Assembly (NCBI GenBank): GCA_964606885.1
Contig: CAZSHB010000005.1
Location: 1 to 59,822, forward strand
DNA length: 59,822 bases
Direction: 5' to 3'
Source of the DNA: an uncultured Pseudomonadota bacterium
GTDB taxonomy: Bacteria > Babelota > Babeliae > Babelales > CAIQNR01
Shown: positions 1-59,822 of the stretch, piece after piece
How positions within the stretch are numbered: the stretch's first letter is position 1
Layout of the letters: each line of letters begins with the position of its first letter
The notes under the pieces: model-generated
What the model was told of the DNA's origin: nothing
What the model saw: the letters and a program-made list of their open reading frames with translations, nothing else
The model's database searches: none
Position numbers and translations under genes: made by a program

Positions 1-160
1 CTCGATTTCTCGAGGGTATCCTTCACTTAAGGGCAGATTCTCACGTATTACTCACCCGTCCGCCGCTGTACTCATTCCCGAAGGAACTTTCTCGCTCGAC
101 TTGCATGTGTTAAGCACGCCGCCAGCGTTCATTCTGAGCCAGAATCAAACTCTCCATCAC
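1..160 (-). rRNA. rrs: 16S ribosomal RNA, 5' end only (gene runs off the left edge of the window)
   Basis: Reverse complement of 1-153 reads AGAGTTTGATTCTGGCTCAGAATGAACGCTGGCGGCGTGCTTAACACATGCAAGTCGAGCG...GGACGGGTGAGTAATACGTG. This is the conserved 5' domain of bacterial SSU rRNA, with the 27F primer site at 134-153. The mature 5' end is estimated ~7 nt upstream of AGAGTTTG by analogy with E. coli. Confidence 0.95.
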
Positions 161-230
161 AAAAATTGTTTTTGTTAGGGGACTTATTCCGCACTTATTC
201 TCTGTGGACAAATTTTTAAAATTTCTTGCG

Positions 231-242
231 ATTTCAAAGAAC
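231..242 (-). promoter_or_regulatory. boxA-like antitermination element in the rRNA leader
   Basis: Reverse complement is GTTCTTTGAAAT, close to the GTTCTTTGAAAA-type boxA of many bacterial rrn leaders. It lies between the promoter at 312-339 and the 16S 5' end. Confidence 0.4.
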
Positions 243-311
243 TTTTTTCAATTAAATTTTTTACTTTTTGCTCGTTTCTATTTGAAAGATTCGAGCTAAA
301 ATCTGCTTATC

Positions 312-339
312 ATTATATCGTTGCTAGTTGCGTTGTCAA
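312..339 (-). promoter_or_regulatory. sigma70-type promoter of the rRNA operon
   Basis: Reverse complement reads TTGACA (339-334), 16 nt, TATAAT (317-312). Both hexamers are perfect consensus, correctly oriented, ~150 nt upstream of the 16S 5' end. Confidence 0.6.
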
Positions 340-798
340 GTAATTTTGTTTTTCTTTTTTTGTTGGTTTTTTTTGTTTGCAACGTTTGCTGATTTCGTAA
401 ATTTCAAGTTGACCCTATTGTACTTCCTTTAAGGTTAAATGCAACTTTTTTTTAATTTATTTTTATTTTTTTTGAAAAGAATATGAATTTAAGCTTATTT
501 TCGTAAAAAATAGTTTTAAAAACGTATGTTTTTTTATAAAAAATAAGCGTATTACTACGCCTAGATACAAAAATAAGTTATTTTTTCTAAAGAACGATTC
601 ACTACTACTCTACTTTTCCCTAACCCAACTATGAGAAGTTATATACCATTTTAGGCTAATCATTTTTAAACACAATCGGATCATGATGACCATTGCCTAA
701 TAGAACTAAAAAATACCCTTTTTTGAAACTCCATTTTAAGCCTATTTTTTAAGGCCCCTTATTAATAATGTATAGAAGATGATTTTTAAGCTTATTTT

Positions 799-1362
799 TT
801 ATCCACATATTATGAGCTTAAGCGCCTGCAAGGCTTGATCAAAAGAATCATTAATAACAACATGGTCATAGAGCTTCTTTTCAGCCTCTTCTTGCATCTC
901 AAAAGCGGCCCGCCCAAGTCTAAATGTTAATGAACTTTGCGTATCCCCCCGTTTTTCTAACCGTGCTTTTAAAATTTCTAAAGAAGGCGGTTGAATCCAA
1001 ATAAGCTCCGCTGCTGGATATGCTTGCTTAACCGCTTGGGCCCCAGCCCGGTCAAGAATCATAATATAATTTTTACCAAGCCCTAATTTTTTTAAAACAT
1101 CGCGCGCCGAGCCATAATAGTCTTGATACCAACTACTCCACTCTAAAAAGAAGCCTGCCTTTATTTTGGCCTCAAACAATGCTTTGGTTATAAAATGGTA
1201 GGCCTGATCTTGAACTTCACCTGGACGAGGAGCGCGCGTCGTATAGGTCACAACACGTTCAACGGCACAACCAAAAGGAGCATTTTGTAGCAACGCCATT
1301 ACTAAACTTGTTTTACCAGCTCCTGAAGGAGCAGAAATGACAAAAAGACGACCCTTATTCAT
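799..1362 (-). CDS. gmk: Guanylate kinase
   Basis: 187 aa. P-loop SAPSGAGKTS, then TTRAPRPGEVQDQAYHF (guanylate kinase TTR.PR.GE..G..Y.F signature). Typical length. ATG at 1362. Confidence 0.9.
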   Translation of the reverse strand: MNKGRLFVISAPSGAGKTSLVMALLQNAPFGCAVERVVTYTTRAPRPGEVQDQAYHFITKALFEAKIKAGFFLEWSSWYQDYYGSARDVLKKLGLGKNYIMILDRAGAQAVKQAYPAAELIWIQPPSLEILKARLEKRGDTQSSLTFRLGRAAFEMQEEAEKKLYDHVVINDSFDQALQALKLIICG

Positions 1363-1535
1363 ACTGTTTCCCTGTAAAGTAAAAAATGCACATTACATTA
1401 TAGATACGTTATATCTTAAAGAAGCATGTATGATTTTCTACCATATTAAAAGGTTGAACCCTTCTTTTGATAGGCATAATCATGCTAGTATCATGCAAAC
1501 TTTAATCCTGAAAACGTGATTCAGAAAGAACGATT

Positions 1536-2042
1536 ATGAAATATTTCATAAAAATATGCCTCTCTCTCCTGATATCTTTTGCTTTCTACAACACAGCCAT
1601 ATGTTCACACGCACCACATACTACCCCACCAACAATAAAATCCTGCCCAAACAGTGCGCCTCTTACCCCTCAAAACACAACCACTCCACCTATTCACACT
1701 CCCTTAACCATTACCAACTCAAGCGACAAACCGGTCACCATTCAAATTGACATACGAGTTGACTACTACTATACACACGCCTCTAGAAAAACTTTTCTGC
1801 CCGCTTGCAAGGTTAACCTCGCTGTTACAATTAATCCTCATGCAACCGCAACTATTCCTATTCCACTTCCACAAGGACTTCACGAACCTTATAATTCCAT
1901 TAAAAAGAGTCTTCGGGCGAAAAAATACGAACATAGTGATACCACCATACGTGGCGTAATCATGATTGCACATGATCCAAAAAAGTTTCAGCGCATAAAA
2001 ACAAGTCTTAGAAACAAAGAGTCACTCGCTCTTACCATCTAA
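1536..2042 (+). CDS. Hypothetical secreted protein (Thr/Pro-rich N-terminal region)
   Basis: 168 aa. ATG start. N-terminal hydrophobic signal-like segment MKYFIKICLSLLISFAFYNTAIC. No recognisable family. Confidence 0.6.
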   Translation: MKYFIKICLSLLISFAFYNTAICSHAPHTTPPTIKSCPNSAPLTPQNTTTPPIHTPLTITNSSDKPVTIQIDIRVDYYYTHASRKTFLPACKVNLAVTINPHATATIPIPLPQGLHEPYNSIKKSLRAKKYEHSDTTIRGVIMIAHDPKKFQRIKTSLRNKESLALTI

Positions 2043-2082
2043 GAACTGTGCATTATCACAATAAAGATATGGGGGGAGAAGA

Positions 2083-2331
2083 TTATTTTCTTTTAGACGC
2101 TTGCGATAAAAGAGCTTGAAAACCAAACATCGCATAACATACCGCACGTTGCTTATATTGATACATATAAGGATACATAGTCTGACATGTTTTTATAAAT
2201 GTTGGTTGCCACAGGTTCAATTTTGATTCTACAGTTTGAACATCACAAAATTTCTTAATAAAAGTCTTGTCGCTTGAAGCCGCAACAGAAAAACTCATTA
2301 GAAATATAACGCTCAAAATAGTTTTATTCAT
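2083..2331 (-). CDS. Small hypothetical secreted protein
   Basis: 82 aa. Signal-like MNKTILSVIFLMSFSVAASS. Four Cys. No family recognised. Confidence 0.5.
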   Translation of the reverse strand: MNKTILSVIFLMSFSVAASSDKTFIKKFCDVQTVESKLNLWQPTFIKTCQTMYPYMYQYKQRAVCYAMFGFQALLSQASKRK

Positions 2332-2447
2332 AGCAAAACCTTACTTAACTTCATAATCCTAATTGTAATAGATTTTTGAAACTATTGCAAAAGCCCTATT
2401 CTGGTATACTAAAGGCTTATTTACGCCTATTACTACGGAGTATTTTC

Positions 2448-3527
2448 ATGCTTATTGATGACATTCAACAGCAGCTTAAAGACCTTGAACCTATAATCAA
2501 CATCATCAAAGATTACTGGGCAAATGCGCCTACAGAAAAACGAATTGCTGAGCTCAGCAAAAAGGCTGAAGATCCTATTGTATGGCAAGATCCACAATAC
2601 GCACCCCTTTTAAAAGAACTTCAAGCTCTCAAAACACAACATGAACAATATGTGCATGTCACACAATCATTTAAAGATATGCATGAACTAGTTGCACTGT
2701 TTGGAACCGATGAGGGCGAACTTGAAAAACTTGCACAAGATTTAAAAGTGCTCGGCGGCGCTATTCGCTCTTTTAAAGTGCAGCTTTTACTGTCAGGCGA
2801 ACAAGATCGTTCAAACTGTTACATCAGTGTAAACTGTGGTGCTGGTGGTACCGAGTCACAAGATTGGGCAGAAATTCTTTTACGTATGTTTGTGCGCTTC
2901 TGTGAAAAACAAAATCTTGAAACTGCATTAATCGATCACCAAGTAGGTGAAGAAGCAGGTATTAAAAGTGGAACATTATTAGTAAAAGGTAAAAATGCGT
3001 ACGGTCTTTTAAAAAGTGAACATGGCATTCATCGCTTAGTGCGTATCTCTCCGTACGATGCCAATAAACGTAGACATACTTCCTTTGCTGGTGTCTATGT
3101 TACCCCAGAAACACCTAAAATCGATATTACTATTGATCCTAAAGATTTGCGTATTGATACCTACCGTGCTGGTGGTGCTGGTGGACAACATGTTAATAAA
3201 ACCGACTCTGCAGTGCGGATTACCCACGCGCCAAGCGGTATTGTAGTGCAATCACAAAGTGAGCGCTCACAACTACAAAACAAAGAAACATGTATGAAAA
3301 TGCTTAAAGCAAAGTTAGCGCAAAAGCAAGAAGAAGAAGCAGCAGCAAAAACTGCTTCTGTTGAAAAAAAGAAGATTGAATGGGGCTCACAAATACGTTC
3401 GTACGTTCTGCATCCGTACAAGATGGTAAAAGATCACAGGACTGAATGCGAATCTCCACAACCTGATTTGGTGCTTGATGGCGACTTGATGGAATTTATA
3501 GAACAGTATCTTATTAAGAATGCATAA
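2448..3527 (+). CDS. prfB: Peptide chain release factor 2, encoded in a single frame
   Basis: GGQ motif (RAGGAGGQHVNKTDSAVRITH). RF2-type tripeptide region RLVRISPYDANKRRHTSFA (SPF-like). GWGSQIRSYVL near the C-terminus. ATG at 2448 is preceded by GGAG (2437-2440). The ORF-track TTG at 2376 adds 24 non-conserved residues. Confidence 0.9.
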   Translation: MLIDDIQQQLKDLEPIINIIKDYWANAPTEKRIAELSKKAEDPIVWQDPQYAPLLKELQALKTQHEQYVHVTQSFKDMHELVALFGTDEGELEKLAQDLKVLGGAIRSFKVQLLLSGEQDRSNCYISVNCGAGGTESQDWAEILLRMFVRFCEKQNLETALIDHQVGEEAGIKSGTLLVKGKNAYGLLKSEHGIHRLVRISPYDANKRRHTSFAGVYVTPETPKIDITIDPKDLRIDTYRAGGAGGQHVNKTDSAVRITHAPSGIVVQSQSERSQLQNKETCMKMLKAKLAQKQEEEAAAKTASVEKKKIEWGSQIRSYVLHPYKMVKDHRTECESPQPDLVLDGDLMEFIEQYLIKNA

Positions 3528-3540
3528 TAAGTAAGAACAA

Positions 3541-3570
3541 AAAAGGGGCTTTTAAACGCCCCTTTTTATT
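3541..3570. terminator. Bidirectional rho-independent terminator between convergent genes
   Basis: AAAAGGGGC-TTTTAAAC-GCCCCTTTTTATT. GC stem 3545-3549/3558-3562, flanked by an A-run and a T-run. Confidence 0.7.
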
Positions 3571-3571
3571 A

Positions 3572-4135
3572 TTAGTTTTTTATTGTCTCCACAACTGCTT
3601 TTTTAAGTGGATATTTTTCATGATAACGCTTTGCAAGCTCTTGCGCACCATAACGGCCAGCCAACATAGCAGCTGTCAAAACCGCTACCGGTACTACCCC
3701 AAACTTCTGCAATAATTGAGTTTGTGCATCCATAAAAGCAACACCAACTGCTGCCCCCACCAAACCGCCAAACCTCTTTACGTTCTTATACGTATCAGCT
3801 TTGTCAGATTTTTTTCCTTCTACACCATAAGTAGTCAGCCAAGCAATCAAAGCTGCCGACGTGACAACTCTACCTGCCTGGCCACCTATTGCTTTATTCG
3901 CCACAGACTGCACAAGCACTGCCATCAGAGAACCCATCGCACTACCAGCTGCTGCAAGTCTTCCAACATGTATTGGACTTTTTTTACCAAAAACTTCTTC
4001 ATGGGCATCAGAACCCATTAAACCCACAGAACCCAATATTGCACTTCCAGCAACCATTTCTGCCGAAGATGAAGCCTTAACTTGAGCAGTAGCAACACAA
4101 CTTGCTGCTAATAACAAAACTGCATATTTTTTCAT
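3572..4135 (-). CDS. Secreted/membrane glycine-zipper-like protein, tandem family member 1 of 5
   Basis: Start moved to ATG 4135 (MKKYAVLLLAASCVATAQVKASS signal peptide). Gly/Ala-rich hydrophobic stretches such as GSAILGSVGLMGS and GGLVGAAVGVAF resemble GxxxG glycine zippers. Confidence 0.65.
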   Translation of the reverse strand: MKKYAVLLLAASCVATAQVKASSSAEMVAGSAILGSVGLMGSDAHEEVFGKKSPIHVGRLAAAGSAMGSLMAVLVQSVANKAIGGQAGRVVTSAALIAWLTTYGVEGKKSDKADTYKNVKRFGGLVGAAVGVAFMDAQTQLLQKFGVVPVAVLTAAMLAGRYGAQELAKRYHEKYPLKKAVVETIKN

Positions 4136-4250
4136 ATGGCCAGCCTTACGAATTATTATATTTATAAACTTCACCTTCAGAATACCAAAAAGCCTTAATA
4201 GGACAAGCATCCAGCAATTTGCAAGCTGGCGTTAAGGGCAATAAAAAAGG

Positions 4251-4276
4251 GGCTCTTTAAGGCCCCTTTTAAATTA
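4251..4276 (-). terminator. Rho-independent terminator after 4290-4844
   Basis: Stem GGGGC (4259-4263) / GCCCC (4272-4276). On the minus strand it is followed by a T-run (reverse complement of 4251-4258). Confidence 0.6.
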
Positions 4277-4289
4277 TATCTAATTGTTA

Positions 4290-4844
4290 CTATTTTTTAC
4301 CTCTTATGAAATCGATAACACTAAAGGTTGATGTAGAACTTGAAACACTCATTGCTTTATGTGCTGCACGGTACACTCCTTCAGACGCACCTGCTGATGC
4401 TAAAAGAGTTATTCCAGCAATCGCACATACTCCCGACAAGCGACTCGGCGCTAACTCAGGAAGAACATACTGACTAATAAGCATGCTTGCACTCAACGCG
4501 GTAATACCGCCAACCAATGCAGGTCTTACATGGTTTGGATGTTTGATGGCCATTTTAGCTACTGCAACAGCACCTACAACCGCAGGGATATAATATCCTT
4601 TTCTTTCTGCAACTATTAAACCTGTCATACCAGTAAGAAACCCAGTCCCTAGAGCTAAACCTATTTTCCCTGGTTTGCTTTTTATACAAAAATCATCTGC
4701 CGATTTATATCCAACGGCTGCTCCACTTGCACTCGCTGCTACTAGAACTGCTAATTGTGTATTCTGTGCAGAAGAAGCAGATACATAAGAAGTACCACTC
4801 AGCAAACATAACACTGACAACAACAACAACATGTATTTCTTCAT
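4290..4844 (-). CDS. Secreted/membrane glycine-zipper-like protein, family member 2
   Basis: 184 aa. MKKYMLLLLSVLCLLSGTSYVSASS signal. GGGAG RBS upstream. Gly/Ala-rich hydrophobic segments (GLALGTGFLTGMTGL, AVVGAVAVA, GGITALSASM). Confidence 0.65.
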   Translation of the reverse strand: MKKYMLLLLSVLCLLSGTSYVSASSAQNTQLAVLVAASASGAAVGYKSADDFCIKSKPGKIGLALGTGFLTGMTGLIVAERKGYYIPAVVGAVAVAKMAIKHPNHVRPALVGGITALSASMLISQYVLPELAPSRLSGVCAIAGITLLASAGASEGVYRAAHKAMSVSSSTSTFSVIDFIRGKK

Positions 4845-4930
4845 ACAAGTCTCCCGAAAAAATAAGAGTAATAATAACGCGGCACAAGAGTACTCTTAAA
4901 CATCCCACAGATCAAGAAATACATGCAATA

Positions 4931-5491
4931 TTAACACTCATTTTTTTGAGCAAAAACATCTACAAGAATAGGCGTCACTCCTAAACGTCCTACGACAGCA
5001 CCTACCAGCACCGCTACCAATCCAGCAGGGCAAACAATTCTTGCAAGACCAGTTGATGTTGTGTCTTGATGCTTGTACCATTCTAGCACTACTAATGCTC
5101 CAATAGTACGCGCTATACCATGCACTTTTTTTCTTCTTGCATAGTTGGCACGACAAGGCGCTTGGCAATTAAACATAGCAGTTTGCTGCACCACATATCG
5201 CTCAGCACTATCAACCACACCATTTGCCGCAAACAATAATAAACATACAGGCACCGCATGCTCGTGTATTGCTACAGTGGTACATGATGTTACTCCAAGC
5301 AACGCTCCCATTGCCCGTTCTCCAACATTAGCAGATCCATTACATAACTCATCTACTGCTTGCGCTCCATAAGAAGCTGATGCCAACAGAGATGCAGCCC
5401 CTACACCAATACCGAGTAATGAATATGATGCACACAAAGAACCGTGTGCGTTTATAAGAACTATCATCAGAACAAAAATTATATGCTTCAC
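4931..5491 (-). CDS. Secreted/membrane Gly/Ala-rich protein, family member 3 (Cys-rich variant)
   Basis: 186 aa. GTG start with AAGGG upstream. Signal-like MKHIIFVLMIVLINAHGSLCA. Also GIGVGAASLLASASYGAQ and GLVAVLVGAVVG. Confidence 0.55.
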   Translation of the reverse strand: MKHIIFVLMIVLINAHGSLCASYSLLGIGVGAASLLASASYGAQAVDELCNGSANVGERAMGALLGVTSCTTVAIHEHAVPVCLLLFAANGVVDSAERYVVQQTAMFNCQAPCRANYARRKKVHGIARTIGALVVLEWYKHQDTTSTGLARIVCPAGLVAVLVGAVVGRLGVTPILVDVFAQKNEC

Positions 5492-5592
5492 TTACTACCC
5501 TTTTATGTACGATACTTTGTAAAAGATTACCGTAGCAAAGAGTCATGAATACGCATAGGTACTACACTAAGAAAGACTTTTAAGCGTCTCCC

Positions 5593-6435
5593 TTATGCTC
5601 TGCCTTCTAAGTCTTCATACGCTTTTTTTATTTTCTTAAATTTTTCTTCAGCTTCTTGTTTGTTTGTTTCTGATGTTTGTGAATGTCTATCAGGATGCCA
5701 CCGCAGAGCCAACTTATGATACGCTGTCTTTATTTGATCAAATGTTGCATCATCTTGTAATCCAAGAACGCGTAAAGCGTTTAATGTTTGTCGATCACCT
5801 TGTGCTTGATTTTGATTAAAAGAACTTTGCGAAGATGATGACGGTGAAAATGAATTACTTGAAAATGTATTTTGAATGAACGGATCTTGTGGAAATCCAT
5901 TAAATGGAATCCGTGGTAATACTGGCTCAGCTCCACCTTTTACTGATTTTAATACTTGATGCACTAGAGAGCTTACTGTTAATAACCCTGCCCCCGTAGC
6001 AATATAACTTTTAGTTTTATAGAGCAAAGGTAAGCCTATCACCAAAGGCAAAGCCCATGAAGAAGCACATCGACCGCTCTTTGATGTGTATGTTTGGTAA
6101 CCCCTATAAAATCCTTCATATCTGACAAATCTTTCTCCTGGAAACAAACGTTTATGCACAAAATGAGCAACACATGATAGAGCTGTAACAGTAGTCAATG
6201 CAGGTACAACTTTTTTTTCTGGAATTGCAGCTATACATAACGCAGTACAAACACCCGCGCCAGCACTGCATGCGGCTTTAAGAAAATTTGATTGACCATC
6301 ACATAGATTATAAGCACTACGCGCAGCTACACCTGATGCAGCAAGTAGAATAATACCTCTTACTTCATCTTCATTAGCTGTACGCATTTTATGACTACTG
6401 ACTACTGCTAATAGTAAAAATATTATTTTTTTCAT
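5593..6435 (-). CDS. Membrane protein of the same Gly/Ala-rich family fused to a C-terminal J domain (DjlA-like architecture)
   Basis: 280 aa. N-terminus MKKIIFLLLAVVSS plus several hydrophobic Gly/Ala/Cys segments. S/Q-rich linker (SSSSQSSFNQNQAQ). C-terminal J domain ALRVLGLQDDATFDQIKTAYHKLALRWHPDRH...KFKKIKKAYEDL with the HPD tripeptide. Confidence 0.75.
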   Translation of the reverse strand: MKKIIFLLLAVVSSHKMRTANEDEVRGIILLAASGVAARSAYNLCDGQSNFLKAACSAGAGVCTALCIAAIPEKKVVPALTTVTALSCVAHFVHKRLFPGERFVRYEGFYRGYQTYTSKSGRCASSWALPLVIGLPLLYKTKSYIATGAGLLTVSSLVHQVLKSVKGGAEPVLPRIPFNGFPQDPFIQNTFSSNSFSPSSSSQSSFNQNQAQGDRQTLNALRVLGLQDDATFDQIKTAYHKLALRWHPDRHSQTSETNKQEAEEKFKKIKKAYEDLEGRA

Positions 6436-6497
6436 ATATACGACCCCCTACAAAGTTACATGATTATGAGTGCAAGCAAGTATACTGCATACCAGCT

Positions 6498-6533
6498 CCA
6501 AAACGAAGTAGGCAGCTTTAAAAGGCTGCCTAC
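6498..6533 (-). terminator. Hairpin terminator after 6563-6901
   Basis: 9-bp stem GTAGGCAGC (6508-6516) / GCTGCCTAC (6525-6533). The minus strand continues TTCGTTTT. Confidence 0.5.
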
Positions 6534-6562
6534 TTTATCAATAGTACAACAGATCAAAATCT

Positions 6563-6901
6563 TTAACTGTTCTTCTTGTCTTGTGTGAGATAGCTATGCA
6601 ACTCACATGCTGCAAACATAGACTGCAAGGTTGCAACAGCGCCAGCTGCACCACACGCAGCAACACCAATAGCCATCGGTACATATCGCCCTTTTGAGCC
6701 TTTTTGCAAAGCACGGATTGCTAATGTAGCACTCCCCACGCCACCTGCTGCCACAACACCATATACTCCTGCACGAACTGTTCCATCAGATACATTTTGC
6801 AGTACATGCTCTGGCACATTTTTCTTGTCATTATTATTTTTATCAGACGCGCTTACACCACTAGTAAGAACTAACAACAAACCTAATATATGTTTTTTCA
6901 T
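6563..6901 (-). CDS. Small secreted/membrane glycine-zipper-like protein, family member 5
   Basis: Start moved to ATG 6901 (AGGAG RBS upstream). This removes the overlap with pgi. MKKHILGLLLVLTSGVSAS signal. GVYGVVAAGGVGSATLA and AIGVAACGAAGAVA zipper-like segments. Confidence 0.6.
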   Translation of the reverse strand: MKKHILGLLLVLTSGVSASDKNNNDKKNVPEHVLQNVSDGTVRAGVYGVVAAGGVGSATLAIRALQKGSKGRYVPMAIGVAACGAAGAVATLQSMFAACELHSYLTQDKKNS

Positions 6902-6971
6902 ATAAACTCCTGACCAATTAAAATTAATAGTATCATGTTCTATTATACGCCTAATACCCTTCAGAGCAATT

Positions 6972-8309
6972 TTACTGAGCAAGAAGCGCATGTGTTTCGC
7001 GTTTATACAATTCAACATTTGGTTGATCAAACGGATCAACATTAAGCAAATACGCCAAGTAGATCATTTCCATCATTTTGAACTGTAAAAATTGCCCAAT
7101 ATACCGCTCAGTTTTTTCTGGCAATACTACAGAACAATAGGGGCGATCGTTTTTTAGATACGCTCGTTTAGTCCCTTCTACCAACGCATACATAACTTCG
7201 TCAAAACGCTTGCCCTGCAGATAGCCGCACACTTTATCGATAGCCAATTCAGGATTAATGGTAATCGTATGTGCAGTGCGTTCAACCGTTACAAATGTTG
7301 TAAATTTATCACGCGGCCCACCAAGATATAATTGTGCAAGCGAATGCAAATCAATACTACCAAGCGATACGGTAGGCGTAATACCCGCTCCTACTTTTTT
7401 ACCGTCCTTATCAAACTCTTTACCAATGCTTTCGCCCATCAATTGTCGGTACCATTTACCTACCGATTCAAGATCAACTGAAAACAAAAACAAATCACTG
7501 ATACTGATGCCCCGCTTATAATGAATAAACTGTACAAGCGCACTCGTGAGCGCAGGATTAGTTTCAAAAGAAAACTGCGTACAACGCATCACACTTTCTT
7601 GCGCACCTTGCACCAATTGGTCAGTATCAACACCTGCCATTAACAAAGGGAATAATCCAACTGGTGAAAAAACTGAATACCGCCCCCCCACAACTTTAGG
7701 TATAGGTAAAAGTGCATACCCTTCTTGTTGTGCAATCTGCCACAAAGGCGAACCCTGGTCTGTGATTGCGACAATATACTCTTTATAATCATGCGGTCTG
7801 TGCTTTTTAATAAGCGATAACAACACATGAAAATTAGCGATAGTTTCTGTAGTAGTGCCAGATTTTGTAATAACAGTAATAATAACCACATGCCCCTTTA
7901 AAAGCTCTTTCTCTAAAACAGTCAAAATCGTAAACATACGATCAGCATCAACAGTCTCTGCAAAATACACGCGTAATGCAGGCTCATTTGCATGATAAAA
8001 ACGACCATGAATTGCCTGATGCACAGCCTTGGCTCCAAGAGAAGAGCCGCCAATACCAACAACAACTAAAACTGTTGGTGCTAACAGTTTTTTTTGTGCT
8101 GCTACCTGTTTTGCTTGCTCATGCAATGCTGTATCAAACGGTAAAAGTACCGAAGCATGAGAAGTTACATACGTGCCGCGCGCCAATGTTTCTTGAAAGA
8201 CTCGTAGCTCAGCTTCTATCTCATAATCAAAGGCAACACTTTTAATAACATGATCATGAATAGATGCAGTTTTTTCATAATCAAAAGTAAAAAACATATC
8301 GTTTACCAT
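6972..8309 (-). CDS. pgi: Glucose-6-phosphate isomerase (short bacterial type)
   Basis: VVGIGGSSLGAKAV (PGI GIGGS.LG motif), TKSGTTTET, GGRYSV(F)S and QPNVE near the C-terminus. Three in-frame ATGs (8330, 8309, 8297), none with a clear RBS. The start is uncertain by up to 33 nt. Confidence 0.85.
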   Translation of the reverse strand: MVNDMFFTFDYEKTASIHDHVIKSVAFDYEIEAELRVFQETLARGTYVTSHASVLLPFDTALHEQAKQVAAQKKLLAPTVLVVVGIGGSSLGAKAVHQAIHGRFYHANEPALRVYFAETVDADRMFTILTVLEKELLKGHVVIITVITKSGTTTETIANFHVLLSLIKKHRPHDYKEYIVAITDQGSPLWQIAQQEGYALLPIPKVVGGRYSVFSPVGLFPLLMAGVDTDQLVQGAQESVMRCTQFSFETNPALTSALVQFIHYKRGISISDLFLFSVDLESVGKWYRQLMGESIGKEFDKDGKKVGAGITPTVSLGSIDLHSLAQLYLGGPRDKFTTFVTVERTAHTITINPELAIDKVCGYLQGKRFDEVMYALVEGTKRAYLKNDRPYCSVVLPEKTERYIGQFLQFKMMEMIYLAYLLNVDPFDQPNVELYKRETHALLAQ

Positions 8310-9895
8310 AATGCTTGCCACACCATCCATAAGGCATTTGCCGCAAACATCCCTGAACAGAATGGTTCCCAGCGCTCTTGATCAGCAACAACAAGCGAAG
8401 ATAATCCGCCAATCACAAGACCTAAACTTAACGATAACGGCATCAAAAGACCGCCTAATACCAGCATAGGATGCACCTTGATTTTCTTAAGCACAAAGCC
8501 ATACAGAACACCTAATGCAAGAACCACATAATCGAAGGTCACTGCTTTTACTAAGAGCGCACGTGCTTGTCCACGTTCGGCAAACAGCAACTCAGAACCT
8601 AATTGAAAGTGCGTCACTAAGAGCCAAAACACGAATGCCATGGTTATGGAACTCACGACAATACCCAAAAGCTGAAAATAAAACATACGGCGAGAAGATA
8701 AATTTGCTAACGCTGCTGCTCGCTGACCAAACAGAATATCTGTTGTTACCCCACCACACGCTTCAACAAGTGTTGCGACCACCGTTGCTTGTAGTCCGGT
8801 AAATCCAAAAATAACAAGGCCCGGCAACATAACAAACGTGGCAAAACGCCCTAACAACGCTAAACCAATTTTCCCCGCTATAGCCGCTATCTGATACGCA
8901 CACACTAAAGTAAAAAAGATAGTATACACTTGTGCAGCAAACGAAAGCTCAAAGTAGCTCAACACTCCAATAACAATGGCAACTGTTATCATAAAAAAAG
9001 GTGACAATATAAGCGCTCGCACAGAAAGAGCAGATTCTGATGTTTTTGCAGAACGTTGCTTAGTAAAAAAAGCGAACAACTGGCGCGGTGTATCAATCAA
9101 ACCACCACACGCACCTGCAACAACCATGCCACTACAAAAGGCTAAAATAAAGTCGGCGCTACTGATATGCGAGAAATAAAGAGCTTGCACAATATCGGTA
9201 AAAAAAATACGAGTTAATGTACCAATTAATAATGGTACCGTGATCATACTGCCGGCAATAAAACCTATTGCCCACAACATGGGTAGATAACCCATAGAAA
9301 ACTGAATTGCAGGTATCTTTAATAAGCCCAAGCGCGATGCTGGCAATACCGTAACAACTGCAGGAATCACATATCCTTGCATCCATGTTTTTACTTGTAA
9401 TGCACAATACACCGACGTAGTAAGAGCACCTGCAAGTAACCGTTTAAGATTCCCCACTTCATGAGCAGCGCTTGCAATTTTATAGACCAATACACCTACG
9501 GGAAATGGCAATTCTTGATCATGTAATAATGTTTTTTTAATATGCCACGACAACCACCAAGCAAGAAGACCGCCTGCTAATGCAAGCGATGCTATCACAG
9601 AACAAGCTAAAAATGGCTTTTGCATAAATGCATCAAAAGCTACAGGATCTAAAAAATAATAGGTGGGAAAAGAGAACCCAAATGCTGTTGCAAGAATACC
9701 ACCAATAGAGCCTGCACTTACTGCATACAGCAAATTATTCGTGGTAAAATGTCCAATACAACGCATGCCTAAAATACCAAGCATCGCAAGCGTTGGTCCC
9801 ATCCATGGGCCAATTGGCGTAGCAATAGTAATATAGGTCATCACACTGGTTGAAAAAATGGCAAACAAAATACTTATTAAAATAGTCGTTATCAT
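8303..9895 (-). CDS. Polytopic membrane transporter, probably OPT (oligopeptide transporter) superfamily
   Basis: ~530 aa, hydrophobic throughout (12 or more predicted helices by eye). YAVSAGSIGGILATAFGFSFPTYYFL and LPFPVGVLVYKIASA resemble conserved OPT-family blocks as I remember them. ATG at 9895 preferred over TTG at 9913. Confidence 0.5.
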   Translation of the reverse strand: MITTILISILFAIFSTSVMTYITIATPIGPWMGPTLAMLGILGMRCIGHFTTNNLLYAVSAGSIGGILATAFGFSFPTYYFLDPVAFDAFMQKPFLACSVIASLALAGGLLAWWLSWHIKKTLLHDQELPFPVGVLVYKIASAAHEVGNLKRLLAGALTTSVYCALQVKTWMQGYVIPAVVTVLPASRLGLLKIPAIQFSMGYLPMLWAIGFIAGSMITVPLLIGTLTRIFFTDIVQALYFSHISSADFILAFCSGMVVAGACGGLIDTPRQLFAFFTKQRSAKTSESALSVRALILSPFFMITVAIVIGVLSYFELSFAAQVYTIFFTLVCAYQIAAIAGKIGLALLGRFATFVMLPGLVIFGFTGLQATVVATLVEACGGVTTDILFGQRAAALANLSSRRMFYFQLLGIVVSSITMAFVFWLLVTHFQLGSELLFAERGQARALLVKAVTFDYVVLALGVLYGFVLKKIKVHPMLVLGGLLMPLSLSLGLVIGGLSSLVVADQERWEPFCSGMFAANALWMVWQALW

Positions 9896-9967
9896 ACGTA
9901 TCTTTCTACACAATACAAAACATCAAAATAGCTTATTAGTGTAACAAGATAACAATCAGATGACGAA

Positions 9968-10306
9968 CTAAAAGTCCATCTGTTTACCGGCAACAAAATG
10001 AAGATGAATATGGAAAACACACTGTCCTGCGCGCGCGCCATTATTAGACACTAAACGGAACTCTGCATGCTGTTCATCTTTTTTTGAAAGCTCTTGTGCC
10101 ATCAATAAGAGTTGAGATGCCACATGCGCATCGTTTGGTTCTATTTGTGCAATATCACGAATATGTTTTTTGGGAATAATTAAATAATGAATAGGAGCTT
10201 TTGGATACAGATCTTTGATAACAAGAACGTCATCATTTTCTGCAATTTTAGTAGAAGGAAGTTGATTGTTGATTATTTTACAGAAGATACAGCTATGTTC
10301 GTTCAT
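9968..10306 (-). CDS. HIT (histidine triad) family nucleotide hydrolase
   Basis: C-terminal HIHLHF histidine triad. N-terminal CIFCKII. ATG 10306 has an AGGAG RBS and avoids the tRNA-Leu that the longer ORF-track model overlaps. Confidence 0.85.
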   Translation of the reverse strand: MNEHSCIFCKIINNQLPSTKIAENDDVLVIKDLYPKAPIHYLIIPKKHIRDIAQIEPNDAHVASQLLLMAQELSKKDEQHAEFRLVSNNGARAGQCVFHIHLHFVAGKQMDF

Positions 10307-10328
10307 AATTATCTCCTGATATTTAAGT

Positions 10329-10414
10329 TGGTGCCGGGAGCCGGACTCGAACCGGCACAGTGTCGCCACCGCGGGATTTTGAGTCCCGTGCGTCTACCAT
10401 TTCGCCACCCCGGC
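10329..10414 (-). tRNA. tRNA-Leu (anticodon CAA), CCA encoded
   Basis: Reverse complement GCCGGGGTGGCGAAATGGTAGACGCACGGGACTCAAAATCCCGCGGTGGCGACACTGTGCCGGTTCGAGTCCGGCTCCCGGCACCA. 7-bp acceptor stem. Anticodon arm CGGGA-CTCAAAA-TCCCG. Long variable arm. T-loop TTCGAGT. Confidence 0.9.
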
Positions 10415-10511
10415 AATATTTCAAACATGAGAAGCAATGGTAAAAGAAAAGGCTCTAATAGTCAACTGGAAGCCTTTAATTGCAATACTTTTTGATACAA
10501 AATCACTACAT

Positions 10512-10799
10512 TTATGAAAATACCTGTTGCCAAGCAATACCAAAAGCAGCATAAAAATCTTCAACTGTTAGTGATGTATGTATCTTTATGCGCTTTTTTC
10601 GAACCGTTAAGCCTGCCACTATTTCAATAAGATCCTGAGTTAGGCCCAGCGTTTTGGCTATATACTTTATAAGCTCTTTATTAGCAGCGCCCTTTTCTGG
10701 AGCACTTTTTAATGAGCACTTAAGAAGACCATTTTTAGCTAAAAAAATCTGGCATTTTGCCGATTGAGGAATTACGGTGAGTTCAATAATAAGGGCCAT
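10512..10799 (-). CDS. DUF167/YggU-family protein
   Basis: 95 aa. The pattern ...APEKGAANKELIKYIAKTLGL...IEIVAGLTVRKKRIKI matches the YggU (UPF0235) consensus (G.AN..L...L...L......V.I..G..SR.K.+.I). Confidence 0.7.
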   Translation of the reverse strand: MALIIELTVIPQSAKCQIFLAKNGLLKCSLKSAPEKGAANKELIKYIAKTLGLTQDLIEIVAGLTVRKKRIKIHTSLTVEDFYAAFGIAWQQVFS

Positions 10800-10900
10800 A
10801 AGAAACTTTTCGTTATTTTTTATAGAGCAAAACTTGCATTAACGGCGGAATCACGTATTATTTCTAACACTTTATTCTTCTTAAAAATAGAGTAGAATAA

Positions 10901-10992
10901 GGAGAGGTGGCTGAGTGGTCTAAAGCGCTTGCCTGCTAAGCAAGTTTCTGGGGAAACCTGGATCGAGGGTTCGAATCCCTTCCTCTCCACCA
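10901..10992 (+). tRNA. tRNA-Ser (anticodon GCT), CCA encoded
   Basis: GGAGAGG acceptor pairs with CCTCTCC. Anticodon arm CTTGC-CTGCTAA-GCAAG. Long variable arm. T-loop TTCGAAT. Confidence 0.9.
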
Positions 10993-11145
10993 GTCTTCGT
11001 TGCTACGCAACTTCGTCTGGCTAACGCCGATGCGAAAAGAAGACTGTCCGATCGAAGCATCAGGTCAGGAGAAATAAACAAGCTCCAGACAAAAGCAAAG
11101 ACGGACGATGTAGCATGACCGAATAAGATTCTTTGAAAATTATAT

Positions 11146-11222
11146 GCGCCCGTAGCTCAATTGGATAGAGCGTCAGACTACGGATCTGAAGGTTGTAGGT
11201 TCGATTCCTTCCGGGCGCACCA
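11146..11222 (+). tRNA. tRNA-Arg (anticodon ACG), CCA encoded
   Basis: GCGCCCG/CGGGCGC acceptor. D arm GCTC-AATTGGATA-GAGC. Anticodon arm TCAGA-CTACGGA-TCTGA. T-loop TTCGATT. Confidence 0.9.
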
Positions 11223-11264
11223 TACTTTGCATAATTTGTTCTTCGAACTCCGAAGAACAAATAG

Positions 11265-11285
11265 AAAGCTTCGTATGGTAAACCA
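11265..11285 (+). repeat. tRNA-trailer repeat copy 1 (AAAGCTTCGTATGGTAAACCA)
   Basis: Exact 21-nt match to 11429-11449. Its GTATGGT pairs with ACCATAC, which spans the discriminator and CCA end of tRNA-Arg (11219-11225). Confidence 0.8.
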
Positions 11286-11327
11286 TTCTACGAATCAATC
11301 GTTTTTCGATTGCGGAGTAGAACTTGT

Positions 11328-11418
11328 GGAGAGATGGCAGAGCGGTCGATTGCGACGGTCTTGAAAACCGTTATCCGTGATGAGCGGATCGTGGGTTCGA
11401 ATCCCACTCTCTCCTCCA
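11328..11418 (+). tRNA. tRNA-Ser (anticodon TGA), CCA encoded
   Basis: GGAGAGA/TCTCTCC acceptor. Anticodon arm ACGGT-CTTGAAA-ACCGT. Long variable arm. T arm GTGGG-TTCGAAT-CCCAC. Confidence 0.9.
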
Positions 11419-11428
11419 TACTTCGCGT

Positions 11429-11449
11429 AAAGCTTCGTATGGTAAACCA
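11429..11449 (+). repeat. tRNA-trailer repeat copy 2 (AAAGCTTCGTATGGTAAACCA)
   Basis: Exact 21-nt match to 11265-11285. GTATGG pairs with CCATAC at the CCA end of tRNA-Ser(TGA). Confidence 0.8.
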
Positions 11450-11495
11450 AACTTAGCTTTACTTCTTACTAACATTTGTAGGAGCTAAAGCTATC

Positions 11496-12044
11496 ATGAC
11501 AAATCAAAAACATATTCTTCTTACACCCTTTGAAGCTAGCGCACAGCGATGCGTAGTAGGGCAAATAACAATACCAACACCTCTGGGCGACATGCTCGCA
11601 ACTGCAGATCACACAACACTACACACCCTAGAATTTACAGATAATCCAAAGCCATTTGCGCACAAAAACAAATCAATTATGTCAGAAACTAATCCAGTAC
11701 TTGAACTTCTTAAACACGAATTAGCTGCTTATTTTGCAGGAACACTTACTATTTTTACAGTGCCTTTTTATCTAGAAGGCACAGATTTTCAAAAACAAAC
11801 GTGGCAACAACTATGCCATATTACCTATGGTGCTACACTTAGTTATGCTCAGATTGCTCAAGCAATAGATAAACCAACTGCATATCGAGCGGTAGCAAAC
11901 GCAAATGCAGCTAATCGTATAGCTTTGCTTATCCCCTGCCATCGAGTAATTACCTCTACTGGCGACTATGGCGGCTATCGCTATAACATAGAAAGAAAGC
12001 GATGGTTACTAGATCATGAAAAACAAATAAGCTTAAATTTCTAA
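11496..12044 (+). CDS. ogt: Methylated-DNA--protein-cysteine methyltransferase
   Basis: Active-site PCHRV (LLIPCHRVI). Preceded by YAQIA..I..P.AYRAVANANAANRIAL. AGGAG RBS upstream of ATG 11496. Confidence 0.9.
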   Translation: MTNQKHILLTPFEASAQRCVVGQITIPTPLGDMLATADHTTLHTLEFTDNPKPFAHKNKSIMSETNPVLELLKHELAAYFAGTLTIFTVPFYLEGTDFQKQTWQQLCHITYGATLSYAQIAQAIDKPTAYRAVANANAANRIALLIPCHRVITSTGDYGGYRYNIERKRWLLDHEKQISLNF

Positions 12045-12356
12045 TAAAACTCTATCTATTCCTTATTCTCATAAGTATGGTATACTTCATAGTGTTTATT
12101 TGAAAAAGTTAGCTTCACCGCTAGCTTAACCGCACAAGCCATGGGAAACAATAATAGCGTATGTTCAAGAAAGTCGGTCGACTTCTTGCAGAAAGTATAT
12201 CCCCCTGTGGAACTGTAAATTAGGAGGAAGACCGTAACGGCTATTAATTGAAATCTCATAAAGCATGTATCAACCCAGAACAATCACACATGTATTGCAT
12301 GCAGTTCACAAAAGAATATAAATATCTCATTTTCCCATTTAAGGTTTAAAAAAAAC

Positions 12357-12764
12357 ATGGAAAACAAAAACAAATTATTCGTTGGCAATCTTTCTTACAA
12401 CATGAGCAAAGAAGAACTTACAGAAGTATTCTCAGCTCACGGCGCAGTTCTTGAAGTTTCAATCCCATTGAACCGTGAAACAAACCGCCCACGTGGTTTC
12501 GCTTTCGTTACTATGGAAACTGAAGGCGACACAGAAAATGCTTTAGCACTTAACGGTACTGAAGTTATGGGTCGTAAGATGATCGTTAACATGGCAAATA
12601 ACAATGGTCCACGCACAGGCGGTTCAGACCGTGGTGGTGACCGTGCTCCTAGAACAGGCGGTTACTCAAGCGAACGTCGTCCATCATTCGGTTCAGACCG
12701 TGGTGGTTCTTCAGATCGCGGCGGCAGCCGTGGTGGCTTTGGTGGTCCAAAGAAATCTTGGTAA
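12357..12764 (+). CDS. RRM-type RNA-binding protein with an RGG/SDRGG-rich C-terminal tail
   Basis: RNP-2 KLFVGNL and RNP-1 RGFAFVTM. The tail has repeated DRGG/SRGG units (GGSDRGGDR...GSDRGGSSDRGGSRGGFGG). Confidence 0.9.
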   Translation: MENKNKLFVGNLSYNMSKEELTEVFSAHGAVLEVSIPLNRETNRPRGFAFVTMETEGDTENALALNGTEVMGRKMIVNMANNNGPRTGGSDRGGDRAPRTGGYSSERRPSFGSDRGGSSDRGGSRGGFGGPKKSW

Positions 12765-12818
12765 CTACCATTCGTTCTTAATGAGCGAATAAAAGTTTAA
12801 GACCATGGGGTAAAACTC

Positions 12819-13064
12819 ATGAAAGAAGCATTACAACCACTCAAACACCCTATCAAACCAGGCATCTACAAACATTACAGTGGTAATTTGTATGAAATCA
12901 TGGGCACAGGTCGCCATTCTGAAACATTAGAAGAACTCGTTTTCTATAAAGATCTTGATAAACCAGAACTGCTTTGGGCACGCCCTGCAAGCATGTTTTT
13001 AGAAGTAGTAGAATATAACGGCACCATTACTGACCGCTTTACGTTTATAAAAGAAAAAAAATAA
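12819..13064 (+). CDS. DUF1653-family protein
   Basis: 81 aa. YKHYSGNLYEIMGTGRHSETLEELVFYKDL...LWARPASMF matches the DUF1653 pattern (Y.H.KG..Y......A.HSET.E..V.Y..L) as I remember it. Confidence 0.65.
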   Translation: MKEALQPLKHPIKPGIYKHYSGNLYEIMGTGRHSETLEELVFYKDLDKPELLWARPASMFLEVVEYNGTITDRFTFIKEKK

Positions 13065-13070
13065 CACACC

Positions 13071-13628
13071 ATGAAATTCACACTCGGCATACTCAGCACT
13101 TTGCTTGTACTACAACACACTCCAAGCTATTGCTCAGAACATGAAAGTAACCCACATATCATAAAGCTTGGAAGAGGAGCGCTGCCTGGCAACCACGTTG
13201 TTCACTGCTACCAAGATGCATTATATATAACCTATACTACCCCATCAGCAGAACCGGCACCTATCAAAAAAATTGCTCTCATTGATGACCAAGGCACTAT
13301 GCTTCACCTAACTGATTGCAACTGTGTTGTATTTGGCATTAACAAATTAAGGCACCCAGACAAACTGCATATACGCGCAACTCGCTCAACAATAAAAGCT
13401 ATCGATCTAGAACATCCAGCATACGAACCCCCAGGCATAACACTTTGTAAACACAGCAAAGCATGGGTCACACATTACGAAAAAAAATATGAAGATGATA
13501 AAAGTGCACAGCGTGCTGTAGCCTATTATGGACCATTATCCAATAAAAGTACGTACAACAGACCTAGACGCAGCTTATTGCTAGCAGATTTATGTATATC
13601 ACATCCAGCAACAACTTCAGATCAGTAA
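13071..13628 (+). CDS. Hypothetical secreted protein
   Basis: 185 aa. Signal-like MKFTLGILSTLLVLQHTPSYC. No family recognised. Confidence 0.6.
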   Translation: MKFTLGILSTLLVLQHTPSYCSEHESNPHIIKLGRGALPGNHVVHCYQDALYITYTTPSAEPAPIKKIALIDDQGTMLHLTDCNCVVFGINKLRHPDKLHIRATRSTIKAIDLEHPAYEPPGITLCKHSKAWVTHYEKKYEDDKSAQRAVAYYGPLSNKSTYNRPRRSLLLADLCISHPATTSDQ

Positions 13629-13654
13629 ACTCTTCTCAATAATTCAGACAAGAA

Positions 13655-13685
13655 AAAAGGCAGCTTTTCAGCTGCCTTAATTTCT
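13655..13685. terminator. Bidirectional terminator between convergent genes
   Basis: 8-bp stem AAGGCAGC (13657-13664) / GCTGCCTT (13671-13678). Strong T-run on the minus-strand reading, weaker on plus. Confidence 0.65.
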
Positions 13686-13695
13686 TTATAAAATC

Positions 13696-15093
13696 TTACT
13701 CAGATTTTGGTCCGCGCTTTTTTGTACCAAAGCGACCACGGCTTACGCCTGAACCTTCACCATCTGAACGTCTTTTGAATCCACCACCAAAGCTTGATGA
13801 TGAACGACGTGGACGATCTTCTGAACCTTGATCGCCATAACGATCTGAACGGTCACCGGTGCTTGAAGAACGACGTCCACCAAAACCTGATGATGATCCA
13901 CCTGAAGAACGGCGTCCGCCATATCCTGAAGAAGAACCGCCTGAACGAGAACGTGATCCTGAACGGCCACCAACGCCTGATCTTTCACCACGAGGTTCGT
14001 CTTTGCATGTTTCAGGGCTGATCAATCTGCAGATAGCGCGCCATTTCATACCGTCTTGACGGGTAATAATGTTAATCGCTTTACCTTTAGCGCCAGCACG
14101 ACCTGTTCTACCAATACGATGAATGTAATCTTCTGGACATTGTGGAAGATCAAAGTTGATCACACAACCAATATGAGGAATATCCAAACCACGAGCAGCA
14201 ACGTCAGTTGCAACTAAGATTTGATACTTACCATCACGAAATGCTTTAATAACGCGGTCACGAGCACTTTGACGAAGATCACCATGGATCGCATCAGCTT
14301 TGTAACCAGCATCGTATAATTTCTTTGCAAGCTTTTCTGTACCAAACTTTGTCTTTACAAAGATGATAATAGAACCTTGGAATGTTTTAATTTTATCTAA
14401 TAAAACATCAAACTTTTCTGCTTCTGTTGTTTGTACAATTTCTTGCTCAACGTTTTCAGTTGGCTTAGATGTTGAACCAACAGATACTCGTACTGGAGAG
14501 TTAAGGTAAGCACCTGCTAAACGTTCAATTGTTGAATTCATCGTTGCAGAGAACATTAATGTTTGACGTACTTTAGGAAGATAATCAGCAATTTGTTCAA
14601 GTTGAGGAGCAAAGCCCATATCTAACATACGGTCAGCTTCATCAAGAACCAAGAATTGTGTTGTTGAAAGGTCTAATGAACCACGATCTAAATGATCGTT
14701 GATACGACCTGGTGTACCGATAATAATACGTGGATCCATATCAAGTTGACGCAATTGTCTGAAAATTGGCTCACCACCAATTAACAATGCAGACTTAATA
14801 CCACTCTTTTTACCGATAAGTAATTTTAGTGTTTCTAAAACTTGCACAGCAAGTTCACGAGTTGGAGCAAGAACAAGCGCGCTTGCCTTAGGATTCACAA
14901 GTAAATTATTGACGAGTGGAATACCAAACGCAGCAGTTTTACCTGTACCTGTTTGTGCTGAACCAAGAACATCTTTACCTTCTAAACCTAGAGGTATTGT
15001 TTGTGCTTGAATAGGAGTTGGAACATCGAATTTCATCGCTTCGAGCGATTGTAATAATAATTCGGGTAAACCAAGAGAACGGAAATCTTTCAT
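13696..15093 (-). CDS. DEAD-box ATP-dependent RNA helicase with an Arg/Ser/Gly-rich C-terminal tail
   Basis: Q motif F..LGL...L....PTPIQ. Walker A AQTGTGKT. DEAD box (VLDEADRMLD). SAT. HRIGRTGRAG. The ~100-aa tail has repeated GG(R)RSSGGSSSG(F/Y)GGRRSS. ATG 15093 sits directly before the canonical N-terminus. The ORF-track TTG at 15165 is rejected. Confidence 0.9.
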   Translation of the reverse strand: MKDFRSLGLPELLLQSLEAMKFDVPTPIQAQTIPLGLEGKDVLGSAQTGTGKTAAFGIPLVNNLLVNPKASALVLAPTRELAVQVLETLKLLIGKKSGIKSALLIGGEPIFRQLRQLDMDPRIIIGTPGRINDHLDRGSLDLSTTQFLVLDEADRMLDMGFAPQLEQIADYLPKVRQTLMFSATMNSTIERLAGAYLNSPVRVSVGSTSKPTENVEQEIVQTTEAEKFDVLLDKIKTFQGSIIIFVKTKFGTEKLAKKLYDAGYKADAIHGDLRQSARDRVIKAFRDGKYQILVATDVAARGLDIPHIGCVINFDLPQCPEDYIHRIGRTGRAGAKGKAINIITRQDGMKWRAICRLISPETCKDEPRGERSGVGGRSGSRSRSGGSSSGYGGRRSSGGSSSGFGGRRSSSTGDRSDRYGDQGSEDRPRRSSSSFGGGFKRRSDGEGSGVSRGRFGTKKRGPKSE

Positions 15094-15424
15094 AACGTCT
15101 TTCGTTAAAACTTTGATAAAAATACGCGGAATTATTGAAAGACTGCTACAAACACATTTTCTCAAGAATCCCTGCGACCACCTTATTACAGTGTAAAAGC
15201 ACCCTAGTGCATGACAGGAAGATTTTTCTTAAGAAAACCCTAATGAGATCTGGTTTGCGAGAAAAATAGCTGTGCAACTGATGCCTAAAACTATTTCTTA
15301 AAGGTACAAGATCTGACCAACAATGTCAAAAGAGGCCTAGAATAGAGGGTATTGCTCAATCACACGCGCTTATATACACTAATCATCAGGGATTAATAAG
15401 CTTTCTTACAGGGGAATAAGCTCA

Positions 15425-16399
15425 ATGGCAGAACTTCTACTACCATCATCTACCACTATCGCTCTTCTAGCAGATAAGCTCAAACAGGGCATGTTAGTAG
15501 CATTTCCCACAGAGACCGTCTACGGTCTAGGGGCAGATGCAACCAATAGACAAGCCGTAGCAGCTATTTATCAAGCTAAAGGTCGGCCAACATTTAACCC
15601 GCTTATTGCCCATTATCCATCTCTAGAAGCTGCACAAGCAGACGCTCATTTTAGCCCCCAAGCATTAGCCCTAGCGCACGCTTTTTGGCCTGGGCCACTC
15701 ACGCTTGTGCTACCTAAAAAACCGGGCTCTCGGGTCTGTGGTCTTGCAACAGCAGGCCTTGATACCATTGCAGTACGTGTACCAGCACATCCTGTTGCAT
15801 TAGAACTGTTACGTATGTGTACTACGCCTATTGTTGCGCCAAGCGCTAACCCCTCTGGATTTTTAAGCCCTGTTACTGCACAACAGGTAGAAAAGGGCTT
15901 AGGCACAAAAATTAATTGGATTCTTGATGGTGGAAAAACTACCCAAGGCCTAGAGTCAACTATTGTTGATGTTACAACAGATATACCTACTATTTTGCGC
16001 CATGGCCCTATTACACACGCCATATTAGAGGCTCTTGTTGGCACCGTACATACAGCAGATACACATACCAGCACTGATACAAAAACACCTAAATCTCCAG
16101 GCATGTTGTTACACCATTATGCACCACGCTGCCCTCTAAGATTAACGATTGATAATCCAAAACCGGGTGAAGCGTTGCTTGCATTTGGACCAGGATTACT
16201 CCCACTTGGGTTTGATACGATACTGAATCTAAGTCCAACAGGCGATTTGGTTGAAGCTGCTGCAAACTTGTTTGATTATTTACACCAACTTGAAGATTCT
16301 GGCGCGACCGGCATTGCAGTTATGCCCATTCCACAAATAGGACTAGGTGCTGCAATTCATGATAAATTGTCACGCGCACAGTTATTTTCTACAAAATAA
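15425..16399 (+). CDS. tsaC: L-threonylcarbamoyladenylate synthase, long form (YrdC domain plus Sua5 C-terminal domain)
   Basis: FPTETVYGLGADATN, IY.AKGRP..NPLI and SAN.SG blocks typical of YrdC/Sua5. 324 aa fits the two-domain Sua5 type. Confidence 0.85.
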   Translation: MAELLLPSSTTIALLADKLKQGMLVAFPTETVYGLGADATNRQAVAAIYQAKGRPTFNPLIAHYPSLEAAQADAHFSPQALALAHAFWPGPLTLVLPKKPGSRVCGLATAGLDTIAVRVPAHPVALELLRMCTTPIVAPSANPSGFLSPVTAQQVEKGLGTKINWILDGGKTTQGLESTIVDVTTDIPTILRHGPITHAILEALVGTVHTADTHTSTDTKTPKSPGMLLHHYAPRCPLRLTIDNPKPGEALLAFGPGLLPLGFDTILNLSPTGDLVEAAANLFDYLHQLEDSGATGIAVMPIPQIGLGAAIHDKLSRAQLFSTK

Positions 16400-16409
16400 C
16401 AAAACGCAG

Positions 16410-17069
16410 TTAGCGATCTAAATTTTCTTGATAATTTCTGTAGGTAATACGCCCAGAACATGGGTCATACACAAATGTAAACAACGAACAGTTAGGCACC
16501 TGTATCTTTGCTTCTGGTGCAATATTCAGATAATCAAACAGACTCTTTACCATACCACTATGCCCAACTACATACACTTCAGTTTTATGTTGCACTGCCA
16601 TGTCATTTAAGAAATCTGTTATACGCGCAACATGCACTTCTAATGGTTCAATAGCATGATCCGGATTATCCTGAATAAACTGCTCTAGCTGATGCGTACG
16701 AATACCTTCCGCTTTGCCAAAGTTACGCTCTTTAAGCCGCTCATCAACAATAACCGGCACCTGTAATTGAGCACCCAAAATCAAAGCTGTCTCGTGTGCT
16801 CGTTGTTGTGGAGAACTGTACAGATCTGCAATGTGTAAAACAGCTAATTTGTGTGCCATAGCTTCAGCCTGCTGGCGACCAATAGGATTAAGGGGGACAT
16901 CAACTGAGCCATACAAAATACCCTGTTGATTCGCATCCGTTACACCATGCCGAATAATATGCACAGTTACTAAAGAGCAAGATTTATTATGATGGTACCA
17001 ATAACCAGCAACACTCAGTACCGCCAGCGCACTCGCTATTATCTTGAAATTTCTCTTTAGCTTCACCAA
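16410..17069 (-). CDS. Histidine phosphatase (phosphoglycerate-mutase-like) family protein with N-terminal membrane anchor or signal
   Basis: Catalytic RHG (VHIIRHGVTDAN), SSPQQRAHETA and VVGHSG motifs. N-terminal hydrophobic IIASALAVLSVAGYWY. TTG or GTG start. Confidence 0.8.
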   Translation of the reverse strand: MVKLKRNFKIIASALAVLSVAGYWYHHNKSCSLVTVHIIRHGVTDANQQGILYGSVDVPLNPIGRQQAEAMAHKLAVLHIADLYSSPQQRAHETALILGAQLQVPVIVDERLKERNFGKAEGIRTHQLEQFIQDNPDHAIEPLEVHVARITDFLNDMAVQHKTEVYVVGHSGMVKSLFDYLNIAPEAKIQVPNCSLFTFVYDPCSGRITYRNYQENLDR

Positions 17070-17072
17070 GTT

Positions 17073-17639
17073 TTACTCCGCTACTGTGCCTAAGTAAAAA
17101 ACCCTATCAGCCACAGGATGATATATAAATGCATAAATCTGATGAGTAGGAATTACACCATCTACCAAAGGGTCTAATGCCGGATCAACCTGCAAAGAAT
17201 GACACATATTTGCAATCAGATCAGTATGCCCAACAATAAAAACGAACCCTGTTCCTGAGGCCGCTTTATCTTTAAAAAAAGCCTTGATTCGAGCAGCATA
17301 CTCTTCAAGAGATTCCGAACCTCCCTGAGGATCTAAAGCCACATCCACAACAACAGGCTTATCGTCAAGACGAGCGGCTAATATTGCTGCCATTTCTTGA
17401 GTTGCCGGCTTAGAAGAAGCATGCAGTGTCTCAATATTAAAATTCGCAATTCGATCCGCCATAGCCTGTGCCTCTGCTTGACCCCCTATGCTTAAAACAC
17501 CTTCAAAATCAAACGTAGCTGTTGGACCATGGCATACTACATAGAGCAAAGTTGGATAACCCATAGAGGCATGCAACGCCGCATGCATGTTGCACAAAAG
17601 ACCCAGAACTAAGATTATTACTGTTTTATTTTTTATCAT
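17073..17639 (-). CDS. Degenerate paralogue of the adjacent histidine phosphatase (catalytic Arg positions substituted), secreted
   Basis: Aligns by eye with 16410-17069. CHG replaces RHG (LYVVCHGPT). SSKPATQEMA replaces SSPQQRAHETA. IVGHTD is retained. Signal-like MIKNKTVIILVLGLLCNMHAALHA. 3-nt gap to the paralogue. Confidence 0.7.
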   Translation of the reverse strand: MIKNKTVIILVLGLLCNMHAALHASMGYPTLLYVVCHGPTATFDFEGVLSIGGQAEAQAMADRIANFNIETLHASSKPATQEMAAILAARLDDKPVVVDVALDPQGGSESLEEYAARIKAFFKDKAASGTGFVFIVGHTDLIANMCHSLQVDPALDPLVDGVIPTHQIYAFIYHPVADRVFYLGTVAE

Positions 17640-17809
17640 GCTTTTTCCCTTTTTTAAGACTGAAAATCAAGATATGCTCATTTCTATCAAAACCGCAATT
17701 AAATACTTTATTTATTTTGACGCTCCCCAGAAGATGCTTTACGATAAGTACTATGGGGTCATTATTCGCTAATAATCAATGTTTTGTCTTACCTAGGGGT
17801 CTTGTGTTC

Positions 17810-19885
17810 ATGCAATTGCTCATGTTATTTTTGTTTCTACTTTCTTCTTCTTGCATGGCTTATACCCCTGACAATACCTATGCTATTTTAGGGCAAGAAA
17901 ACCTTGCTAGCATGGCTCATCAAACATCTGAAAATGAACATGAAGATTGTCCTACAGGTAAAAATTTTAGCCAAGTGCTTGAAAACACCCTTTATGAACA
18001 TACCCATCTACCAAAAAAGACGAAGCGTAAGCTTATGTTCAAGCTTTTTGCAGAACATGAAGAAACATTACAACACTCACTTATAAAGCCAGTACTAGAT
18101 GGAACCTCTCGTCAAGACCTAAATCTCATCTGTGGACCTAAGTCTGATGTATCATTTTATATTGCTGCTCATATTGATAGAACCCAAACAGAAGCTGGCT
18201 CAGTTACCCTGATTAAACGCCTCTGTAGCCCTACTGACCACATAGCTACACTCCGCAAACATCAAGCTATTATTAAAGAATTAACACACAACAGAAAATT
18301 ATTTGATGCATTAAGCAATCAGCTTGCTGCTATGCATACCGATGAAAGCGCCATCCTATCATTATGGAACGAAGATCTTTTTTATAATCTTTTAAAACAA
18401 GAAGAACTGTTTATACCAAAAGCAGAAAAATTAAGTGCTTGGATTAATAACAGTACTTTTTTAATTGATATTAACTCGTATACACGTGTTATAAGTTTAG
18501 TTACTAACAATCTCATGCTTGCTGCTGGAGCAACATTACTCCCTGCATTAGGCGTAGCAACATACTACAATAAAGAAGCTACTGCTAAAGCACTAGAAGC
18601 ATGTATTGAACCTATTGGTGCTAAATCTGTCTGCAAAATGAGCGTACCTGGACTTGCCTTACTCGCTCTCCATTGGTGGTATAAAAGTGAAAGCAACCCA
18701 GCTACTGGTCTTGATAGTGCAGCAAACATTATTGGTGGTCCTGCTGGCGCAACCAGTATTTTTTATGCGGGTGATGCACTGCGCAATATTGTTTCTTTTA
18801 GAAAATGTCTCCAAAAAAAGATCATGTATATTAGTTCGTATATCAAATTGGTAAAAGACATTGGCGCGCTTACACAAAAAAATGAAGTACTTCAAGAACA
18901 CCTCCCGCTCATTGCAAATCTTGAAGATGAACTTAAAAAATTAGAAACAAGTTCTCAAGACGTTAAAAGACTTTTCGCATTACTCGATACATCTACGTTT
19001 AAAGGCAAAGAAGCATCATTCTTTTCTTCATACGGGAATATTTACGTAACCTATAACTTACTCCATAAAATAAAAACGGCTCTTGTACCAGCCATGGTAT
19101 GCATCGGTGAACTTGATGCTTATGTGTCATGCGCACAACTATTATTAGAAACACAAGGCCATGCAGCTGGTTATTGCCTACCAACGTTTATTGAAGGCGA
19201 AAGCACACCCCACGTACAAGCAACTAACTTTTGGAACCCTTCAATACCATATCAAATCGCAGCAACTAACAGTGTTGAATTGGGTGGCTCTCAGCCTGCA
19301 CATATTATTGTAACAGGCGCAAACGCTGGTGGTAAATCAACCACTATGAAGGGCCTCACGCTCACTATTATCTGTGCTCAATCGCTTGGTATTGCATGTG
19401 CAGAATCATTGAACTTTACCCCGTTTTCATGCATCTGTACGTATCTCAATATTACTGACGATATTGCCGCAGGAAAATCCCACTTTAGAGCGGGGGCAGC
19501 ACGTGCACGAGAACTTATTAGTTATGTTGAAGAAACAGCACCAAAAGGATTTAGTTTAACTGCAGTTGATGAAGTCTTTAATGGAACAACGTTTGAAGAA
19601 GGCCAAGCTGCTGCCTACTTTTTAATTGAAAAACTTGGATCATACAAACACAACATGTGTATTACCGTAACACACTTTCCGGCTGTTCCCTTACTTGCAG
19701 CAAAAACGGGTACTTTTGCAAACTATAAAGTCTCGGTCAGTTATAAACCTGATGGCTCTCTAGCACGTAGCTATAAACTAGAACCAGGGATCTCTGAACA
19801 AAAAATAGCATTGCATATTTTGAAAGAAGAAGGCTTTGATGCTACCTTTCTACAAAAGGCCCAACAATTTTTACTTCCAAAATAA
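17810..19885 (+). CDS. MutS-related ABC-type ATPase (core and domain V only) with hydrophobic membrane-like segments
   Basis: Walker A GANAGGKSTTMKG. Walker B DEVFNGTTFEEG. TH motif ITVTHFP. MutS core-like TQTEAGSVTLIKRLCSPTDHIATLRKHQAIIKEL. No mismatch-binding N-domain. Hydrophobic stretches MQLLMLFLFLLSSSC, LMLAAGATLLPALGVA, VPGLALLALHWW. The start is uncertain (ATG 17810 chosen; ATG 17753 and TTG 17717 are possible). Confidence 0.8.
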   Translation: MQLLMLFLFLLSSSCMAYTPDNTYAILGQENLASMAHQTSENEHEDCPTGKNFSQVLENTLYEHTHLPKKTKRKLMFKLFAEHEETLQHSLIKPVLDGTSRQDLNLICGPKSDVSFYIAAHIDRTQTEAGSVTLIKRLCSPTDHIATLRKHQAIIKELTHNRKLFDALSNQLAAMHTDESAILSLWNEDLFYNLLKQEELFIPKAEKLSAWINNSTFLIDINSYTRVISLVTNNLMLAAGATLLPALGVATYYNKEATAKALEACIEPIGAKSVCKMSVPGLALLALHWWYKSESNPATGLDSAANIIGGPAGATSIFYAGDALRNIVSFRKCLQKKIMYISSYIKLVKDIGALTQKNEVLQEHLPLIANLEDELKKLETSSQDVKRLFALLDTSTFKGKEASFFSSYGNIYVTYNLLHKIKTALVPAMVCIGELDAYVSCAQLLLETQGHAAGYCLPTFIEGESTPHVQATNFWNPSIPYQIAATNSVELGGSQPAHIIVTGANAGGKSTTMKGLTLTIICAQSLGIACAESLNFTPFSCICTYLNITDDIAAGKSHFRAGAARARELISYVEETAPKGFSLTAVDEVFNGTTFEEGQAAAYFLIEKLGSYKHNMCITVTHFPAVPLLAAKTGTFANYKVSVSYKPDGSLARSYKLEPGISEQKIALHILKEEGFDATFLQKAQQFLLPK

Positions 19886-19893
19886 GGATATCC

Positions 19894-20307
19894 ATGAGCA
19901 TTCGTCGATTTGTTCTTAATAAATTAGTACGTAACAACATGGTAGAAAAATATAAAACAGAAGGCGTTACCGCCAATGTTGAAACACTTACCGATAACGA
20001 ACAATATCTAGAAGCAATCTCAGCAAAGCTTATTGAAGAACTTGAAGAAGTATTTGCTGCGCAAGATAAAAAAGAGCTCATAGAAGAAATTGCTGATTTA
20101 GAAGAAGCGTTACATTCTTTTAAACACCTACTTGGCATTACCAATAAAGAAGTCGATACCGCACGCGTTAAAAAAGCTACCGACAAAGGTACCTTTTCCG
20201 AACGCTTATTCATCCATTATATTGACGTACCAGCTAAATCAAAACGCGTTATAGAATACTGCGAAGCACAACCTGATAAATACCCAGAAGTTGAAATAGA
20301 AGATTAA
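19894..20307 (+). CDS. MazG-like all-alpha NTP pyrophosphohydrolase (phosphoribosyl-ATP-PPase-like, COG4997-type)
   Basis: 137 aa. NKLVRNNMVEKY...LTDNEQYLEAISAKLIEELEEV......ELIEEIADLEEALHSF...GIT..EV......K...GTFSERLFI matches the KLVRD.IPE...EY...L..KL.EE..E....EELADVLEVL pattern of this family. AAGGA RBS. 8 nt after the MutS-like stop. Confidence 0.6.
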   Translation: MSIRRFVLNKLVRNNMVEKYKTEGVTANVETLTDNEQYLEAISAKLIEELEEVFAAQDKKELIEEIADLEEALHSFKHLLGITNKEVDTARVKKATDKGTFSERLFIHYIDVPAKSKRVIEYCEAQPDKYPEVEIED

Positions 20308-20315
20308 AGGTCCTC

Positions 20316-21656
20316 ATGTTTATTACCCATTTTTTTGATTTGTTAAGCACCGTCGATGATTATCTGTGGAGCTACGCTGGTATCCCTGCAATCTTAGTAT
20401 TAGGTGTTTTATTGTCGGTGCGCGGTCGCTTTTTCCAAATATTTCAACTGCCAAAAATATGGCGCATCTTCTTTGGATTCTTTAAAAAAGAAGAACTCGA
20501 TCCAAACTATAAAGAACCTACCCGCGGCGTAACACCCCTACAAGCATTCTTTGCTTCTATTGGTGGCTGCATTGGCATTGGTAACATTGTAGTCGTGTGC
20601 AGCGCTGTACAAATTGGTGGCCCTGGCGCCATCTTTTGGATGTGGATCGCGTCGTTCCTTGGCATGATTGTAAAATACTCAGAAATCTATTTAGGTATCA
20701 CCTACAGAATTCCTAACAACTTAGGTACTTACAATGGTGGACCTATGTACTTTGTACAACAAGTAACATCTAAAAAATGGGTACCTCAACTTATCTGTCT
20801 CTTACTCTGTGTGTATGGCGCAGATATGTATCTTTTTAGAATCATGACACGCAGTATTGTTACCTCATGGCATATCAACCAGTACGCAGTCATTGCGTTT
20901 CTTTTAATCGCTATTTTGATCGCTGGTAAAAAAGGGCTGGGCTGGGCTGGTAAAGCAAGCAGTATTATTATTCCTGCATTCTTAGTTGCTTATATTGGTA
21001 TTAGCGCTGTCGTATTTTTTAATAACGCCGCACAAATCCCTGGTCTTTTCCGTCTGATTATTACCTCAGCTTTTACTGGTCATGCAGCACTTGGTGCCTT
21101 TACTGGCGCTGGCATGCTACTCGCTATGTCACAAGGCATGAAGCGCGCTTGTTATGCTGGTGATATTGGTATTGGATACGCTTCAGTTATTCATGCAGAA
21201 ACTGAAGAAACTAACCCTGCAAAACAGGCCGCTCTTGGCGTGTTTGGTATTTTTATCGACACCTTTATAGTTTGCACCACCAGCGTAATGTTGATTTTAG
21301 TAACAGGTTTATGGAATCAAGGTATTCACGAAGAACGGGCAGTTGCAATGGCCTTAGGCAAGTATATTCCCCATGTTGACTGGATATGGCCAATCTTTAT
21401 TTTCTTACTTGGCTATTCAACGATTATTGCAATCTTTAGCGTGGGTAAACGGGCTGCACAAATTTTATCACCTAAGTATGGTGAACGTGCCTATTTTATC
21501 TATGCAACATGCGCATTCTTACTCTTCTCGTTTATTGGCTCTGAGATTCAGATTATGACGATCATGTCACTAACAGGTGTATGCTTATTGCTGATCAACA
21601 TAAGCACTATCTTTTTGTTACGCAAACGAGTTTCTTTCAAGATACCATCTGCGTAA
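20316..21656 (+). CDS. Alanine/glycine:cation symporter (AGCS) family transporter
   Basis: 446 aa, polytopic. LQAFFASIGGCIGIGNIVVVCSAVQIGGPGAIFWMWIASFLGM matches the AGCS signature (..G.GNI.GV..A...GGPGA.FWMW..A..GM). Confidence 0.8.
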   Translation: MFITHFFDLLSTVDDYLWSYAGIPAILVLGVLLSVRGRFFQIFQLPKIWRIFFGFFKKEELDPNYKEPTRGVTPLQAFFASIGGCIGIGNIVVVCSAVQIGGPGAIFWMWIASFLGMIVKYSEIYLGITYRIPNNLGTYNGGPMYFVQQVTSKKWVPQLICLLLCVYGADMYLFRIMTRSIVTSWHINQYAVIAFLLIAILIAGKKGLGWAGKASSIIIPAFLVAYIGISAVVFFNNAAQIPGLFRLIITSAFTGHAALGAFTGAGMLLAMSQGMKRACYAGDIGIGYASVIHAETEETNPAKQAALGVFGIFIDTFIVCTTSVMLILVTGLWNQGIHEERAVAMALGKYIPHVDWIWPIFIFLLGYSTIIAIFSVGKRAAQILSPKYGERAYFIYATCAFLLFSFIGSEIQIMTIMSLTGVCLLLINISTIFLLRKRVSFKIPSA

Positions 21657-21726
21657 ACTCTTGTTTGTAGCACCGTACTTTTATACGATGCACGCCATTA
21701 TATTTATCCAATAAAAAAGGGGAGTT

Positions 21727-22236
21727 ATGCAGCGCTTATTACTGTTATTACTAACAGCCTCACTCTCTCTATTTGCAAGCGAACAACAGCCATTACAAGA
21801 ACCAAAACGACGTGTATTTATCTGCCTGCATCCACAACCTGAGCGTATTGTAACGCTACACCTCAACACAAAAAGTAAAAAGACCAAACAGTCTAAAACC
21901 CCTCAGCAAGAGGTTGGTACAACCTCTTGGCATAATCAAACTAAAAAATATAAGCGTGCTTTTATGGAAAGATCTCCTGCCAAGATACAAGATCTTGTAC
22001 AAGCTGGTTGCCCACAAAATAAGAGCGAACAACGACAAAAAGCAGTACTTGCCATACTTGCTCGCACACACGATAACGATCTTAAAAAAGAACTTTTTAT
22101 AACAGGTCTTGACGCAGGTTCATTTACACGAGACACTGCTCGCACATTGGGCATAGCTATGCAAATGCAAGGCCGCAAACTTGTAGCTCTAGCTACAAAA
22201 AAAGATCGTTCTCAATCAAAAAAAAAGTGCAGGTAG
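21727..22236 (+). CDS. Hypothetical secreted basic protein
   Basis: 169 aa. GGGGAG RBS. Signal MQRLLLLLLTASLSLFASEQ. Lys/Gln-rich. Confidence 0.6.
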   Translation: MQRLLLLLLTASLSLFASEQQPLQEPKRRVFICLHPQPERIVTLHLNTKSKKTKQSKTPQQEVGTTSWHNQTKKYKRAFMERSPAKIQDLVQAGCPQNKSEQRQKAVLAILARTHDNDLKKELFITGLDAGSFTRDTARTLGIAMQMQGRKLVALATKKDRSQSKKKCR

Positions 22237-22278
22237 ACAAAGTACATGCCTAACCTGCACTGTTACAATATAAGCTCT

Positions 22279-24129
22279 TTAAACTTCAGTCAGCGCTTCC
22301 CACTCTTTAGTGAGCGCCTTAAGTTCTTTAGTAATCACATCAAGCTTTTCTTGTGCCTTATCAAACTCAGGTGTGCCATACTCTAGATCAGCAAATGATG
22401 CTTGGATCTTTTCTTTGTCACCCTCAAGTTTAGCAATCGCACGTTCAACCCGATTAAGATCTTTACGGACCGGTTTTGCGTCTGCCATACCGCCAGCTGT
22501 TGCTGAAGGCGCTGCAGTCTTTTCAAATGCCGTTTGTTTATTACTTAAACGCTTTTGTGCCAAGAATGATTCGTAGTTGCCATGGTAACGTAACAGACCA
22601 TCTGCAGTAAGCTCTAAAATGCTGCTTGCTAGATGATTTACAAAGTCATGATCATGGGACACGAATAAGATAGTACCTTTGTACTCTTGTAATGCTTTAA
22701 GCAAAATCTCTTTTGAAGGAATATCCAAATGGTTCGTAGGTTCGTCAAGCAGCAAGAAGTTAGCATCTTGCAATAGCACTTTGACCATACTTAGACGGTT
22801 ACGTTCACCACCACTTAAAACTTTGGTTTTCTTTTGAATTTCATCTTTGCCAAACAAAAACGCACCCAAGAACATTCTAATTTCTTGTTCCGTTTTATGA
22901 GCAACGTGCTCATACACTTCTTGAATAACTGTGTTATTAGGATTTAAAACTTTTGTTTGTTCTTGTTCAAAGATAGTTGCATACACTTCTGAACCAAGAT
23001 CGAACTTACCTTGTGTTGGTTTAAATTTACCACACAAAATATTAAACAATGTCGTTTTACCAACACCGTTAGGAGCAATAACTGCGAGCTTTTCGCCACG
23101 CTCTATTTTTAAATCAACATGCTGGAAAATCTGCTTATCACCATATTTAAAACCAAGATCGTGTGCTTCTAACACAATACGGCCAGAACGTTTTGGCTCA
23201 GGAAATCTAAAGCGAACTTGCTTAGCATCTTGTGGCACTTCAATAAGTTCTACTTTATCTAAAGCCTTTTCCATACTTTTAGCCATCTTAGCTTTGCTAG
23301 CTTTAGCTTTAAACTTGGCAATAAGTTCTTGCTTATGAGCCATCTCTTTATCTTGTAATTTCTTTGCAGAGATAAGCGCTTCTACTTGTTCAGCTTTTTC
23401 CCGTTCGTAATCTGAATAGTTCCCATAAAAGAGTGAACCTTTACCGCGATCAAGTTCTAAAATAGTAGAACACTGCTCATCTAAAAAGTACTTATCATGG
23501 CATACCAAAATAAAGCCAAACGGCGCACTTGCTAAGAATGATAAGAACCAATCTTTAGCGACAATGTCCAAATGGTTTGTAGGTTCGTCAAACAGATAAA
23601 AGTCTGCTTTTTGTAACAATAATTTTGCAAGTACCACACGCATCTGCCAACCGACAGACAATGTCTGCACAGATTCATTCAATTGCGCTTCTTTAAAGCC
23701 AAGACCTAAGAGCATGTTCTTCGTTTCTAAACGTGCTTGGTCAGGCAATAACTGTTGGTAATGGTACGAAATTTCACCGTACTCTTGTACAGCATCAGCA
23801 CAACCTTCTGCCACTTTTGGTTCAAGAATTTGCATTCTTTCCCACAGCGCACCAAGCGCGTGGTACGAAACAAATGCTTCGTCAAAAATAGAACGGGTAC
23901 TTGAAAGCACCAACTCTTGAGGCATGTACGCAACAGTACAATTGCCACTTACAGAGACTGAGCCACTATCAAGCGGAATTTGCCCACCAATTACTTTTAA
24001 CAGTGTTGATTTGCCAGATCCGTTTCTTCCTACCAAACCGAGCCTTTGATCAGGCGATACGGCGTAAGAAAGTTGATCAAATACTTTTTGTGAACCAAAC
24101 GAGAGACAGAGATTATTCAGATGAATCAT
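22279..24129 (-). CDS. ABC-F family ATPase (two ABC cassettes, no membrane domain)
   Basis: Two Walker A sites (GRNGSGKSTLLK, APNGVGKTTLF). Two signature-like motifs (LSVGWQMR, LSGGERNRL). Two Walker B sites (LFDEPTNHLD, LLDEPTNHLD). C-terminal coiled-coil tail. Confidence 0.9.
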   Translation of the reverse strand: MIHLNNLCLSFGSQKVFDQLSYAVSPDQRLGLVGRNGSGKSTLLKVIGGQIPLDSGSVSVSGNCTVAYMPQELVLSSTRSIFDEAFVSYHALGALWERMQILEPKVAEGCADAVQEYGEISYHYQQLLPDQARLETKNMLLGLGFKEAQLNESVQTLSVGWQMRVVLAKLLLQKADFYLFDEPTNHLDIVAKDWFLSFLASAPFGFILVCHDKYFLDEQCSTILELDRGKGSLFYGNYSDYEREKAEQVEALISAKKLQDKEMAHKQELIAKFKAKASKAKMAKSMEKALDKVELIEVPQDAKQVRFRFPEPKRSGRIVLEAHDLGFKYGDKQIFQHVDLKIERGEKLAVIAPNGVGKTTLFNILCGKFKPTQGKFDLGSEVYATIFEQEQTKVLNPNNTVIQEVYEHVAHKTEQEIRMFLGAFLFGKDEIQKKTKVLSGGERNRLSMVKVLLQDANFLLLDEPTNHLDIPSKEILLKALQEYKGTILFVSHDHDFVNHLASSILELTADGLLRYHGNYESFLAQKRLSNKQTAFEKTAAPSATAGGMADAKPVRKDLNRVERAIAKLEGDKEKIQASFADLEYGTPEFDKAQEKLDVITKELKALTKEWEALTEV

Positions 24130-24895
24130 GAGTACGCTTAAGGTAATTTATAATTTCTTCTGGAGTAGAACAGACAATATCGGGACCAGCTTCATACAAA
24201 GCTTTTTCTGAATTCATACCCCATGTAACACTAACACATTCAGCCCCTATAACACGAGCAGCATCAACATCCCGCGCTTCATCGCCAATATAAACGATAT
24301 ACTCAGGACGTTTTTTAACTAATTTAAGCGCTGTTTTAAGCGCATGCTGCTTTCCAAAAATTGATGGCGACGAACCAATAAAATCAAAATATGGTGCTAA
24401 TTTTTCTTTGCCCAAAAAGTATTGCACGTTAGCAACCGAGTTAGAAGTCACAACTCCCACCGCATAGTTATTCTCCTGCAGATACTCAAGAAGGGTCTTC
24501 ATCTTAACTTTTTGCGTAATGCAATGGCGTTCTAAATCCCATTGCAATCTAAAATCACGCAACAAAAACGGAATCTTATAAAAAGGAATCTGTAATGTTT
24601 TAAACAGGTCGCGCGCTTGATAATCACGCATCTCTTCTAACGAAATAATGACCGATTCTTTAATGCCATACTTAGCAGCATTCTTTTTTAAAGAATGGAT
24701 CAAGCACGTAATCGAATCACACAAGGTCCCATCAAAATCAAAGATAACCATTCCTTTTGGTTTACCTTTAACCGAACCCTTAAATTCGCCACGCATAAAG
24801 CGCCGATACAGATAAAAACCGGTAGCGGCGCTTAATCCTATTACAGAAACAATCGTATATATCACAAATAACCTATTTTTTACGCTGATCGCCAA
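24113..24895 (-). CDS. HAD-superfamily phosphatase with N-terminal transmembrane anchor
   Basis: Motif I FDFDGTLCDS. Motif II VVTSNS. Motif IV YIGDEARDVDAA. N-terminal helix LFVIYTIVSVIGLSAATGFYLY. Overlaps both neighbours (23 nt and 17 nt). Confidence 0.8.
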   Translation of the reverse strand: MAISVKNRLFVIYTIVSVIGLSAATGFYLYRRFMRGEFKGSVKGKPKGMVIFDFDGTLCDSITCLIHSLKKNAAKYGIKESVIISLEEMRDYQARDLFKTLQIPFYKIPFLLRDFRLQWDLERHCITQKVKMKTLLEYLQENNYAVGVVTSNSVANVQYFLGKEKLAPYFDFIGSSPSIFGKQHALKTALKLVKKRPEYIVYIGDEARDVDAARVIGAECVSVTWGMNSEKALYEAGPDIVCSTPEEIINYLKRTHDSSE

Positions 24896-25571
24896 AAAGT
24901 CTAAGTAACATAAAGAACAAGTTAATAAAATCTAAATACAGCGTTAAAGCACCCATAACAGCAACTTTAGAACGAGTATCTTCGTCAACCATCATTGACT
25001 CAGCCATACGTTTAATTTTCTGCGTATCATATGCGGTCAACAAGGTAAAAATACCAACACCTGCAAGTGAAATCATAAACTGAAACGTTGAACTTTGAGC
25101 CCATATATTAACAAACATTGCAAGGATTAATCCCCACAAGCCCATAATTAAAAAGCTGCCAAGGCTGCTTAAATCCGCATTGGTCAAATATCCATACGCT
25201 GCCATTAAAGCAAACATGCCCGATGTAATAGCAAAGCAGATTGCAATTGATGACATGGTGTAGATCATAAAAATCATAGAGCTCGTAATACCCATAAGCA
25301 CTGCATAGCCTACAAAAGCCATGGCCGTTTCTGCATACGTTAAGCTCTGGATCTTCCAGCCCAGAAACATAACCAACCCAACTTGGGCAAACATAAGACC
25401 GATAAACAGGATCTGATTAGTTGCCAAAAACTGCATAACAGCTGGCGAACTGGCCATACCGTACGCTATACCGGCCGTAATTGCCAAAGCAACACCCATC
25501 CAGGCATATACCTTATACATAAACGAACGGGCTGAACTCATCATGGAGTAGTTGTAATTATCATGTAGCAT
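24873..25571 (-). CDS. BAX inhibitor-1/YccA (TMBIM) family membrane protein
   Basis: 232 aa, seven hydrophobic segments. LLTAYDTQKIK motif and charged C-terminus, typical of BI-1/YccA. Confidence 0.85.
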   Translation of the reverse strand: MLHDNYNYSMMSSARSFMYKVYAWMGVALAITAGIAYGMASSPAVMQFLATNQILFIGLMFAQVGLVMFLGWKIQSLTYAETAMAFVGYAVLMGITSSMIFMIYTMSSIAICFAITSGMFALMAAYGYLTNADLSSLGSFLIMGLWGLILAMFVNIWAQSSTFQFMISLAGVGIFTLLTAYDTQKIKRMAESMMVDEDTRSKVAVMGALTLYLDFINLFFMLLRLFGDQRKK

Positions 25572-25748
25572 AATGAAATCCTTTTATTTTTGACGGTTAA
25601 ACTACACCCTAAAAGTACCCTAAATACCGTTATTTAGCAAACAAGCCCCTGTTTTACCGTAAGCCCCAGACGTGCTACTACTCTTGCTATCTTAATCTTG
25701 AGCATAGTATAACTACCCCTTATTAAGGAACCATATGAAGGAGTTATT

Positions 25749-26330
25749 ATGAAGTCATGCATCCGTCCCCTTGCTCTTGTAAGCACCAGCCTCTTACTCA
25801 TCAACTGGGGATCTGGCGATACCAACGTAGACGGCCGCGCTAAGCCAACCATCAACTTTTATGGAACCATACAAGATAACACTGCAGCCATTTTTAATGC
25901 AGAAAACATCACCATTGGTGGCCAGTTTAGACAAATCAGCGTTCATCCACTTCCTCAGCTGGATATTAAAAACGCCGATTACGACCCTACCATCAACACC
26001 GCGCTTTTAGATTTTGCAGAAATTGCAACTATCCAAGTTCCTAACCCACACACCACCTACACCTTTAAAGGTCGCAATTATATTATGATTCAAGTGGTAT
26101 CTAATGACCAAGCAGAAACAACCAATAACTATATTATTGAACTCACCAAAAAAGTTTTCTGTGACCAAATGAACGGCGCTGGCCCTCTTGAACGGGAACT
26201 CAAGTTTATAGCCGTTGAAAAAATTTCTTTTGAAGGATACAAAGATCAAGCGCCCGTAGCTGCACCAGCACCAAAAAAATACAAAGCACTGATGGTTCCA
26301 TCACAGCCACGAGCAACTAAATCTGCATAG
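25749..26330 (+). CDS. Hypothetical secreted protein
   Basis: 193 aa. AAGGAG RBS. Signal-like MKSCIRPLALVSTSLLLINWG. No family recognised. Confidence 0.6.
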   Translation: MKSCIRPLALVSTSLLLINWGSGDTNVDGRAKPTINFYGTIQDNTAAIFNAENITIGGQFRQISVHPLPQLDIKNADYDPTINTALLDFAEIATIQVPNPHTTYTFKGRNYIMIQVVSNDQAETTNNYIIELTKKVFCDQMNGAGPLERELKFIAVEKISFEGYKDQAPVAAPAPKKYKALMVPSQPRATKSA

Positions 26331-26407
26331 CTTTTTATTCGTTTTTTTTATATGTTCTTAGCCAAGCATGCAGTAAAAAATGTATATAATCTTAAAGGAT
26401 AACTATT

Positions 26408-26728
26408 ATGGCATTACCATTAACTCGCGATAACGTTGAACAAGAAGTAGCACACTCAAAGCTTCCCGTAGTTATTGATGTGTACGCAACCTGGTGTGGG
26501 CCGTGCCAACAAATGATGCCAATCTTTGACGAACTAGAAAAAGAACTTGCTGGCAAAGTTAAGTTCTGCAAACTCAATGTTGACGAAGCGCGCGACTTAT
26601 CAATCCAGTACGGCGTTACTTCAGTTCCAACCTTCATCTTTATCAAGAACAACCAGATCAAACACAAAGAAACTGGATACATGCCAAAAGACGATCTTAA
26701 AGCAAAAATTGAAGAATTCATCGACTAA
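26408..26728 (+). CDS. trxA: Thioredoxin
   Basis: 106 aa. WCGPC active site within VVIDVYATWCGPCQQM. GVTSVPTFIFIK. Confidence 0.95.
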   Translation: MALPLTRDNVEQEVAHSKLPVVIDVYATWCGPCQQMMPIFDELEKELAGKVKFCKLNVDEARDLSIQYGVTSVPTFIFIKNNQIKHKETGYMPKDDLKAKIEEFID

Positions 26729-26729
26729 T

Positions 26730-27209
26730 ATGAATAAGTTTTTATTAGTAATCTTACTCACGCTGCCAGGTATAGCAGATGCTAAAAATGCTTCTACATG
26801 CCCATTTGCATCTCAAAGTAAACCAACAGCAGCACAGACAGTTCTCAAGAATCCATCACTTGCAACACTCAAAAAACAGCTTAAGGGCAAAAAACTTGTA
26901 GTAGTAGATGTGTACGCAGACTGGTGCTCACCGTGCAAACTGATGCACCCTATCGTTGATGCACTTGCACAAGATACAGATCTAAAAGAAGTGGTGTTTA
27001 TCAAAGTTGCACATGATAACCAAGAGCTGATCAAGTTCTTAAACACGCATCTTGCTGATGGCAAAACGAGCGTTCCGTCTATACCGTATTTCTTTGTTTT
27101 TAAAAATGGCAAAGCTATCGATCAGTTTACTGGCGCTATGGCACAAACCGTTTTTAAAAGTAAAATCTTAAAGCACACAAACCCGAACGATAGCAAGTCT
27201 AACGCTTAA
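26730..27209 (+). CDS. Secreted (periplasmic) thioredoxin-like protein
   Basis: ATG 26730 is 1 nt after the trxA stop (TAATATG). Signal MNKFLLVILLTLPGIADA. WCSPC active site in VVVDVYADWCSPCKLM. SVPSIPYFFVFK. Confidence 0.8.
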   Translation: MNKFLLVILLTLPGIADAKNASTCPFASQSKPTAAQTVLKNPSLATLKKQLKGKKLVVVDVYADWCSPCKLMHPIVDALAQDTDLKEVVFIKVAHDNQELIKFLNTHLADGKTSVPSIPYFFVFKNGKAIDQFTGAMAQTVFKSKILKHTNPNDSKSNA

Positions 27210-28528
27210 GGTTTTTTATCTTGTACCTCATACCCAAGTTGGCGCAACTGCTCACGCAATGCATCCGCTTGGGTCCATTTTTTTTCTAGTCGTGCTTGTT
27301 CACGCGCATCTAATAAAGCTTGAATTTCTGCCGTTACCGCAACTTGCGTCAATGGCGCTAAGGTTAAACCCAACACCTGCTGCACAAAGTATTTTACCGC
27401 TGGTGCCTGATTGCCAAGATGAGTAAGTTGTTCAAATACTAAGCCCAGGGCCCCTGCTGTATTTACATCTTCTGCCAAAAAGGCAGTCAGTTGCTTAAAA
27501 ATCTCAGAATGCTGGACACGTGCATCATGAACATCAGTTGGCGCTTGTGTATCTTCAAACGCTTTGCATAAACGTCGGTACGCTTTTTCTGATGCCTTAA
27601 GATCGTCAAGCGTAAAATCGAGCGGCGAACGGTAATGGTGTTGTAAAAGATAGAATCTGATAACCATTGGGTCCACTTGTTCAAACACTTCACGCAACGT
27701 AAAAAAATTACCAAGCGATTTAGACATCTTTTCTTGATTAATACGCACAAACGCATTATGTAACCAAATATTTGCAAAGTGCTTACCATACACACTTTCC
27801 GATTGTGCTATTTCATTTTCGTGATGCGGAAAAATAAGATCCATACCACCTGCATGAATATCGATATGTTCGCCAAGATGTTTTTTAGCCATTGCTGAAC
27901 ATTCTATATGCCAACCAGGTCTACCATACCCCCAAGGACTCTTCCAAAATTCACCCTCAGGTTCACCCTTCCACAAAGCAAAATCAAGCGGATCTTCTTT
28001 TTTATCATTAATATCCACACGTGCACCCGCTTGCAGATCTTCTAGTTTACGTTTAGAAAGCGCACCATAATCGGCAAAACTTTTTACTCTAAAGTACACA
28101 TCCCCATCAACAGCATACGCATGCCCTTTTGCAATCAACGCGGCGATGTGATCAATCATTTCTGGAATAGTATGTGTAGCGTACGGTTCATAGTCAGGTG
28201 TTAAACAATTAAGACGGTGCATGTCTTCTTGATACGCTTTGATAAACTTTTTAGCAACATCATGGTAACGCATTCTGTCGCCATATTCCTGTTCAGCCTT
28301 AATCAGCAACTTATCATCAATATCTGTGTAATTGCGGCAATAGATCGCCTTATACCCTAACATTTTCAAGAATCGATATAATACATCAAACGATACATAA
28401 CAACGTCCATGCCCCATATGCGAGAAATCGTAAGGTGTAACACCGCACACATATAACGTGACTGTGTTACCGGAAAGCGGCTGTAAGCGTTGTTTTTGAG
28501 ATGTTAATGTATTATAAAAGGTAACCAT
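27206..28528 (-). CDS. cysS: Cysteinyl-tRNA synthetase
   Basis: CGVTPYDFSHMGHGR (HIGH region). KMSKSLGNF. HIECS. HHENE. ATG 28528 with a GGAGA RBS. The stop overlaps the convergent Trx-like stop in TTAA (27206-27209). Confidence 0.95.
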   Translation of the reverse strand: MVTFYNTLTSQKQRLQPLSGNTVTLYVCGVTPYDFSHMGHGRCYVSFDVLYRFLKMLGYKAIYCRNYTDIDDKLLIKAEQEYGDRMRYHDVAKKFIKAYQEDMHRLNCLTPDYEPYATHTIPEMIDHIAALIAKGHAYAVDGDVYFRVKSFADYGALSKRKLEDLQAGARVDINDKKEDPLDFALWKGEPEGEFWKSPWGYGRPGWHIECSAMAKKHLGEHIDIHAGGMDLIFPHHENEIAQSESVYGKHFANIWLHNAFVRINQEKMSKSLGNFFTLREVFEQVDPMVIRFYLLQHHYRSPLDFTLDDLKASEKAYRRLCKAFEDTQAPTDVHDARVQHSEIFKQLTAFLAEDVNTAGALGLVFEQLTHLGNQAPAVKYFVQQVLGLTLAPLTQVAVTAEIQALLDAREQARLEKKWTQADALREQLRQLGYEVQDKKP

Positions 28529-28657
28529 CAATTCTCCGTATAGAATAGGTGAGGTGTTTAAGGCTGGCTAATTTTGCAAAAATAGTTATCATGTTTCGTT
28601 ATTTTATCATGGCATAGAAAAAAGACTATTGTACTAAAAATAGGCAGGAGCCTTGTA

Positions 28658-31129
28658 ATGGCATCAGTTATCACCTCAACAATCAAACGATCAGTGGTGT
28701 GCGCATCATTACTACTATCGTTTATTCCTTTTTCTCACACGCAATCAACGCCAACTACCGCCCCTTCGTCAGAAGATGTGCAAAAAGAGGATTTAGAAAA
28801 ACTTACCATTTCTCGTATCACCATAGATGGACTCAATTTTTTGCCCGAAGATACCATTTTAAGCAAAGTGCCCTATCATGTGGGCAGAAAGTATGACCCG
28901 ACGCTTTCAAACGCCTGTATAAACCAACTGTACGATCTTGGGTACTTTAAAAATATTACCCTCTCGCTCAAGCAAGATTCACCAACAACCGTTATTTTAT
29001 TTATTACCTTTGAAGAAAAAACACCATTAAAAGAAGTGATCTTTAAAGGCAATAAAAATATGCCCGAAAAAGATATCCATAAAAAAATAGCGTTTGAAAA
29101 AGTTGCCGCTATAGAAAAGGCAGACCTTAAAAAATACTCCACCCTGCTAAAAGAACTATACGCCGAAAAAGGGTACCACTTCACGCTTGTAACGGGAAAC
29201 ATAGAAGAAAAAGATGGTAAAGCTACCGTAACCTTCACTATTAAAGAAGGCATCCAAGCGCATGTACAAAAAGTACGCTTTAAGGGTAACAAGAGTTATG
29301 ACGGTAAAGCGTTGCGCTCTATGCTCTTTACGCGTGAAAACTGGCTTGGTGGTTTCTTAGATAAAAGCGGTTTGTACGTACCTCTTGCCGTAGAACAAGA
29401 TAAATTAACCATAGAAAACTTTTATCAAAGCACCGGCTTTTTAGAAGCAAAAGTAACTGACGCGTTGATCGAATTTGATAAAAAGAAAAAGTTTATTACC
29501 GTCACCTTTATTATTGAAGAAGGCGATAAATACACGATTAGTAGCGTCAGCGCACCTGGTAACGATATTTTAACAGAAGAAGAACTGAAAGCGGTTATTC
29601 CTGTTATGCCAGGACAATACTATTCAAAAGAGTTGCTACGTATGACCATTGAACGCTTGCGCACACTGTGGGGCCAACATGGATACATCTATGCGGATAT
29701 TCAACCAGCTCTTGATCCTAATCCAAAAGAACAAACAGTCGCAGTAACGTTCTACTCAGAACCGGGTAATAAAGTATTTTTAAACAAAATTAATATTCTT
29801 GGTAACGAAAAAACACGCGACAAAGTGGTTCGCCGCCAAATGGTTATTGAAGAAGGTGACATGCTCACCACAGCAGGCATGGACGTGTCTAAAAACAAGA
29901 TCAACCAACTTGGCTACTTTGATTTAAAAGAAGGCGTTAACTGGAAGCTCACACGCTTAAATGATGAAACTGCCGATCTTGATATCCTTCTTAAAGAAAT
30001 CAAAACGGGTAAGTTCGAATTTAGAGCAAATTACGGTGGTACCCCTGGTAAAATACAAAGTACCGCAAGTGGTTTCTCTGTACAGTTAACCGCATTAGAA
30101 CGTAACTTATTCGGTTCAGGTATGTACGCTGAACTTATGGGCCGCGTGGGTGCTGACGAAATGCTCTATAACTTTAACATCATGCAACCATGGTTCTGTG
30201 ACCGCCCTATCTATCTTGGTTGTGAAAGTTATTACAGCAGCTCGGTGTACGAAGAAATCAAAAAAGTTAAACAATCAATTGACGAAAAACGCATCGGTGG
30301 TGCTGTTAAAAGCGGTTTCATGTGGCAGAGCAAAATTGACACAGCCGTTAGATTTATCGCCGGGTTTGAAACGATTCATAACACGCGACCGGTAGCACAA
30401 TTTGCGGGCAACTTAACTGCCGAAGCTGAATACCAAATAATTCTAGATGAACGTTTTAAGACTTCTAAGTTCTTCTATATAGAAAACAAACTCGAACAAG
30501 ATACACGTAACCACAACCTCCATATTACCAATGGCCACTTCTGGACATTGACCAACAAGATCGCATTCCCTGCACTTGATGACAACGTCAGCTTTTACAA
30601 ATTAGACGCAGACCTCCATTGGTACAGCGCTATTATTGGTAGCACAACACTGGTACTCCACTTACATGGCTATTTAGGCATCGTAACGCCTCTTGGTAAC
30701 AACCGAATTCCATTTAGAGATCTGTACAACATCGGTGGCCAAGCAAGCGTACGTGCGTGGAAATTTGGTCAAATTGGGCCAATGTGGACGGTAAACGAAG
30801 CTCGTGTTGACGATGAATGGCAAGGCGAACCGATTGGTGCACAAAAAGCATTCTTCTGTAACGCAGAACTTATCTTCCCTATTACGGAAGATTTAAGCAT
30901 CAAAGGCTCAGCATTCTACGATGGTGGTGCTGGTTGGGATACACCAAAGAAAGGTGTTATTAATCCATCTCGTTTAGTGAACAACTCGTTTGATTACCGT
31001 CAGTGTATTGGTATCGGCTTACGTTTACTTAAACCACAACCAATGCGTATCGATTGGGGCTTTAAGCTCGACCGCCGCCCTGGGGAATCGGCAAGCGAAG
31101 TTAACTTTACCACCTATTACGACTTCTAA
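28658..31129 (+). CDS. bamA: Outer membrane protein assembly factor BamA (POTRA repeats plus Omp85 barrel)
   Basis: 823 aa. AGGAG RBS and signal peptide. Repeated POTRA-like units (I..I.F.GN......L.......G..Y). GNEKTRDKVVRRQM (conserved GN..T.D.V+RRE block). C-terminus ...NFTTYYDF. Confidence 0.9.
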   Translation: MASVITSTIKRSVVCASLLLSFIPFSHTQSTPTTAPSSEDVQKEDLEKLTISRITIDGLNFLPEDTILSKVPYHVGRKYDPTLSNACINQLYDLGYFKNITLSLKQDSPTTVILFITFEEKTPLKEVIFKGNKNMPEKDIHKKIAFEKVAAIEKADLKKYSTLLKELYAEKGYHFTLVTGNIEEKDGKATVTFTIKEGIQAHVQKVRFKGNKSYDGKALRSMLFTRENWLGGFLDKSGLYVPLAVEQDKLTIENFYQSTGFLEAKVTDALIEFDKKKKFITVTFIIEEGDKYTISSVSAPGNDILTEEELKAVIPVMPGQYYSKELLRMTIERLRTLWGQHGYIYADIQPALDPNPKEQTVAVTFYSEPGNKVFLNKINILGNEKTRDKVVRRQMVIEEGDMLTTAGMDVSKNKINQLGYFDLKEGVNWKLTRLNDETADLDILLKEIKTGKFEFRANYGGTPGKIQSTASGFSVQLTALERNLFGSGMYAELMGRVGADEMLYNFNIMQPWFCDRPIYLGCESYYSSSVYEEIKKVKQSIDEKRIGGAVKSGFMWQSKIDTAVRFIAGFETIHNTRPVAQFAGNLTAEAEYQIILDERFKTSKFFYIENKLEQDTRNHNLHITNGHFWTLTNKIAFPALDDNVSFYKLDADLHWYSAIIGSTTLVLHLHGYLGIVTPLGNNRIPFRDLYNIGGQASVRAWKFGQIGPMWTVNEARVDDEWQGEPIGAQKAFFCNAELIFPITEDLSIKGSAFYDGGAGWDTPKKGVINPSRLVNNSFDYRQCIGIGLRLLKPQPMRIDWGFKLDRRPGESASEVNFTTYYDF

Positions 31130-31162
31130 AGTACCCCGCTTATATAAGCCGAGAAAACAAAA

Positions 31163-31190
31163 AGGGCTGTGTAATAACAGCCCTTTTTTC
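31163..31190 (+). terminator. Rho-independent terminator after bamA
   Basis: Stem AGGGCTGT (31163-31170) / ACAGCCCT (31177-31184), followed by TTTTTT. Confidence 0.75.
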
Positions 31191-31211
31191 TTGCCTGCTA
31201 TTTACAGACTA

Positions 31212-32375
31212 TTAGTTATCCTGATTGCTATATGTTCTGCCTGCTCGTTTTTTTGTTTTATCAGCTGCTTTTTGATCAGCCTTTTCTTGTTGTTGTGCTT
31301 TCTTTGCAGCTACACGTTCAGCCTTAGCTTGCTTTTTGTCGCTCTTTGTATCTGCGTTGCTGCTGTTAAACATGCCGCCTTTGCTTGCTTGTGCGTCTTG
31401 CTTTTTCTTTGATGCTTTCTTATCTGACTTACTATCAGATTTTTTGCTTGCTGACTTAGTTGCTTTTTTGTCGTCTTTTTTAGCCGGTTTAGCATCAGCT
31501 TTTTTGTTTGCAGCATACTTAGCTTTTTTATCAGCTTTTTCTTGAGCGCGTCTGTTTTCTTTTTCTGCTTGTTTTCTGTCAGCTTCTTTTTTGCTTTCAG
31601 CGTTTCTTGCAGCGGTACGCGCTCTAATTGCATCCATATTTTCTTGCTTAGTCATTTCTTTTGCAGTTGGATTATTATCTACTGCACCAGAAGCAATGCC
31701 TTTTGCAGCACGGATTTCTTCACGCTTTTCGTGGCGAACAGCTTCTTCGTTGCTATAACGGCTTGCAGCAATTCTTGAACGTCCTTCAACATCATCCTTT
31801 GCTCTGCGTGCAGCTTGTTTGTCACGTAGGTCATCGTACTTATACGCTTTAACGTGCAATTTACGTTCATCTTCTTTTGCATCAGCAAGAGCTTCTTCGG
31901 TCTTAGTAAGTTCTTTACCTAATGCCTGAAGCTTTGCTTTAAGCGCTTGTACTTGTGTTGTATCTTCTAAATCTGTTGCAGACTGCTTAGTTAATGCATC
32001 AGCTTCTGCCGGTGTTGCATATTTTCTATCTTCAAACGTATTAAGACGTATTGCTTTTGCATCTTCTGGCGATAAAGCGTGTGCTTGTCTGCGTGACTCG
32101 CTCTTTGCATGAGTAATGCGATATCTTACATCTTCACGTTGATCAAGCAGTTTTGCTCTTTTTGCTTGCAACTTATCAACTTTTGCTGATGCTGCCGGTA
32201 TTTGTCTTGCCGCTTCTGCTATTTTACGTTCTTTAGCCGCCTTCTTATCTTCTCTTGCAGCTTCTTTATCAGCCATACGGTCATCACGTGCAGCTTTAGT
32301 GTTTGCGTTAACTGGAGCTGCCTGTGCATACTGGGCACTTGCAAATGCCACCATAACTATCAGTAACTTCTTCAC
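31212..32375 (-). CDS. Secreted, highly charged Lys/Ala/Glu/Asp-rich low-complexity protein (histone-H1-like KA-rich tail)
   Basis: 387 aa. GTG start with a GAGGAG RBS. Signal MKKLLIVMVAFASAQYAQA. The rest is almost entirely K/A/E/D/R/Q. C-terminal KKADAKPAKKDDKKATKSASKKSDSKSDKKASKKK. Confidence 0.7.
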   Translation of the reverse strand: MKKLLIVMVAFASAQYAQAAPVNANTKAARDDRMADKEAAREDKKAAKERKIAEAARQIPAASAKVDKLQAKRAKLLDQREDVRYRITHAKSESRRQAHALSPEDAKAIRLNTFEDRKYATPAEADALTKQSATDLEDTTQVQALKAKLQALGKELTKTEEALADAKEDERKLHVKAYKYDDLRDKQAARRAKDDVEGRSRIAASRYSNEEAVRHEKREEIRAAKGIASGAVDNNPTAKEMTKQENMDAIRARTAARNAESKKEADRKQAEKENRRAQEKADKKAKYAANKKADAKPAKKDDKKATKSASKKSDSKSDKKASKKKQDAQASKGGMFNSSNADTKSDKKQAKAERVAAKKAQQQEKADQKAADKTKKRAGRTYSNQDN

Positions 32376-32565
32376 GTTTTCTCCTCTTTTTAGTTTTTAC
32401 GCGCCTTAAAGTCTTATCATGGGAGACTAGTAGACTCACCAAGCCAAAATCAAGATTTTCATGAGTATCATCCCCATAAAAGAGGACAAACTGCCATTTT
32501 TTCTTCATTGCTTTTTAAAGAAAAACCACAATAAGATGTATCGTAACTATACAAGGGAGACTGTT

Positions 32566-32832
32566 ATGAAAAAGAAAACATCAATCGGTATTTTTATTGG
32601 CGTACAGCTTTTATTTGTTACCCTCTATATTCATAAACAAAGTGTACTGGTCAAGCTCTCGTATCAAAAACAAGCAGCACAAGAAGAACTTAAAAAAATG
32701 ATTGCTCACAAAGAAATAGTTGCAAGTAAGCTTTGTGATGTACAAAATCCTAAACGCGTGAAACACTTTGCTCAAGAAAAATTAGGTATGCAACCACTCG
32801 CCCTTAAAAAAATAAAAAGGTTAACCGTATGA
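32566..32832 (+). CDS. ftsL: FtsL-like cell-division protein
   Basis: 88 aa. GGGAG RBS. Short cytoplasmic N-terminus, one TM helix (IGIFIGVQLLFVTLYI), then a coiled-coil-like segment. The stop overlaps the ftsI start (ATGA at 32829-32832). Confidence 0.6.
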   Translation: MKKKTSIGIFIGVQLLFVTLYIHKQSVLVKLSYQKQAAQEELKKMIAHKEIVASKLCDVQNPKRVKHFAQEKLGMQPLALKKIKRLTV

Positions 32833-34460
32833 TAGGCGCGTCCTCAAAAATTCGTTCCACCTGTGTCTTTTTTATATTCTTCGCTCTTTTTAGCATCGCT
32901 CTTGTTCACCTGTATAATTTACAAATCCGTCGACACACCTTTTTTACCGAACTTGCCAATCGCCAATACTTTCTAACCGTAACATCATACGCACCGCGCG
33001 CCACTATTCTTGATAGAAACGGACTGCCGCTCGCACTTAATAAAGAAAGTACGTCCGGTTTTATTATGCCCCACATGGTTAAAAACAAAGAAGCACTTAC
33101 TGCATTTTTAAAAAACCAGTTCCCCCAAAGTCTTGAACAATGGAAAGCAAAACCGGACAGTAAGTTTTTGTATATCAAACGGGCACTCACCGAGCAGGAA
33201 GTTGACCTGATAAAAACCTCAGGCCTGACCGATATCCATCTGCTGAAAGAACCAAACAGATTTTATCCGTACCAAAGCTGTACCAGCATTATTGGCATGA
33301 CCAATATTGATAACAAAGGTCTTTTCGGTCTTGAATACTTTTATAACGACGCACTTGCAGGCGTACCCGCAAAAACAGTACTAGAAAAAGACGCTCGTTC
33401 TGGACTTTTTTATTTTGGTAAAACAACCGAACAAGAAGCACATCAAGGCGCGCCAATACATCTCAGTCTTGATGCACACCTGCAATTTTTAGTGACTGAA
33501 GAACTCACCGATACGGCAGAACGGTACAACGCAGCTCAAGCAGCAGCACTAGTTATGAACCCAGAAACGGGAGAAATCTTAGCCATTGCAAGTTATCCTA
33601 ATTTGGACCCTGAACAGTTCAACCAAGAAGCAACTAAAAACACAGCCATTACAGAAAGTTACGAATTTGGTTCAGCCTTTAAAGCGTTTTGTGCTTTAGC
33701 TGCGCTTGCAGAAGATGCAGTCACGCTTGATGAACCAATCAATTGCGAAAATAGTAAAACTGCTTACGTTGCTGGCAGAAAAATTAACACGGTAATCCCT
33801 GGTGGCGTTATGCCGTTTTTAGATGTGATTGCTACGTCTAATAATATTGGTATTGCCAAAGTGGCTATGCGCATCAACACCAAACTCTATGACCATTATA
33901 AAAAACTGGGCTTTGGTACCAAAACGGGCATCGAGTTTCCTGGAGAAAACAAAGGCTCAGTCAACCCACCAAGCAACTGGTCTAAGCATTCTATCATCTC
34001 CCTCTCGTATGGGTACGAAGTGAGTAGTACGCTGGTACAACTAGCCCGTGCATTTTCTATAGTGAGCAACGGCGGCTACTTAATACAACCAACGCTGATC
34101 AAGCAGGACGCTGGCAAAAAACCAACCGGCACACCTCTCTATAACCATGAACTTATTGAACAGTTACGCACGTTATTACTTGCAACAACATCCAACAAAG
34201 GAACAGGTAAGGCAGCCGCTGTGCACGGCTATACAACACTGGGCAAAACAAGCACGGCAAACCTGTTAGAACATGGCGTGTATAACAAAGATAAAAATAT
34301 CTACGCCTTTGTAGGCTCAGTAGAAAAAGGAAACTATAAACGGGTTATTGCCTGTTTTATTAAAGAATCGCGTATGCTCCATTCGTACGCATCAGTTATA
34401 GCAGCGCCGTTGTTTGAACGTATTGCAGAAAAAACCGTTATTCACGAAAAAATGTGGTGA
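32829..34460 (+). CDS. ftsI: Penicillin-binding protein, class B transpeptidase (FtsI/PBP3-like)
   Basis: N-terminal TM anchor. SxxK (GSAFKAF), SxN (ATSNNIG) and KTG-like (GKTSTA) motifs with the expected spacing. Confidence 0.85.
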   Translation: MIGASSKIRSTCVFFIFFALFSIALVHLYNLQIRRHTFFTELANRQYFLTVTSYAPRATILDRNGLPLALNKESTSGFIMPHMVKNKEALTAFLKNQFPQSLEQWKAKPDSKFLYIKRALTEQEVDLIKTSGLTDIHLLKEPNRFYPYQSCTSIIGMTNIDNKGLFGLEYFYNDALAGVPAKTVLEKDARSGLFYFGKTTEQEAHQGAPIHLSLDAHLQFLVTEELTDTAERYNAAQAAALVMNPETGEILAIASYPNLDPEQFNQEATKNTAITESYEFGSAFKAFCALAALAEDAVTLDEPINCENSKTAYVAGRKINTVIPGGVMPFLDVIATSNNIGIAKVAMRINTKLYDHYKKLGFGTKTGIEFPGENKGSVNPPSNWSKHSIISLSYGYEVSSTLVQLARAFSIVSNGGYLIQPTLIKQDAGKKPTGTPLYNHELIEQLRTLLLATTSNKGTGKAAAVHGYTTLGKTSTANLLEHGVYNKDKNIYAFVGSVEKGNYKRVIACFIKESRMLHSYASVIAAPLFERIAEKTVIHEKMW

Positions 34461-34463
34461 TTT

Positions 34464-35300
34464 ATGAAGATTTTAATTCCAGCCGATGTCCCTCAACACC
34501 TACAAGCTACGTACAAAAAGCATTATTCTACGCTCACAAAAGATACTGAACGTATATTGCTGTTTGCTGCTGACCAAAAAATGGAACACTTAAATGCAGA
34601 CTTTGCAGGCGACACATTACCAGAAGGCATTGATGATCCTGCTTATCTTTTTGCACTTGCTAACACCAACTACTTTGGTGCCTTTGCAGCGCACGTCGGA
34701 CTTATTGCGCGTTATGCTAATCAGTTTCCTGGAATCAATTATATTGCAAAACTTAACGGTAAAACAAACAGCACCAAGGGCGAACCATATAGCAAACAGC
34801 TGTGGAGTGTACAAGACGCACTTGCTCTTGAACATGCTGCCATTATTGGTGTTGGTTATACGATTTATTTAGGAAGTAGTTTTGAGCGAGACATGCTGAC
34901 AGAAGCTGCTCAAATAGTAACACAAGCGCATCACCATGGACTGCTTGCAGTGTTGTGGATCTATCCACGCGGTGCAGCAATCACAAACGATACAAGCCCT
35001 GAAATTACTGCAGGAGCTGCAGGCGTTGCTGCAAGTTTGGGTGCTGACGTGGTTAAAATTAAATGCCCTGACGGTGCACCAGAAAGTTTACAGGCTGTAG
35101 TACGGGCTGCTGGCAATACCAAAGTGATAGTTTCTGGAGGCGTTAAACAGGAACCAAAACAGTTCGTAAAAGAAGTGGGTGACTGGATAAAAATTGGCGG
35201 AGTTGCTGGTGCAGCGGTTGGCAGAAACATTTTCCAGAACAGTCCTGAACAAGCACTTGCTATCAGTGCCTCACTTTCAGAACTTATCTATAAGCATTAA
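34464..35300 (+). CDS. Class I (DhnA/FbaB-type) fructose-bisphosphate aldolase family protein
   Basis: 278 aa. ...VLWIYPRG..., SLGADVVKIK (Schiff-base Lys region), VIVSGGVK and AVGRNIFQ match the DhnA/archaeal class-IA aldolase / ADH-synthase fold family. Confidence 0.65.
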   Translation: MKILIPADVPQHLQATYKKHYSTLTKDTERILLFAADQKMEHLNADFAGDTLPEGIDDPAYLFALANTNYFGAFAAHVGLIARYANQFPGINYIAKLNGKTNSTKGEPYSKQLWSVQDALALEHAAIIGVGYTIYLGSSFERDMLTEAAQIVTQAHHHGLLAVLWIYPRGAAITNDTSPEITAGAAGVAASLGADVVKIKCPDGAPESLQAVVRAAGNTKVIVSGGVKQEPKQFVKEVGDWIKIGGVAGAAVGRNIFQNSPEQALAISASLSELIYKH

Positions 35301-35316
35301 GATGCTGCACAGTATG

Positions 35317-36111
35317 TTAATCTTCTTGAGACTGTGATGCAACAAGTTCATGCTCAGTTTTAGTATATGATTTTACATACGTAAAAAGAGCCATAGCAAC
35401 CGCTACCTGCCTGATAAGCACCCAATCTTTTGCCGTACAAAACGTGTGCGCAGCAATGCCAAGTATGGGTAATGCTGTACCAACCATAACCCCTTCTGCC
35501 ACCGCTGATACTAAAGGGAACTCAAGTCTTTGTGTAGTATTTGTAGTATCTATCTGTTCAACTCTCGTCTGCTCATGTCTTTCAAATTCATCCCTATATA
35601 ACAAATCTCCTGCTGCATTAAACCTTCTAGACTCCATCCATATACTTGTAAAAAACATATAACTTGTCTTTTGCTGCGCAGAGTCTTTTTTATCTTTGCC
35701 AGTTTTATATAAATCATTTGCCATACCACTCAAACCTATCAATCCTAAATATGCAGCTTCACGCACAAAGGGATGATTATCATACGTTGCACGAGCAAGT
35801 AGTAAGAAAGCAGCTGCAGATGATACACCTACTCCAAAACCTACCAACGGTAGAATTTTCCTCTTGCCATAATCGTCGCATACAGACTCAAGAGAACGCT
35901 CCCATGTACTAACTTTTGATGCCCTTTTGAGTGTTTCCCGCCCCTCCAAAACACACTGCCGCACGTAATCAGAAGTCAGTATGGTTGGACCAGCTACAAA
36001 ACCTATAGGCAGTACCGCATGCAGAGATACAATTATACTACTCCATACAAACATCATAAAAACATGCTTCAACACGAATACTCTCCCATTAAGAAACTGA
36101 TTAGAACTCAC
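35317..36111 (-). CDS. Hypothetical membrane protein
   Basis: 264 aa. Several hydrophobic segments (VWSSIIVSLHAVLPIGFVAG, LVGFGVGVSSAAAFLLLA, VMVGTALPILGIAAH). The start is uncertain (GTG 36111 or ATG 36057). Confidence 0.5.
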   Translation of the reverse strand: MSSNQFLNGRVFVLKHVFMMFVWSSIIVSLHAVLPIGFVAGPTILTSDYVRQCVLEGRETLKRASKVSTWERSLESVCDDYGKRKILPLVGFGVGVSSAAAFLLLARATYDNHPFVREAAYLGLIGLSGMANDLYKTGKDKKDSAQQKTSYMFFTSIWMESRRFNAAGDLLYRDEFERHEQTRVEQIDTTNTTQRLEFPLVSAVAEGVMVGTALPILGIAAHTFCTAKDWVLIRQVAVAMALFTYVKSYTKTEHELVASQSQED

Positions 36112-36231
36112 GCCTCAGATGGTATAGCATATTTTTTAACCAGCAACTTTATCAGCCATATAACAAAAAAGCGCAGGCCATATGCACTGCGCTTTAAAAA
36201 CTTGTGTGTAAAAATATAACACTTACTAAGA

Positions 36232-36633
36232 TTACTTTGTAGCCCAATAATCAATCATTACATCAGCCGGCACTTTTAAATCATATTTTTTAGCAATCTT
36301 GTAACAACGCCGCAGATATATAACAAAAGCTGCCAAAACTGGCCCATCAAGGGCTATACCGTATGCAAGCGGATAATACATCAACAATTTAGGCAAAATT
36401 TTAGGCTCTAATTGCACATCGATACCTATAATAAGCGCTACCCATGCTACTGAAAATAATCCAAAAGCAACTGTAGATGAAAATTGCTCTTTCTGACAGG
36501 CTTTTACTCTCTCGTCATAGGTGCTTATTACTTTATCTGCAGATATTTTTTCAACTGCTATCGGATGTTCTTGCGCAGCACCAATTACACCAGAACCAAC
36601 TAATAGACTTAACACTAACAACTTTTTGAACAT
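36232..36633 (-). CDS. Hypothetical secreted/membrane protein
   Basis: 133 aa. Signal MFKKLLVLSLLVGSGVIGAAQE plus two internal hydrophobic segments. Confidence 0.55.
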   Translation of the reverse strand: MFKKLLVLSLLVGSGVIGAAQEHPIAVEKISADKVISTYDERVKACQKEQFSSTVAFGLFSVAWVALIIGIDVQLEPKILPKLLMYYPLAYGIALDGPVLAAFVIYLRRCYKIAKKYDLKVPADVMIDYWATK

Positions 36634-36652
36634 AGGAAACCCTAAAAACTAC

Positions 36653-37000
36653 TTACCAAACGCGTTCAACGACTGTAACTGGCATATACACCGTACGTTC
36701 AACATAACGCGGAAACAGCTCTGGATGTGTGATCATAAATACCATTGCCGCAACATAACAACATGCTAATGCCGTTACCGCTATACCTTCTGCAATCTTT
36801 TCGCCCGTTGATTTTTTACGTATTTCAAACACTGGTCGTGTAGATACCGTACTGCTAACACATGGTGTAGATGTTTCTGTTACCGTAACCGTAGTAACTG
36901 GTTGTTGATAACGTGGTTGATACGTATGCGTATACCCATAGCCTGCAAAAGCTGCCGAACAACTTGCAAACAAAGCAACTAACAAAAACTTTTTAAACAC
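36653..37000 (-). CDS. Small hypothetical secreted/membrane protein
   Basis: 115 aa. GTG start with an AGGGG RBS. Signal MFKKFLLVALFASCSAAFA. One C-terminal TM segment (GIAVTALACCYVAAMVFMI). Confidence 0.55.
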   Translation of the reverse strand: MFKKFLLVALFASCSAAFAGYGYTHTYQPRYQQPVTTVTVTETSTPCVSSTVSTRPVFEIRKKSTGEKIAEGIAVTALACCYVAAMVFMITHPELFPRYVERTVYMPVTVVERVW

Positions 37001-37188
37001 TGAAAAACCCCTAACCCAACAATTAATAATAGCTCTAGAATAACCTTAACGCAGGCTAAACACAACGGGCACCAGGGGGTTATAGACAAATAGAATTTTC
37101 AAATAAGCTTGTTTTTATAGATCTTAAAAATAAGCCAAGAATATGACCAAGAAACTTGCGATACTACTCTCCTTTTTTAAGAGGTTAC

Positions 37189-37722
37189 TTACGCAAGTAA
37201 TTCTGCAATTTCTGCTTTAAGAACAAGAATTTTGCTTACTTGAGCTCTTTGTGCTTCAAGCGTTGCTGGTTGTTGTTTTTGTAAAGCAACAAGTTCCGCC
37301 ATCTTTGCACGTGCTTCTTTTTTAACAAACAACACATATGCGCTGATAACTGCAAGCTTTTGACCAACCCATGTATCAGTTGCTAAAGGAGCTTCTACAA
37401 GAGCAGTGCGAGCCAATTGGCCAATCCACTTGGTTGAAGTCATAGCATCACCAATAGTAAATTCTGTCTTCCACTTTGCTACACCTTTGCCAGTGACATC
37501 TGAAGCAAAAGCATATTCATACTTTACGCCACACTTAAGAGGATCAAGCGCTAACACACCAATGAAAGGTGTTTGTCCAAGAGGGAATTCAACACATGTT
37601 TTAATCTTTTGAATATCTTTAAAAGTAACTTGAGAAGATGCATCTTCTTTGTGTGCACTAACAGTAGGCACAAGCAACAAAGAAAGACTTAAAAACGCTA
37701 TCTTTGTAATGTTTTTGTTCAC
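37189..37722 (-). CDS. Hypothetical secreted protein
   Basis: 177 aa. GTG start. Signal MNKNITKIAFLSLSLLLVPTVSA. C-terminal coiled-coil-like segment. Confidence 0.6.
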   Translation of the reverse strand: MNKNITKIAFLSLSLLLVPTVSAHKEDASSQVTFKDIQKIKTCVEFPLGQTPFIGVLALDPLKCGVKYEYAFASDVTGKGVAKWKTEFTIGDAMTSTKWIGQLARTALVEAPLATDTWVGQKLAVISAYVLFVKKEARAKMAELVALQKQQPATLEAQRAQVSKILVLKAEIAELLA

Positions 37723-37941
37723 GATAAGACCTTACAGTAAAGGGATAATAAGAACGAATAACTCTATACCGATGGTCTTTTTTGTCAAAAAATCCACTCC
37801 AAAGCAAGCTATGCCAGCCGCTTTTACACAAACTATAAAGTGTACAAAAAAGAACAGTTCCGTTCGTATAAGAACAATACTTGTGTTTCAAAGTGAGGTT
37901 ATTTAAGATCAGACGACCAACTATTAAAAGTAAGGAGAGAA

Positions 37942-39360
37942 ATGAAAAAATACCTGATTGCGGGACTGACCCTGCTCTGTTCACTGAACGCTAACGAAAA
38001 TCAGATATTAGGTAAAAAAATCTACTACGCCAAAAGTTTTTTGTTCACTCGGCCCGCCTATCAAGAACTCGCTCTCCATCAGGCCCTCTGGCACAATCCG
38101 CTTCTTGATATCACCAGAAAAGGCGCTATTAACCTTGCACCTGTGTATCAAAAAAGTACTAACCCTGGCAAAATCAAAACCTTCTTTTTACCACCTGATA
38201 CTCCTGAACTGTTGGTATCTACTAACGCTCTTGATCGCAATATGCTGCCTGAATGGTTAGGCTTACCGTCAAACTTTACCGGTAACTTTACCTTTGCACC
38301 AAAACAACAAGAAGCCGGATTCTTAATGGAATTTAGATACATGATTGGTGATTTTCTTAACATTCCCTTTTTACAAAACTCATGGGTTGACGTACAGGTA
38401 CCAGTTACTGAAGTACGCAATAACATGAACCTAACTCAATGGAATATAGAAAACGCTCCCGCATCTACCACACCGGTACATGATATTGTATCCGCGTTTA
38501 ATAACCCAACATGGCACTACAACAAAATAAATGGTGCACAAAAAAAACTTGGCATTTCTGAACTACGTCTTGCTATCGGTACCACCTTTCTTTCAACAGA
38601 ACGGGGTTATGTGGCAACCTACTCAGCACTCTCTATACCAACAACTAAACCGTTTGATGGTCGTTATCAGTTTGCACCACAAATTGGATACAACGGACAT
38701 GTTGGAATTATCTGGGGTATCTTGATGGAATGCCCACTGACACGCCCTGGATGCAATCAAAAGCTAAGTTTCCAAGTAAGTTTAGAAAACAACTGGTTGA
38801 TCCGTAACCATCAATACCGAACGATTGATATTCAAGACAAACCATGGAGCCGCTACTTACTCTTTAGAAAACAGTACGAAGCTGCAGATGTTACCTACCC
38901 TGGCGTTAACGTCTTAACACAAAAAGTACGCGTCTCTCCGCACAGTGTTATTGAATTTGCAGTTGGATTCCGAGGAACTATGCAAAACGGCCTACAAGGC
39001 GAATTTGGCTACAACCTCTGGGGCTTTGGTGGCGACTCATTACGCCTGACTTCTTCGTGGACTGGTGAATATGGTATCGCAGGTACAACTGCAAACACCA
39101 CCGCACACAACAGCACACTCCGTTACCGCGCTCCTAACGATGCAGTCTTTAGACCAGTTACTATAACCGAACTTGATATCAACACTGCAGTTATGCCATC
39201 TGCCGTTATTCATCGTATCTATGCTTCACTTGGTATCATTAAAAAAGGTACTAAACTAGATGGTATTTTTGGTGTTGGCGGTGCCATTGATATTCCACAA
39301 AACACAACCAAATCTCTTTCAACATGGAACTTATGGTTTACCGTTGCAGGTGGGTTCTAA
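37942..39360 (+). CDS. Probable outer-membrane beta-barrel protein (porin candidate)
   Basis: 472 aa. AAGGAGAG RBS. Signal MKKYLIAGLTLLCSLNA. Alternating hydrophobic/polar strands rich in aromatic residues. C-terminus ...NLWFTVAGGF (terminal Phe typical of BamA substrates). Confidence 0.6.
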   Translation: MKKYLIAGLTLLCSLNANENQILGKKIYYAKSFLFTRPAYQELALHQALWHNPLLDITRKGAINLAPVYQKSTNPGKIKTFFLPPDTPELLVSTNALDRNMLPEWLGLPSNFTGNFTFAPKQQEAGFLMEFRYMIGDFLNIPFLQNSWVDVQVPVTEVRNNMNLTQWNIENAPASTTPVHDIVSAFNNPTWHYNKINGAQKKLGISELRLAIGTTFLSTERGYVATYSALSIPTTKPFDGRYQFAPQIGYNGHVGIIWGILMECPLTRPGCNQKLSFQVSLENNWLIRNHQYRTIDIQDKPWSRYLLFRKQYEAADVTYPGVNVLTQKVRVSPHSVIEFAVGFRGTMQNGLQGEFGYNLWGFGGDSLRLTSSWTGEYGIAGTTANTTAHNSTLRYRAPNDAVFRPVTITELDINTAVMPSAVIHRIYASLGIIKKGTKLDGIFGVGGAIDIPQNTTKSLSTWNLWFTVAGGF

Positions 39361-39362
39361 CT

Positions 39363-40247
39363 ATGCAGCCAACTGTTCGCACAATCATTCAAGAACTCAT
39401 TATCACCTTAAGTGATTACTACCAAACAGAAACGCATGCAACGCATGTTGCCTGGTGGTTGGTTGAAGCGGTCACCAAACAAAATCGCTTACAGATTCTT
39501 ACTAATCCCGCAAAAACACTTACTGCCGAACAGACCAATCAACTGCACACCTGGATCATCAAACACACGCAGGAGAATTTTCCGCTACAATATCTGATTG
39601 GATCAGTACCATTTGGACCGCTTGATATCTTAGTGCGCCCGCCAACACTCATTCCACGGCCAGAAACAGAAGGTTGGTGCGCTGCGCTGATTAACGATTT
39701 ACAACGATGTGGTAACAAGCCACTCACTATTCTTGATATGTGCAGCGGTTCTGGGTGCATCGGTCTTTGGCTTGCTCATGCGTTTCCACAGAGCAAAGTA
39801 GTAAGCATCGATATTGCAGACCAAGCATTAGCGTTGGCAGAAGAAAATGCACGTCATAACAACATCACCAATATTACGTTTTTACGATCCAATCTATTTG
39901 CTGTTCTTGACCCCCAAAATCAGTTCGATTTAATTGTTAGCAACCCTCCGTATATCACCCCAGAAGCGTGGATTAACCTCTCGCCTACGGTAAAAAACTG
40001 GGAAGATCGGGGAGCGTTAGTAGCACAATACCAAGGCCTTGAAATCATTCATAATTTGATCCAACAAGCCCCTTTTTATCTAAAAAACCAAGGTCCTCTT
40101 ACCCAAGAAGGTATAGCCCGATTAGTTATAGAAATTGGATACGACCAGGGCCCTGCGGTGGCAGAGTTGTGTAAAAACCGTGGTTTTGGTAAAGTAGAAG
40201 TTCTGATAGACCATGCTAACCGCGACCGAGTAGTCTGCAGTTGGTAA
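39363..40247 (+). CDS. prmC: Release-factor glutamine N5-methyltransferase (PrmC/HemK)
   Basis: NPPY motif (LIVSNPPYI). SAM-binding ILDMCSGSGCIG. PLQYLIG..PF. RP.TE. ATG 39363 lies 2 nt after the upstream stop. Confidence 0.9.
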   Translation: MQPTVRTIIQELIITLSDYYQTETHATHVAWWLVEAVTKQNRLQILTNPAKTLTAEQTNQLHTWIIKHTQENFPLQYLIGSVPFGPLDILVRPPTLIPRPETEGWCAALINDLQRCGNKPLTILDMCSGSGCIGLWLAHAFPQSKVVSIDIADQALALAEENARHNNITNITFLRSNLFAVLDPQNQFDLIVSNPPYITPEAWINLSPTVKNWEDRGALVAQYQGLEIIHNLIQQAPFYLKNQGPLTQEGIARLVIEIGYDQGPAVAELCKNRGFGKVEVLIDHANRDRVVCSW

Positions 40248-40276
40248 CCTTTCAACCCTTTACTATTAAATGAACT

Positions 40277-40558
40277 ATGAAAAAACTAATGTTCTCTTTT
40301 TGTGTAGTAACCATTTTGTACATCACCCATCATACAGCAAGTAATGCATCTTCTAGCAAAAGTACCACTACCAGTTGGCGTACACTTACAGAACTTACCA
40401 ATACACAGGGTGCAACTAAAACAACACCTCCAAAAGCTTTTAGAATTGACAATATCGTGCCTGGCACCAATGAAAAAAGTCTTTTTGTAGGTAGTAGCGC
40501 AGCTCGTGCAAAACAAGAACATGGGACATTTGCCAATACAACACAGCATGGTAATTAA
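40277..40558 (+). CDS. Small hypothetical secreted protein
   Basis: 93 aa. Signal-like MKKLMFSFCVVTILYITHHTASNA. Ser/Thr-rich. Overlaps the mutL start by 11 nt. Confidence 0.45.
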   Translation: MKKLMFSFCVVTILYITHHTASNASSSKSTTTSWRTLTELTNTQGATKTTPPKAFRIDNIVPGTNEKSLFVGSSAARAKQEHGTFANTTQHGN

Positions 40559-42389
40559 AAAATTAGCACCACACGAAGCACAAAAAATAGCCGCTGGTGA
40601 AGTTGTAGAACGACCCGCAAACATCATCAAAGAGCTGGTAGAAAACAGTATCGATGCAGGCGCAACACACATTACCATTTCCGTACAAGAAGGTGGCAAA
40701 ACAGGCATAACCATAACTGACAACGGGTCAGGCATGGACCGTGACGATGCTCTTATCTGTTTTGAACGACACACCACCAGTAAAATTACCGCGTTTGACG
40801 ATCTGCATACCCTCACCACGTTTGGCTTTAGAGGCGAAGCGCTTGCCAGTATCTGCTCAGTCAGTAAAACAACGATCACTACCAAAACAACAACTGCACC
40901 ACATGCACTGCAACTCCATATCCATGCAGGCACACTCGTTAAAGAACAACCAACAGCGCATGCAACAGGCACTACTATTGCTATCACCGATCTTTTTTAT
41001 AATGTCCCTGCACGTAAAAAATTCTTAAAAACATCGGCTACTGAATGGAACCAGACAAGCACACTGTTTAAAGCATTTTGCGTTGCCTACCCAGCAATTC
41101 ATTTTATCTTAGAACACAACAATCAAACGTTATACAACTGCCCTGGTGTGACGAATTTGCTTGACCGTACCGCACAAATGGTAGAACCGTACGTCACTAA
41201 ACATCTTTGTAACTTAGTTCCACAGACAGATAAACATGCCACCATTACAGGCGTTATTACTGCGCCACAGTACCATCGATACGATAGACAAAGTATCTAT
41301 CTCTTAGTGAATAATCGATGGGTTAAAAATTATGAACTTAGTAAAGCAGTTCTTAAAGGGTACGCCAACGTATTACAGCCAAACACCTATCCATACGCTG
41401 TAATCAACATTACTATCGATCCATTACTCGTTGATATTAATGTGCACCCTAAAAAAGAAGAAGTGGTTTTTTTACATCCACGGATCATAGAACAACAAGT
41501 AACAGCTGCCGTTAAAGCTACGCTTGAACAACAACTTTCACACCAACTTCAGCGCCCTGTTACCCTTGCACAACCAACAAACAACAACCATCAATCGCAC
41601 CGTGCACTTTGGGCTCCCCATCAACCATTTGCTCAAACCTTAGAACAGTTACCGCCCGTATTTTTTAAACAACCGCTCCACACAGATCCAGTTATACCAG
41701 AACAAATACACAGTAACGCCAACGCACAGCATGCTACACCAAATATAGAGCAACTACCGCCCGCATTTACCGAAACGCAAGACAGTTATTTACCAGTAGA
41801 AGAACAATCTCCGTATACGCTGATTGGGCAATTTAATACTACCTATATCTTGGTTGAACACGCTGATGGCCTTATGTTAATTGATCAACATGCTGCACAC
41901 GAACGTATTTTGTATGAACAGTATCGCCAACAATTTGAACACCCAGAAACAATTCATTTACTCTTCCCACTAACCGTTACACTCAGCACCGACGATCGCC
42001 AGCTGTTAGTACCGCATATGGCACTATTAGAAAAACATGGATTTGCTACCGACTTTTTAGGCGACACAACGCTCCTTATTACTGCAACGCCAGTGTTTGC
42101 AAAAACAATTAATATGCAAGAGCTCGTATACGAAATTATTGGATGGATCAAAGAATCGACCGATATTAATCCAGAAGATCTTTTTAAAAAAATGACAGAA
42201 AAATTACGCGCGCAACTTGCCTGTAAAGCAGCTATTAAAGCTGGTGACCCGTTAACACAAGAAAAAATGCAAGAACTGCTTAACACTCTTACACGTACAG
42301 AAAACAGATTCTCATGCCCTCATGGCAGACCAACGCAATGGCTACTCTCTACACGGGATATAGAAAAGAAATTCAAACGAATTACATAA
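40548..42389 (+). CDS. mutL: DNA mismatch repair protein MutL, endonuclease-type
   Basis: GHKL ATPase N-terminus (IAAGEVVERPANIIKELVENSIDAGA, DNGSGM, TFGFRGEAL). C-terminal DQHAAHERILYE (DQHA..E....E endonuclease motif). FSCPHGRP. Confidence 0.95.
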   Translation: MVIKKLAPHEAQKIAAGEVVERPANIIKELVENSIDAGATHITISVQEGGKTGITITDNGSGMDRDDALICFERHTTSKITAFDDLHTLTTFGFRGEALASICSVSKTTITTKTTTAPHALQLHIHAGTLVKEQPTAHATGTTIAITDLFYNVPARKKFLKTSATEWNQTSTLFKAFCVAYPAIHFILEHNNQTLYNCPGVTNLLDRTAQMVEPYVTKHLCNLVPQTDKHATITGVITAPQYHRYDRQSIYLLVNNRWVKNYELSKAVLKGYANVLQPNTYPYAVINITIDPLLVDINVHPKKEEVVFLHPRIIEQQVTAAVKATLEQQLSHQLQRPVTLAQPTNNNHQSHRALWAPHQPFAQTLEQLPPVFFKQPLHTDPVIPEQIHSNANAQHATPNIEQLPPAFTETQDSYLPVEEQSPYTLIGQFNTTYILVEHADGLMLIDQHAAHERILYEQYRQQFEHPETIHLLFPLTVTLSTDDRQLLVPHMALLEKHGFATDFLGDTTLLITATPVFAKTINMQELVYEIIGWIKESTDINPEDLFKKMTEKLRAQLACKAAIKAGDPLTQEKMQELLNTLTRTENRFSCPHGRPTQWLLSTRDIEKKFKRIT

Positions 42390-42413
42390 AAAATTATAGG
42401 ATAAAAACAAAAA

Positions 42414-42441
42414 AGAGCGCTTATTACGGCGCTCTTTTTTT
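42414..42441 (+). terminator. Rho-independent terminator after mutL
   Basis: Stem AGAGCGC (42414-42420) / GCGCTCT (42429-42435), followed by a T7 run. Confidence 0.75.
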
Positions 42442-42461
42442 ATCTTTATTATCTTAATAAA

Positions 42462-43343
42462 CTATTTGCTTGTTAACTGACGGTATACTTTTGAGATCAT
42501 CAAAATAGTCAGTGGCGTAACAATCGTATAAATCGCTACCATATACAAAATACTGTGCATATGAACTGTTGTAATATGGATATCAAATGCTGCTCTAATT
42601 AAACCGAACAGCACGTAAAAGAACACACCCATAACACAGAAGAAACCAAACAAATGCATACGTTGGCCTTGTGTTATAGTTGCACTCATAGAAAGCGCAC
42701 CAAAAACACCAGCATTCTTATCGATAATGCAGTAGCTAAACAGCACATAACGAATTAAATATGCAAATGCACCAGCTACTACTAACGGCATTGCAATAAG
42801 AGCAGTCCATGCGCTTAGATGAGCAACTTTTGCAATAATAATAAAGATCGGCACCATCACAATTGAGCTACCTGTTGCCACAACTAAACTGTATAAACCG
42901 AACAATAACGAGCTACCAATATAGGTAGGCAGATACTGTTTTACACTCAAGAAAGTGTCAAAACTGCTTTTGTTTTTATCAACTAATTGTAGCGCTACTT
43001 TGATCAAACCAAGATGCACAAACATCGCAGCCAACCAAAGAACAACCATAGTTAAAAAAATCAAGAACAACGAACCCTTAGAAGTTGTGTCCATGTAGTG
43101 AGCAATTTTTGTGCTGGTACGATTAATAATGCCCGTTACGTTACTACCATCAGCAGTAATTTCTATCGTTTCTTCTGGCATTTCTTGATACACACCAAGT
43201 GAGCGTGCAAGGTGACGTGGACCAACTAAAGAAGACCAACTTACCACACCACTAATCGCACCTAAGGTCGCTAACAATATAATATGCTTAACATAGAGAG
43301 CAGACGCTCCTGATAAAGCACTATACAACGATATTTTAGACAT
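42462..43343 (-). CDS. Hypothetical polytopic membrane protein
   Basis: ~293 aa with at least six hydrophobic helices. ATG 43343 is preferred because AGGAG lies 6 nt upstream. The ATG at 43349 abuts the RBS. Confidence 0.6.
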   Translation of the reverse strand: MSKISLYSALSGASALYVKHIILLATLGAISGVVSWSSLVGPRHLARSLGVYQEMPEETIEITADGSNVTGIINRTSTKIAHYMDTTSKGSLFLIFLTMVVLWLAAMFVHLGLIKVALQLVDKNKSSFDTFLSVKQYLPTYIGSSLLFGLYSLVVATGSSIVMVPIFIIIAKVAHLSAWTALIAMPLVVAGAFAYLIRYVLFSYCIIDKNAGVFGALSMSATITQGQRMHLFGFFCVMGVFFYVLFGLIRAAFDIHITTVHMHSILYMVAIYTIVTPLTILMISKVYRQLTSK

Positions 43344-43380
43344 ACACATCTCCTTTTTTATGAGTAATACTTAGTAAACT

Positions 43381-43578
43381 TTACGATTTAAAAACATTAA
43401 AGACACGTTGTGCGTATTCAGATAGCCCTGGTTTGCCCATTAAGTGCAATCCATAATGTACTAATAAAATACTCACCACCGCAGACACTACTTTAAAAAA
43501 AGCACGGTCCACGATAAAGATAAATAAAATCGCTCCCAACCCCACCATTATCATGCCTTGCATTTTCTTACTGATCAT
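43381..43578 (-). CDS. Small two-helix membrane protein
   Basis: 65 aa. AGGAG RBS. Two hydrophobic segments (MIMVGLGAILFIFIV, VVSAVVSILLVHYGL). Confidence 0.5.
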   Translation of the reverse strand: MISKKMQGMIMVGLGAILFIFIVDRAFFKVVSAVVSILLVHYGLHLMGKPGLSEYAQRVFNVFKS

Positions 43579-43604
43579 CTATCACTCCTTTACACTTAAA
43601 GTAC

Positions 43605-44450
43605 TCATTCAACTCTTTTTAAAACACTTATGCCACTGACCATATCTTTTACTAATCCTGGCACGGTTAACAAACCCCACAATATAAAACTCCATCTGCT
43701 CATGATATAGGCTACTGATTTTCTTTGCTCTATAGCCTCTATCATATGCAATGCCGCTTCTTGTGGTGTTTGTATCCAACCTATAGCAAGTGAGTGTTTC
43801 GCATCTTGGATAAAACTCCAACGCAGATCTGTAATGAAAATTTCATGGAAGCGTAAGAGACTCATCTTTTTGCGCATGCCACTTAAGTAATTCGCCATAA
43901 ACGCTTTTGATGCTGTATAGGCAGGACAACCAGGATGCCCATTAAGCGCATCTAACGAAGAAACGCCAACCAAATGGCCCGATCCTTTATCTATAAAATA
44001 GTTCAAAGCAACATTAATAAAGGCCGCAGTAATCAAAATATTAATCAAAATTGTTTGCCGAGAGTGATTCCAGGGAATATCGCCATCTTTGAGTAATCCA
44101 TACTGAGAAATTTCTGGCGCAACCGATAATGCAAAAATACAGATATCCATGCCGCCCATAGTTTCTATAAATTGCTGAAACTGCACACGCGCTTGCTCAG
44201 GATCCAAAAAATTAATGGGCGCAACAGTAAGGGCGCCATTTTCTAATGTTTGGAATGCTTCAAGCTGTGCTTTGTTATCGTCAATGAAACCAACTGTGTA
44301 TCCCTTTTGTAAGTACTGCTTGGCAAGTTCGCGGCCAATATCGGTAATACCACCAACAACGATCACTCTTTTTGCAGGACTTTTTGCGCATACCGTATTG
44401 GCAAAACAGCTCAGAATCAAACATACTTTAAGATACCCATACCATTTCAT
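43605..44450 (-). CDS. Short-chain dehydrogenase/reductase (SDR) with a signal-like N-terminus
   Basis: Rossmann motif VIVVGGITDIGRELA. Catalytic YTASK (YxxxK), preceded by VGVSS. GGGGAG RBS. N-terminus MKWYGYLKVCLILSCFANTVCA. Confidence 0.8.
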   Translation of the reverse strand: MKWYGYLKVCLILSCFANTVCAKSPAKRVIVVGGITDIGRELAKQYLQKGYTVGFIDDNKAQLEAFQTLENGALTVAPINFLDPEQARVQFQQFIETMGGMDICIFALSVAPEISQYGLLKDGDIPWNHSRQTILINILITAAFINVALNYFIDKGSGHLVGVSSLDALNGHPGCPAYTASKAFMANYLSGMRKKMSLLRFHEIFITDLRWSFIQDAKHSLAIGWIQTPQEAALHMIEAIEQRKSVAYIMSRWSFILWGLLTVPGLVKDMVSGISVLKRVE

Positions 44451-44564
44451 ACCCTACTCCCCTTTTAACATTAGTAGTCTGGCAAAGACTGTACCAAAAA
44501 GGGGTTATCTACCTCAAGACTTTAGGGAATCTGTCAGAGGCGTAAGCTTAAGCAGCACCTGATT

Positions 44565-45404
44565 TTAAAAATAAAGTTCAGCATAAGATTTTTTTGAAAG
44601 AATTACCGCCATGCGATCACAACAATACATAATAAGTTGTTGTGCAACCGTATATCCTTGAGTATCAATCACATGGAAATCGAAATAGGGTATCGCATTA
44701 AATAACGTTTGCTGTTCATCTTGAAGTTCTGGAAGATGCTTACACGCAAAGTCTACTGGGAACATACCTTGTATATCAGCAACCGTAAGTGCAATAGCCA
44801 TACGCACTATCTGTTCATCAGGATATCCATTGTTATAATCAGCTTGTCGGCAATAGTTAATAAACTTTTCTAAATACACACCAAAAGCAATCCATTGTTG
44901 TTCCGGTTTTTTGAGTATTCTTGTGAGCACAACTCCAAACTCTTGATGCATACCTGCTAACACAATAAGCATTTTTTGATCTTCTACAGAAAGTTCATTT
45001 TCTGTAAACCATGCCTGGAAATCGAGACACTCTTTAGTGGTATCTTTATAAAAAGGTTGCTTACCCAAAAGATACTGAACACCGGTGATAGGATGCGCAG
45101 GCTTAGCCATGTGTATAAACTGACAATCCCCAGCTTTACCAACATCATGTGTAAACGCAACAAACTCCATTAAACGTTCATATTTTTTATCAATACCGGC
45201 AACCCATTTTGAATCGGTGGCAAATAAGCGAGCCATAGCCTTAGTAACCCATACCGTATGCTCCCAAAGATGCCCTGCATGGCCTTCACCAAACTCTTTT
45301 TTATAGAGTTTTAAGCTATCACACAGGCCACCACAATTAAGGTCTCTTGCCTCTACCGTTATCCCTATCATCAAAGAAACTAACAAAAAGTATTTTTTTA
45401 GCAC
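44565..45404 (-). CDS. Secreted HD-domain protein
   Basis: H...HD motif (HLWEHTVWV ... FVAFTHDVGKAGD). GTG 45404 is preferred (GAGGTG RBS, gives MLKKYFLLVSLMIGITVEA). The ORF-track TTG at 45422 is also possible. Confidence 0.6.
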   Translation of the reverse strand: MLKKYFLLVSLMIGITVEARDLNCGGLCDSLKLYKKEFGEGHAGHLWEHTVWVTKAMARLFATDSKWVAGIDKKYERLMEFVAFTHDVGKAGDCQFIHMAKPAHPITGVQYLLGKQPFYKDTTKECLDFQAWFTENELSVEDQKMLIVLAGMHQEFGVVLTRILKKPEQQWIAFGVYLEKFINYCRQADYNNGYPDEQIVRMAIALTVADIQGMFPVDFACKHLPELQDEQQTLFNAIPYFDFHVIDTQGYTVAQQLIMYCCDRMAVILSKKSYAELYF

Positions 45405-45562
45405 AAGAGCACCTCGATACAAATAGAATTATTTAGGCTTATTTTAATTACTTTATTTCAAGCGCCATCAGTATAATAAAACCCCCCTTGAGAGCAAACT
45501 TTTTTTGGGGCATACTTCTAGTAACTACTTATGCTGTATAAGTAATGTTTTTGGGGGTTTTT

Positions 45563-45781
45563 ATGAAAAAATTATTAGTAGTAAGTATGCTTACTTTAAG
45601 CTCAGTTGTAGGTGCACAAGAAACACAAACTCCAGCTTATGATCAATGCCCAGATTTTGGTGGCGCTAACGGTAACGATGCTGAACTTATTTCAGCTACT
45701 GGTTTGCCATTAACTCCAGAAGCATTACGTGCTCTCTATGCAATAGCTCAACAATGTGCAGCACAAAAAGCACAACAATAA
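45563..45781 (+). CDS. Small hypothetical secreted protein
   Basis: 72 aa. GGGGG RBS. Signal MKKLLVVSMLTLSSVVGAQE. Followed by a strong terminator. Confidence 0.55.
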   Translation: MKKLLVVSMLTLSSVVGAQETQTPAYDQCPDFGGANGNDAELISATGLPLTPEALRALYAIAQQCAAQKAQQ

Positions 45782-45810
45782 GTAATACACACCCTTGTAT
45801 ACACATAATA

Positions 45811-45840
45811 AAAGCCCCGGTTTTATTCGGGGCTTTTTCT
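45811..45840 (+). terminator. Rho-independent terminator (shares a 28-nt identical core with 48890-48917)
   Basis: AAAGCCCCGG-TTTTATT-CGGGGCTTTTT. 7-bp GC-rich stem plus T-run. Confidence 0.8.
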
Positions 45841-45895
45841 TAAAAAAGAATATTCTAAAAATAGACATTTCACATTTGTACCAAAAGGCTTTCCC

Positions 45896-46663
45896 ATGAA
45901 CACTACGCCAAAAAACATAACTAAACTGCTCGTATTGCTGACCTTCAGCGCAATAACTGCAGCAAGCGCATATAAAAAATTAACGACAAGTTCAACAAAC
46001 AGTCACAAGCAACAAGCATGGCAAAAAATGGAAGCCGAAGTTGCATCATGGACAGATGCTCTTGGTATGCCTATTGACGAAGGTATAAAAAAGACCATTA
46101 TTGCTCTTAATCTCCTTGGTTTTCCTACAAGACAATCTTGCGAAGGACATATCAATACCGGTGGAGTACACCCTTGGGTAAGCTTTGAAGTACAAGATGA
46201 TGCTCTTGCTAAACTAGATAAAGAATACTTTGATTCCTTAAAATCTATACGTGACCAAGAAGATAAAATCATACAAAAATATTCTGATCTTTCTTTTAAT
46301 GAAGCAATAAACAAAACTCGCATAGAAGATCCAGCAGCCTATCAAGCACTTATAGAAAGTTATAAACACAATAACAAAAGCACTCTGAAAAAAAAGATCG
46401 ATACAGCATGGCTCTTAAAAAAAGTACCACTAAGAAATTTACTTTTAGAATTCTATAAACAACAGCCTATTAATCCAGATGCTATGCTTATTATCGATGA
46501 CAATGGCAAAGGAAATTTTGCTCTTTATAGCGTAGGTGGCGACTGGCAAGAAACACGTACTCCTGAAGAACAAAGAAACCATTTAAAAATGTATCAACAA
46601 GAAATGGCCCGTTTTACAGATTTTTTAACTGATTATTATTTTAATACACCAAGTGCGCCATAA
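45896..46663 (+). CDS. Hypothetical secreted protein
   Basis: 255 aa. Signal/anchor ITKLLVLLTFSAITAASA. No family recognised. Confidence 0.6.
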   Translation: MNTTPKNITKLLVLLTFSAITAASAYKKLTTSSTNSHKQQAWQKMEAEVASWTDALGMPIDEGIKKTIIALNLLGFPTRQSCEGHINTGGVHPWVSFEVQDDALAKLDKEYFDSLKSIRDQEDKIIQKYSDLSFNEAINKTRIEDPAAYQALIESYKHNNKSTLKKKIDTAWLLKKVPLRNLLLEFYKQQPINPDAMLIIDDNGKGNFALYSVGGDWQETRTPEEQRNHLKMYQQEMARFTDFLTDYYFNTPSAP

Positions 46664-46847
46664 GATGTATCAAGAAGAAGCCATAAAAGTTATGTTTAAA
46701 GCTTATAGAGACGTCTTTTTATCTTTCTCTTTATTTCATTGCCCCACTATTGATACCATTTCAAATAGGAAATATATACTAGTAAATTAAGATGAAGATA
46801 TTTTTAGCTTGGTTAACGACAATAATATTTTTAAAGGAAGAAAAGTC

Positions 46848-48809
46848 ATGATGTTTAAAATATGTATGTTTCTTATATTACTAGGTTGTGCAACAACACA
46901 AGCTGCCAGTCAAACATTTCAAGAGTTAGTAGAACAATCACAAATTTTTGAAACGTCCACGCCGTTTCCTACCATAAACAATCGTATTGCAACTATTGCT
47001 GGTAATAATCCAGTACTGCAAAATCTTATTGCGCAACAAGCACAAAACGTACGTGTGATTATGCATCCAAAAGTATTAACGCTTATGGACGACTTTCTTG
47101 CCTATAAAAAAACAAAGGGAACTCCTACTGAACAAGCACTCTACAAAGATATGACACTTAACCAATTTGTAGATCGACTCTTAATAAAACGCCCTCTCAT
47201 GTTTATGACAGAACATGATCAGTATCTCTTACGTAATGGCAAAGAAGGCTATGAAGGTTTTACGCATATTGGCACTGCTTTAGAACAAAAGCCGTTATTG
47301 CTAATCGACTATCTTTCGTATGACGAAATGCAGATAGCCGCCCTCATAAGTGTATCAACACCAACCTATTTTATTAACAATGGCTCTCGTACCAATAAAA
47401 GTGTTATAGGAGCTCCTGGCACCTACCAACCAACAGGCATCTACACTGGTCTTGTTGGTGCTCGCTTTGAAAAACCGAATCTTATGGAATGGCAGCATAT
47501 GCTTATTACATCTGAACAAAATACACGCGATAATGGGTATGGAAAAGATTGCAAGCAGAACAAGCTGTTAGCATTGTGGCAGACTTTTTACGGTGAAGAA
47601 TTTCCTGATTTTCATCAAGTAGATACTCTTTATAACGCTGGCGATCATACCATGTATCACAAGATAGATAGTACAACCTATCTTAATAACTCCGTATATA
47701 AAAAACGGTTAGAAATGGTTATTCTTCCATTTCTAATTGATGCACACGTTCGTGGTAAAAAAGCCCTTAAAAAAGTGTACTGCCATATTGTTGGACTTGG
47801 TCTTGGCGTATGGCAAAAAAGTCCGTATCAAGCACAGCTGATGGTAGAAGTGTACGCAGACTTACTAACACAATATGATTTTTCTTATATAGCAGATATT
47901 GATTTTAGTTGGTTCCCTCAAGATATACAAACGTGCGGTACAACAGCGCATGGACAGCTCTTAACAGCAGGAAACAACCGTATTACGATACACTTTTCTC
48001 AACGTAACCCTGCCGACAAACTAGTAGGTGCAGATAGCGATAAACTGTTAGTTGCTCAATATGCATGGGATGGCAATGCGTATCCTGGTAACGAATACTG
48101 GAAAAAGCAGCTCACTGCTTCTGGCGACCCTGCAGCTGCCTGTTGTTCAACCATTGCAGAGTTACAAAACCCTTTGATTAACAAAAGCGTATCTTCACAA
48201 AGTCTCTTTATTGCTCAACCTACCGTGCATACACCAAAACAACACCACACAGCTACATCTGCACCAGCTGCCGTTGCAATAGCAGCAATCACACCATCTG
48301 TACAACCAACAGCTTCTGGCACTCAACAAGTAGTAGCTTCTCCTGCACATCCAATGTTTACACCTCTTACAGCATATAGAAATAACCACATGCAAAATGT
48401 TGCTATTCCAGCACCAACTACTCATAGACTTAATTTTTCTATGCAGACTCCAACCTATAGAACAGAAGAAGCAAATCTTCATTTAGACAGATCTGCACAA
48501 CAGAAAATTGGGAATTATATAACTAGTTTACAAGTAGCTGACTATGCATATCTTATTGCACTAGCCCATATGAAAAAAGTAACCCCAGAATATATCGTTG
48601 GCCGCTACTATCAAGCTCATGGCACTATGCTCGATGCTACAATTCCTATTAGCACAGTATTAGCTTGGTATCTCAACATGTATTCTGATACGTTACAAAC
48701 ATCTGCAGCAACCATAAAGTTAGAAAACAATGTCCATAATAGCACGCAATCAGGTCTAGCAACAAAAGCAATGCAAGCTTTAAGCAACTGGTGGTATGAA
48801 CAACCATAA
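46848..48809 (+). CDS. Large hypothetical secreted protein: ~440-aa globular region, then Thr/Ala/Pro/Gln-rich linker and a C-terminal helical region
   Basis: AAAGGAAG RBS before ATG 46848. Signal MMFKICMFLILLGCATTQAAS. Conserved-looking blocks VYCHIVGLGLGVWQ and LVAQYAWDGNAYPGNEYW. Possibly a DUF4804-type (macro-like) family, from memory only. Confidence 0.6.
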   Translation: MMFKICMFLILLGCATTQAASQTFQELVEQSQIFETSTPFPTINNRIATIAGNNPVLQNLIAQQAQNVRVIMHPKVLTLMDDFLAYKKTKGTPTEQALYKDMTLNQFVDRLLIKRPLMFMTEHDQYLLRNGKEGYEGFTHIGTALEQKPLLLIDYLSYDEMQIAALISVSTPTYFINNGSRTNKSVIGAPGTYQPTGIYTGLVGARFEKPNLMEWQHMLITSEQNTRDNGYGKDCKQNKLLALWQTFYGEEFPDFHQVDTLYNAGDHTMYHKIDSTTYLNNSVYKKRLEMVILPFLIDAHVRGKKALKKVYCHIVGLGLGVWQKSPYQAQLMVEVYADLLTQYDFSYIADIDFSWFPQDIQTCGTTAHGQLLTAGNNRITIHFSQRNPADKLVGADSDKLLVAQYAWDGNAYPGNEYWKKQLTASGDPAAACCSTIAELQNPLINKSVSSQSLFIAQPTVHTPKQHHTATSAPAAVAIAAITPSVQPTASGTQQVVASPAHPMFTPLTAYRNNHMQNVAIPAPTTHRLNFSMQTPTYRTEEANLHLDRSAQQKIGNYITSLQVADYAYLIALAHMKKVTPEYIVGRYYQAHGTMLDATIPISTVLAWYLNMYSDTLQTSAATIKLENNVHNSTQSGLATKAMQALSNWWYEQP

Positions 48810-48890
48810 CAAGACGTTATAAGCAATTTTCTAACGTTGCATAAAAGTATTAGCACATTCTGTTTTTTAAAAGAATGTACACATAACAAA

Positions 48891-48920
48891 AAAGCCCCGG
48901 TTTTATTCGGGGCTTTTCTT
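48891..48920. terminator. Rho-independent terminator between convergent genes (28-nt core identical to 45810-45837)
   Basis: AAAGCCCCGG-TTTTATT-CGGGGCTTTT, with an A-run on the other side. A second hairpin, ACATTCT...AGAATGT, lies at ~48855-48877. Confidence 0.8.
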
Positions 48921-48943
48921 GTAACAAACACTATCTCTTATAA

Positions 48944-49393
48944 TTAGCGCTGACTATTACCAGCATTATGTAACTCATACGGAACATGGCAAAGACCTAA
49001 GATAGCCAACGCATTTTGATCATGCCCTAGTAATGCACCTCTTATACGCGGTATTTTCACCTGTAAGTTTTCTTTAATCTGTGCATCCTCACACAGTATT
49101 GCAGTTCTTGTTTTAACTGCTTCATCTACAAGCGCCAAAAGAGACGCAAGAGACATTCTACTATCTTTTTTAACCACACCTAAGCACGTATGGGTAAACA
49201 AACTTTCATCTCCAAGCTTACTTTTAAACTTTTTAGCAAGTGCAGCATTTGGCAACATAGGAGGAACATACGCATCCAAAAGTTCTTGTGCCGACACAAC
49301 CGGCAACGCATTCACGTTGTCTATGCCCGCAGCGCCAAGAGTTAAACCCCATACCAACAAAACGCCACTGCTTACGATATACTTCATAGTCAT
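48944..49393 (-). CDS. Hypothetical secreted protein
   Basis: 149 aa. Signal-like MTMKYIVSSGVLLVWGLTLGAAG. No family recognised. Confidence 0.55.
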   Translation of the reverse strand: MTMKYIVSSGVLLVWGLTLGAAGIDNVNALPVVSAQELLDAYVPPMLPNAALAKKFKSKLGDESLFTHTCLGVVKKDSRMSLASLLALVDEAVKTRTAILCEDAQIKENLQVKIPRIRGALLGHDQNALAILGLCHVPYELHNAGNSQR

Positions 49394-49463
49394 TCTTTCT
49401 TTAATACAATCTGTTTATAACTATTATTGTTGAGGCGCTTGAGCTTTTTGCGTTTGAGAACGA

Positions 49464-49907
49464 TCAGAAGCTAGCAGCTAAAACTCTCAATATTTCCTGA
49501 TGAGCCCGTATATCTTTAATAACTTGTGATACATGTTGATCATTGCCAAGCAACAACATATCGAACATTATTTTTTCCAGTTCTTCATTGTATCCTCGTG
49601 CAGTTGGGGTTATTATTCCCCAGGCCCATGCAGGTCGTTCGGCTACTGGTGTCTTTACAATATCCACAGCAATTTCTTGTACTTTTGTGTATACCTCTTC
49701 TAACGTAACCGTTCTCTCTCCAAAACCTATAAGAATATATGCTTGCGGAAACGGCCCTCCACGAGGGTCATTATAAGAATCTATTTTTTCTGTTATTGCG
49801 CCCCTTGAAGACATCTGTACCTTAACCTTACCCGTATTAGCATCAACAAGACTTGCATAACAAGGCGCCACACAGAGACTCATCAATAACAACAATTTTA
49901 GTTTCAT
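49464..49907 (-). CDS. Hypothetical secreted protein
   Basis: 147 aa. Signal MKLKLLLLMSLCVAPCYAS. No family recognised. Confidence 0.55.
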   Translation of the reverse strand: MKLKLLLLMSLCVAPCYASLVDANTGKVKVQMSSRGAITEKIDSYNDPRGGPFPQAYILIGFGERTVTLEEVYTKVQEIAVDIVKTPVAERPAWAWGIITPTARGYNEELEKIMFDMLLLGNDQHVSQVIKDIRAHQEILRVLAASF

Positions 49908-49987
49908 AACTCTTTCTTTCGTTTTTCATAATCGCACTCTAACGGCACAGCAACATAGCACTAAAAAAATGAGCCTGCTACAAAAAA

Positions 49988-50608
49988 CTAGAACGTAAAG
50001 CCGATACCAGCGCCAAGATCCACACCTGCAACCTTAGTAGCAAAACCTATATAGGTAGGCGTAGAGGCTTGAGCTTGGAAGGTCACTGCTGAATACGCAA
50101 CAAACAAATCAATAACAAAATTATCTACAGGATGAAAAAATACGCCAAAGGTACCGTAGCCACCAAAAGAACTTTCTTTTTGTTCCGCAGGTACATACGT
50201 AGAGTTATTAGCAATCTTCATAAAATAATAACGGGGTGCTGCTGCCAGATAGATATCAATGTTATGGTGCACAGAACAGAACCACTTTGCACCAAGCGTA
50301 ACAGGCACCACTTTAATCGTTGTACGTTGATTGCCATTTTCAGAATAACCATGAGCAAACAGATAGTTCACTTGCCCGAACAACGTCACCGGAGGAAACC
50401 TTTTTGGTACAGCTTCAGAGACATGATTAAACACCAGACCATATTGCTGCCACGCCTTACCATAGATTGTTTTTACAATATGACTGGTAGGCAAAAAAGC
50501 ACTTACCGTACCTTCAACTGCAACATCCGCATATGCTGTTTGTATACACAAGACAAACGCCATTATAGCTATTTTGTTTTTGATCATACTTCTATACAAG
50601 TAACGCAT
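49988..50608 (-). CDS. Small outer-membrane beta-barrel protein (paralogue of 53130-53723)
   Basis: ATG 50608 has a GGGAG RBS. Signal ...IKNKIAIMAFVLCIQTAYA. Alternating-pattern strands. C-terminus GAGIGFTF. Confidence 0.65.
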   Translation of the reverse strand: MRYLYRSMIKNKIAIMAFVLCIQTAYADVAVEGTVSAFLPTSHIVKTIYGKAWQQYGLVFNHVSEAVPKRFPPVTLFGQVNYLFAHGYSENGNQRTTIKVVPVTLGAKWFCSVHHNIDIYLAAAPRYYFMKIANNSTYVPAEQKESSFGGYGTFGVFFHPVDNFVIDLFVAYSAVTFQAQASTPTYIGFATKVAGVDLGAGIGFTF

Positions 50609-50816
50609 ATTGACTCCCAAGCAATAATACCGACCATAAAAGATGGTTATAATAAAGAAAACCCGTTTGCTACAAGAAAAAACCTCTCACCAACTCATAT
50701 GGGTAACCAGCAAAAGTCCACCCTCTATCCTTTTTTACCAATAGATGCTATAATGGCTATTATCAAACATCTTCACATTTTACATTTTCATATTCATTAC
50801 AACAGGAGGGATTGCC

Positions 50817-51581
50817 ATGAAAATCCTAAACCACATCATCGCAGGTTTGTTACTTGCGCTTGCAATCACTACCGTATTTCAATCATATTACGTGGTTGAA
50901 CCGGGGTGGTCTGCCTTACAAATTCGTATGGGTAACATTATAGCTGCACATAAAGAAGGCGGCGTTTATTTTAAAATACCATTTATAGATCGCATTGCAT
51001 GGATGTCTAACCGTATACAAAAAGCATCAATTGAGACCTCTGCGCTCTCAAAAGATTTACAAGCCATAAGTATCGGTATTGATGTTAACTATCGTTATAC
51101 GAACGAAATTGAACTGTATAAAGCAACTTTAGGACACCCTGAAGAAATCATTCTGTTCCCATTCTGCCACGAAACTATCAAGGCAGTGATTGCACAGTAC
51201 ACCGCTGAAGGGTTGATCACTAATCGACACCAAGCAAAAAACATGATTTACGAAGATCTTAAAGAACGCTTACACCCACACTTTATCGAGTTTATTGAAG
51301 TTAACTTCTCGCATGCTGATTTCTCTGCGAACTTTATTAAAGCTGTAGAAGACAAACAGATTGCACAACAAGAAGCTATGGCTGCAAAAAACACGACAGA
51401 ACGTGTGCGTGAACGATCAGTACAAGTTAAGTTAGAAGCTGATGCAGATGCGTATGCACAACAGGTTAAAAAACAATCAGTAACTAAAGAACTTATTGAA
51501 CTTAAAGCTATTGAAAAGTGGGATGGCCACTTGCCCAATGTTATGACTGGACATGTGCCGTTTATTAATTTAAACAAGTAA
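50817..51581 (+). CDS. Prohibitin/SPFH (band-7) family protein
   Basis: AGGAGGG RBS. N-terminal TM helix. YVVEPGWSALQIRMG... SPFH start. FIKAVEDKQIAQQEA...A coiled-coil, typical of prohibitin-type members. Confidence 0.8.
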   Translation: MKILNHIIAGLLLALAITTVFQSYYVVEPGWSALQIRMGNIIAAHKEGGVYFKIPFIDRIAWMSNRIQKASIETSALSKDLQAISIGIDVNYRYTNEIELYKATLGHPEEIILFPFCHETIKAVIAQYTAEGLITNRHQAKNMIYEDLKERLHPHFIEFIEVNFSHADFSANFIKAVEDKQIAQQEAMAAKNTTERVRERSVQVKLEADADAYAQQVKKQSVTKELIELKAIEKWDGHLPNVMTGHVPFINLNK

Positions 51582-51600
51582 CTTCTACTTTTATGTATAC

Positions 51601-51632
51601 AAAAAGCCCCGATGTTAAAGTCGGGGTTTTTT
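51601..51632. terminator. Bidirectional rho-independent terminator
   Basis: AAAAAGCCCCGA-TGTTAAAG-TCGGGGTTTTTT, between convergent genes. Confidence 0.8.
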
Positions 51633-51649
51633 GTATATATACTTCTTGC

Positions 51650-53113
51650 TTAAGAACCGGACTGAATGCCTATCAACACAATTGGGGTAGTTGCTGATCC
51701 AAACCCACTAACTGTATAGTCTACTTGTTCATCAGGTGACTGGTTGTGATCTTGATAGGTCATTTGTGTACCGGGGACTGTTGCTAGAAGTGTAGTTAAG
51801 CGCTGAATCTGATAAGAAGAAACAGAAGCGTTTATTGGCGACCACCAGGACAGTTGGTTAAAGAATTCTCCGTAATTAGCAAATCTATTAAGAAGCGTTG
51901 TGCTCGTGCTCAGTGGTCCCAGAGATGTGCCACTATACACAGCAGAAAATCCATTCACAACGGGAGTATTATAACCATTTATCCACGTCATATAGATACT
52001 GCCACCACTTATAGGCATATACGTCACACATCCCAAACCCCCTGCTGACGCTCCTGTTGTAAGATAATTAGGAATTGATTGTTTGGGAACAATAATCGTT
52101 CCATCTCGAGCAACTATGCAGTAATGATACTTCGCATCAATGCCCATCCACGTCAGAAAGTACGTACTATCTACAGGATTAAAAGCACCAGTAATAAACA
52201 TACTCAATGAAGGATCAATGGTACTAGTTGCAAATGGTGTTGCCGTTACTACCGGGGTACCAGTTGCATCATATATTACAAAATAACAACCACCATTAAT
52301 GGTTGTCCATGCCATAAGATACTGATTATTATTGTTATAAATATTGGGAACAGTGAGAGAGTAAACAGTATCTCCTAGATCCGGAGTGAAAGGAACAGTT
52401 ACTAAACCTATCCCTGCATCAAAAGTTCCATTTGCATTATAGACTGCAAAAACAATGGTTTCTGATGAAGTTTGCCATGATATGAGATACTGATTTGCAG
52501 TACTATTATAACAAATAGAAGAAGTATACGTATCTGAAGCTATGGTACTCCCTGGAATAACAGTAGTACTGCTTACTGTCCCATCGGCATTAAGAATGAC
52601 AAAACAGACTTGTCCATCTCCATTATTAGAAGTAATACCATATTGATTAGTCGTACTATTATAGCAACAGACAGGTGCGCTAAACGGATTAGCCGTTAAA
52701 GTAAGCGCCACTGTTGGTCCAGATACTAGAGCGCCCGTTTGATCCACAATAAAAAAGTACATGCTATAATCTCCCTCAGCTCCTAAAAACATGATCAGAA
52801 ACTGATTATTTTGTGTGTTATAACAAGATGAGATAGCTGAAGAAGCAATGCTAATTGCACCACCATACTCAAGCAAAAGAGTGGGCAATGCATACGGCGT
52901 TCCATTAGGGTTAAAAAGCGTAGAATATAATCCCTCAGGCGTAACCCATGCAGCAAGAATCTTGTTTGTTTGCGTGTTATAGGCAGTAGTTATTGATGAC
53001 CAAAAACCACCTGTTGAACCACTATCAACGGCTAAAGTAGGATTCAACACTGCTTGTGCGCTAGCACCAGCTAACAACCATAAACATAGTACATACACAC
53101 GAACAACATTCAT
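51650..53113 (-). CDS. Secreted protein with seven ~45-aa repeats (beta-propeller-like) and a C-terminal FN3-like domain shared with 53741-56242
   Basis: AAGGAGAG RBS. Signal MNVVRVYVLCLWLLAGASAQA. Repeats carry (C)YN(S/T)xxNQ(Y/F)L(I/M)xW ... F(V/I)(I/V)...(D/N)GT (e.g. CYNTQNNQFLIMF, CCYNSTTNQYGITS, ICYNSTANQYLISW, IYNNNNQYLMAW). The last 81 aa align by eye with the C-terminus of the glycine-rich protein (YQDHN motif). Confidence 0.75.
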   Translation of the reverse strand: MNVVRVYVLCLWLLAGASAQAVLNPTLAVDSGSTGGFWSSITTAYNTQTNKILAAWVTPEGLYSTLFNPNGTPYALPTLLLEYGGAISIASSAISSCYNTQNNQFLIMFLGAEGDYSMYFFIVDQTGALVSGPTVALTLTANPFSAPVCCYNSTTNQYGITSNNGDGQVCFVILNADGTVSSTTVIPGSTIASDTYTSSICYNSTANQYLISWQTSSETIVFAVYNANGTFDAGIGLVTVPFTPDLGDTVYSLTVPNIYNNNNQYLMAWTTINGGCYFVIYDATGTPVVTATPFATSTIDPSLSMFITGAFNPVDSTYFLTWMGIDAKYHYCIVARDGTIIVPKQSIPNYLTTGASAGGLGCVTYMPISGGSIYMTWINGYNTPVVNGFSAVYSGTSLGPLSTSTTLLNRFANYGEFFNQLSWWSPINASVSSYQIQRLTTLLATVPGTQMTYQDHNQSPDEQVDYTVSGFGSATTPIVLIGIQSGS

Positions 53114-53129
53114 ACTCTCTCCTTATTAA

Positions 53130-53723
53130 CTAGAACGCATACCCAACACTTGCACCAAATGCAAAACCGCCTATCTGTGTGCCGCCATTACTGTAGACGT
53201 TAAGCATTGTTGGACGTATCGTTTTCTTTTCGTATGAATATTCTCCAAAAACACCCAACAGGAAATGTTCTTTGATGTGCATGTTAAAGCCCATATTCAT
53301 AAAGAACCCAACACCACCGCCATTAATAGTCGGGTCGATATACGGTGAATTATTGTGTTGATGGAAATAAAAGAAGCGTGGACCAAACGCAACAAAGTAA
53401 TAATAACAATCCCAAAATTCAAAGATTGCTTTTAAACCAATATCAATTGGCACTGCAGTGAATGTTGTTGTTTCACCTGTATTTAATGCACTGCCCCATG
53501 CTTTTCGCACACCAAGACTGCCGTACACCGCAAGATATTTATACACCGGAACGGATCCACTGCCTTGCAGTTCAAATCCACCTTTGTGATAAATTGCATG
53601 CATCGGTGATGTAGCAAAAAAGAAGTAACTTGGTTTTAGTTCCAACCACGGTGTTAGATCCGATGCATGTTGCGTTAATGAGCACAACAGTACAGAAGAA
53701 AGTAAGGTAATTTTTTTATACAT
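53130..53723 (-). CDS. Small outer-membrane beta-barrel protein
   Basis: ATG 53723 has an AAGGA RBS and gives the signal MYKKITLLSSVLLCSLTQHA. An alternative ATG at 53744 overlaps the upstream stop as ATGA. Aromatic-rich alternating strands. C-terminus GASVGYAF. Confidence 0.7.
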   Translation of the reverse strand: MYKKITLLSSVLLCSLTQHASDLTPWLELKPSYFFFATSPMHAIYHKGGFELQGSGSVPVYKYLAVYGSLGVRKAWGSALNTGETTTFTAVPIDIGLKAIFEFWDCYYYFVAFGPRFFYFHQHNNSPYIDPTINGGGVGFFMNMGFNMHIKEHFLLGVFGEYSYEKKTIRPTMLNVYSNGGTQIGGFAFGASVGYAF

Positions 53724-53740
53724 ACACCTATCCTTTATAT

Positions 53741-56242
53741 TCATGGAACAGTAACTGTAGCTGATGTACTCATATTACCATTAGCATCACGTGCAATTAA
53801 TGCATACAAGAACGATACTCCAAAGGGACGATTATGATCTTGGTATAAAGAAGCAGTAGCAGGCAATGTTGCAATCTCTTGTCCATCTCGATACAACAAA
53901 TACGCTGCTGTTTGTGATGATGGGCTAAGTGTCCATAACAACTGATTATACAATTCATACGCCAACCCAAAATTATTTTTCTTTTGCTGCCCTTGTAAGT
54001 TTGATGGTGGCTCTATAAAACCAGCAAAATTCAATTCCACACGCGTAGGGCTTCCAAGTGGTAGATACGAAAGCGTATAATTGGGAGTTGCTCCCGTAAA
54101 AGTCACAGAATCAAACGTGCCAGTAATACTAGAAGAAGTAAGAAGCGTATACGTACCTGCTGGAGTATCTGAATCAATAGCAAGTTCTAAAACACCTGCC
54201 AACGATGCAGCTCCTGTAACGTCAACTAAGGATGCACCACTTACATCAATCGTGCTATGCACAAGAGCACCTAATGCGCCTGGAGATGCTGCAAAAAGAG
54301 TTAAGCTACCAAGCGTAAGTGTTTCTCCCGTATCTGGAGATATCGTTCCAGAATTTACAGTAACAGCCCCTGTTAAAGTTCCACTGCCACTTAACGTACC
54401 TCGTTGTGTACCAGAAGCAAGATCTCTACAAACACGAATTTCTGCTGTATTAATCTCTCCATTTACTTTAAAGTTTGCATTATTAATCAAAACAGTACCC
54501 GTATAATCAGTTGTTCCATTATAAATAACAGTTCCATTTCCTCTGACAAATACATTTGTTCCTACTCCACCAAAACTAGTATCATCAACAAAGGCAACAC
54601 CACTTCCCAGCGTCAAAATATCATTGACACCATCTGCTCTGAAATTAAGCCTAGAATTTGATCGCAAGAAAATACTATATCCCAATTCTGATCCATCAAA
54701 GCCATCCTCTGCTCCAGAAGCACCTGTACCACCAATTCCTTTTTGTACGGTAGTGTTTACGGTATTAAAAACAGTTGGAATACCAGAGAACGCTTGTATG
54801 GTAAACTCTAGACCAGTATCTACAAAAATAGCACCGCCTAGACCACTACCACCACCACCGCCTCCTCCACCAGAACCTGCGCCAACTGAATTTGCACCCG
54901 CTCCACCAGAACCGCCACCAAGATTACCTGTATCAGAACCGCCATCAGCAACACCTCCATCAGTTGGTCCACCACCGCCTCCTCCACCGCCGCTTGCAGA
55001 ATTGCCACCAGTTGCAAATGTTGTACCAGATGAGACAACACCACCGCATCCTCCACCGCCCCCAACACCGCCTGATCCACCTTGCACAGAATACCCTGAA
55101 TCATAAAAACCTAGACCAGCGCCACCGCCTCCACCACCTGCGGAACCACCATTACCAGCCCTGCCATCAATATTAACCGTTGTACCATTAACAACGACCC
55201 CTCCACCACCGCCACCGCCTCCATCACCGCCCCAACCTCCAGAAGGCGTTCCTCCACCTGGAGGCGTAGAACCTTCCGGTTGCTGACCAGTATACCCATT
55301 ACTTCCACCACCACCTCCACCAGATTGTGCAAGACCAGCACCACCACCTGCACCACCTGCTCTTATTCCTCCCGACAAACCTCCTCCACCAGAACCAGCT
55401 GTTAAGATAAGTCCATACCCATTTCCATCAGACCCAGGATTATCATCATCTCCACCATGACCTAAATTTGTAGGTGTGCCTGCAGTAGCTCGTGATCCTA
55501 AACCGCCACCACCTCCGCCGCCGCCTCCAGCTGGATCTCCAAATGGAATAGTAACATTACCACCATTACCACCAAAGCCACCGCCACCTGCACCGCCAGT
55601 GCTCCCTGTTGTAGTAACCGAACCACCATTACCACCAAAGCCTCCTCCTCCGCCGCCGCCCTCATTACCCGTAGAGGCACCACCCATATAACTTCCTCCA
55701 TTACCCCCAACAGCAGAACAATTGTTGATTGAAACGTTGATTAACGTGATTGTAGGATCTGAACCATTTAAAAAAGATTGCGGTGCATAGATAGCACCCC
55801 CTGCACCCATTCCACCACCGCCGCCAGAAATACCATCTCCTCCTTCACCACCCTGTGCAGTAAAATTTTGAAAGATCATATTTTGAATGGTCACATTACC
55901 CATAGGAATAAAAAATCCAGGATACGTATTTTGTCCGTCAATCGTAACAGTCGGGATAGAACCAGCATTACCAATAGTGATAGTTACAGGATGTGTTGAA
56001 TTATTAATGATCGGCAAAATACCATTAAGTTGAATCGTCATAGGAAAATCAAAAACAATCGCATAATCATCAGCTGCACTATTATTTAACTGATCATTCA
56101 TGGTATTTAAGCAATACCGTAAATCACCCACGTCACCAACACCACCGGCATTATCATCTGAACTTAGTGAGACATGGAGCGTTGTTAAAGCATGCAAAGA
56201 CGATGAGGCAAAAAGAAGCACTACATAGATATATTTAAACAT
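53741..56242 (-). CDS. Large secreted glycine-rich beta-helix protein (Pmp/autotransporter-passenger-like) with no barrel domain of its own
   Basis: 833 aa. Signal MFKYIYVVLLFASSSLHA. N-terminal GDLRYCLNTMN...IVFDF...ITI.G (CSLREA-like start of parallel beta-helix adhesins). GGAI motifs (GAGGAIYA, LGGAIFV). A ~340-aa tract dominated by GGxGG/GGNGG (aa ~130-470). Passenger-like GTLSGSGTLTGAVTVNSGTISP...LTLGSLTL...GVLELAI...GTYTLLTSSSITGTFDSV. C-terminal 89-aa FN3-like domain. Confidence 0.85.
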   Translation of the reverse strand: MFKYIYVVLLFASSSLHALTTLHVSLSSDDNAGGVGDVGDLRYCLNTMNDQLNNSAADDYAIVFDFPMTIQLNGILPIINNSTHPVTITIGNAGSIPTVTIDGQNTYPGFFIPMGNVTIQNMIFQNFTAQGGEGGDGISGGGGGMGAGGAIYAPQSFLNGSDPTITLINVSINNCSAVGGNGGSYMGGASTGNEGGGGGGGFGGNGGSVTTTGSTGGAGGGGFGGNGGNVTIPFGDPAGGGGGGGGGLGSRATAGTPTNLGHGGDDDNPGSDGNGYGLILTAGSGGGGLSGGIRAGGAGGGAGLAQSGGGGGGSNGYTGQQPEGSTPPGGGTPSGGWGGDGGGGGGGGVVVNGTTVNIDGRAGNGGSAGGGGGGAGLGFYDSGYSVQGGSGGVGGGGGCGGVVSSGTTFATGGNSASGGGGGGGGPTDGGVADGGSDTGNLGGGSGGAGANSVGAGSGGGGGGGGSGLGGAIFVDTGLEFTIQAFSGIPTVFNTVNTTVQKGIGGTGASGAEDGFDGSELGYSIFLRSNSRLNFRADGVNDILTLGSGVAFVDDTSFGGVGTNVFVRGNGTVIYNGTTDYTGTVLINNANFKVNGEINTAEIRVCRDLASGTQRGTLSGSGTLTGAVTVNSGTISPDTGETLTLGSLTLFAASPGALGALVHSTIDVSGASLVDVTGAASLAGVLELAIDSDTPAGTYTLLTSSSITGTFDSVTFTGATPNYTLSYLPLGSPTRVELNFAGFIEPPSNLQGQQKKNNFGLAYELYNQLLWTLSPSSQTAAYLLYRDGQEIATLPATASLYQDHNRPFGVSFLYALIARDANGNMSTSATVTVP

Positions 56243-56315
56243 AAGAAAACCTAAAACTATTTTTGAGCAGCACCTACTTACCTGGCAACAAGATAAGCTG
56301 TGCGCAATACATTAT

Positions 56316-57173
56316 TCAAGTCTTAAAGCTGGGTAGCTCTGAAAATAGATATTTCTGAAGAATAAAATAGGGCCTCATAGCAAACGCAATAGTTGCATAG
56401 CGCACGTTATCAGATTGCATGACAACATGCGGCGTTGGATAGATAGAAAATTCCGCTAAAAGCGTTCCTGGGATAAGCAGCATAGAATGAGGAAACATTC
56501 TTGTAGGCACAGAAAAATCATCTACCGTAAATACAGATTTGTATGCAGAAAGCAACAGTGATTGATTATCAGTACTATCAAGCAACAAAGAAAACGCAGT
56601 GCCATCATAATGCGGTTTTATGGGAGTATATGTAGACAAATATTTTACCACTTTAAATAAAATGGGTACCTGCTCATACGCTGAAGAAAACATTGCTCCT
56701 CTGCCTAGCTCATCTGCCGCTTTTTGAAACACCTCTCCATAGGGTTGTTGTATTGCTCTACAACTTTCAAGAAAATTCACAAGCGCAGACAGCTGAATAA
56801 GCTCTGGATAACGAGCTTTTATAAAATCATGAAAATGAGTTGAATAATAAAAAGATATCTGACTTCTTGCCCGTATTTTTGATTCATCGTAAAAACCAAA
56901 AAAATCTGTTGCATAATAGTTTTTATCTTGTGAGCGAATAAAACGTTCTTTTGCATTATTTACTTTTTGTGCCCACTTTGGGTTTGCTTGCAGAAATGTA
57001 ATTAATACATCAAAGTGCTTATACAAAGCATCAAACGCTTCAGCTTCTTGCAGTCTATCAGCTATTTCTACATAACCAATCTGCGCAAACTGTTCTGCAA
57101 AAGACAACCCCCTACACGGAGTAAAAGAACAGACAAAGGCGATGTAGAGCACTACAATTTTTTTAATCATCAT
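56316..57173 (-). CDS. Secreted protein with a 2OG-Fe(II)-oxygenase-like motif pattern
   Basis: 285 aa. Signal MMIKKIVVLYIAFVCSFTPC. KPHYDGTAFSLLL (HxD), ...MLLIPGTLLAEFS..., PTPHVV (distal His) and RYATIAFAMRP (Arg) occur in the order and spacing of the isopenicillin-N-synthase-like dioxygenase fold. Judged by eye only. Confidence 0.4.
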   Translation of the reverse strand: MMIKKIVVLYIAFVCSFTPCRGLSFAEQFAQIGYVEIADRLQEAEAFDALYKHFDVLITFLQANPKWAQKVNNAKERFIRSQDKNYYATDFFGFYDESKIRARSQISFYYSTHFHDFIKARYPELIQLSALVNFLESCRAIQQPYGEVFQKAADELGRGAMFSSAYEQVPILFKVVKYLSTYTPIKPHYDGTAFSLLLDSTDNQSLLLSAYKSVFTVDDFSVPTRMFPHSMLLIPGTLLAEFSIYPTPHVVMQSDNVRYATIAFAMRPYFILQKYLFSELPSFKT

Positions 57174-57398
57174 GCAGTGCAGCGTAGAAAGTATTACCTG
57201 ATCTTGTCAAAAAATTAAGATACTTTATTACTCACGGTCATCTGCAAAAAGATGGTGCAGGTACCGCTCAGGATCATCTAAAAATTGTTTAGTGATCTGA
57301 TAATGGTCAGTATTTTTATACACAATTTTAGTTAAAGGCTGGTGTTCTTAAGAATGCTGATTTCATAGTAGGCCGTTTTTATTTGCAAACCTTTATTT

Positions 57399-58001
57399 TT
57401 ATTTGCTTAGATAATTCTCAATAAAATTAACCGTATCTTCAGAACCACTTTCTTTCGCATCATCAAGCGCCGTATGTCCCATGTAATTCACAACAGTAAC
57501 ATCAACTCCTGCATTGAGCAGGGCTTTAACTATAGCAATATTACCTTGAAGGACAGCTGCATGAAGCGCTGTACTCCCCATACAATTTATAGCATTCACA
57601 TCAGCACCTGCTCGTAATAAAGCTTCAACTATTGAAACATGACCCTTAGCAACAGCACGCATAAGCGCTGTTGTACTGTCAGTATCTATTTTATTGACAT
57701 GTGCACCCGCAGCTAACAAAGCATGTACCGTTTCAGTACACCCTGCCTCTGCTGCAGCCATAAGAGCAGTTTCAAAAATAGGCCAATCTGCAGCATTCAC
57801 GTCAGTACCTGAATGTAAAAGTTTTTTAAGAGCATGAGTATCACACGCTCTTGCAAGATCTAGGAAATGATTATAACGAACTTGTTCTGGTGTTTCTTGC
57901 ATCTCTTCAATAACAATTCCACCTTCTAATGTAACATTAGCCTGAGCTACAAAATCGATAAAAAGTACAAACACAAACAAACTTTTTTTGAACATATTCA
58001 T
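57399..58001 (-). CDS. Secreted ankyrin-repeat protein
   Basis: 200 aa. Signal MNMFKKSLFVFVLFIDFVAQA. At least four ANK repeats (TALMAAAEAGCTETVHALLAAGAHVN, TALMRAVAKGHVSIVEALLRAGADVN, TALHAAVLQGNIAIVKALLNAGVDV, TALDDAKESG). Confidence 0.9.
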   Translation of the reverse strand: MNMFKKSLFVFVLFIDFVAQANVTLEGGIVIEEMQETPEQVRYNHFLDLARACDTHALKKLLHSGTDVNAADWPIFETALMAAAEAGCTETVHALLAAGAHVNKIDTDSTTALMRAVAKGHVSIVEALLRAGADVNAINCMGSTALHAAVLQGNIAIVKALLNAGVDVTVVNYMGHTALDDAKESGSEDTVNFIENYLSK

Positions 58002-58101
58002 AATTAAATCTCTCTAGATAATAATGCTAAAAACACACCATAAGTGTATCCCAAGAGGCATCTATTAACAATGATAGATGTATAATAAAACACTGTATTT
58101 T

Positions 58102-58644
58102 TTAATCTTTTTTACGAACATATGTCTTTTCTATTATGCCTGCAAATAATAACCGTGACGATACTTCACACATGCCCTCAAACAAGTTTTTCGGCAGCGC
58201 TATGCCTCGCTGCAAAACAGTTGGGATTACGGTAATAATGCATTCATCAATAAGATCATATGCTTTAAATGAAGCTATAAGTTCAGCCCCACCAAGTAAC
58301 CATACACGCTTGATTGTAGGATTTTGATTAATAAGAGAAAGGTACTCTTCTATACTGGCTACAAACGTTACATCTGTACGATTTGTCTGCATTGGTTCCC
58401 GAGTAAACGTATACATATGCTTACCATTATACGGTAAATCGGAGACAATTCCCTCTTCAATAAAAGAAAGACACTGCAAGAAGGTACGGCTGCCTTGTGC
58501 AATAACATCAATAGATGCAAGAAAATCTTCAAATCCCGAATGCCCACCTTCTGGTTCTTCTTGTGGAAGCCAATCAAGACCTCCTTGTTCATCTGCAATA
58601 AAACCATCTTGGCTTGCTGCTATATAAAGAATTGTATAAGCCAT
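58102..58644 (-). CDS. Dihydrofolate-reductase-like / RibD C-terminal domain family protein
   Basis: 180 aa. YIAASQDGFIADEQGGLDWL, ...WLLGGAELI... and the size match the RibD_C/YwjB-type reductase fold family. Confidence 0.65.
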   Translation of the reverse strand: MAYTILYIAASQDGFIADEQGGLDWLPQEEPEGGHSGFEDFLASIDVIAQGSRTFLQCLSFIEEGIVSDLPYNGKHMYTFTREPMQTNRTDVTFVASIEEYLSLINQNPTIKRVWLLGGAELIASFKAYDLIDECIITVIPTVLQRGIALPKNLFEGMCEVSSRLLFAGIIEKTYVRKKD

Positions 58645-58656
58645 AAAATCCTTTGC

Positions 58657-59331
58657 TTAAAGTTTGAAAGCTGCTTTTATACTTTGAGCAATTTCAGTCG
58701 CAGTTTGTAGATGTGGAAACACTTGAAGATCATACACAATATCACCATACACATAATCATAATGGCTACGCGCATGCCCTACAGGAGAAGTACCACGCGC
58801 TTTTTCTCGCTCTTCTAATACTTCCAGAGGAATAGCAACTTTAACCCAATACGTTTTAGTATATTTCAATTTCTTTTGCAGATCTTCAATCCAAGCTTTT
58901 TTATACGCTATATAATCTACAATAATATTACACCCCTGCTGTGCATATGCTGCAATAGCAGTATTCATAGCATATGCAACACGATCTCCATCAGGACCAA
59001 CATACAAAGTAATTATATTATGCCCTTGCGCATCTTTGGTTGATTCTACCCAACGAATAGCATTTTCTTTCTGCCAAAACCCAACCTTTTCTGTCGTAAT
59101 ATCTGGTAATGGTACATTTGGAAATGGTGCATCAAAAAGTGTATCTATCCCTAATTTGATCCAAAGTTGTGGCATCATCAGTTGCTGAAACTCTTTTTGT
59201 ATAGATGTTTTACCTGCTGCAGATGGACCATTAAGTACAATCACTGTTCCAGTATTAAGCTGATTGAACCACCATCTATAACCAACAGCTATAACCACCA
59301 TAAACAGTAGGGATGCTATAAAATACTTCAT
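58657..59331 (-). CDS. P-loop kinase of the chloramphenicol-phosphotransferase-like (CPT) family with N-terminal membrane anchor
   Basis: AAAGGAA RBS before ATG 59331. TM helix YFIASLLFMVVIAVGY. Walker A VIVLNGPSAAGKTSI (CPT family LNG.SSAGKS). Confidence 0.5.
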   Translation of the reverse strand: MKYFIASLLFMVVIAVGYRWWFNQLNTGTVIVLNGPSAAGKTSIQKEFQQLMMPQLWIKLGIDTLFDAPFPNVPLPDITTEKVGFWQKENAIRWVESTKDAQGHNIITLYVGPDGDRVAYAMNTAIAAYAQQGCNIIVDYIAYKKAWIEDLQKKLKYTKTYWVKVAIPLEVLEEREKARGTSPVGHARSHYDYVYGDIVYDLQVFPHLQTATEIAQSIKAAFKL

Positions 59332-59381
59332 ACACAATTCCTTTCAAATGACTTATCTTAAACATAAAAATTTAATAAAAT

Positions 59382-59624
59382 TTACCAAAGTCTCTTTTTT
59401 GCAAATGCTCTACCGGCACCTGATTTTAAATATTTTTCAAATGCTGTCGCTTTTAACTTCTCTTCAAAAGCAAGAACCATAACGACTTTCCACGGACGAG
59501 CATCTTTAGTATAGATTGATCCACCAGAGTTATGAGTCTCAAGTCTTTCAGAAAGATTATCTGTATGACCGATATACGTGCGATCTGGAAAATTTATAGA
59601 TTTAATGAGGTAAACGTAATACAT
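59382..59624 (-). CDS. GIY-YIG nuclease-domain protein (UPF0213-like, 80 aa)
   Basis: YYVYLIKS....RTYIGHTDNLSERLETHNSG......ARPWKVV matches the GIY-YIG core (GIY...YIG..R..H/N). Confidence 0.8.
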   Translation of the reverse strand: MYYVYLIKSINFPDRTYIGHTDNLSERLETHNSGGSIYTKDARPWKVVMVLAFEEKLKATAFEKYLKSGAGRAFAKKRLW

Positions 59625-59645
59625 GCTACCTGCTTTTTATCAAGA

Positions 59646-59700
59646 TAGCTCCATCGGAGCGAAAATTCTTTAGCGACTTACCCGACTTCGCCAAGGCTTC
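59646..59700. repeat. 55-nt repeat, copy 1 (TAGCTCCATCGGAGCGAAAATTCTTTAGCGACTTACCCGACTTCGCCAAGGCTTC)
   Basis: Exact match to 59768-59822. Contains the hairpin GCTCC-ATC-GGAGC and CTTCG motifs also present in the tRNA trailers. Confidence 0.9.
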
Positions 59701-59767
59701 GACGGGCAGCCTTCGCCGGTTCTATTAAAATTTTTGTTACTACCTTCAGTGCTGGGCGTCCCAGCCG

Positions 59768-59822
59768 TAGCTCCATCGGAGCGAAAATTCTTTAGCGACT
59801 TACCCGACTTCGCCAAGGCTTC
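59768..59822. repeat. 55-nt repeat, copy 2 (truncated by the window end)
   Basis: Exact match to 59646-59700, 122 nt downstream. The window ends within the repeat, so the full unit length and copy number are unknown. Confidence 0.9.

Follow-up and report, generated by a model that had tools for sequence, protein, structure and literature searches.

A candidate tag-and-barrel surface-display module with a passenger-linked oxygenase-like protein in Dependentiae and Chlamydiota

Dependentiae and environmental Chlamydiota live as obligate intracellular bacteria in protists, and to our knowledge little has been established about their envelope or about the machinery with which they contact the host. 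Among the described systems, type B cargo of the type IX secretion system (T9SS), for example Flavobacterium SprB with its partner SprF, ends in a small beta-sandwich tag and is directly followed by a cognate barrel gene, the barrels occurring as cargo-specific paralogues. Classical type Va autotransporters combine a Sec signal, a long beta-helix-type passenger and a C-terminal, 12-stranded beta-domain in one polypeptide. Type Vb systems encode the cargo (TpsA) and its outer-membrane partner (TpsB) in separate adjacent cognate genes; TpsB, an Omp85 protein that carries POTRA domains, has 16 strands, and recognition relies on an N-terminal TPS domain. A type Vf has been proposed for Helicobacter BapA/Hop, where an 8-stranded barrel, too small as a conduit, displays a large surface domain that forms a loop between strands 1 and 2 of the same polypeptide (PMC6555100). 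Pmp-like autotransporter adhesins have been described in Chlamydia-related bacteria, namely Waddlia wcw_0271 and Protochlamydia pc0303 (PMC2878342, PMC6490308); a possible identity of the passenger discussed below with these adhesins is no more than a lead.

The DNA analysed here is a stretch of 59,822 nucleotides (the window), which we read, with a probability of roughly 0.55, as encoding a modular surface display built from cognate tags and barrels: two cargo-and-barrel cassettes and an oxygenase dedicated to one of the passengers. Six metagenome sequencing runs carry this sequence, all of them DNA and none RNA. Four minus-strand genes, found in an ORF listing, form a string consisting of gene (i) (56316-57173, 285 aa), gene (ii) (53741-56242, 833 aa), gene (iii) (53130-53723, 197 aa) and gene (iv) (51650-53113, 487 aa). 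They are separated by 73, 17 and 16 nt, and recomputation reproduced both the coordinates and the spacers reported in an earlier note on this DNA. An alternative start of gene (iii) at 53744 would create an ATGA overlap with gene (ii); the protein-database entry for gene (iii) is the 197-aa form. The N-termini of all four proteins look like Sec signals on inspection of the sequence, in line with the signal peptides proposed earlier. The string ends at a strong bidirectional hairpin terminator (51593-51640), the only strong one found, which encloses the hairpin previously placed at 51601-51632. It lies between gene (iv) and a convergent plus-strand SPFH/Band_7 gene (50817-51581; PF01145, E 1.8e-23), which it also terminates and which is outside the module. 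A barrel paralogue, brl2, lies beyond the part singled out in the earlier note, on the minus strand at 49988-50620 (probable start 50587, MIKNK...), and the same window holds a BamA gene (28658-31129). Pfam and NCBIfam searches returned no match for proteins (i)-(iv), and exact-sequence look-ups of the window's own proteins gave none either.

Gene (ii) encodes the glycine-rich, passenger-like protein that the earlier note had described. Its signal peptide and passenger (54080-56242, minus strand, about residues 1-721) comprise a beta-helix-like N-terminal part, a glycine core (residues 131-470), two GGAI strings and a C-terminal passenger segment; glycine accounts for 25.6% of the whole protein and 46.8% of the core. 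Three FxxN strings are also present, two of them being FGGN within glycine runs. Assignment to the chlamydial Pmp proteins (PF02415/TIGR01376), which are marked by multiple GGA(I/L/V) and FxxN repeats, was rejected, since for gene (ii) and its family no Pfam or NCBIfam match was obtained. Residues 1-764 are 65% identical to a protein of locus L016 that bears the autotransporter beta-domain PF03797 (E 9.7e-39), and, passenger part against passenger part, identity to the beta-domain proteins of L016, L029 and L072 is 61-71%. In these and other loci the same passenger is fused to PF03797 at a fixed breakpoint after '...PTFVQFDFLGY'. Gene (ii) thus shares with type Va the Sec signal and a homologous passenger with GGAI motifs. 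However, true orthologues of its passenger carry PF03797 in the same polypeptide, whereas gene (ii) ends in a fibronectin type III (FN3)-like C-terminal domain (CTD) and is followed by a separate gene for an 8-stranded barrel; a Pfam search of gene (ii) and 49 family members found no PF03797. Since that breakpoint is where other genomes attach a classical beta-domain to this passenger, the CTD and the barrel acting in trans occupy the position of the type Va anchor. Gene (ii) has 683 homologues; its family alignment shows a mean column identity of about 75%, with individually invariant glycine positions, and genes (i) and (ii) are both conserved at about 60-70% identity. We suggest that this cargo would be a highly constrained glycine-rich passenger of beta-helix type, homologous to type Va passengers, and that it probably serves these intracellular bacteria as an adhesin or in contact with the host.

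The C-termini of genes (ii) and (iv) share a domain, as had been recognised from their sequences: BLASTP aligns 43 aa at 37% identity (E 1e-6), and a CTD profile covers about 107 residues of each protein (E 2.5e-44 for gene (ii), 9e-27 for gene (iv)). The tag region of gene (ii) (53741-54079, minus strand) comprises the profile match (53747-54079), the last codon and the stop. This match covers the last ~15 residues before the junction and the FN3-like CTD, about residues 738-833; the conserved pre-junction segment runs to about residue 737, into the tag region. In gene (iv) the CTD lies at 51674-51994. Searched against PDB sequences, the CTD family profile found the FN3 domain of NagJ (2w1n, E 6e-4) and was the only one to match there, the profiles of gene (i), the gene (ii) passenger and gene (iii) yielding nothing meaningful. 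The FN3 model PF00041 matches 10 of the 49 gene (ii) family members (best E 2.2e-5), the window protein being without a match.

Gene (iii) was modelled as an 8-stranded barrel of 197 aa with a mature part of about 175 residues and a C-terminal Phe (...GYAF; pLDDT 87.2), which bears out the Phe-ended barrel of ~200 aa proposed in the earlier note. Its predicted fold matches OmpW (TM 0.75-0.82) as well as OmpA-TM and OmpX, and on this model gene (iii) belongs among the 8-stranded outer-membrane barrels of these families (PF13505 clan); PF13505 itself weakly matches 22 of 56 family members, the window protein not included. The barrel has 147 homologues and a mean column identity of 56%, and by our own count conservation in the presumed extracellular loops hardly differs from that elsewhere in the protein (14/41 loop positions versus 67/177 overall). 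It had also been asked whether the barrel is a generic protein that occurs unlinked. The fold is indeed generic, but unlinked occurrence was not borne out: in a genome scan anchored on the barrel, an ORF ending in a CTD directly precedes the barrel homologue in 16/16 loci fetched, and the cargo in Chlamydiota loci is often a propeller of lactonase/YVTN type. Seen from the cargo side, the barrel comes next in about 26 of 30 distinct loci with a CTD-type gene (ii); four or five loci (L036, L040, L073, L085/L086) have no recognisable adjacent barrel, and L017 has two CTD proteins and one barrel. This neighbourhood is kept in both phyla and with three or more unrelated classes of cargo; the CTD is invariably the last domain of the cargo, and 7-50 nt separate the two genes. 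The divergence of the barrel rises with that of the CTD (Mantel r 0.61, partial r 0.47; 19 sequences), a correlation explicable by shared ancestry or block transfer, and does not follow that of the rest of gene (ii) (partial r 0.07).

Gene (iv) contains the seven repeats attributed to it, each of ~50 aa, in residues 44-407 (six significant, one weak), between its signal peptide and the FN3-like CTD. Full-length orthologues are P0362-P0364. In the three independent relatives found, with four loci (L104-L107), a barrel gene comes directly after the gene (iv) orthologue, 10-13 nt further on. These barrels are 40-48% identical to brl2 and only 23-28% identical to gene (iii) over their full length (24-31% in BLAST local segments); brl2 and gene (iii) share 24% identity (E 7e-12), and barrel clades follow cargo type. 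The idea of a single barrel serving both cargoes was therefore abandoned: gene (iv) orthologues in relatives pair with brl2-type barrels, and in the window gene (iv) has its own cognate paralogue, brl2, from which it is now parted by the opposite-strand Band_7 gene.

The four-gene block, which had been taken for one dedicated module, did not hold as a conserved unit either, since gene (iv) does not stand beside the triad (i)-(ii)-(iii) in any other locus fetched. In every Dependentiae locus fetched, and likewise in the cultivable Estrella lausannensis (locus L022) and in Chlamydiales bacterium 38-26, the three genes of the triad have the same order and similar gaps; the triad also occurs in other Chlamydiota. 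The arrangement recurs in amoeba-associated members of both phyla. What the recurring neighbourhood upholds is the core of the earlier proposal, a conserved envelope module in which a tag common to the C-termini of the cargoes is combined with a dedicated barrel and an oxygenase-like partner. Two functional units are present, the passenger-oxygenase pair of genes (i) and (ii) and the pair of CTD tag and barrel. The earlier statement that the locus fits no type V, T9SS or Pmp class stands for T9SS, Pmp and types Vb and Vf, and needs correction for type Va, to which the locus is related through its passenger. As in type Vb, the cargo and its cognate outer-membrane partner are each encoded by a gene of their own, side by side; unlike in that system, the barrel is one of 8 strands and the tag sits at the C-terminus, and a Pfam search found no TPS domain. 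The likeness to type Vf is a large domain presented by a small 8-stranded barrel, but in the module the two are encoded by ORFs 17 nt apart.

We propose that each cargo would be exported by the Sec pathway with its C-terminal FN3-like CTD, and that its specific OmpW/OmpA-like barrel of 8 strands, whose gene normally lies 10-20 nt behind that of the cargo, would be placed in the membrane by BAM, in keeping with the BamA gene of the window. The barrel would then recognise its own CTD and hold the cargo on the cell surface, the cognate pairs being presumably (ii) with (iii) and (iv) with brl2. A barrel of 8 strands offers too narrow a passage for a polypeptide, which counts against the proposal as far as export is concerned; the cargo could cross the outer membrane in a BAM-coupled manner like type V, or via a type II secretion system.

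Several other readings were weighed against this display mechanism. The barrel might be a generic small outer-membrane protein or OmpW-like channel and the CTD an ordinary FN3 spacer, their adjacency reflecting inherited gene order without interaction. The OmpW/OmpA/OmpX fold, the PF13505 matches, the FN3-like nature of the CTD and the CTD-type (ii) genes without an adjacent barrel all agree with this, yet we consider it quite improbable, because the adjacency holds in Dependentiae and Chlamydiota alike and for three or more unrelated kinds of cargo, the CTD being terminal in every case, because barrel clades sort by cargo type and because barrel divergence tracks the CTD specifically. Improbable to much the same degree is an envelope scaffold or outer-membrane tether, in which the barrel would anchor CTD proteins on the periplasmic side and the glycine-rich protein would form a structural layer. 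Such a structure would replace tethers missing in Dependentiae, in whose genomes no homologue of the four known outer-membrane tethering systems was found (bioRxiv 10.1101/2021.05.31.446380), and the mean column identities of gene (ii) and the barrel fit structural proteins better than adhesins. However, the same passenger elsewhere bears a classical autotransporter beta-domain, which exports passengers outward, other cargoes are enzyme-like propellers, and domain searches of the window proteins and the gene (ii) family detected no peptidoglycan- or inner-membrane-binding domain. Finally, the CTD could direct its cargo to a T9SS-like or other multi-component secretion machine whose genes lie elsewhere, with the barrels as PorP/SprF- or PorV-like shuttles or anchors; we regard this as very unlikely. 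The layout, a terminal beta-sandwich CTD followed by a cognate barrel gene with cargo-specific paralogues, is that of T9SS type B cargo, but proteins (ii), (iii) and (iv) matched none of TIGR04183, TIGR04131 and PF11751 (PorP/SprF). The tag is FN3-like, the barrel is a small one of 8 strands and ~175 mature residues versus ~300 aa in PorP/SprF proteins, and we know of no T9SS in Dependentiae or Chlamydiota.

The remaining gene of the triad, gene (i), had been noted for a dioxygenase-like HxD...H...R pattern, and the residues concerned (H188-x-D190, H249 and R258) do not vary among 54 homologues, with H188, D190 and H249 as the putative facial triad. Its model (pLDDT 74.7) adopts the double-stranded beta-helix fold of 2OG/Fe(II) oxygenases, and on predicted fold and residues together the protein can be assigned to this superfamily, although Pfam HMMs do not match its sequence. 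Foldseek matches many 2OG oxygenases, among them AtDAO1, CC_0200, ANS and EFE, with E-values of 4e-9 to 1e-7 and a TM of only ~0.5. Gene (i) has 715 homologues at ~60% identity and, among the metagenome loci with enough downstream sequence, directly precedes gene (ii) in 32 of 33, whatever C-terminal module the latter carries. It still adjoins gene (ii) where an autotransporter domain or a Lys-rich tail stands in for the CTD and barrel, and also where nothing does. As gene (i) stays in place despite these replacements, the oxygenase is tied to the passenger rather than to the tag or the barrel.

We hypothesize that gene (i) encodes an extracytoplasmic 2OG/Fe(II) oxygenase that would most likely hydroxylate the passenger. 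Collagen prolyl 4-hydroxylase and Asp/Asn beta-hydroxylase, which act on substrates of the secretory pathway, share with it the oxygenase fold and a signal peptide, and gene (i) resembles such protein-modifying enzymes in its genetic tie to a glycine-rich exported protein; unlike them, it has its structural neighbours in the small-molecule oxygenase group. These closest Foldseek neighbours, at a TM of ~0.5, speak against a passenger modifier, and we know of little precedent for a periplasmic 2OG oxygenase. Rather unlikely, in our estimate, is the alternative that the product of gene (i) leaves the passenger unmodified and is instead a co-exported effector, or a small-molecule oxygenase whose substrate is a metabolite of the host or the environment, with the barrel possibly the channel for that metabolite. 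Its nearest structural neighbours, AtDAO1, anthocyanidin synthase and ethylene-forming enzyme, are small-molecule enzymes, and OmpW-type barrels are channels for hydrophobic compounds, which fits such a role. Against this alternative, gene (i) keeps gene (ii) as its neighbour where CTD and barrel are absent, so the link is to the passenger.

If the tag-and-barrel pair does stand in for a beta-domain, it would constitute a new way of outer-membrane anchoring and perhaps of export; surface proteins of both phyla might then be predicted by the rule of a C-terminal tag with a small barrel gene behind it, and the small trans-acting anchor might be turned into a surface-display tool. A further-reaching version, which we hold tentatively and consider doubtful as a whole, is that FN3-like CTD and cognate barrel form a previously unrecognised two-component display or secretion pathway ("type V in trans", or tag-and-receptor) for diverse Dependentiae and Chlamydiota cargo, interchangeable with the beta-domain and coupled to an extracytoplasmic 2OG oxygenase, which would be the first of its kind dedicated to modifying a surface protein of bacteria. 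No curated family in Pfam or NCBIfam covers the module, and no description of it was found in the searched literature on Dependentiae/Chlamydiota surface proteins and split autotransporters. Few of the unannotated gene pairs encountered here are as conserved as that of oxygenase and passenger, which two unrelated phyla of the same lifestyle share; this pattern points to a host-facing function and probably also to horizontal transfer.

Some further observations concern gene (ii). Its column identity of about 75% is unusually high for a surface adhesin, which counts against the display reading. Tandem-repeat expansion was rejected as the origin of the glycine-rich region, as only short imperfect repeats occur and the glycine positions are invariant one by one. 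Pro-rich antisense ORFs within gene (ii) (e.g. 54624-55106) were likewise discarded as genes, since they mirror the glycine codons of the coding strand.

This locus encodes a modular tag-and-barrel system, conserved and so far unannotated, together with an oxygenase specific to the passenger; the system is common to two phyla of intracellular bacteria. The locus contains four co-directional minus-strand ORFs, confirmed at 56316–57173 (gene i), 53741–56242 (gene ii), 53130–53723 (gene iii) and 51650–53113 (gene iv), with spacers of 73, 17 and 16 nt, as the earlier note had measured them. The hairpin it saw 3′ of gene (iv) is the sole strong hairpin terminator (51593–51640, both strands), common to gene (iv) and a convergent SPFH/Band_7 gene (50817–51581, plus strand). 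Judged from sequence alone, all four N-termini resemble Sec signal peptides; none of the four proteins matches a Pfam or NCBIfam model. The nearest homologues belong to Candidatus Babeliales/Dependentiae MAGs, and the sequence is present only in freshwater and activated-sludge metagenome DNA runs.

A C-terminal domain of ~80–90 aa had been described as shared by genes (ii) and (iv), and the last ~95 residues of both are indeed the same FN3-like tag domain (CTD). The CTD profile also matches the C-termini of unrelated Chlamydiota proteins, several of them lactonase/YVTN-type 7-bladed propellers. Gene (iii), with 147 homologues at 55–70% identity, had been read as a ~200-aa barrel; its model is an 8-stranded barrel (pLDDT 87), most like OmpW (TM 0.75–0.82) and also similar to OmpA-TM and OmpX, and the generic PF13505 model matches 22/56 barrel family members. 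A barrel-anchored scan found a CTD-ending ORF directly upstream in 16/16 genome loci, in both phyla and with differing cargo (exported proteins ending in the CTD). The barrel comes next in ~26/30 distinct CTD-type gene (ii) loci, the others being L036, L040, L073 and L085/86, and the full triad of genes (i)–(iii) is present in Estrella and Chlamydiales 38-26. In Mantel comparisons of 19 sequences, the strongest correlate of barrel distance is CTD distance (r 0.61, partial r 0.47), and the rest of gene (ii) hardly correlates at all (partial r 0.07), which is modest evidence of co-divergence. By our count from alignment and model, the presumed extracellular loops of the barrel are conserved about equally to the remaining protein, which would be unusual for an exposed outer-membrane protein and fits a conserved partner.

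Gene (ii) has 683 homologues of ~830–850 aa at 65–70% identity, from Babeliales and from true Chlamydiota (Estrella lausannensis, Chlamydiales bacterium 38-26, Parachlamydiales, Rhabdochlamydia). Mean column identity of the family is 75%, and the core is 46.8% Gly, with glycines individually invariant throughout. In loci L016, L029, L072, L075, L076 and L092, the passenger (the part preceding the CTD) is followed by a linker and β-domain of the classical autotransporter type (PF03797, E 9.7e-39); these passenger parts are 61–71% identical to gene (ii), and the proteins are 1146–1150 aa long where the gene is complete. CTD-type and autotransporter-type sequences part at one fixed junction, after '...PTFVQFDFLGY' at ~residue 737, at which other variants either stop or go on into a Lys-rich tail or tandem Ig-like units. 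This domain swap, the central result, makes gene (ii) a relative of type Va passengers with an exchangeable C-terminal module.

In L056, L059, L065 and L083, a Lys/Arg-rich tail of ~70 aa (e.g. '...KRHFKRLKKFFKHKEVRYIV...') replaces the CTD and may represent a third, electrostatic anchoring mode; tandem Ig-like units occur in L028, and the homologues of L062, L077 and L090 end at the junction. Gene (ii) is split into several ORFs in L001/L006, L003, L004/L007 and L010 (gene i too in L004), mostly within the Gly-rich region of GGN runs. These breaks are probably consensus errors, not pseudogenes, since assembly L002, with an identical barrel (P0002) and the upstream gene order of L001, has gene (ii) intact. 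Between 54000 and 56000, GC content is 47% versus ~39% elsewhere and GC skew falls to -0.33; both features, like the long Pro-rich antisense ORFs discarded as candidates (e.g. 54624–55106 and 55476–55691), reflect the minus-strand Gly codons of gene (ii).

Gene (i) has 715 homologues at ~60% identity, none annotated, and its sequence profiles found no relatives in Pfam or PDB. The dioxygenase-like HxD...H...R pattern reported earlier corresponds to invariant residues H188-x-D190, H249 and R258, and the AlphaFold model (pLDDT 74.7) adopts a 2OG/Fe(II)-oxygenase fold, with structural matches (E 4e-9 to 1e-7, TM ~0.5) including AtDAO1, CC_0200, anthocyanidin synthase and ethylene-forming enzyme. 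At the N-terminus, the family consensus reads '...FQSLxA|xP', suggestive of a cleavable signal peptide. When gene (i) served as anchor, gene (ii) came next in 32/33 metagenome loci with enough downstream sequence, whichever C-terminal module it carried. Because gene (i) accompanies the passenger whatever the anchor type, the oxygenase probably acts on the passenger. The linkage counts thus define (i)+(ii) and CTD+barrel as the conserved units, not the four-gene block that had been proposed; the original observation is confirmed, and of its interpretation the conserved tag/barrel/oxygenase module stands.

Gene (iv), assigned to no Pfam family, has 189 relatives, and its seven repeats, recognized previously, measure ~50 aa each. 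It was not found beside the triad in any other fetched locus. A paralogous barrel, brl2 (49988–50620, minus strand), is 24% identical to gene (iii) (E 7e-12). Each full-length gene (iv) orthologue (P0362–P0364) is followed within 10–13 nt by a 195–196-aa barrel that is 40–48% identical to brl2 and 23–28% identical to gene (iii) in full-length alignment (24–31% in BLAST local segments). Thus each cargo in the window has a cognate barrel, pairing (ii) with (iii) and (iv) with brl2, rather than one barrel serving both cargoes as first supposed. Two CTDs with two barrels also occur in L005 and L011. The Band_7 gene lies between gene (iv) and brl2 on the opposite strand, which, given the short cargo–barrel gap in relatives, suggests that this site was rearranged locally or took up an insertion. 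Downstream of brl2, two small signal-peptide proteins of 147 and 149 aa (49464–49907 and 48944–49393) match no family and may be part of the (iv)/brl2 cassette; homologues of them were not found in the short loci L104–L107.

Building on the demonstrated folds, homologies, linkage rules, domain swap and cargo-specific barrel clades, we hypothesize that the CTD binds its own barrel, thereby anchoring the cargo on the cell surface. The autotransporter-type variants suggest that the cargo would face outward. An 8-stranded barrel cannot be the conduit; export across the outer membrane could be BAM-coupled, as in type V secretion, or use a type II system. A less likely alternative is a structural role of the module in the envelope, a rival reading sustained by the absence of the four known outer-membrane tethers in Dependentiae (bioRxiv 10.1101/2021.05.31.446380).

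The claim that the locus fits no classical type V, T9SS or Pmp organization holds in part. The passenger is similar to type Va, but gene (ii) lacks the β-domain that defines this class, and it also lacks the defining features of Pmp proteins, T9SS cargo, two-partner secretion systems and type Vf. In its logic, the module most resembles T9SS type-B cargo with adjacent PorP/SprF barrels. In barrel size, it is nearest to the proposed type Vf (PMC6555100). The autotransporter-type variant of the passenger may correspond to the Pmp-like adhesins, themselves autotransporters, described from Waddlia and Protochlamydia (PMC2878342, PMC6490308). A literature search found no description of this tag-and-barrel module. 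The module would combine the logic of type V with that of T9SS type-B cargo, and could realistically turn out to be a new pathway.

Passengers of Estrella lausannensis (L022) and Chlamydiales 38-26 (L023) are ~70% identical to that of the window, and identity within Dependentiae is no higher, whereas barrel and CTD divide by phylum (barrel 34–40% between phyla versus 51–70% within). This suggests inter-phylum transfer or extreme passenger constraint, with module-level divergence of the anchor.

The window is otherwise ordinary chromosome, with BamA, a penicillin-binding protein, MutS/MutL and tRNAs. The BamA gene (28658–31129, plus strand; five POTRA domains and Omp85) indicates a diderm organism equipped for inserting small barrels. 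Markers of an intracellular bacterium are a 666-aa MavL-like protein (46809–48809, plus strand) with a full-length MavL-like ADP-ribosylhydrolase domain (PF16062, E 3e-121) and an ankyrin-repeat protein of 200 aa whose N-terminal segment is signal-like (57399–58001, minus strand), immediately upstream of gene (i). The PF16062 family is known among Legionella effectors, consistent with an intracellular lifestyle, and in L003, L004 and L008 the triad likewise has ankyrin genes in its vicinity. Further minus-strand genes encode a chloramphenicol-phosphotransferase-like P-loop protein (58657–59337), whose counterpart in L013 (56% identity) adjoins gene (i), and a small GIY-YIG protein (59382–59624). 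The triad in L004 and L005 and a (iv)-type cargo–barrel pair in L105 lie just downstream of mgtE, in an mgtE/pseudouridine synthase neighborhood, which may be a preferred location for these cassettes.

Follow-up and report, generated by a model that had tools for sequence, protein, structure and literature searches.

How might a large beta-helical protein be held at the outer membrane when the only barrel beside it is encoded by a gene of its own? The question is raised by two adjacent minus-strand genes in a 59,822-nucleotide stretch of DNA (the window) from an uncultured bacterium of the GTDB lineage Babelota (assembly GCA_964606885.1, contig CAZSHB010000005.1). The original prediction, made from the sequence alone, described an autotransporter-like passenger lacking a barrel, followed by a small barrel gene, and offered two readings: a split, two-polypeptide analogue of an autotransporter, or an anchoring barrel by which the C-terminal domain of the passenger is captured. 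Both open reading frames are present as predicted, at 53741-56242 (833 aa) and 53130-53744 (204 aa from the upstream ATG), both on the minus strand. In the reading we prefer, to which we give an even chance of being correct, the C-terminal tail of the passenger and the small barrel belong together as a cognate pair, and through them the passenger is anchored at the cell surface.

The passenger

The passenger begins with a predicted Sec-type signal peptide (residues 1-19, 56186-56242, minus strand), read from the translation as MFKYIYVVLLFASSSLHA followed by L, which is kept across orthologues and forms a helix at residues 2-12 in the AlphaFold2 model. It is followed by an N-terminal beta-helix region (residues 20-187, 55682-56185, minus strand) that holds a GDLRYCLNTMN motif and the first GGAI motif, is modelled as strands with pLDDT of about 70-90, and is among the best-conserved stretches of the protein, with many invariant columns and a match to the 'nterm' HMM at E 4e-92. 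The next roughly 270 residues (188-457, 54872-55681, minus strand) are a glycine-rich tract whose glycine positions are invariant family-wide in an alignment of 36 sequences; AlphaFold2 returned no usable structure for this tract (pLDDT 20-35). With the same alignment, residues 458-741 (54020-54871, minus strand) are modelled confidently (pLDDT >90 over about 460-740) as a right-handed beta-helix of the autotransporter-passenger type, matching the Ssp autotransporter passenger (8e7f) over 200 columns at an rmsd of 3.6 (Foldseek).

The C-terminal domain (residues 742-833, 53744-54019, minus strand; PPSNLQG...NQLxW...YRDG...YQDHNR...) has an FN3 fold and is the proposed barrel-docking module. 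Residues 745-833 are modelled as a beta-sandwich with many FN3 matches in Foldseek (TM(target) 0.6-0.73), the profile of this tail matches the NagJ FN3 domain (E 1.4e-3), and PF00041 was matched in the homologue P0248. By its models, then, the 833-aa protein is an autotransporter-passenger-like beta-helix that ends in an FN3 domain and not in a translocator, and the predicted soluble beta-sandwich in place of 12 strands is borne out. The GGAI motifs (GAGGAIYAP and GLGGAIFVD) and the G-x-G-T-L strand repeats (GTLSGSGTLTG...VNSGTISPD) are likewise present in the translation. The suggested CSLREA-like and Pmp-like resemblance found no backing: the passenger has zero matches to Pfam or NCBIfam models at E<=0.1, including the PF03797/TIGR01414 beta-domain and the TPS domain. 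Orthologues are 65-72% identical over the 833 aa, and many carry a variable Pro-rich linker ahead of the FN3 domain.

The small barrel

The passenger passes into the barrel gene through the sequence ccATGAatataAAGGAtaggtgtATG. At the ATGA (53741-53744, minus strand), the TGA of the passenger (53743-53741) overlaps an in-frame upstream ATG of the barrel reading frame (53744-53742). A second ATG lies at 53723, 17 nt past the passenger stop, with AAGGA 7 nt before it in a Shine-Dalgarno-like AAGGATAGG (53727-53735, minus strand). Both starts had been predicted, and it is the second (MYKK...) that is conserved in 35 aligned barrel orthologues, which shortens the real barrel to about 197 aa and places its start beyond the ATGA overlap. 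This precursor (53130-53723, minus strand) has a predicted signal peptide (residues 1-20), a mature length of about 177 aa and the C-terminus ...GYAF, and is the proposed cognate partner and anchor of the FN3-tailed protein.

As anticipated, the product is a Phe-terminated barrel, modelled by AlphaFold2 with 8 strands at pLDDT 88. It has the features of small outer membrane proteins, namely 8 antiparallel transmembrane strands, periplasmic termini and a C-terminal aromatic beta-signal, and its best structural matches in Foldseek are the OmpA transmembrane domain, OmpW, OmpX, Ail and NspA (E 1e-7 to 3e-6 for OmpA, OmpW and OmpX; TM-score up to 0.76, to OmpW), with autotransporter translocators ranking just 46th and 49th. 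Profile searches gave no match in Pfam or NCBIfam at E<=0.1, none to POTRA, Omp85 or PorP/SprF, and none in the PDB. As to the small-barrel families PF13505 and PF01389, two barrel orthologues carry a precomputed PF13505 mark, and a chlamydial-type relative scores E 0.003, below the cut-off. The barrel has 147 orthologues at 54-70% identity. Its conservation scores 0.67 in the strands, 0.57 in the long extracellular loops and 0.36 in the periplasmic turns of 2-3 residues. An 8-strand barrel resembling OmpA and OmpW is not the analogue of a 12-strand translocator and argues against a literal split autotransporter pore.

Exchange of C-termini in the passenger family

Over 80 species-level loci from Babeliales, Chlamydiota, Legionella/Coxiellaceae and Verrucomicrobiota, the beta-helix part of the passenger keeps 56-68% identity, and the C-terminus is the sole part of the family that varies. 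A fused PF03797 autotransporter beta-domain is present in 20 of the 80 loci, L025 among the carriers, and also in P0249 and P0246; in Chlamydiota-labelled homologues it lies within the passenger reading frame (E 2e-36), and these fusions share the N-terminal region, the glycine-rich tract and the beta-helix with the window passenger. P0252 and P0251 have a fused OmpA-like 8-strand barrel (PF01389), P0252 and P0248 a VesB-like Ig / choice-of-anchor D domain with a TM/Arg tag, and other variants have no barrel, ending in a TM tag alone or in a Lys-rich tail. The PF03797, PF01389 and choice-of-anchor D plus TM/Arg tag C-termini are all known devices for membrane or surface attachment. The passenger tree is star-like (39 of 65 branches unsupported); tail types cluster in it, and it does not give the order in which tails were switched. 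Named database entries for the family that were looked up are all 'hypothetical protein'.

Passenger and barrel fused in one reading frame had been put forward as a sign of a Rosetta-stone relationship. Such fused homologues do exist, and their barrels show no detectable homology to the barrel studied here (hhalign probability <1% against both the PF03797 and the PF01389 barrels), which points to functional replacement and not to a strict Rosetta stone. A strict Rosetta stone or gene fission was accordingly rejected: the FN3-pair barrel has no detectable homology to the OmpA-like barrel of P0252, and neither it nor the small barrel of a second pair, found in Legionellales, is detectably homologous to the autotransporter beta-domain of the family or to the other.

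Tail type and neighbouring barrel

When next-gene counts are split by tail, tail type and barrel family co-vary. The FN3 tail occurs at 24 of the 80 species loci and the FN3-pair barrel is the next gene at 18 of these, against 0 of 20 autotransporter-type loci and 0 of 35 with other tails (0/55 in total; Fisher p 5e-13), counts that are phylogenetically non-independent and may go back to no more than two or three founding events, with gene transfer accounting for the spread. The expectation that the barrel usually adjoins a passenger-like gene thus agrees with these loci and with the second pair, in which a Cys-rich tail at 18 Legionellales loci is followed directly by a PF13505 barrel in all 18, with an ATGA overlap at the junction in 16. 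The two tails are mutually unrelated, as are the two barrels (hhalign probability 0.9-1.6%). A third tail, at one Verrucomicrobiae locus, is followed by another PF13505 barrel that starts 21 nt later. In public annotation the Legionella barrel is named 'opacity protein and related surface antigens'. The recurrence of the arrangement with unrelated parts in relatives of Legionella suggests that proteins of this kind are held or exported at the outer membrane in a way not yet described.

Among the observations that count against the anchor are the six FN3-type loci without an adjacent barrel, and the barrel homologues that lie away from passengers (window 49988-50620, L028 and L042). Both would be expected if the barrel were a general small outer membrane protein, porin or structural, whose gene is simply expressed and transferred together with that of the passenger, and which makes no direct contact with the passenger. 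That these genomes commonly carry small OMP_b-brl genes, the Legionella one being annotated as an opacity protein, fits the same explanation. We nevertheless think it improbable, since two or three independent and unrelated tail/barrel combinations occupy one position with conserved overlaps or short gaps, and since no passenger with a barrel of its own or with another tail has this barrel beside it.

The same loci bear on a split type V-like secretion, in which the small barrel, during its assembly by BAM, would be needed for passage of the passenger across the outer membrane. The nascent barrel, or a BamA hybrid, would be engaged by the tail or linker, two polypeptides doing the work of the fused beta-domain. 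Fused PF03797 and a downstream small barrel are mutually exclusive, the tight translational coupling (ATGA in two unrelated pairs) would yield 1:1 co-synthesis, the FN3 domain of many orthologues is preceded by the variable Pro-rich linker, and the Legionella barrel weakly matches autotransporter models (TIGR01414 at 16.2 bits, cut-off 16; PF03797 at E 2.5e-4), well below its PF13505 match. Against this, 8-stranded barrels of the OmpA/OmpW type have no polypeptide-sized lumen, there is no covalent link by which to thread the passenger, no homology was found between either small barrel and the beta-domain of the family, and the TM-tag or Lys-rich-tail variants show that the passenger needs no barrel in cis or adjacent. 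We regard split secretion as unlikely. Because the barrel has 8 strands, lacks detectable homology to the fused barrels and adjoins passengers with one type of tail, an anchor capturing the C-terminal domain is the better supported of the two readings first offered; the adjacency speaks for it and the strand number speaks against a two-polypeptide autotransporter.

It also counts against the anchor that the FN3-like domain is a generic repeat, its profile finding 5091 proteins, in which it stands at any position and in many of which it has up to 28 internal copies. On this ground the reading of the tail as a C-terminal signal dedicated to sorting was rejected.

Gene neighbourhood

Upstream of the passenger lies a conserved gene (56316-57173, minus strand) for a 285-aa protein with an N-terminal hydrophobic, signal-like segment and invariant H188, D190, H249 and R258 (HxD...H...R), 60% identical to the product of a 290-aa gene at the matching position in locus L005. 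Among loci with enough upstream sequence, a gene of this type precedes the passenger in 25/25 of the FN3 type, 12/12 of the autotransporter type and 9/32 others, the last group taking in all three loci with a Lys-rich tail but no Legionellales-type locus. A 31-sequence profile of the protein matched no PDB or Pfam family. A 2OG-Fe(II) oxygenase is a tentative idea for this protein, with the invariant HxD...H...R pattern as its sole support; the profile met no oxygenase in PDB or Pfam. In four barrel orthologues on long contigs the order 290-aa gene, ~840-aa gene and barrel is kept in all four, with a gap of 11-17 nt, and passenger and barrel have consecutive locus tags (WC707_06215/06220 and JO129_01425/01430). 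In the sequence searches, many matches to the barrel and to the passenger also lie on contigs of identical length.

Downstream, a gene for a 487-aa secreted repeat protein (51650-53113, minus strand), the third or fourth of the transcription unit, begins 17 nt past the barrel stop behind GGAGAG. Its repeats are propeller-like and its FN3-like tail belongs to the same subfamily as the tail of the passenger (BLASTP E 1e-6, HMM 3e-9). A hairpin resembling an intrinsic terminator (51607-51626, minus strand), within a bidirectional hairpin at 51593-51640, closes the unit after this gene; no terminator-like site was found at the other gene boundaries of the unit, the remaining minus-strand matches lying inside genes. 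The public sequencing runs that contain this sequence are DNA metagenomes, with no transcript runs among them. Further downstream is a paralogous small barrel (49988-50620, minus strand; 24% identity, BLASTP E 7e-12, barrel HMM 1e-17) without a passenger gene directly upstream. At L007 a non-orthologous propeller with the same FN3 tail adjoins the barrel, and a similar second barrel copy flanks the FN3-tailed propeller at L007 and L033, so that two FN3-tailed proteins and two barrel paralogues occur together both here and at L007.

Proposed anchor

We propose that the passenger is exported by Sec and that its C-terminus serves, within the family, as an interchangeable outer membrane attachment module. 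In this genome the module would be bipartite, consisting of the FN3 tail and of an 8-stranded OmpA/OmpW-like barrel that is translated together with the passenger from a gene of its own. The barrel would be inserted in a BAM-dependent manner, its unusually conserved extracellular loops would then bind the FN3 tail, and with its tail bound the passenger would stay at the surface of the cell. The second FN3-tailed protein of the operon (487 aa) would probably be held in the same way. The barrel would not itself be the translocation pore. Homologues with a beta-domain presumably use type V secretion, so a passenger without its own barrel would need another route across the outer membrane, possibly type II secretion, reported to be core in the Dependentiae phylum. 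What the analysis shows directly is the two folds, the conserved and coupled neighbourhood, the matching of tail type to barrel family and the existence of homologues with a fused barrel; physical binding between tail and barrel, the surface location and this route are what we infer.

A beta-helix protein that stays in the periplasm on the barrel, as an envelope scaffold or outer membrane tether replacing Lpp, Pal, OmpA or OmpM, would use the same two genes. Ten Dependentiae genomes yielded no homologue of any of these four known tethers (10.1101/2021.05.31.446380), and dark material has been seen in the periplasm of Chromulinavorax (PMC6561590). The identity among passenger orthologues is also unusual for an exposed adhesin, and the barrel resembles the OmpA membrane domain without the OmpA periplasmic domain. 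However, homologues with a type Va beta-domain or a choice-of-anchor/TM-tag end indicate surface display, and it is the outer loops of the barrel that are long and conserved, its periplasmic turns being short and poorly conserved. The cassette is moreover present in Legionella, which has Pal and OmpA-type proteins. A periplasmic complex is therefore a doubtful reading, with a low probability in our estimate.

We tentatively suggest a broader reading, to which we give less than an even chance: a previously unrecognised modular two-gene display system in which the 12-strand beta-domain was given up for a beta-sandwich and an adjacent 8-strand barrel, at least two unrelated pairs were recruited, and gene transfer carried the cassette between bacteria that are associated with protists and bear the labels of at least four phyla. 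The 56-68% identity over Dependentiae, Chlamydiota, Legionellales and Verrucomicrobiota, in a family whose entries are named 'hypothetical protein', suggests that the passenger has a common role under strong constraint in the association with protist hosts. Nature has in effect run a swap experiment on one highly conserved passenger, in which a beta-domain, a tail with a small barrel (in two unrelated forms), an OmpA-like fusion and a membrane tag have been exchanged. Whether a beta-helical passenger needs a covalent translocator, or whether a separate barrel and another route suffice, is thus testable, and since the cassette occurs in culturable Legionella species, genetics is feasible. For Dependentiae, in which no known outer membrane tether has been found, the pair is a putative envelope complex that is widely conserved. 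Should the small barrel serve export as well as anchoring, the system would represent a new branch of type V-like secretion.

Comparison with known systems

Type Va autotransporters share the Sec signal and beta-helical passenger with this system, and passenger homologues carry PF03797; they differ in having the 12-strand beta-domain in one polypeptide, whereas here the passenger ends in FN3 and the separate, unrelated barrel has 8 strands. The chlamydial Pmp proteins have Chlam_PMP repeats and a Pmp middle domain (PF02415, PF07548) together with an autotransporter barrel, whereas the passenger has no Pfam match of any kind (E<=0.1) and just two GGAI tetrapeptides. Two-partner secretion (type Vb) likewise combines a beta-helical exoprotein and an outer membrane barrel from two genes of one operon, but TpsB is a 16-strand Omp85 protein of about 550 aa with POTRA domains, and a TPS domain lies at the N-terminus of TpsA. 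In the pair described here the mature barrel has about 177 aa and 8 strands, the searches met no TPS domain, and the passenger gene comes first.

The OmpA membrane domain, OmpW, OmpX/Ail and NspA have their fold and C-terminal aromatic residue in common with the barrel, which is set apart by the lack of a sequence-family match, by its conserved outer loops and by its pairing with an FN3-tailed gene. In the Hop adhesins of Helicobacter ('type Vf') an 8-stranded barrel holds a surface domain, and GlyGly-CTERM/rhombosortase substrates of type II secretion such as VesB are folded proteins retained at the surface by a C-terminal module; in these the anchor is either a lipid or a section of the anchored polypeptide itself, whereas here it would be a separate barrel protein.

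T9SS is not known in Dependentiae, Chlamydiota or Legionellales, and neither the tail nor the barrel described here matches the T9SS CTD or PorP/SprF models (Pfam, NCBIfam, E<=0.1). The T9SS type B system of Bacteroidota resembles the proposed pair in its large surface protein, small beta-sandwich end and adjacent cognate small barrel. There the CTD cargo has a neighbouring PorP/SprF-like barrel as its anchor (PMC9143113), the barrel holding its cargo non-covalently and separate cargoes having barrel paralogues of their own.

Description

Translation of the minus strand places in succession a 285-aa gene (56316-57173), the 833-aa passenger gene (53741-56242), a small barrel ORF (53130-53744) and a 487-aa gene (51650-53113). 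The original prediction had described a passenger followed immediately by a separate barrel gene, and this is borne out by the ORF translations and by an ATGA (53741-53744, minus strand) in which the passenger TGA overlaps a barrel-frame ATG. A second barrel ATG at 53723 lies 17 nt past the passenger stop, with AAGGA 7 nt upstream, and because this start (MYKK...) is the conserved N-terminus in 35 orthologues, the barrel precursor should be about 197 aa. The 487-aa gene starts 17 nt beyond the barrel stop, with GGAGAG ahead, and is predicted to be co-transcribed after the barrel; among the gene boundaries, only the one just 3' of it carries a terminator-like hairpin (51607-51626, minus strand). 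No Pfam or NCBIfam model matched the passenger, barrel or 487-aa proteins at E<=0.1 except PF19079 for the last (a sub-threshold Pfam match, E 0.064, far under its cut-off), and no Pfam model matched the 285-aa protein at that threshold.

The barrel has 147 relatives, of which the 120 listed share 54-70% identity, and are nearly all about 196 aa; those with names belong to Babeliales or Dependentiae. The best 120 of 522 passenger matches are 58-67% identical across the last 354 residues, mostly 824-856 aa long with the remainder shorter, and include no fusion-length protein. Gly positions of the passenger tract are invariant in the aligned orthologues. The long contigs read for the four barrel orthologues looked up all carry a 290-aa gene, an approximately 840-aa gene and then the barrel (11-17 nt gap); passenger and barrel locus tags are consecutive in two named MAGs, and many matches to both proteins sit on equally long contigs. 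In some long-read assemblies (L001, L003, L004) the passenger gene is split across several frames, as is the 290-aa gene of L004, and a near-identical short-read contig, L002, has the passenger gene intact; these breaks are probably assembly errors in Gly-codon runs and not pseudogenes.

AlphaFold2 models were built from alignments of 35 (barrel) and 36 (passenger) sequences. The barrel is a signal helix followed by eight long antiparallel strands (pLDDT 88), and its Foldseek neighbours are the OmpA membrane domain, OmpW (TM-score 0.76), OmpX, Ail, NspA and OprF, the autotransporter translocators NalP and AIDA-I ranking only 46 and 49. The passenger comprises a beta-helical N-terminal region (residues 20-187), an unmodelled Gly-rich tract (188-457, pLDDT 20-35), a confident right-handed beta-helix (458-741, pLDDT >90) and a beta-sandwich (742-833). 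By Foldseek, the helix resembles the Ssp autotransporter passenger of Serratia and the sandwich dozens of FN3 domains; a sequence profile also touches the NagJ FN3.

A helix plus FN3 profile was scored against 1.84 billion representatives. The FN3-like domain is a generic repeat, present anywhere in a protein and as many as 28 times, and therefore not a dedicated sorting tag. Pfam and NCBIfam scans found other C-termini on proteins with the same helix. P0249 (1166 aa) and P0246 share the N-terminus, Gly tract and helix of the passenger and then continue into a PF03797 autotransporter beta-domain. The passenger and genuine type Va passengers are homologous. P0248 ends in FN3 plus a membrane tag, and P0244 has a TIG domain. 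In P0252 and P0251 a single ORF joins the helix to a choice-of-anchor D/VesB-like Ig domain, a GlyGly-CTERM-like GGGGS-hydrophobic-RRR tag, a second signal-like hydrophobic stretch and a PF01389 OmpA-like 8-strand barrel; these two separate representatives are either true fusions or two genes whose stop was lost.

The helix profile was then applied to one genome per species, giving 80 loci (56-68% identity) that were classified with home-made HMMs. Their labels include Babeliales/Dependentiae, Parachlamydiales, Rhabdochlamydia, Waddliaceae, Coxiellaceae, other Gammaproteobacteria and Verrucomicrobiota, with four named Legionella strain assemblies (L. rowbothamii, L. quateirensis, L. worsleiensis, L. 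maioricensis). A fused PF03797 beta-domain is present in 20 loci (E 2e-36 in L025, where it was confirmed), and in none is the next gene a small barrel. Among 24 loci with the FN3 tail, 18 have this barrel family as the next gene, vs 0/20 autotransporter-type and 0/35 others (Fisher p 5e-13, for loci that are not phylogenetically independent). All 18 loci with the Legionellales tail, about 95 aa and Cys-rich (VNGSP..VVCCGRP..), are followed by a 234-247-aa PF13505 barrel, whose start overlaps the passenger stop by ATGA in 16, by 8 nt in one and by GTGA in one. The other 15 loci (membrane tags, Ser-rich ends, PKD repeats, truncated) include one small barrel, in the Verrucomicrobiae locus L082, where a third tail type precedes another PF13505 barrel by 21 nt. 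Three loci (L010, L012, L032), a supported clade (97), have a Lys/Arg-rich helical tail of about 90 aa (..KKKFRKVLAGY..KKLKKFK..) and no small barrel next door. Public entries looked up call the passenger and the Babeliaceae barrel 'hypothetical protein' and the Legionella barrels 'outer membrane protein / opacity protein and related surface antigens'.

The passenger C-terminus is thus a swappable module, every recognisable alternative being a membrane or surface attachment device. By hhalign, no relationship was detected between the FN3 and Legionellales tails (probability 1.3%) or between the two barrel families (0.9-1.6%), nor homology of either barrel to the passenger family's own beta-domain. 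Two unrelated small tail domains are each tightly coupled to one barrel family (18/24; 18/18), and it is mainly from this co-variation that we take tail and barrel to act together. Mere co-location, to which the six FN3-type loci lacking the barrel next door would be congenial, is accordingly improbable.

Gene adjacency and the relation to type Va passengers would suit a split type V-like export role for the barrel; with eight strands it is no polypeptide pore by any known mechanism, and we consider this role unlikely. Under the usual outer-membrane topology rule, the periplasmic turns have 2-3 residues and are poorly conserved (0.36), and the outer loops are long and conserved (0.57 vs 0.67 for strands). 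Ordinary surface loops show the opposite pattern. Loop conservation and barrel fold therefore favour surface anchoring, in which the FN3 tail would be held on the barrel's outer face; a conserved YQDHNR-type motif common to the operon's two FN3-tailed proteins is a candidate contact. Here and in L007/L033, the neighbourhood also contains another FN3-tailed protein and another barrel paralogue. The passenger may instead stay in the periplasm, bound to the barrel, as a scaffold or tether, a reading of interest as none of the known tethers turned up in Dependentiae (10.1101/2021.05.31.446380); given the short, variable turns we hold it to be rather implausible. For surface anchoring, the passenger's route across the outer membrane may be guessed to be type II secretion, reported as core in TM6/Dependentiae (PMC4776705).

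At the predicted outer loops or close to them, most barrel orthologues conserve four Cys (NTCEKT, FNFCERF, VDC, ICP); all are replaced in the window barrel, save one nearby, differently placed Cys (FWDCYY). As the Legionellales tail and barrel are Cys-rich as well, sequence suggests that disulfide chemistry may matter for the complex.

The tree of the N-terminal region plus helix is star-like, and the window's partner is a Babeliales locus (support 88). Legionellales-type loci form a single supported clade (97) that also contains membrane-tag variants. Tail types cluster (24 changes vs 42.6 shuffled), with several switches still needed. Similarity is nearly uniform from phylum to phylum, consistent with gene transfer between bacteria sharing protist hosts, together with strong constraint. 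Some MAGs may be mislabelled; cross-phylum presence is firm because Legionella isolates carry the family. Legionella passengers in Legionellales-type loci (L013-L071) are 61-65% identical (best segment) to the Babeliales-like helix, far above the phylum-distance prediction, which implies transfer among amoeba-associated bacteria.

The 290-aa gene precedes every FN3-, autotransporter- and Lys-rich-type passenger whose locus extends far enough upstream, and none of the Legionellales type. Its window counterpart, the exported-looking 285-aa protein, has invariant H188, D190, H249 and R258, an HxD...H...R pattern resembling 2OG-Fe(II) oxygenases; a profile of 31 sequences matches nothing in PDB or Pfam, and only the motif suggests an oxygenase. 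By analogy with the Aah and TibC genes upstream of AIDA-I and TibA, it could modify the passenger. The secreted 487-aa protein has about seven YNxxxNQYLxxW repeats, looks propeller-like and ends in a tail of the same FN3 subfamily as the passenger's; in L007/L033 two barrel paralogues flank a lactonase-like propeller that is not its orthologue and has this tail too. Further along are a paralogous small barrel (49988-50620, minus strand; 24% identity), followed by two small signal-peptide proteins (147 aa, 49464-49907; 149 aa, 48944-49393; minus strand) that match no family, and a 666-aa protein (46809-48809, plus strand) with a very strong match to the MavL-like ADP-ribosylhydrolase family of Legionella effectors (PF16062, E 3e-121), another family common to this Babeliales-like genome and Legionella. 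A signal-peptide ankyrin-repeat protein, read from translation (57399-58001, minus strand), adjoins the cassette; such proteins are typical of host-associated bacteria.

To our knowledge, an autotransporter-type passenger with a separate 8-strand barrel has no description, and full-text search did not find the phrase 'split autotransporter'. Because the defining domains of types Va and Vb and of Pmps were tested for and are lacking, the pair falls outside these classes. Although neither protein matches any T9SS model, the nearest working analogue is type B CTD cargo of the T9SS, which its adjacent PorP/SprF-like barrel anchors (PMC9143113).
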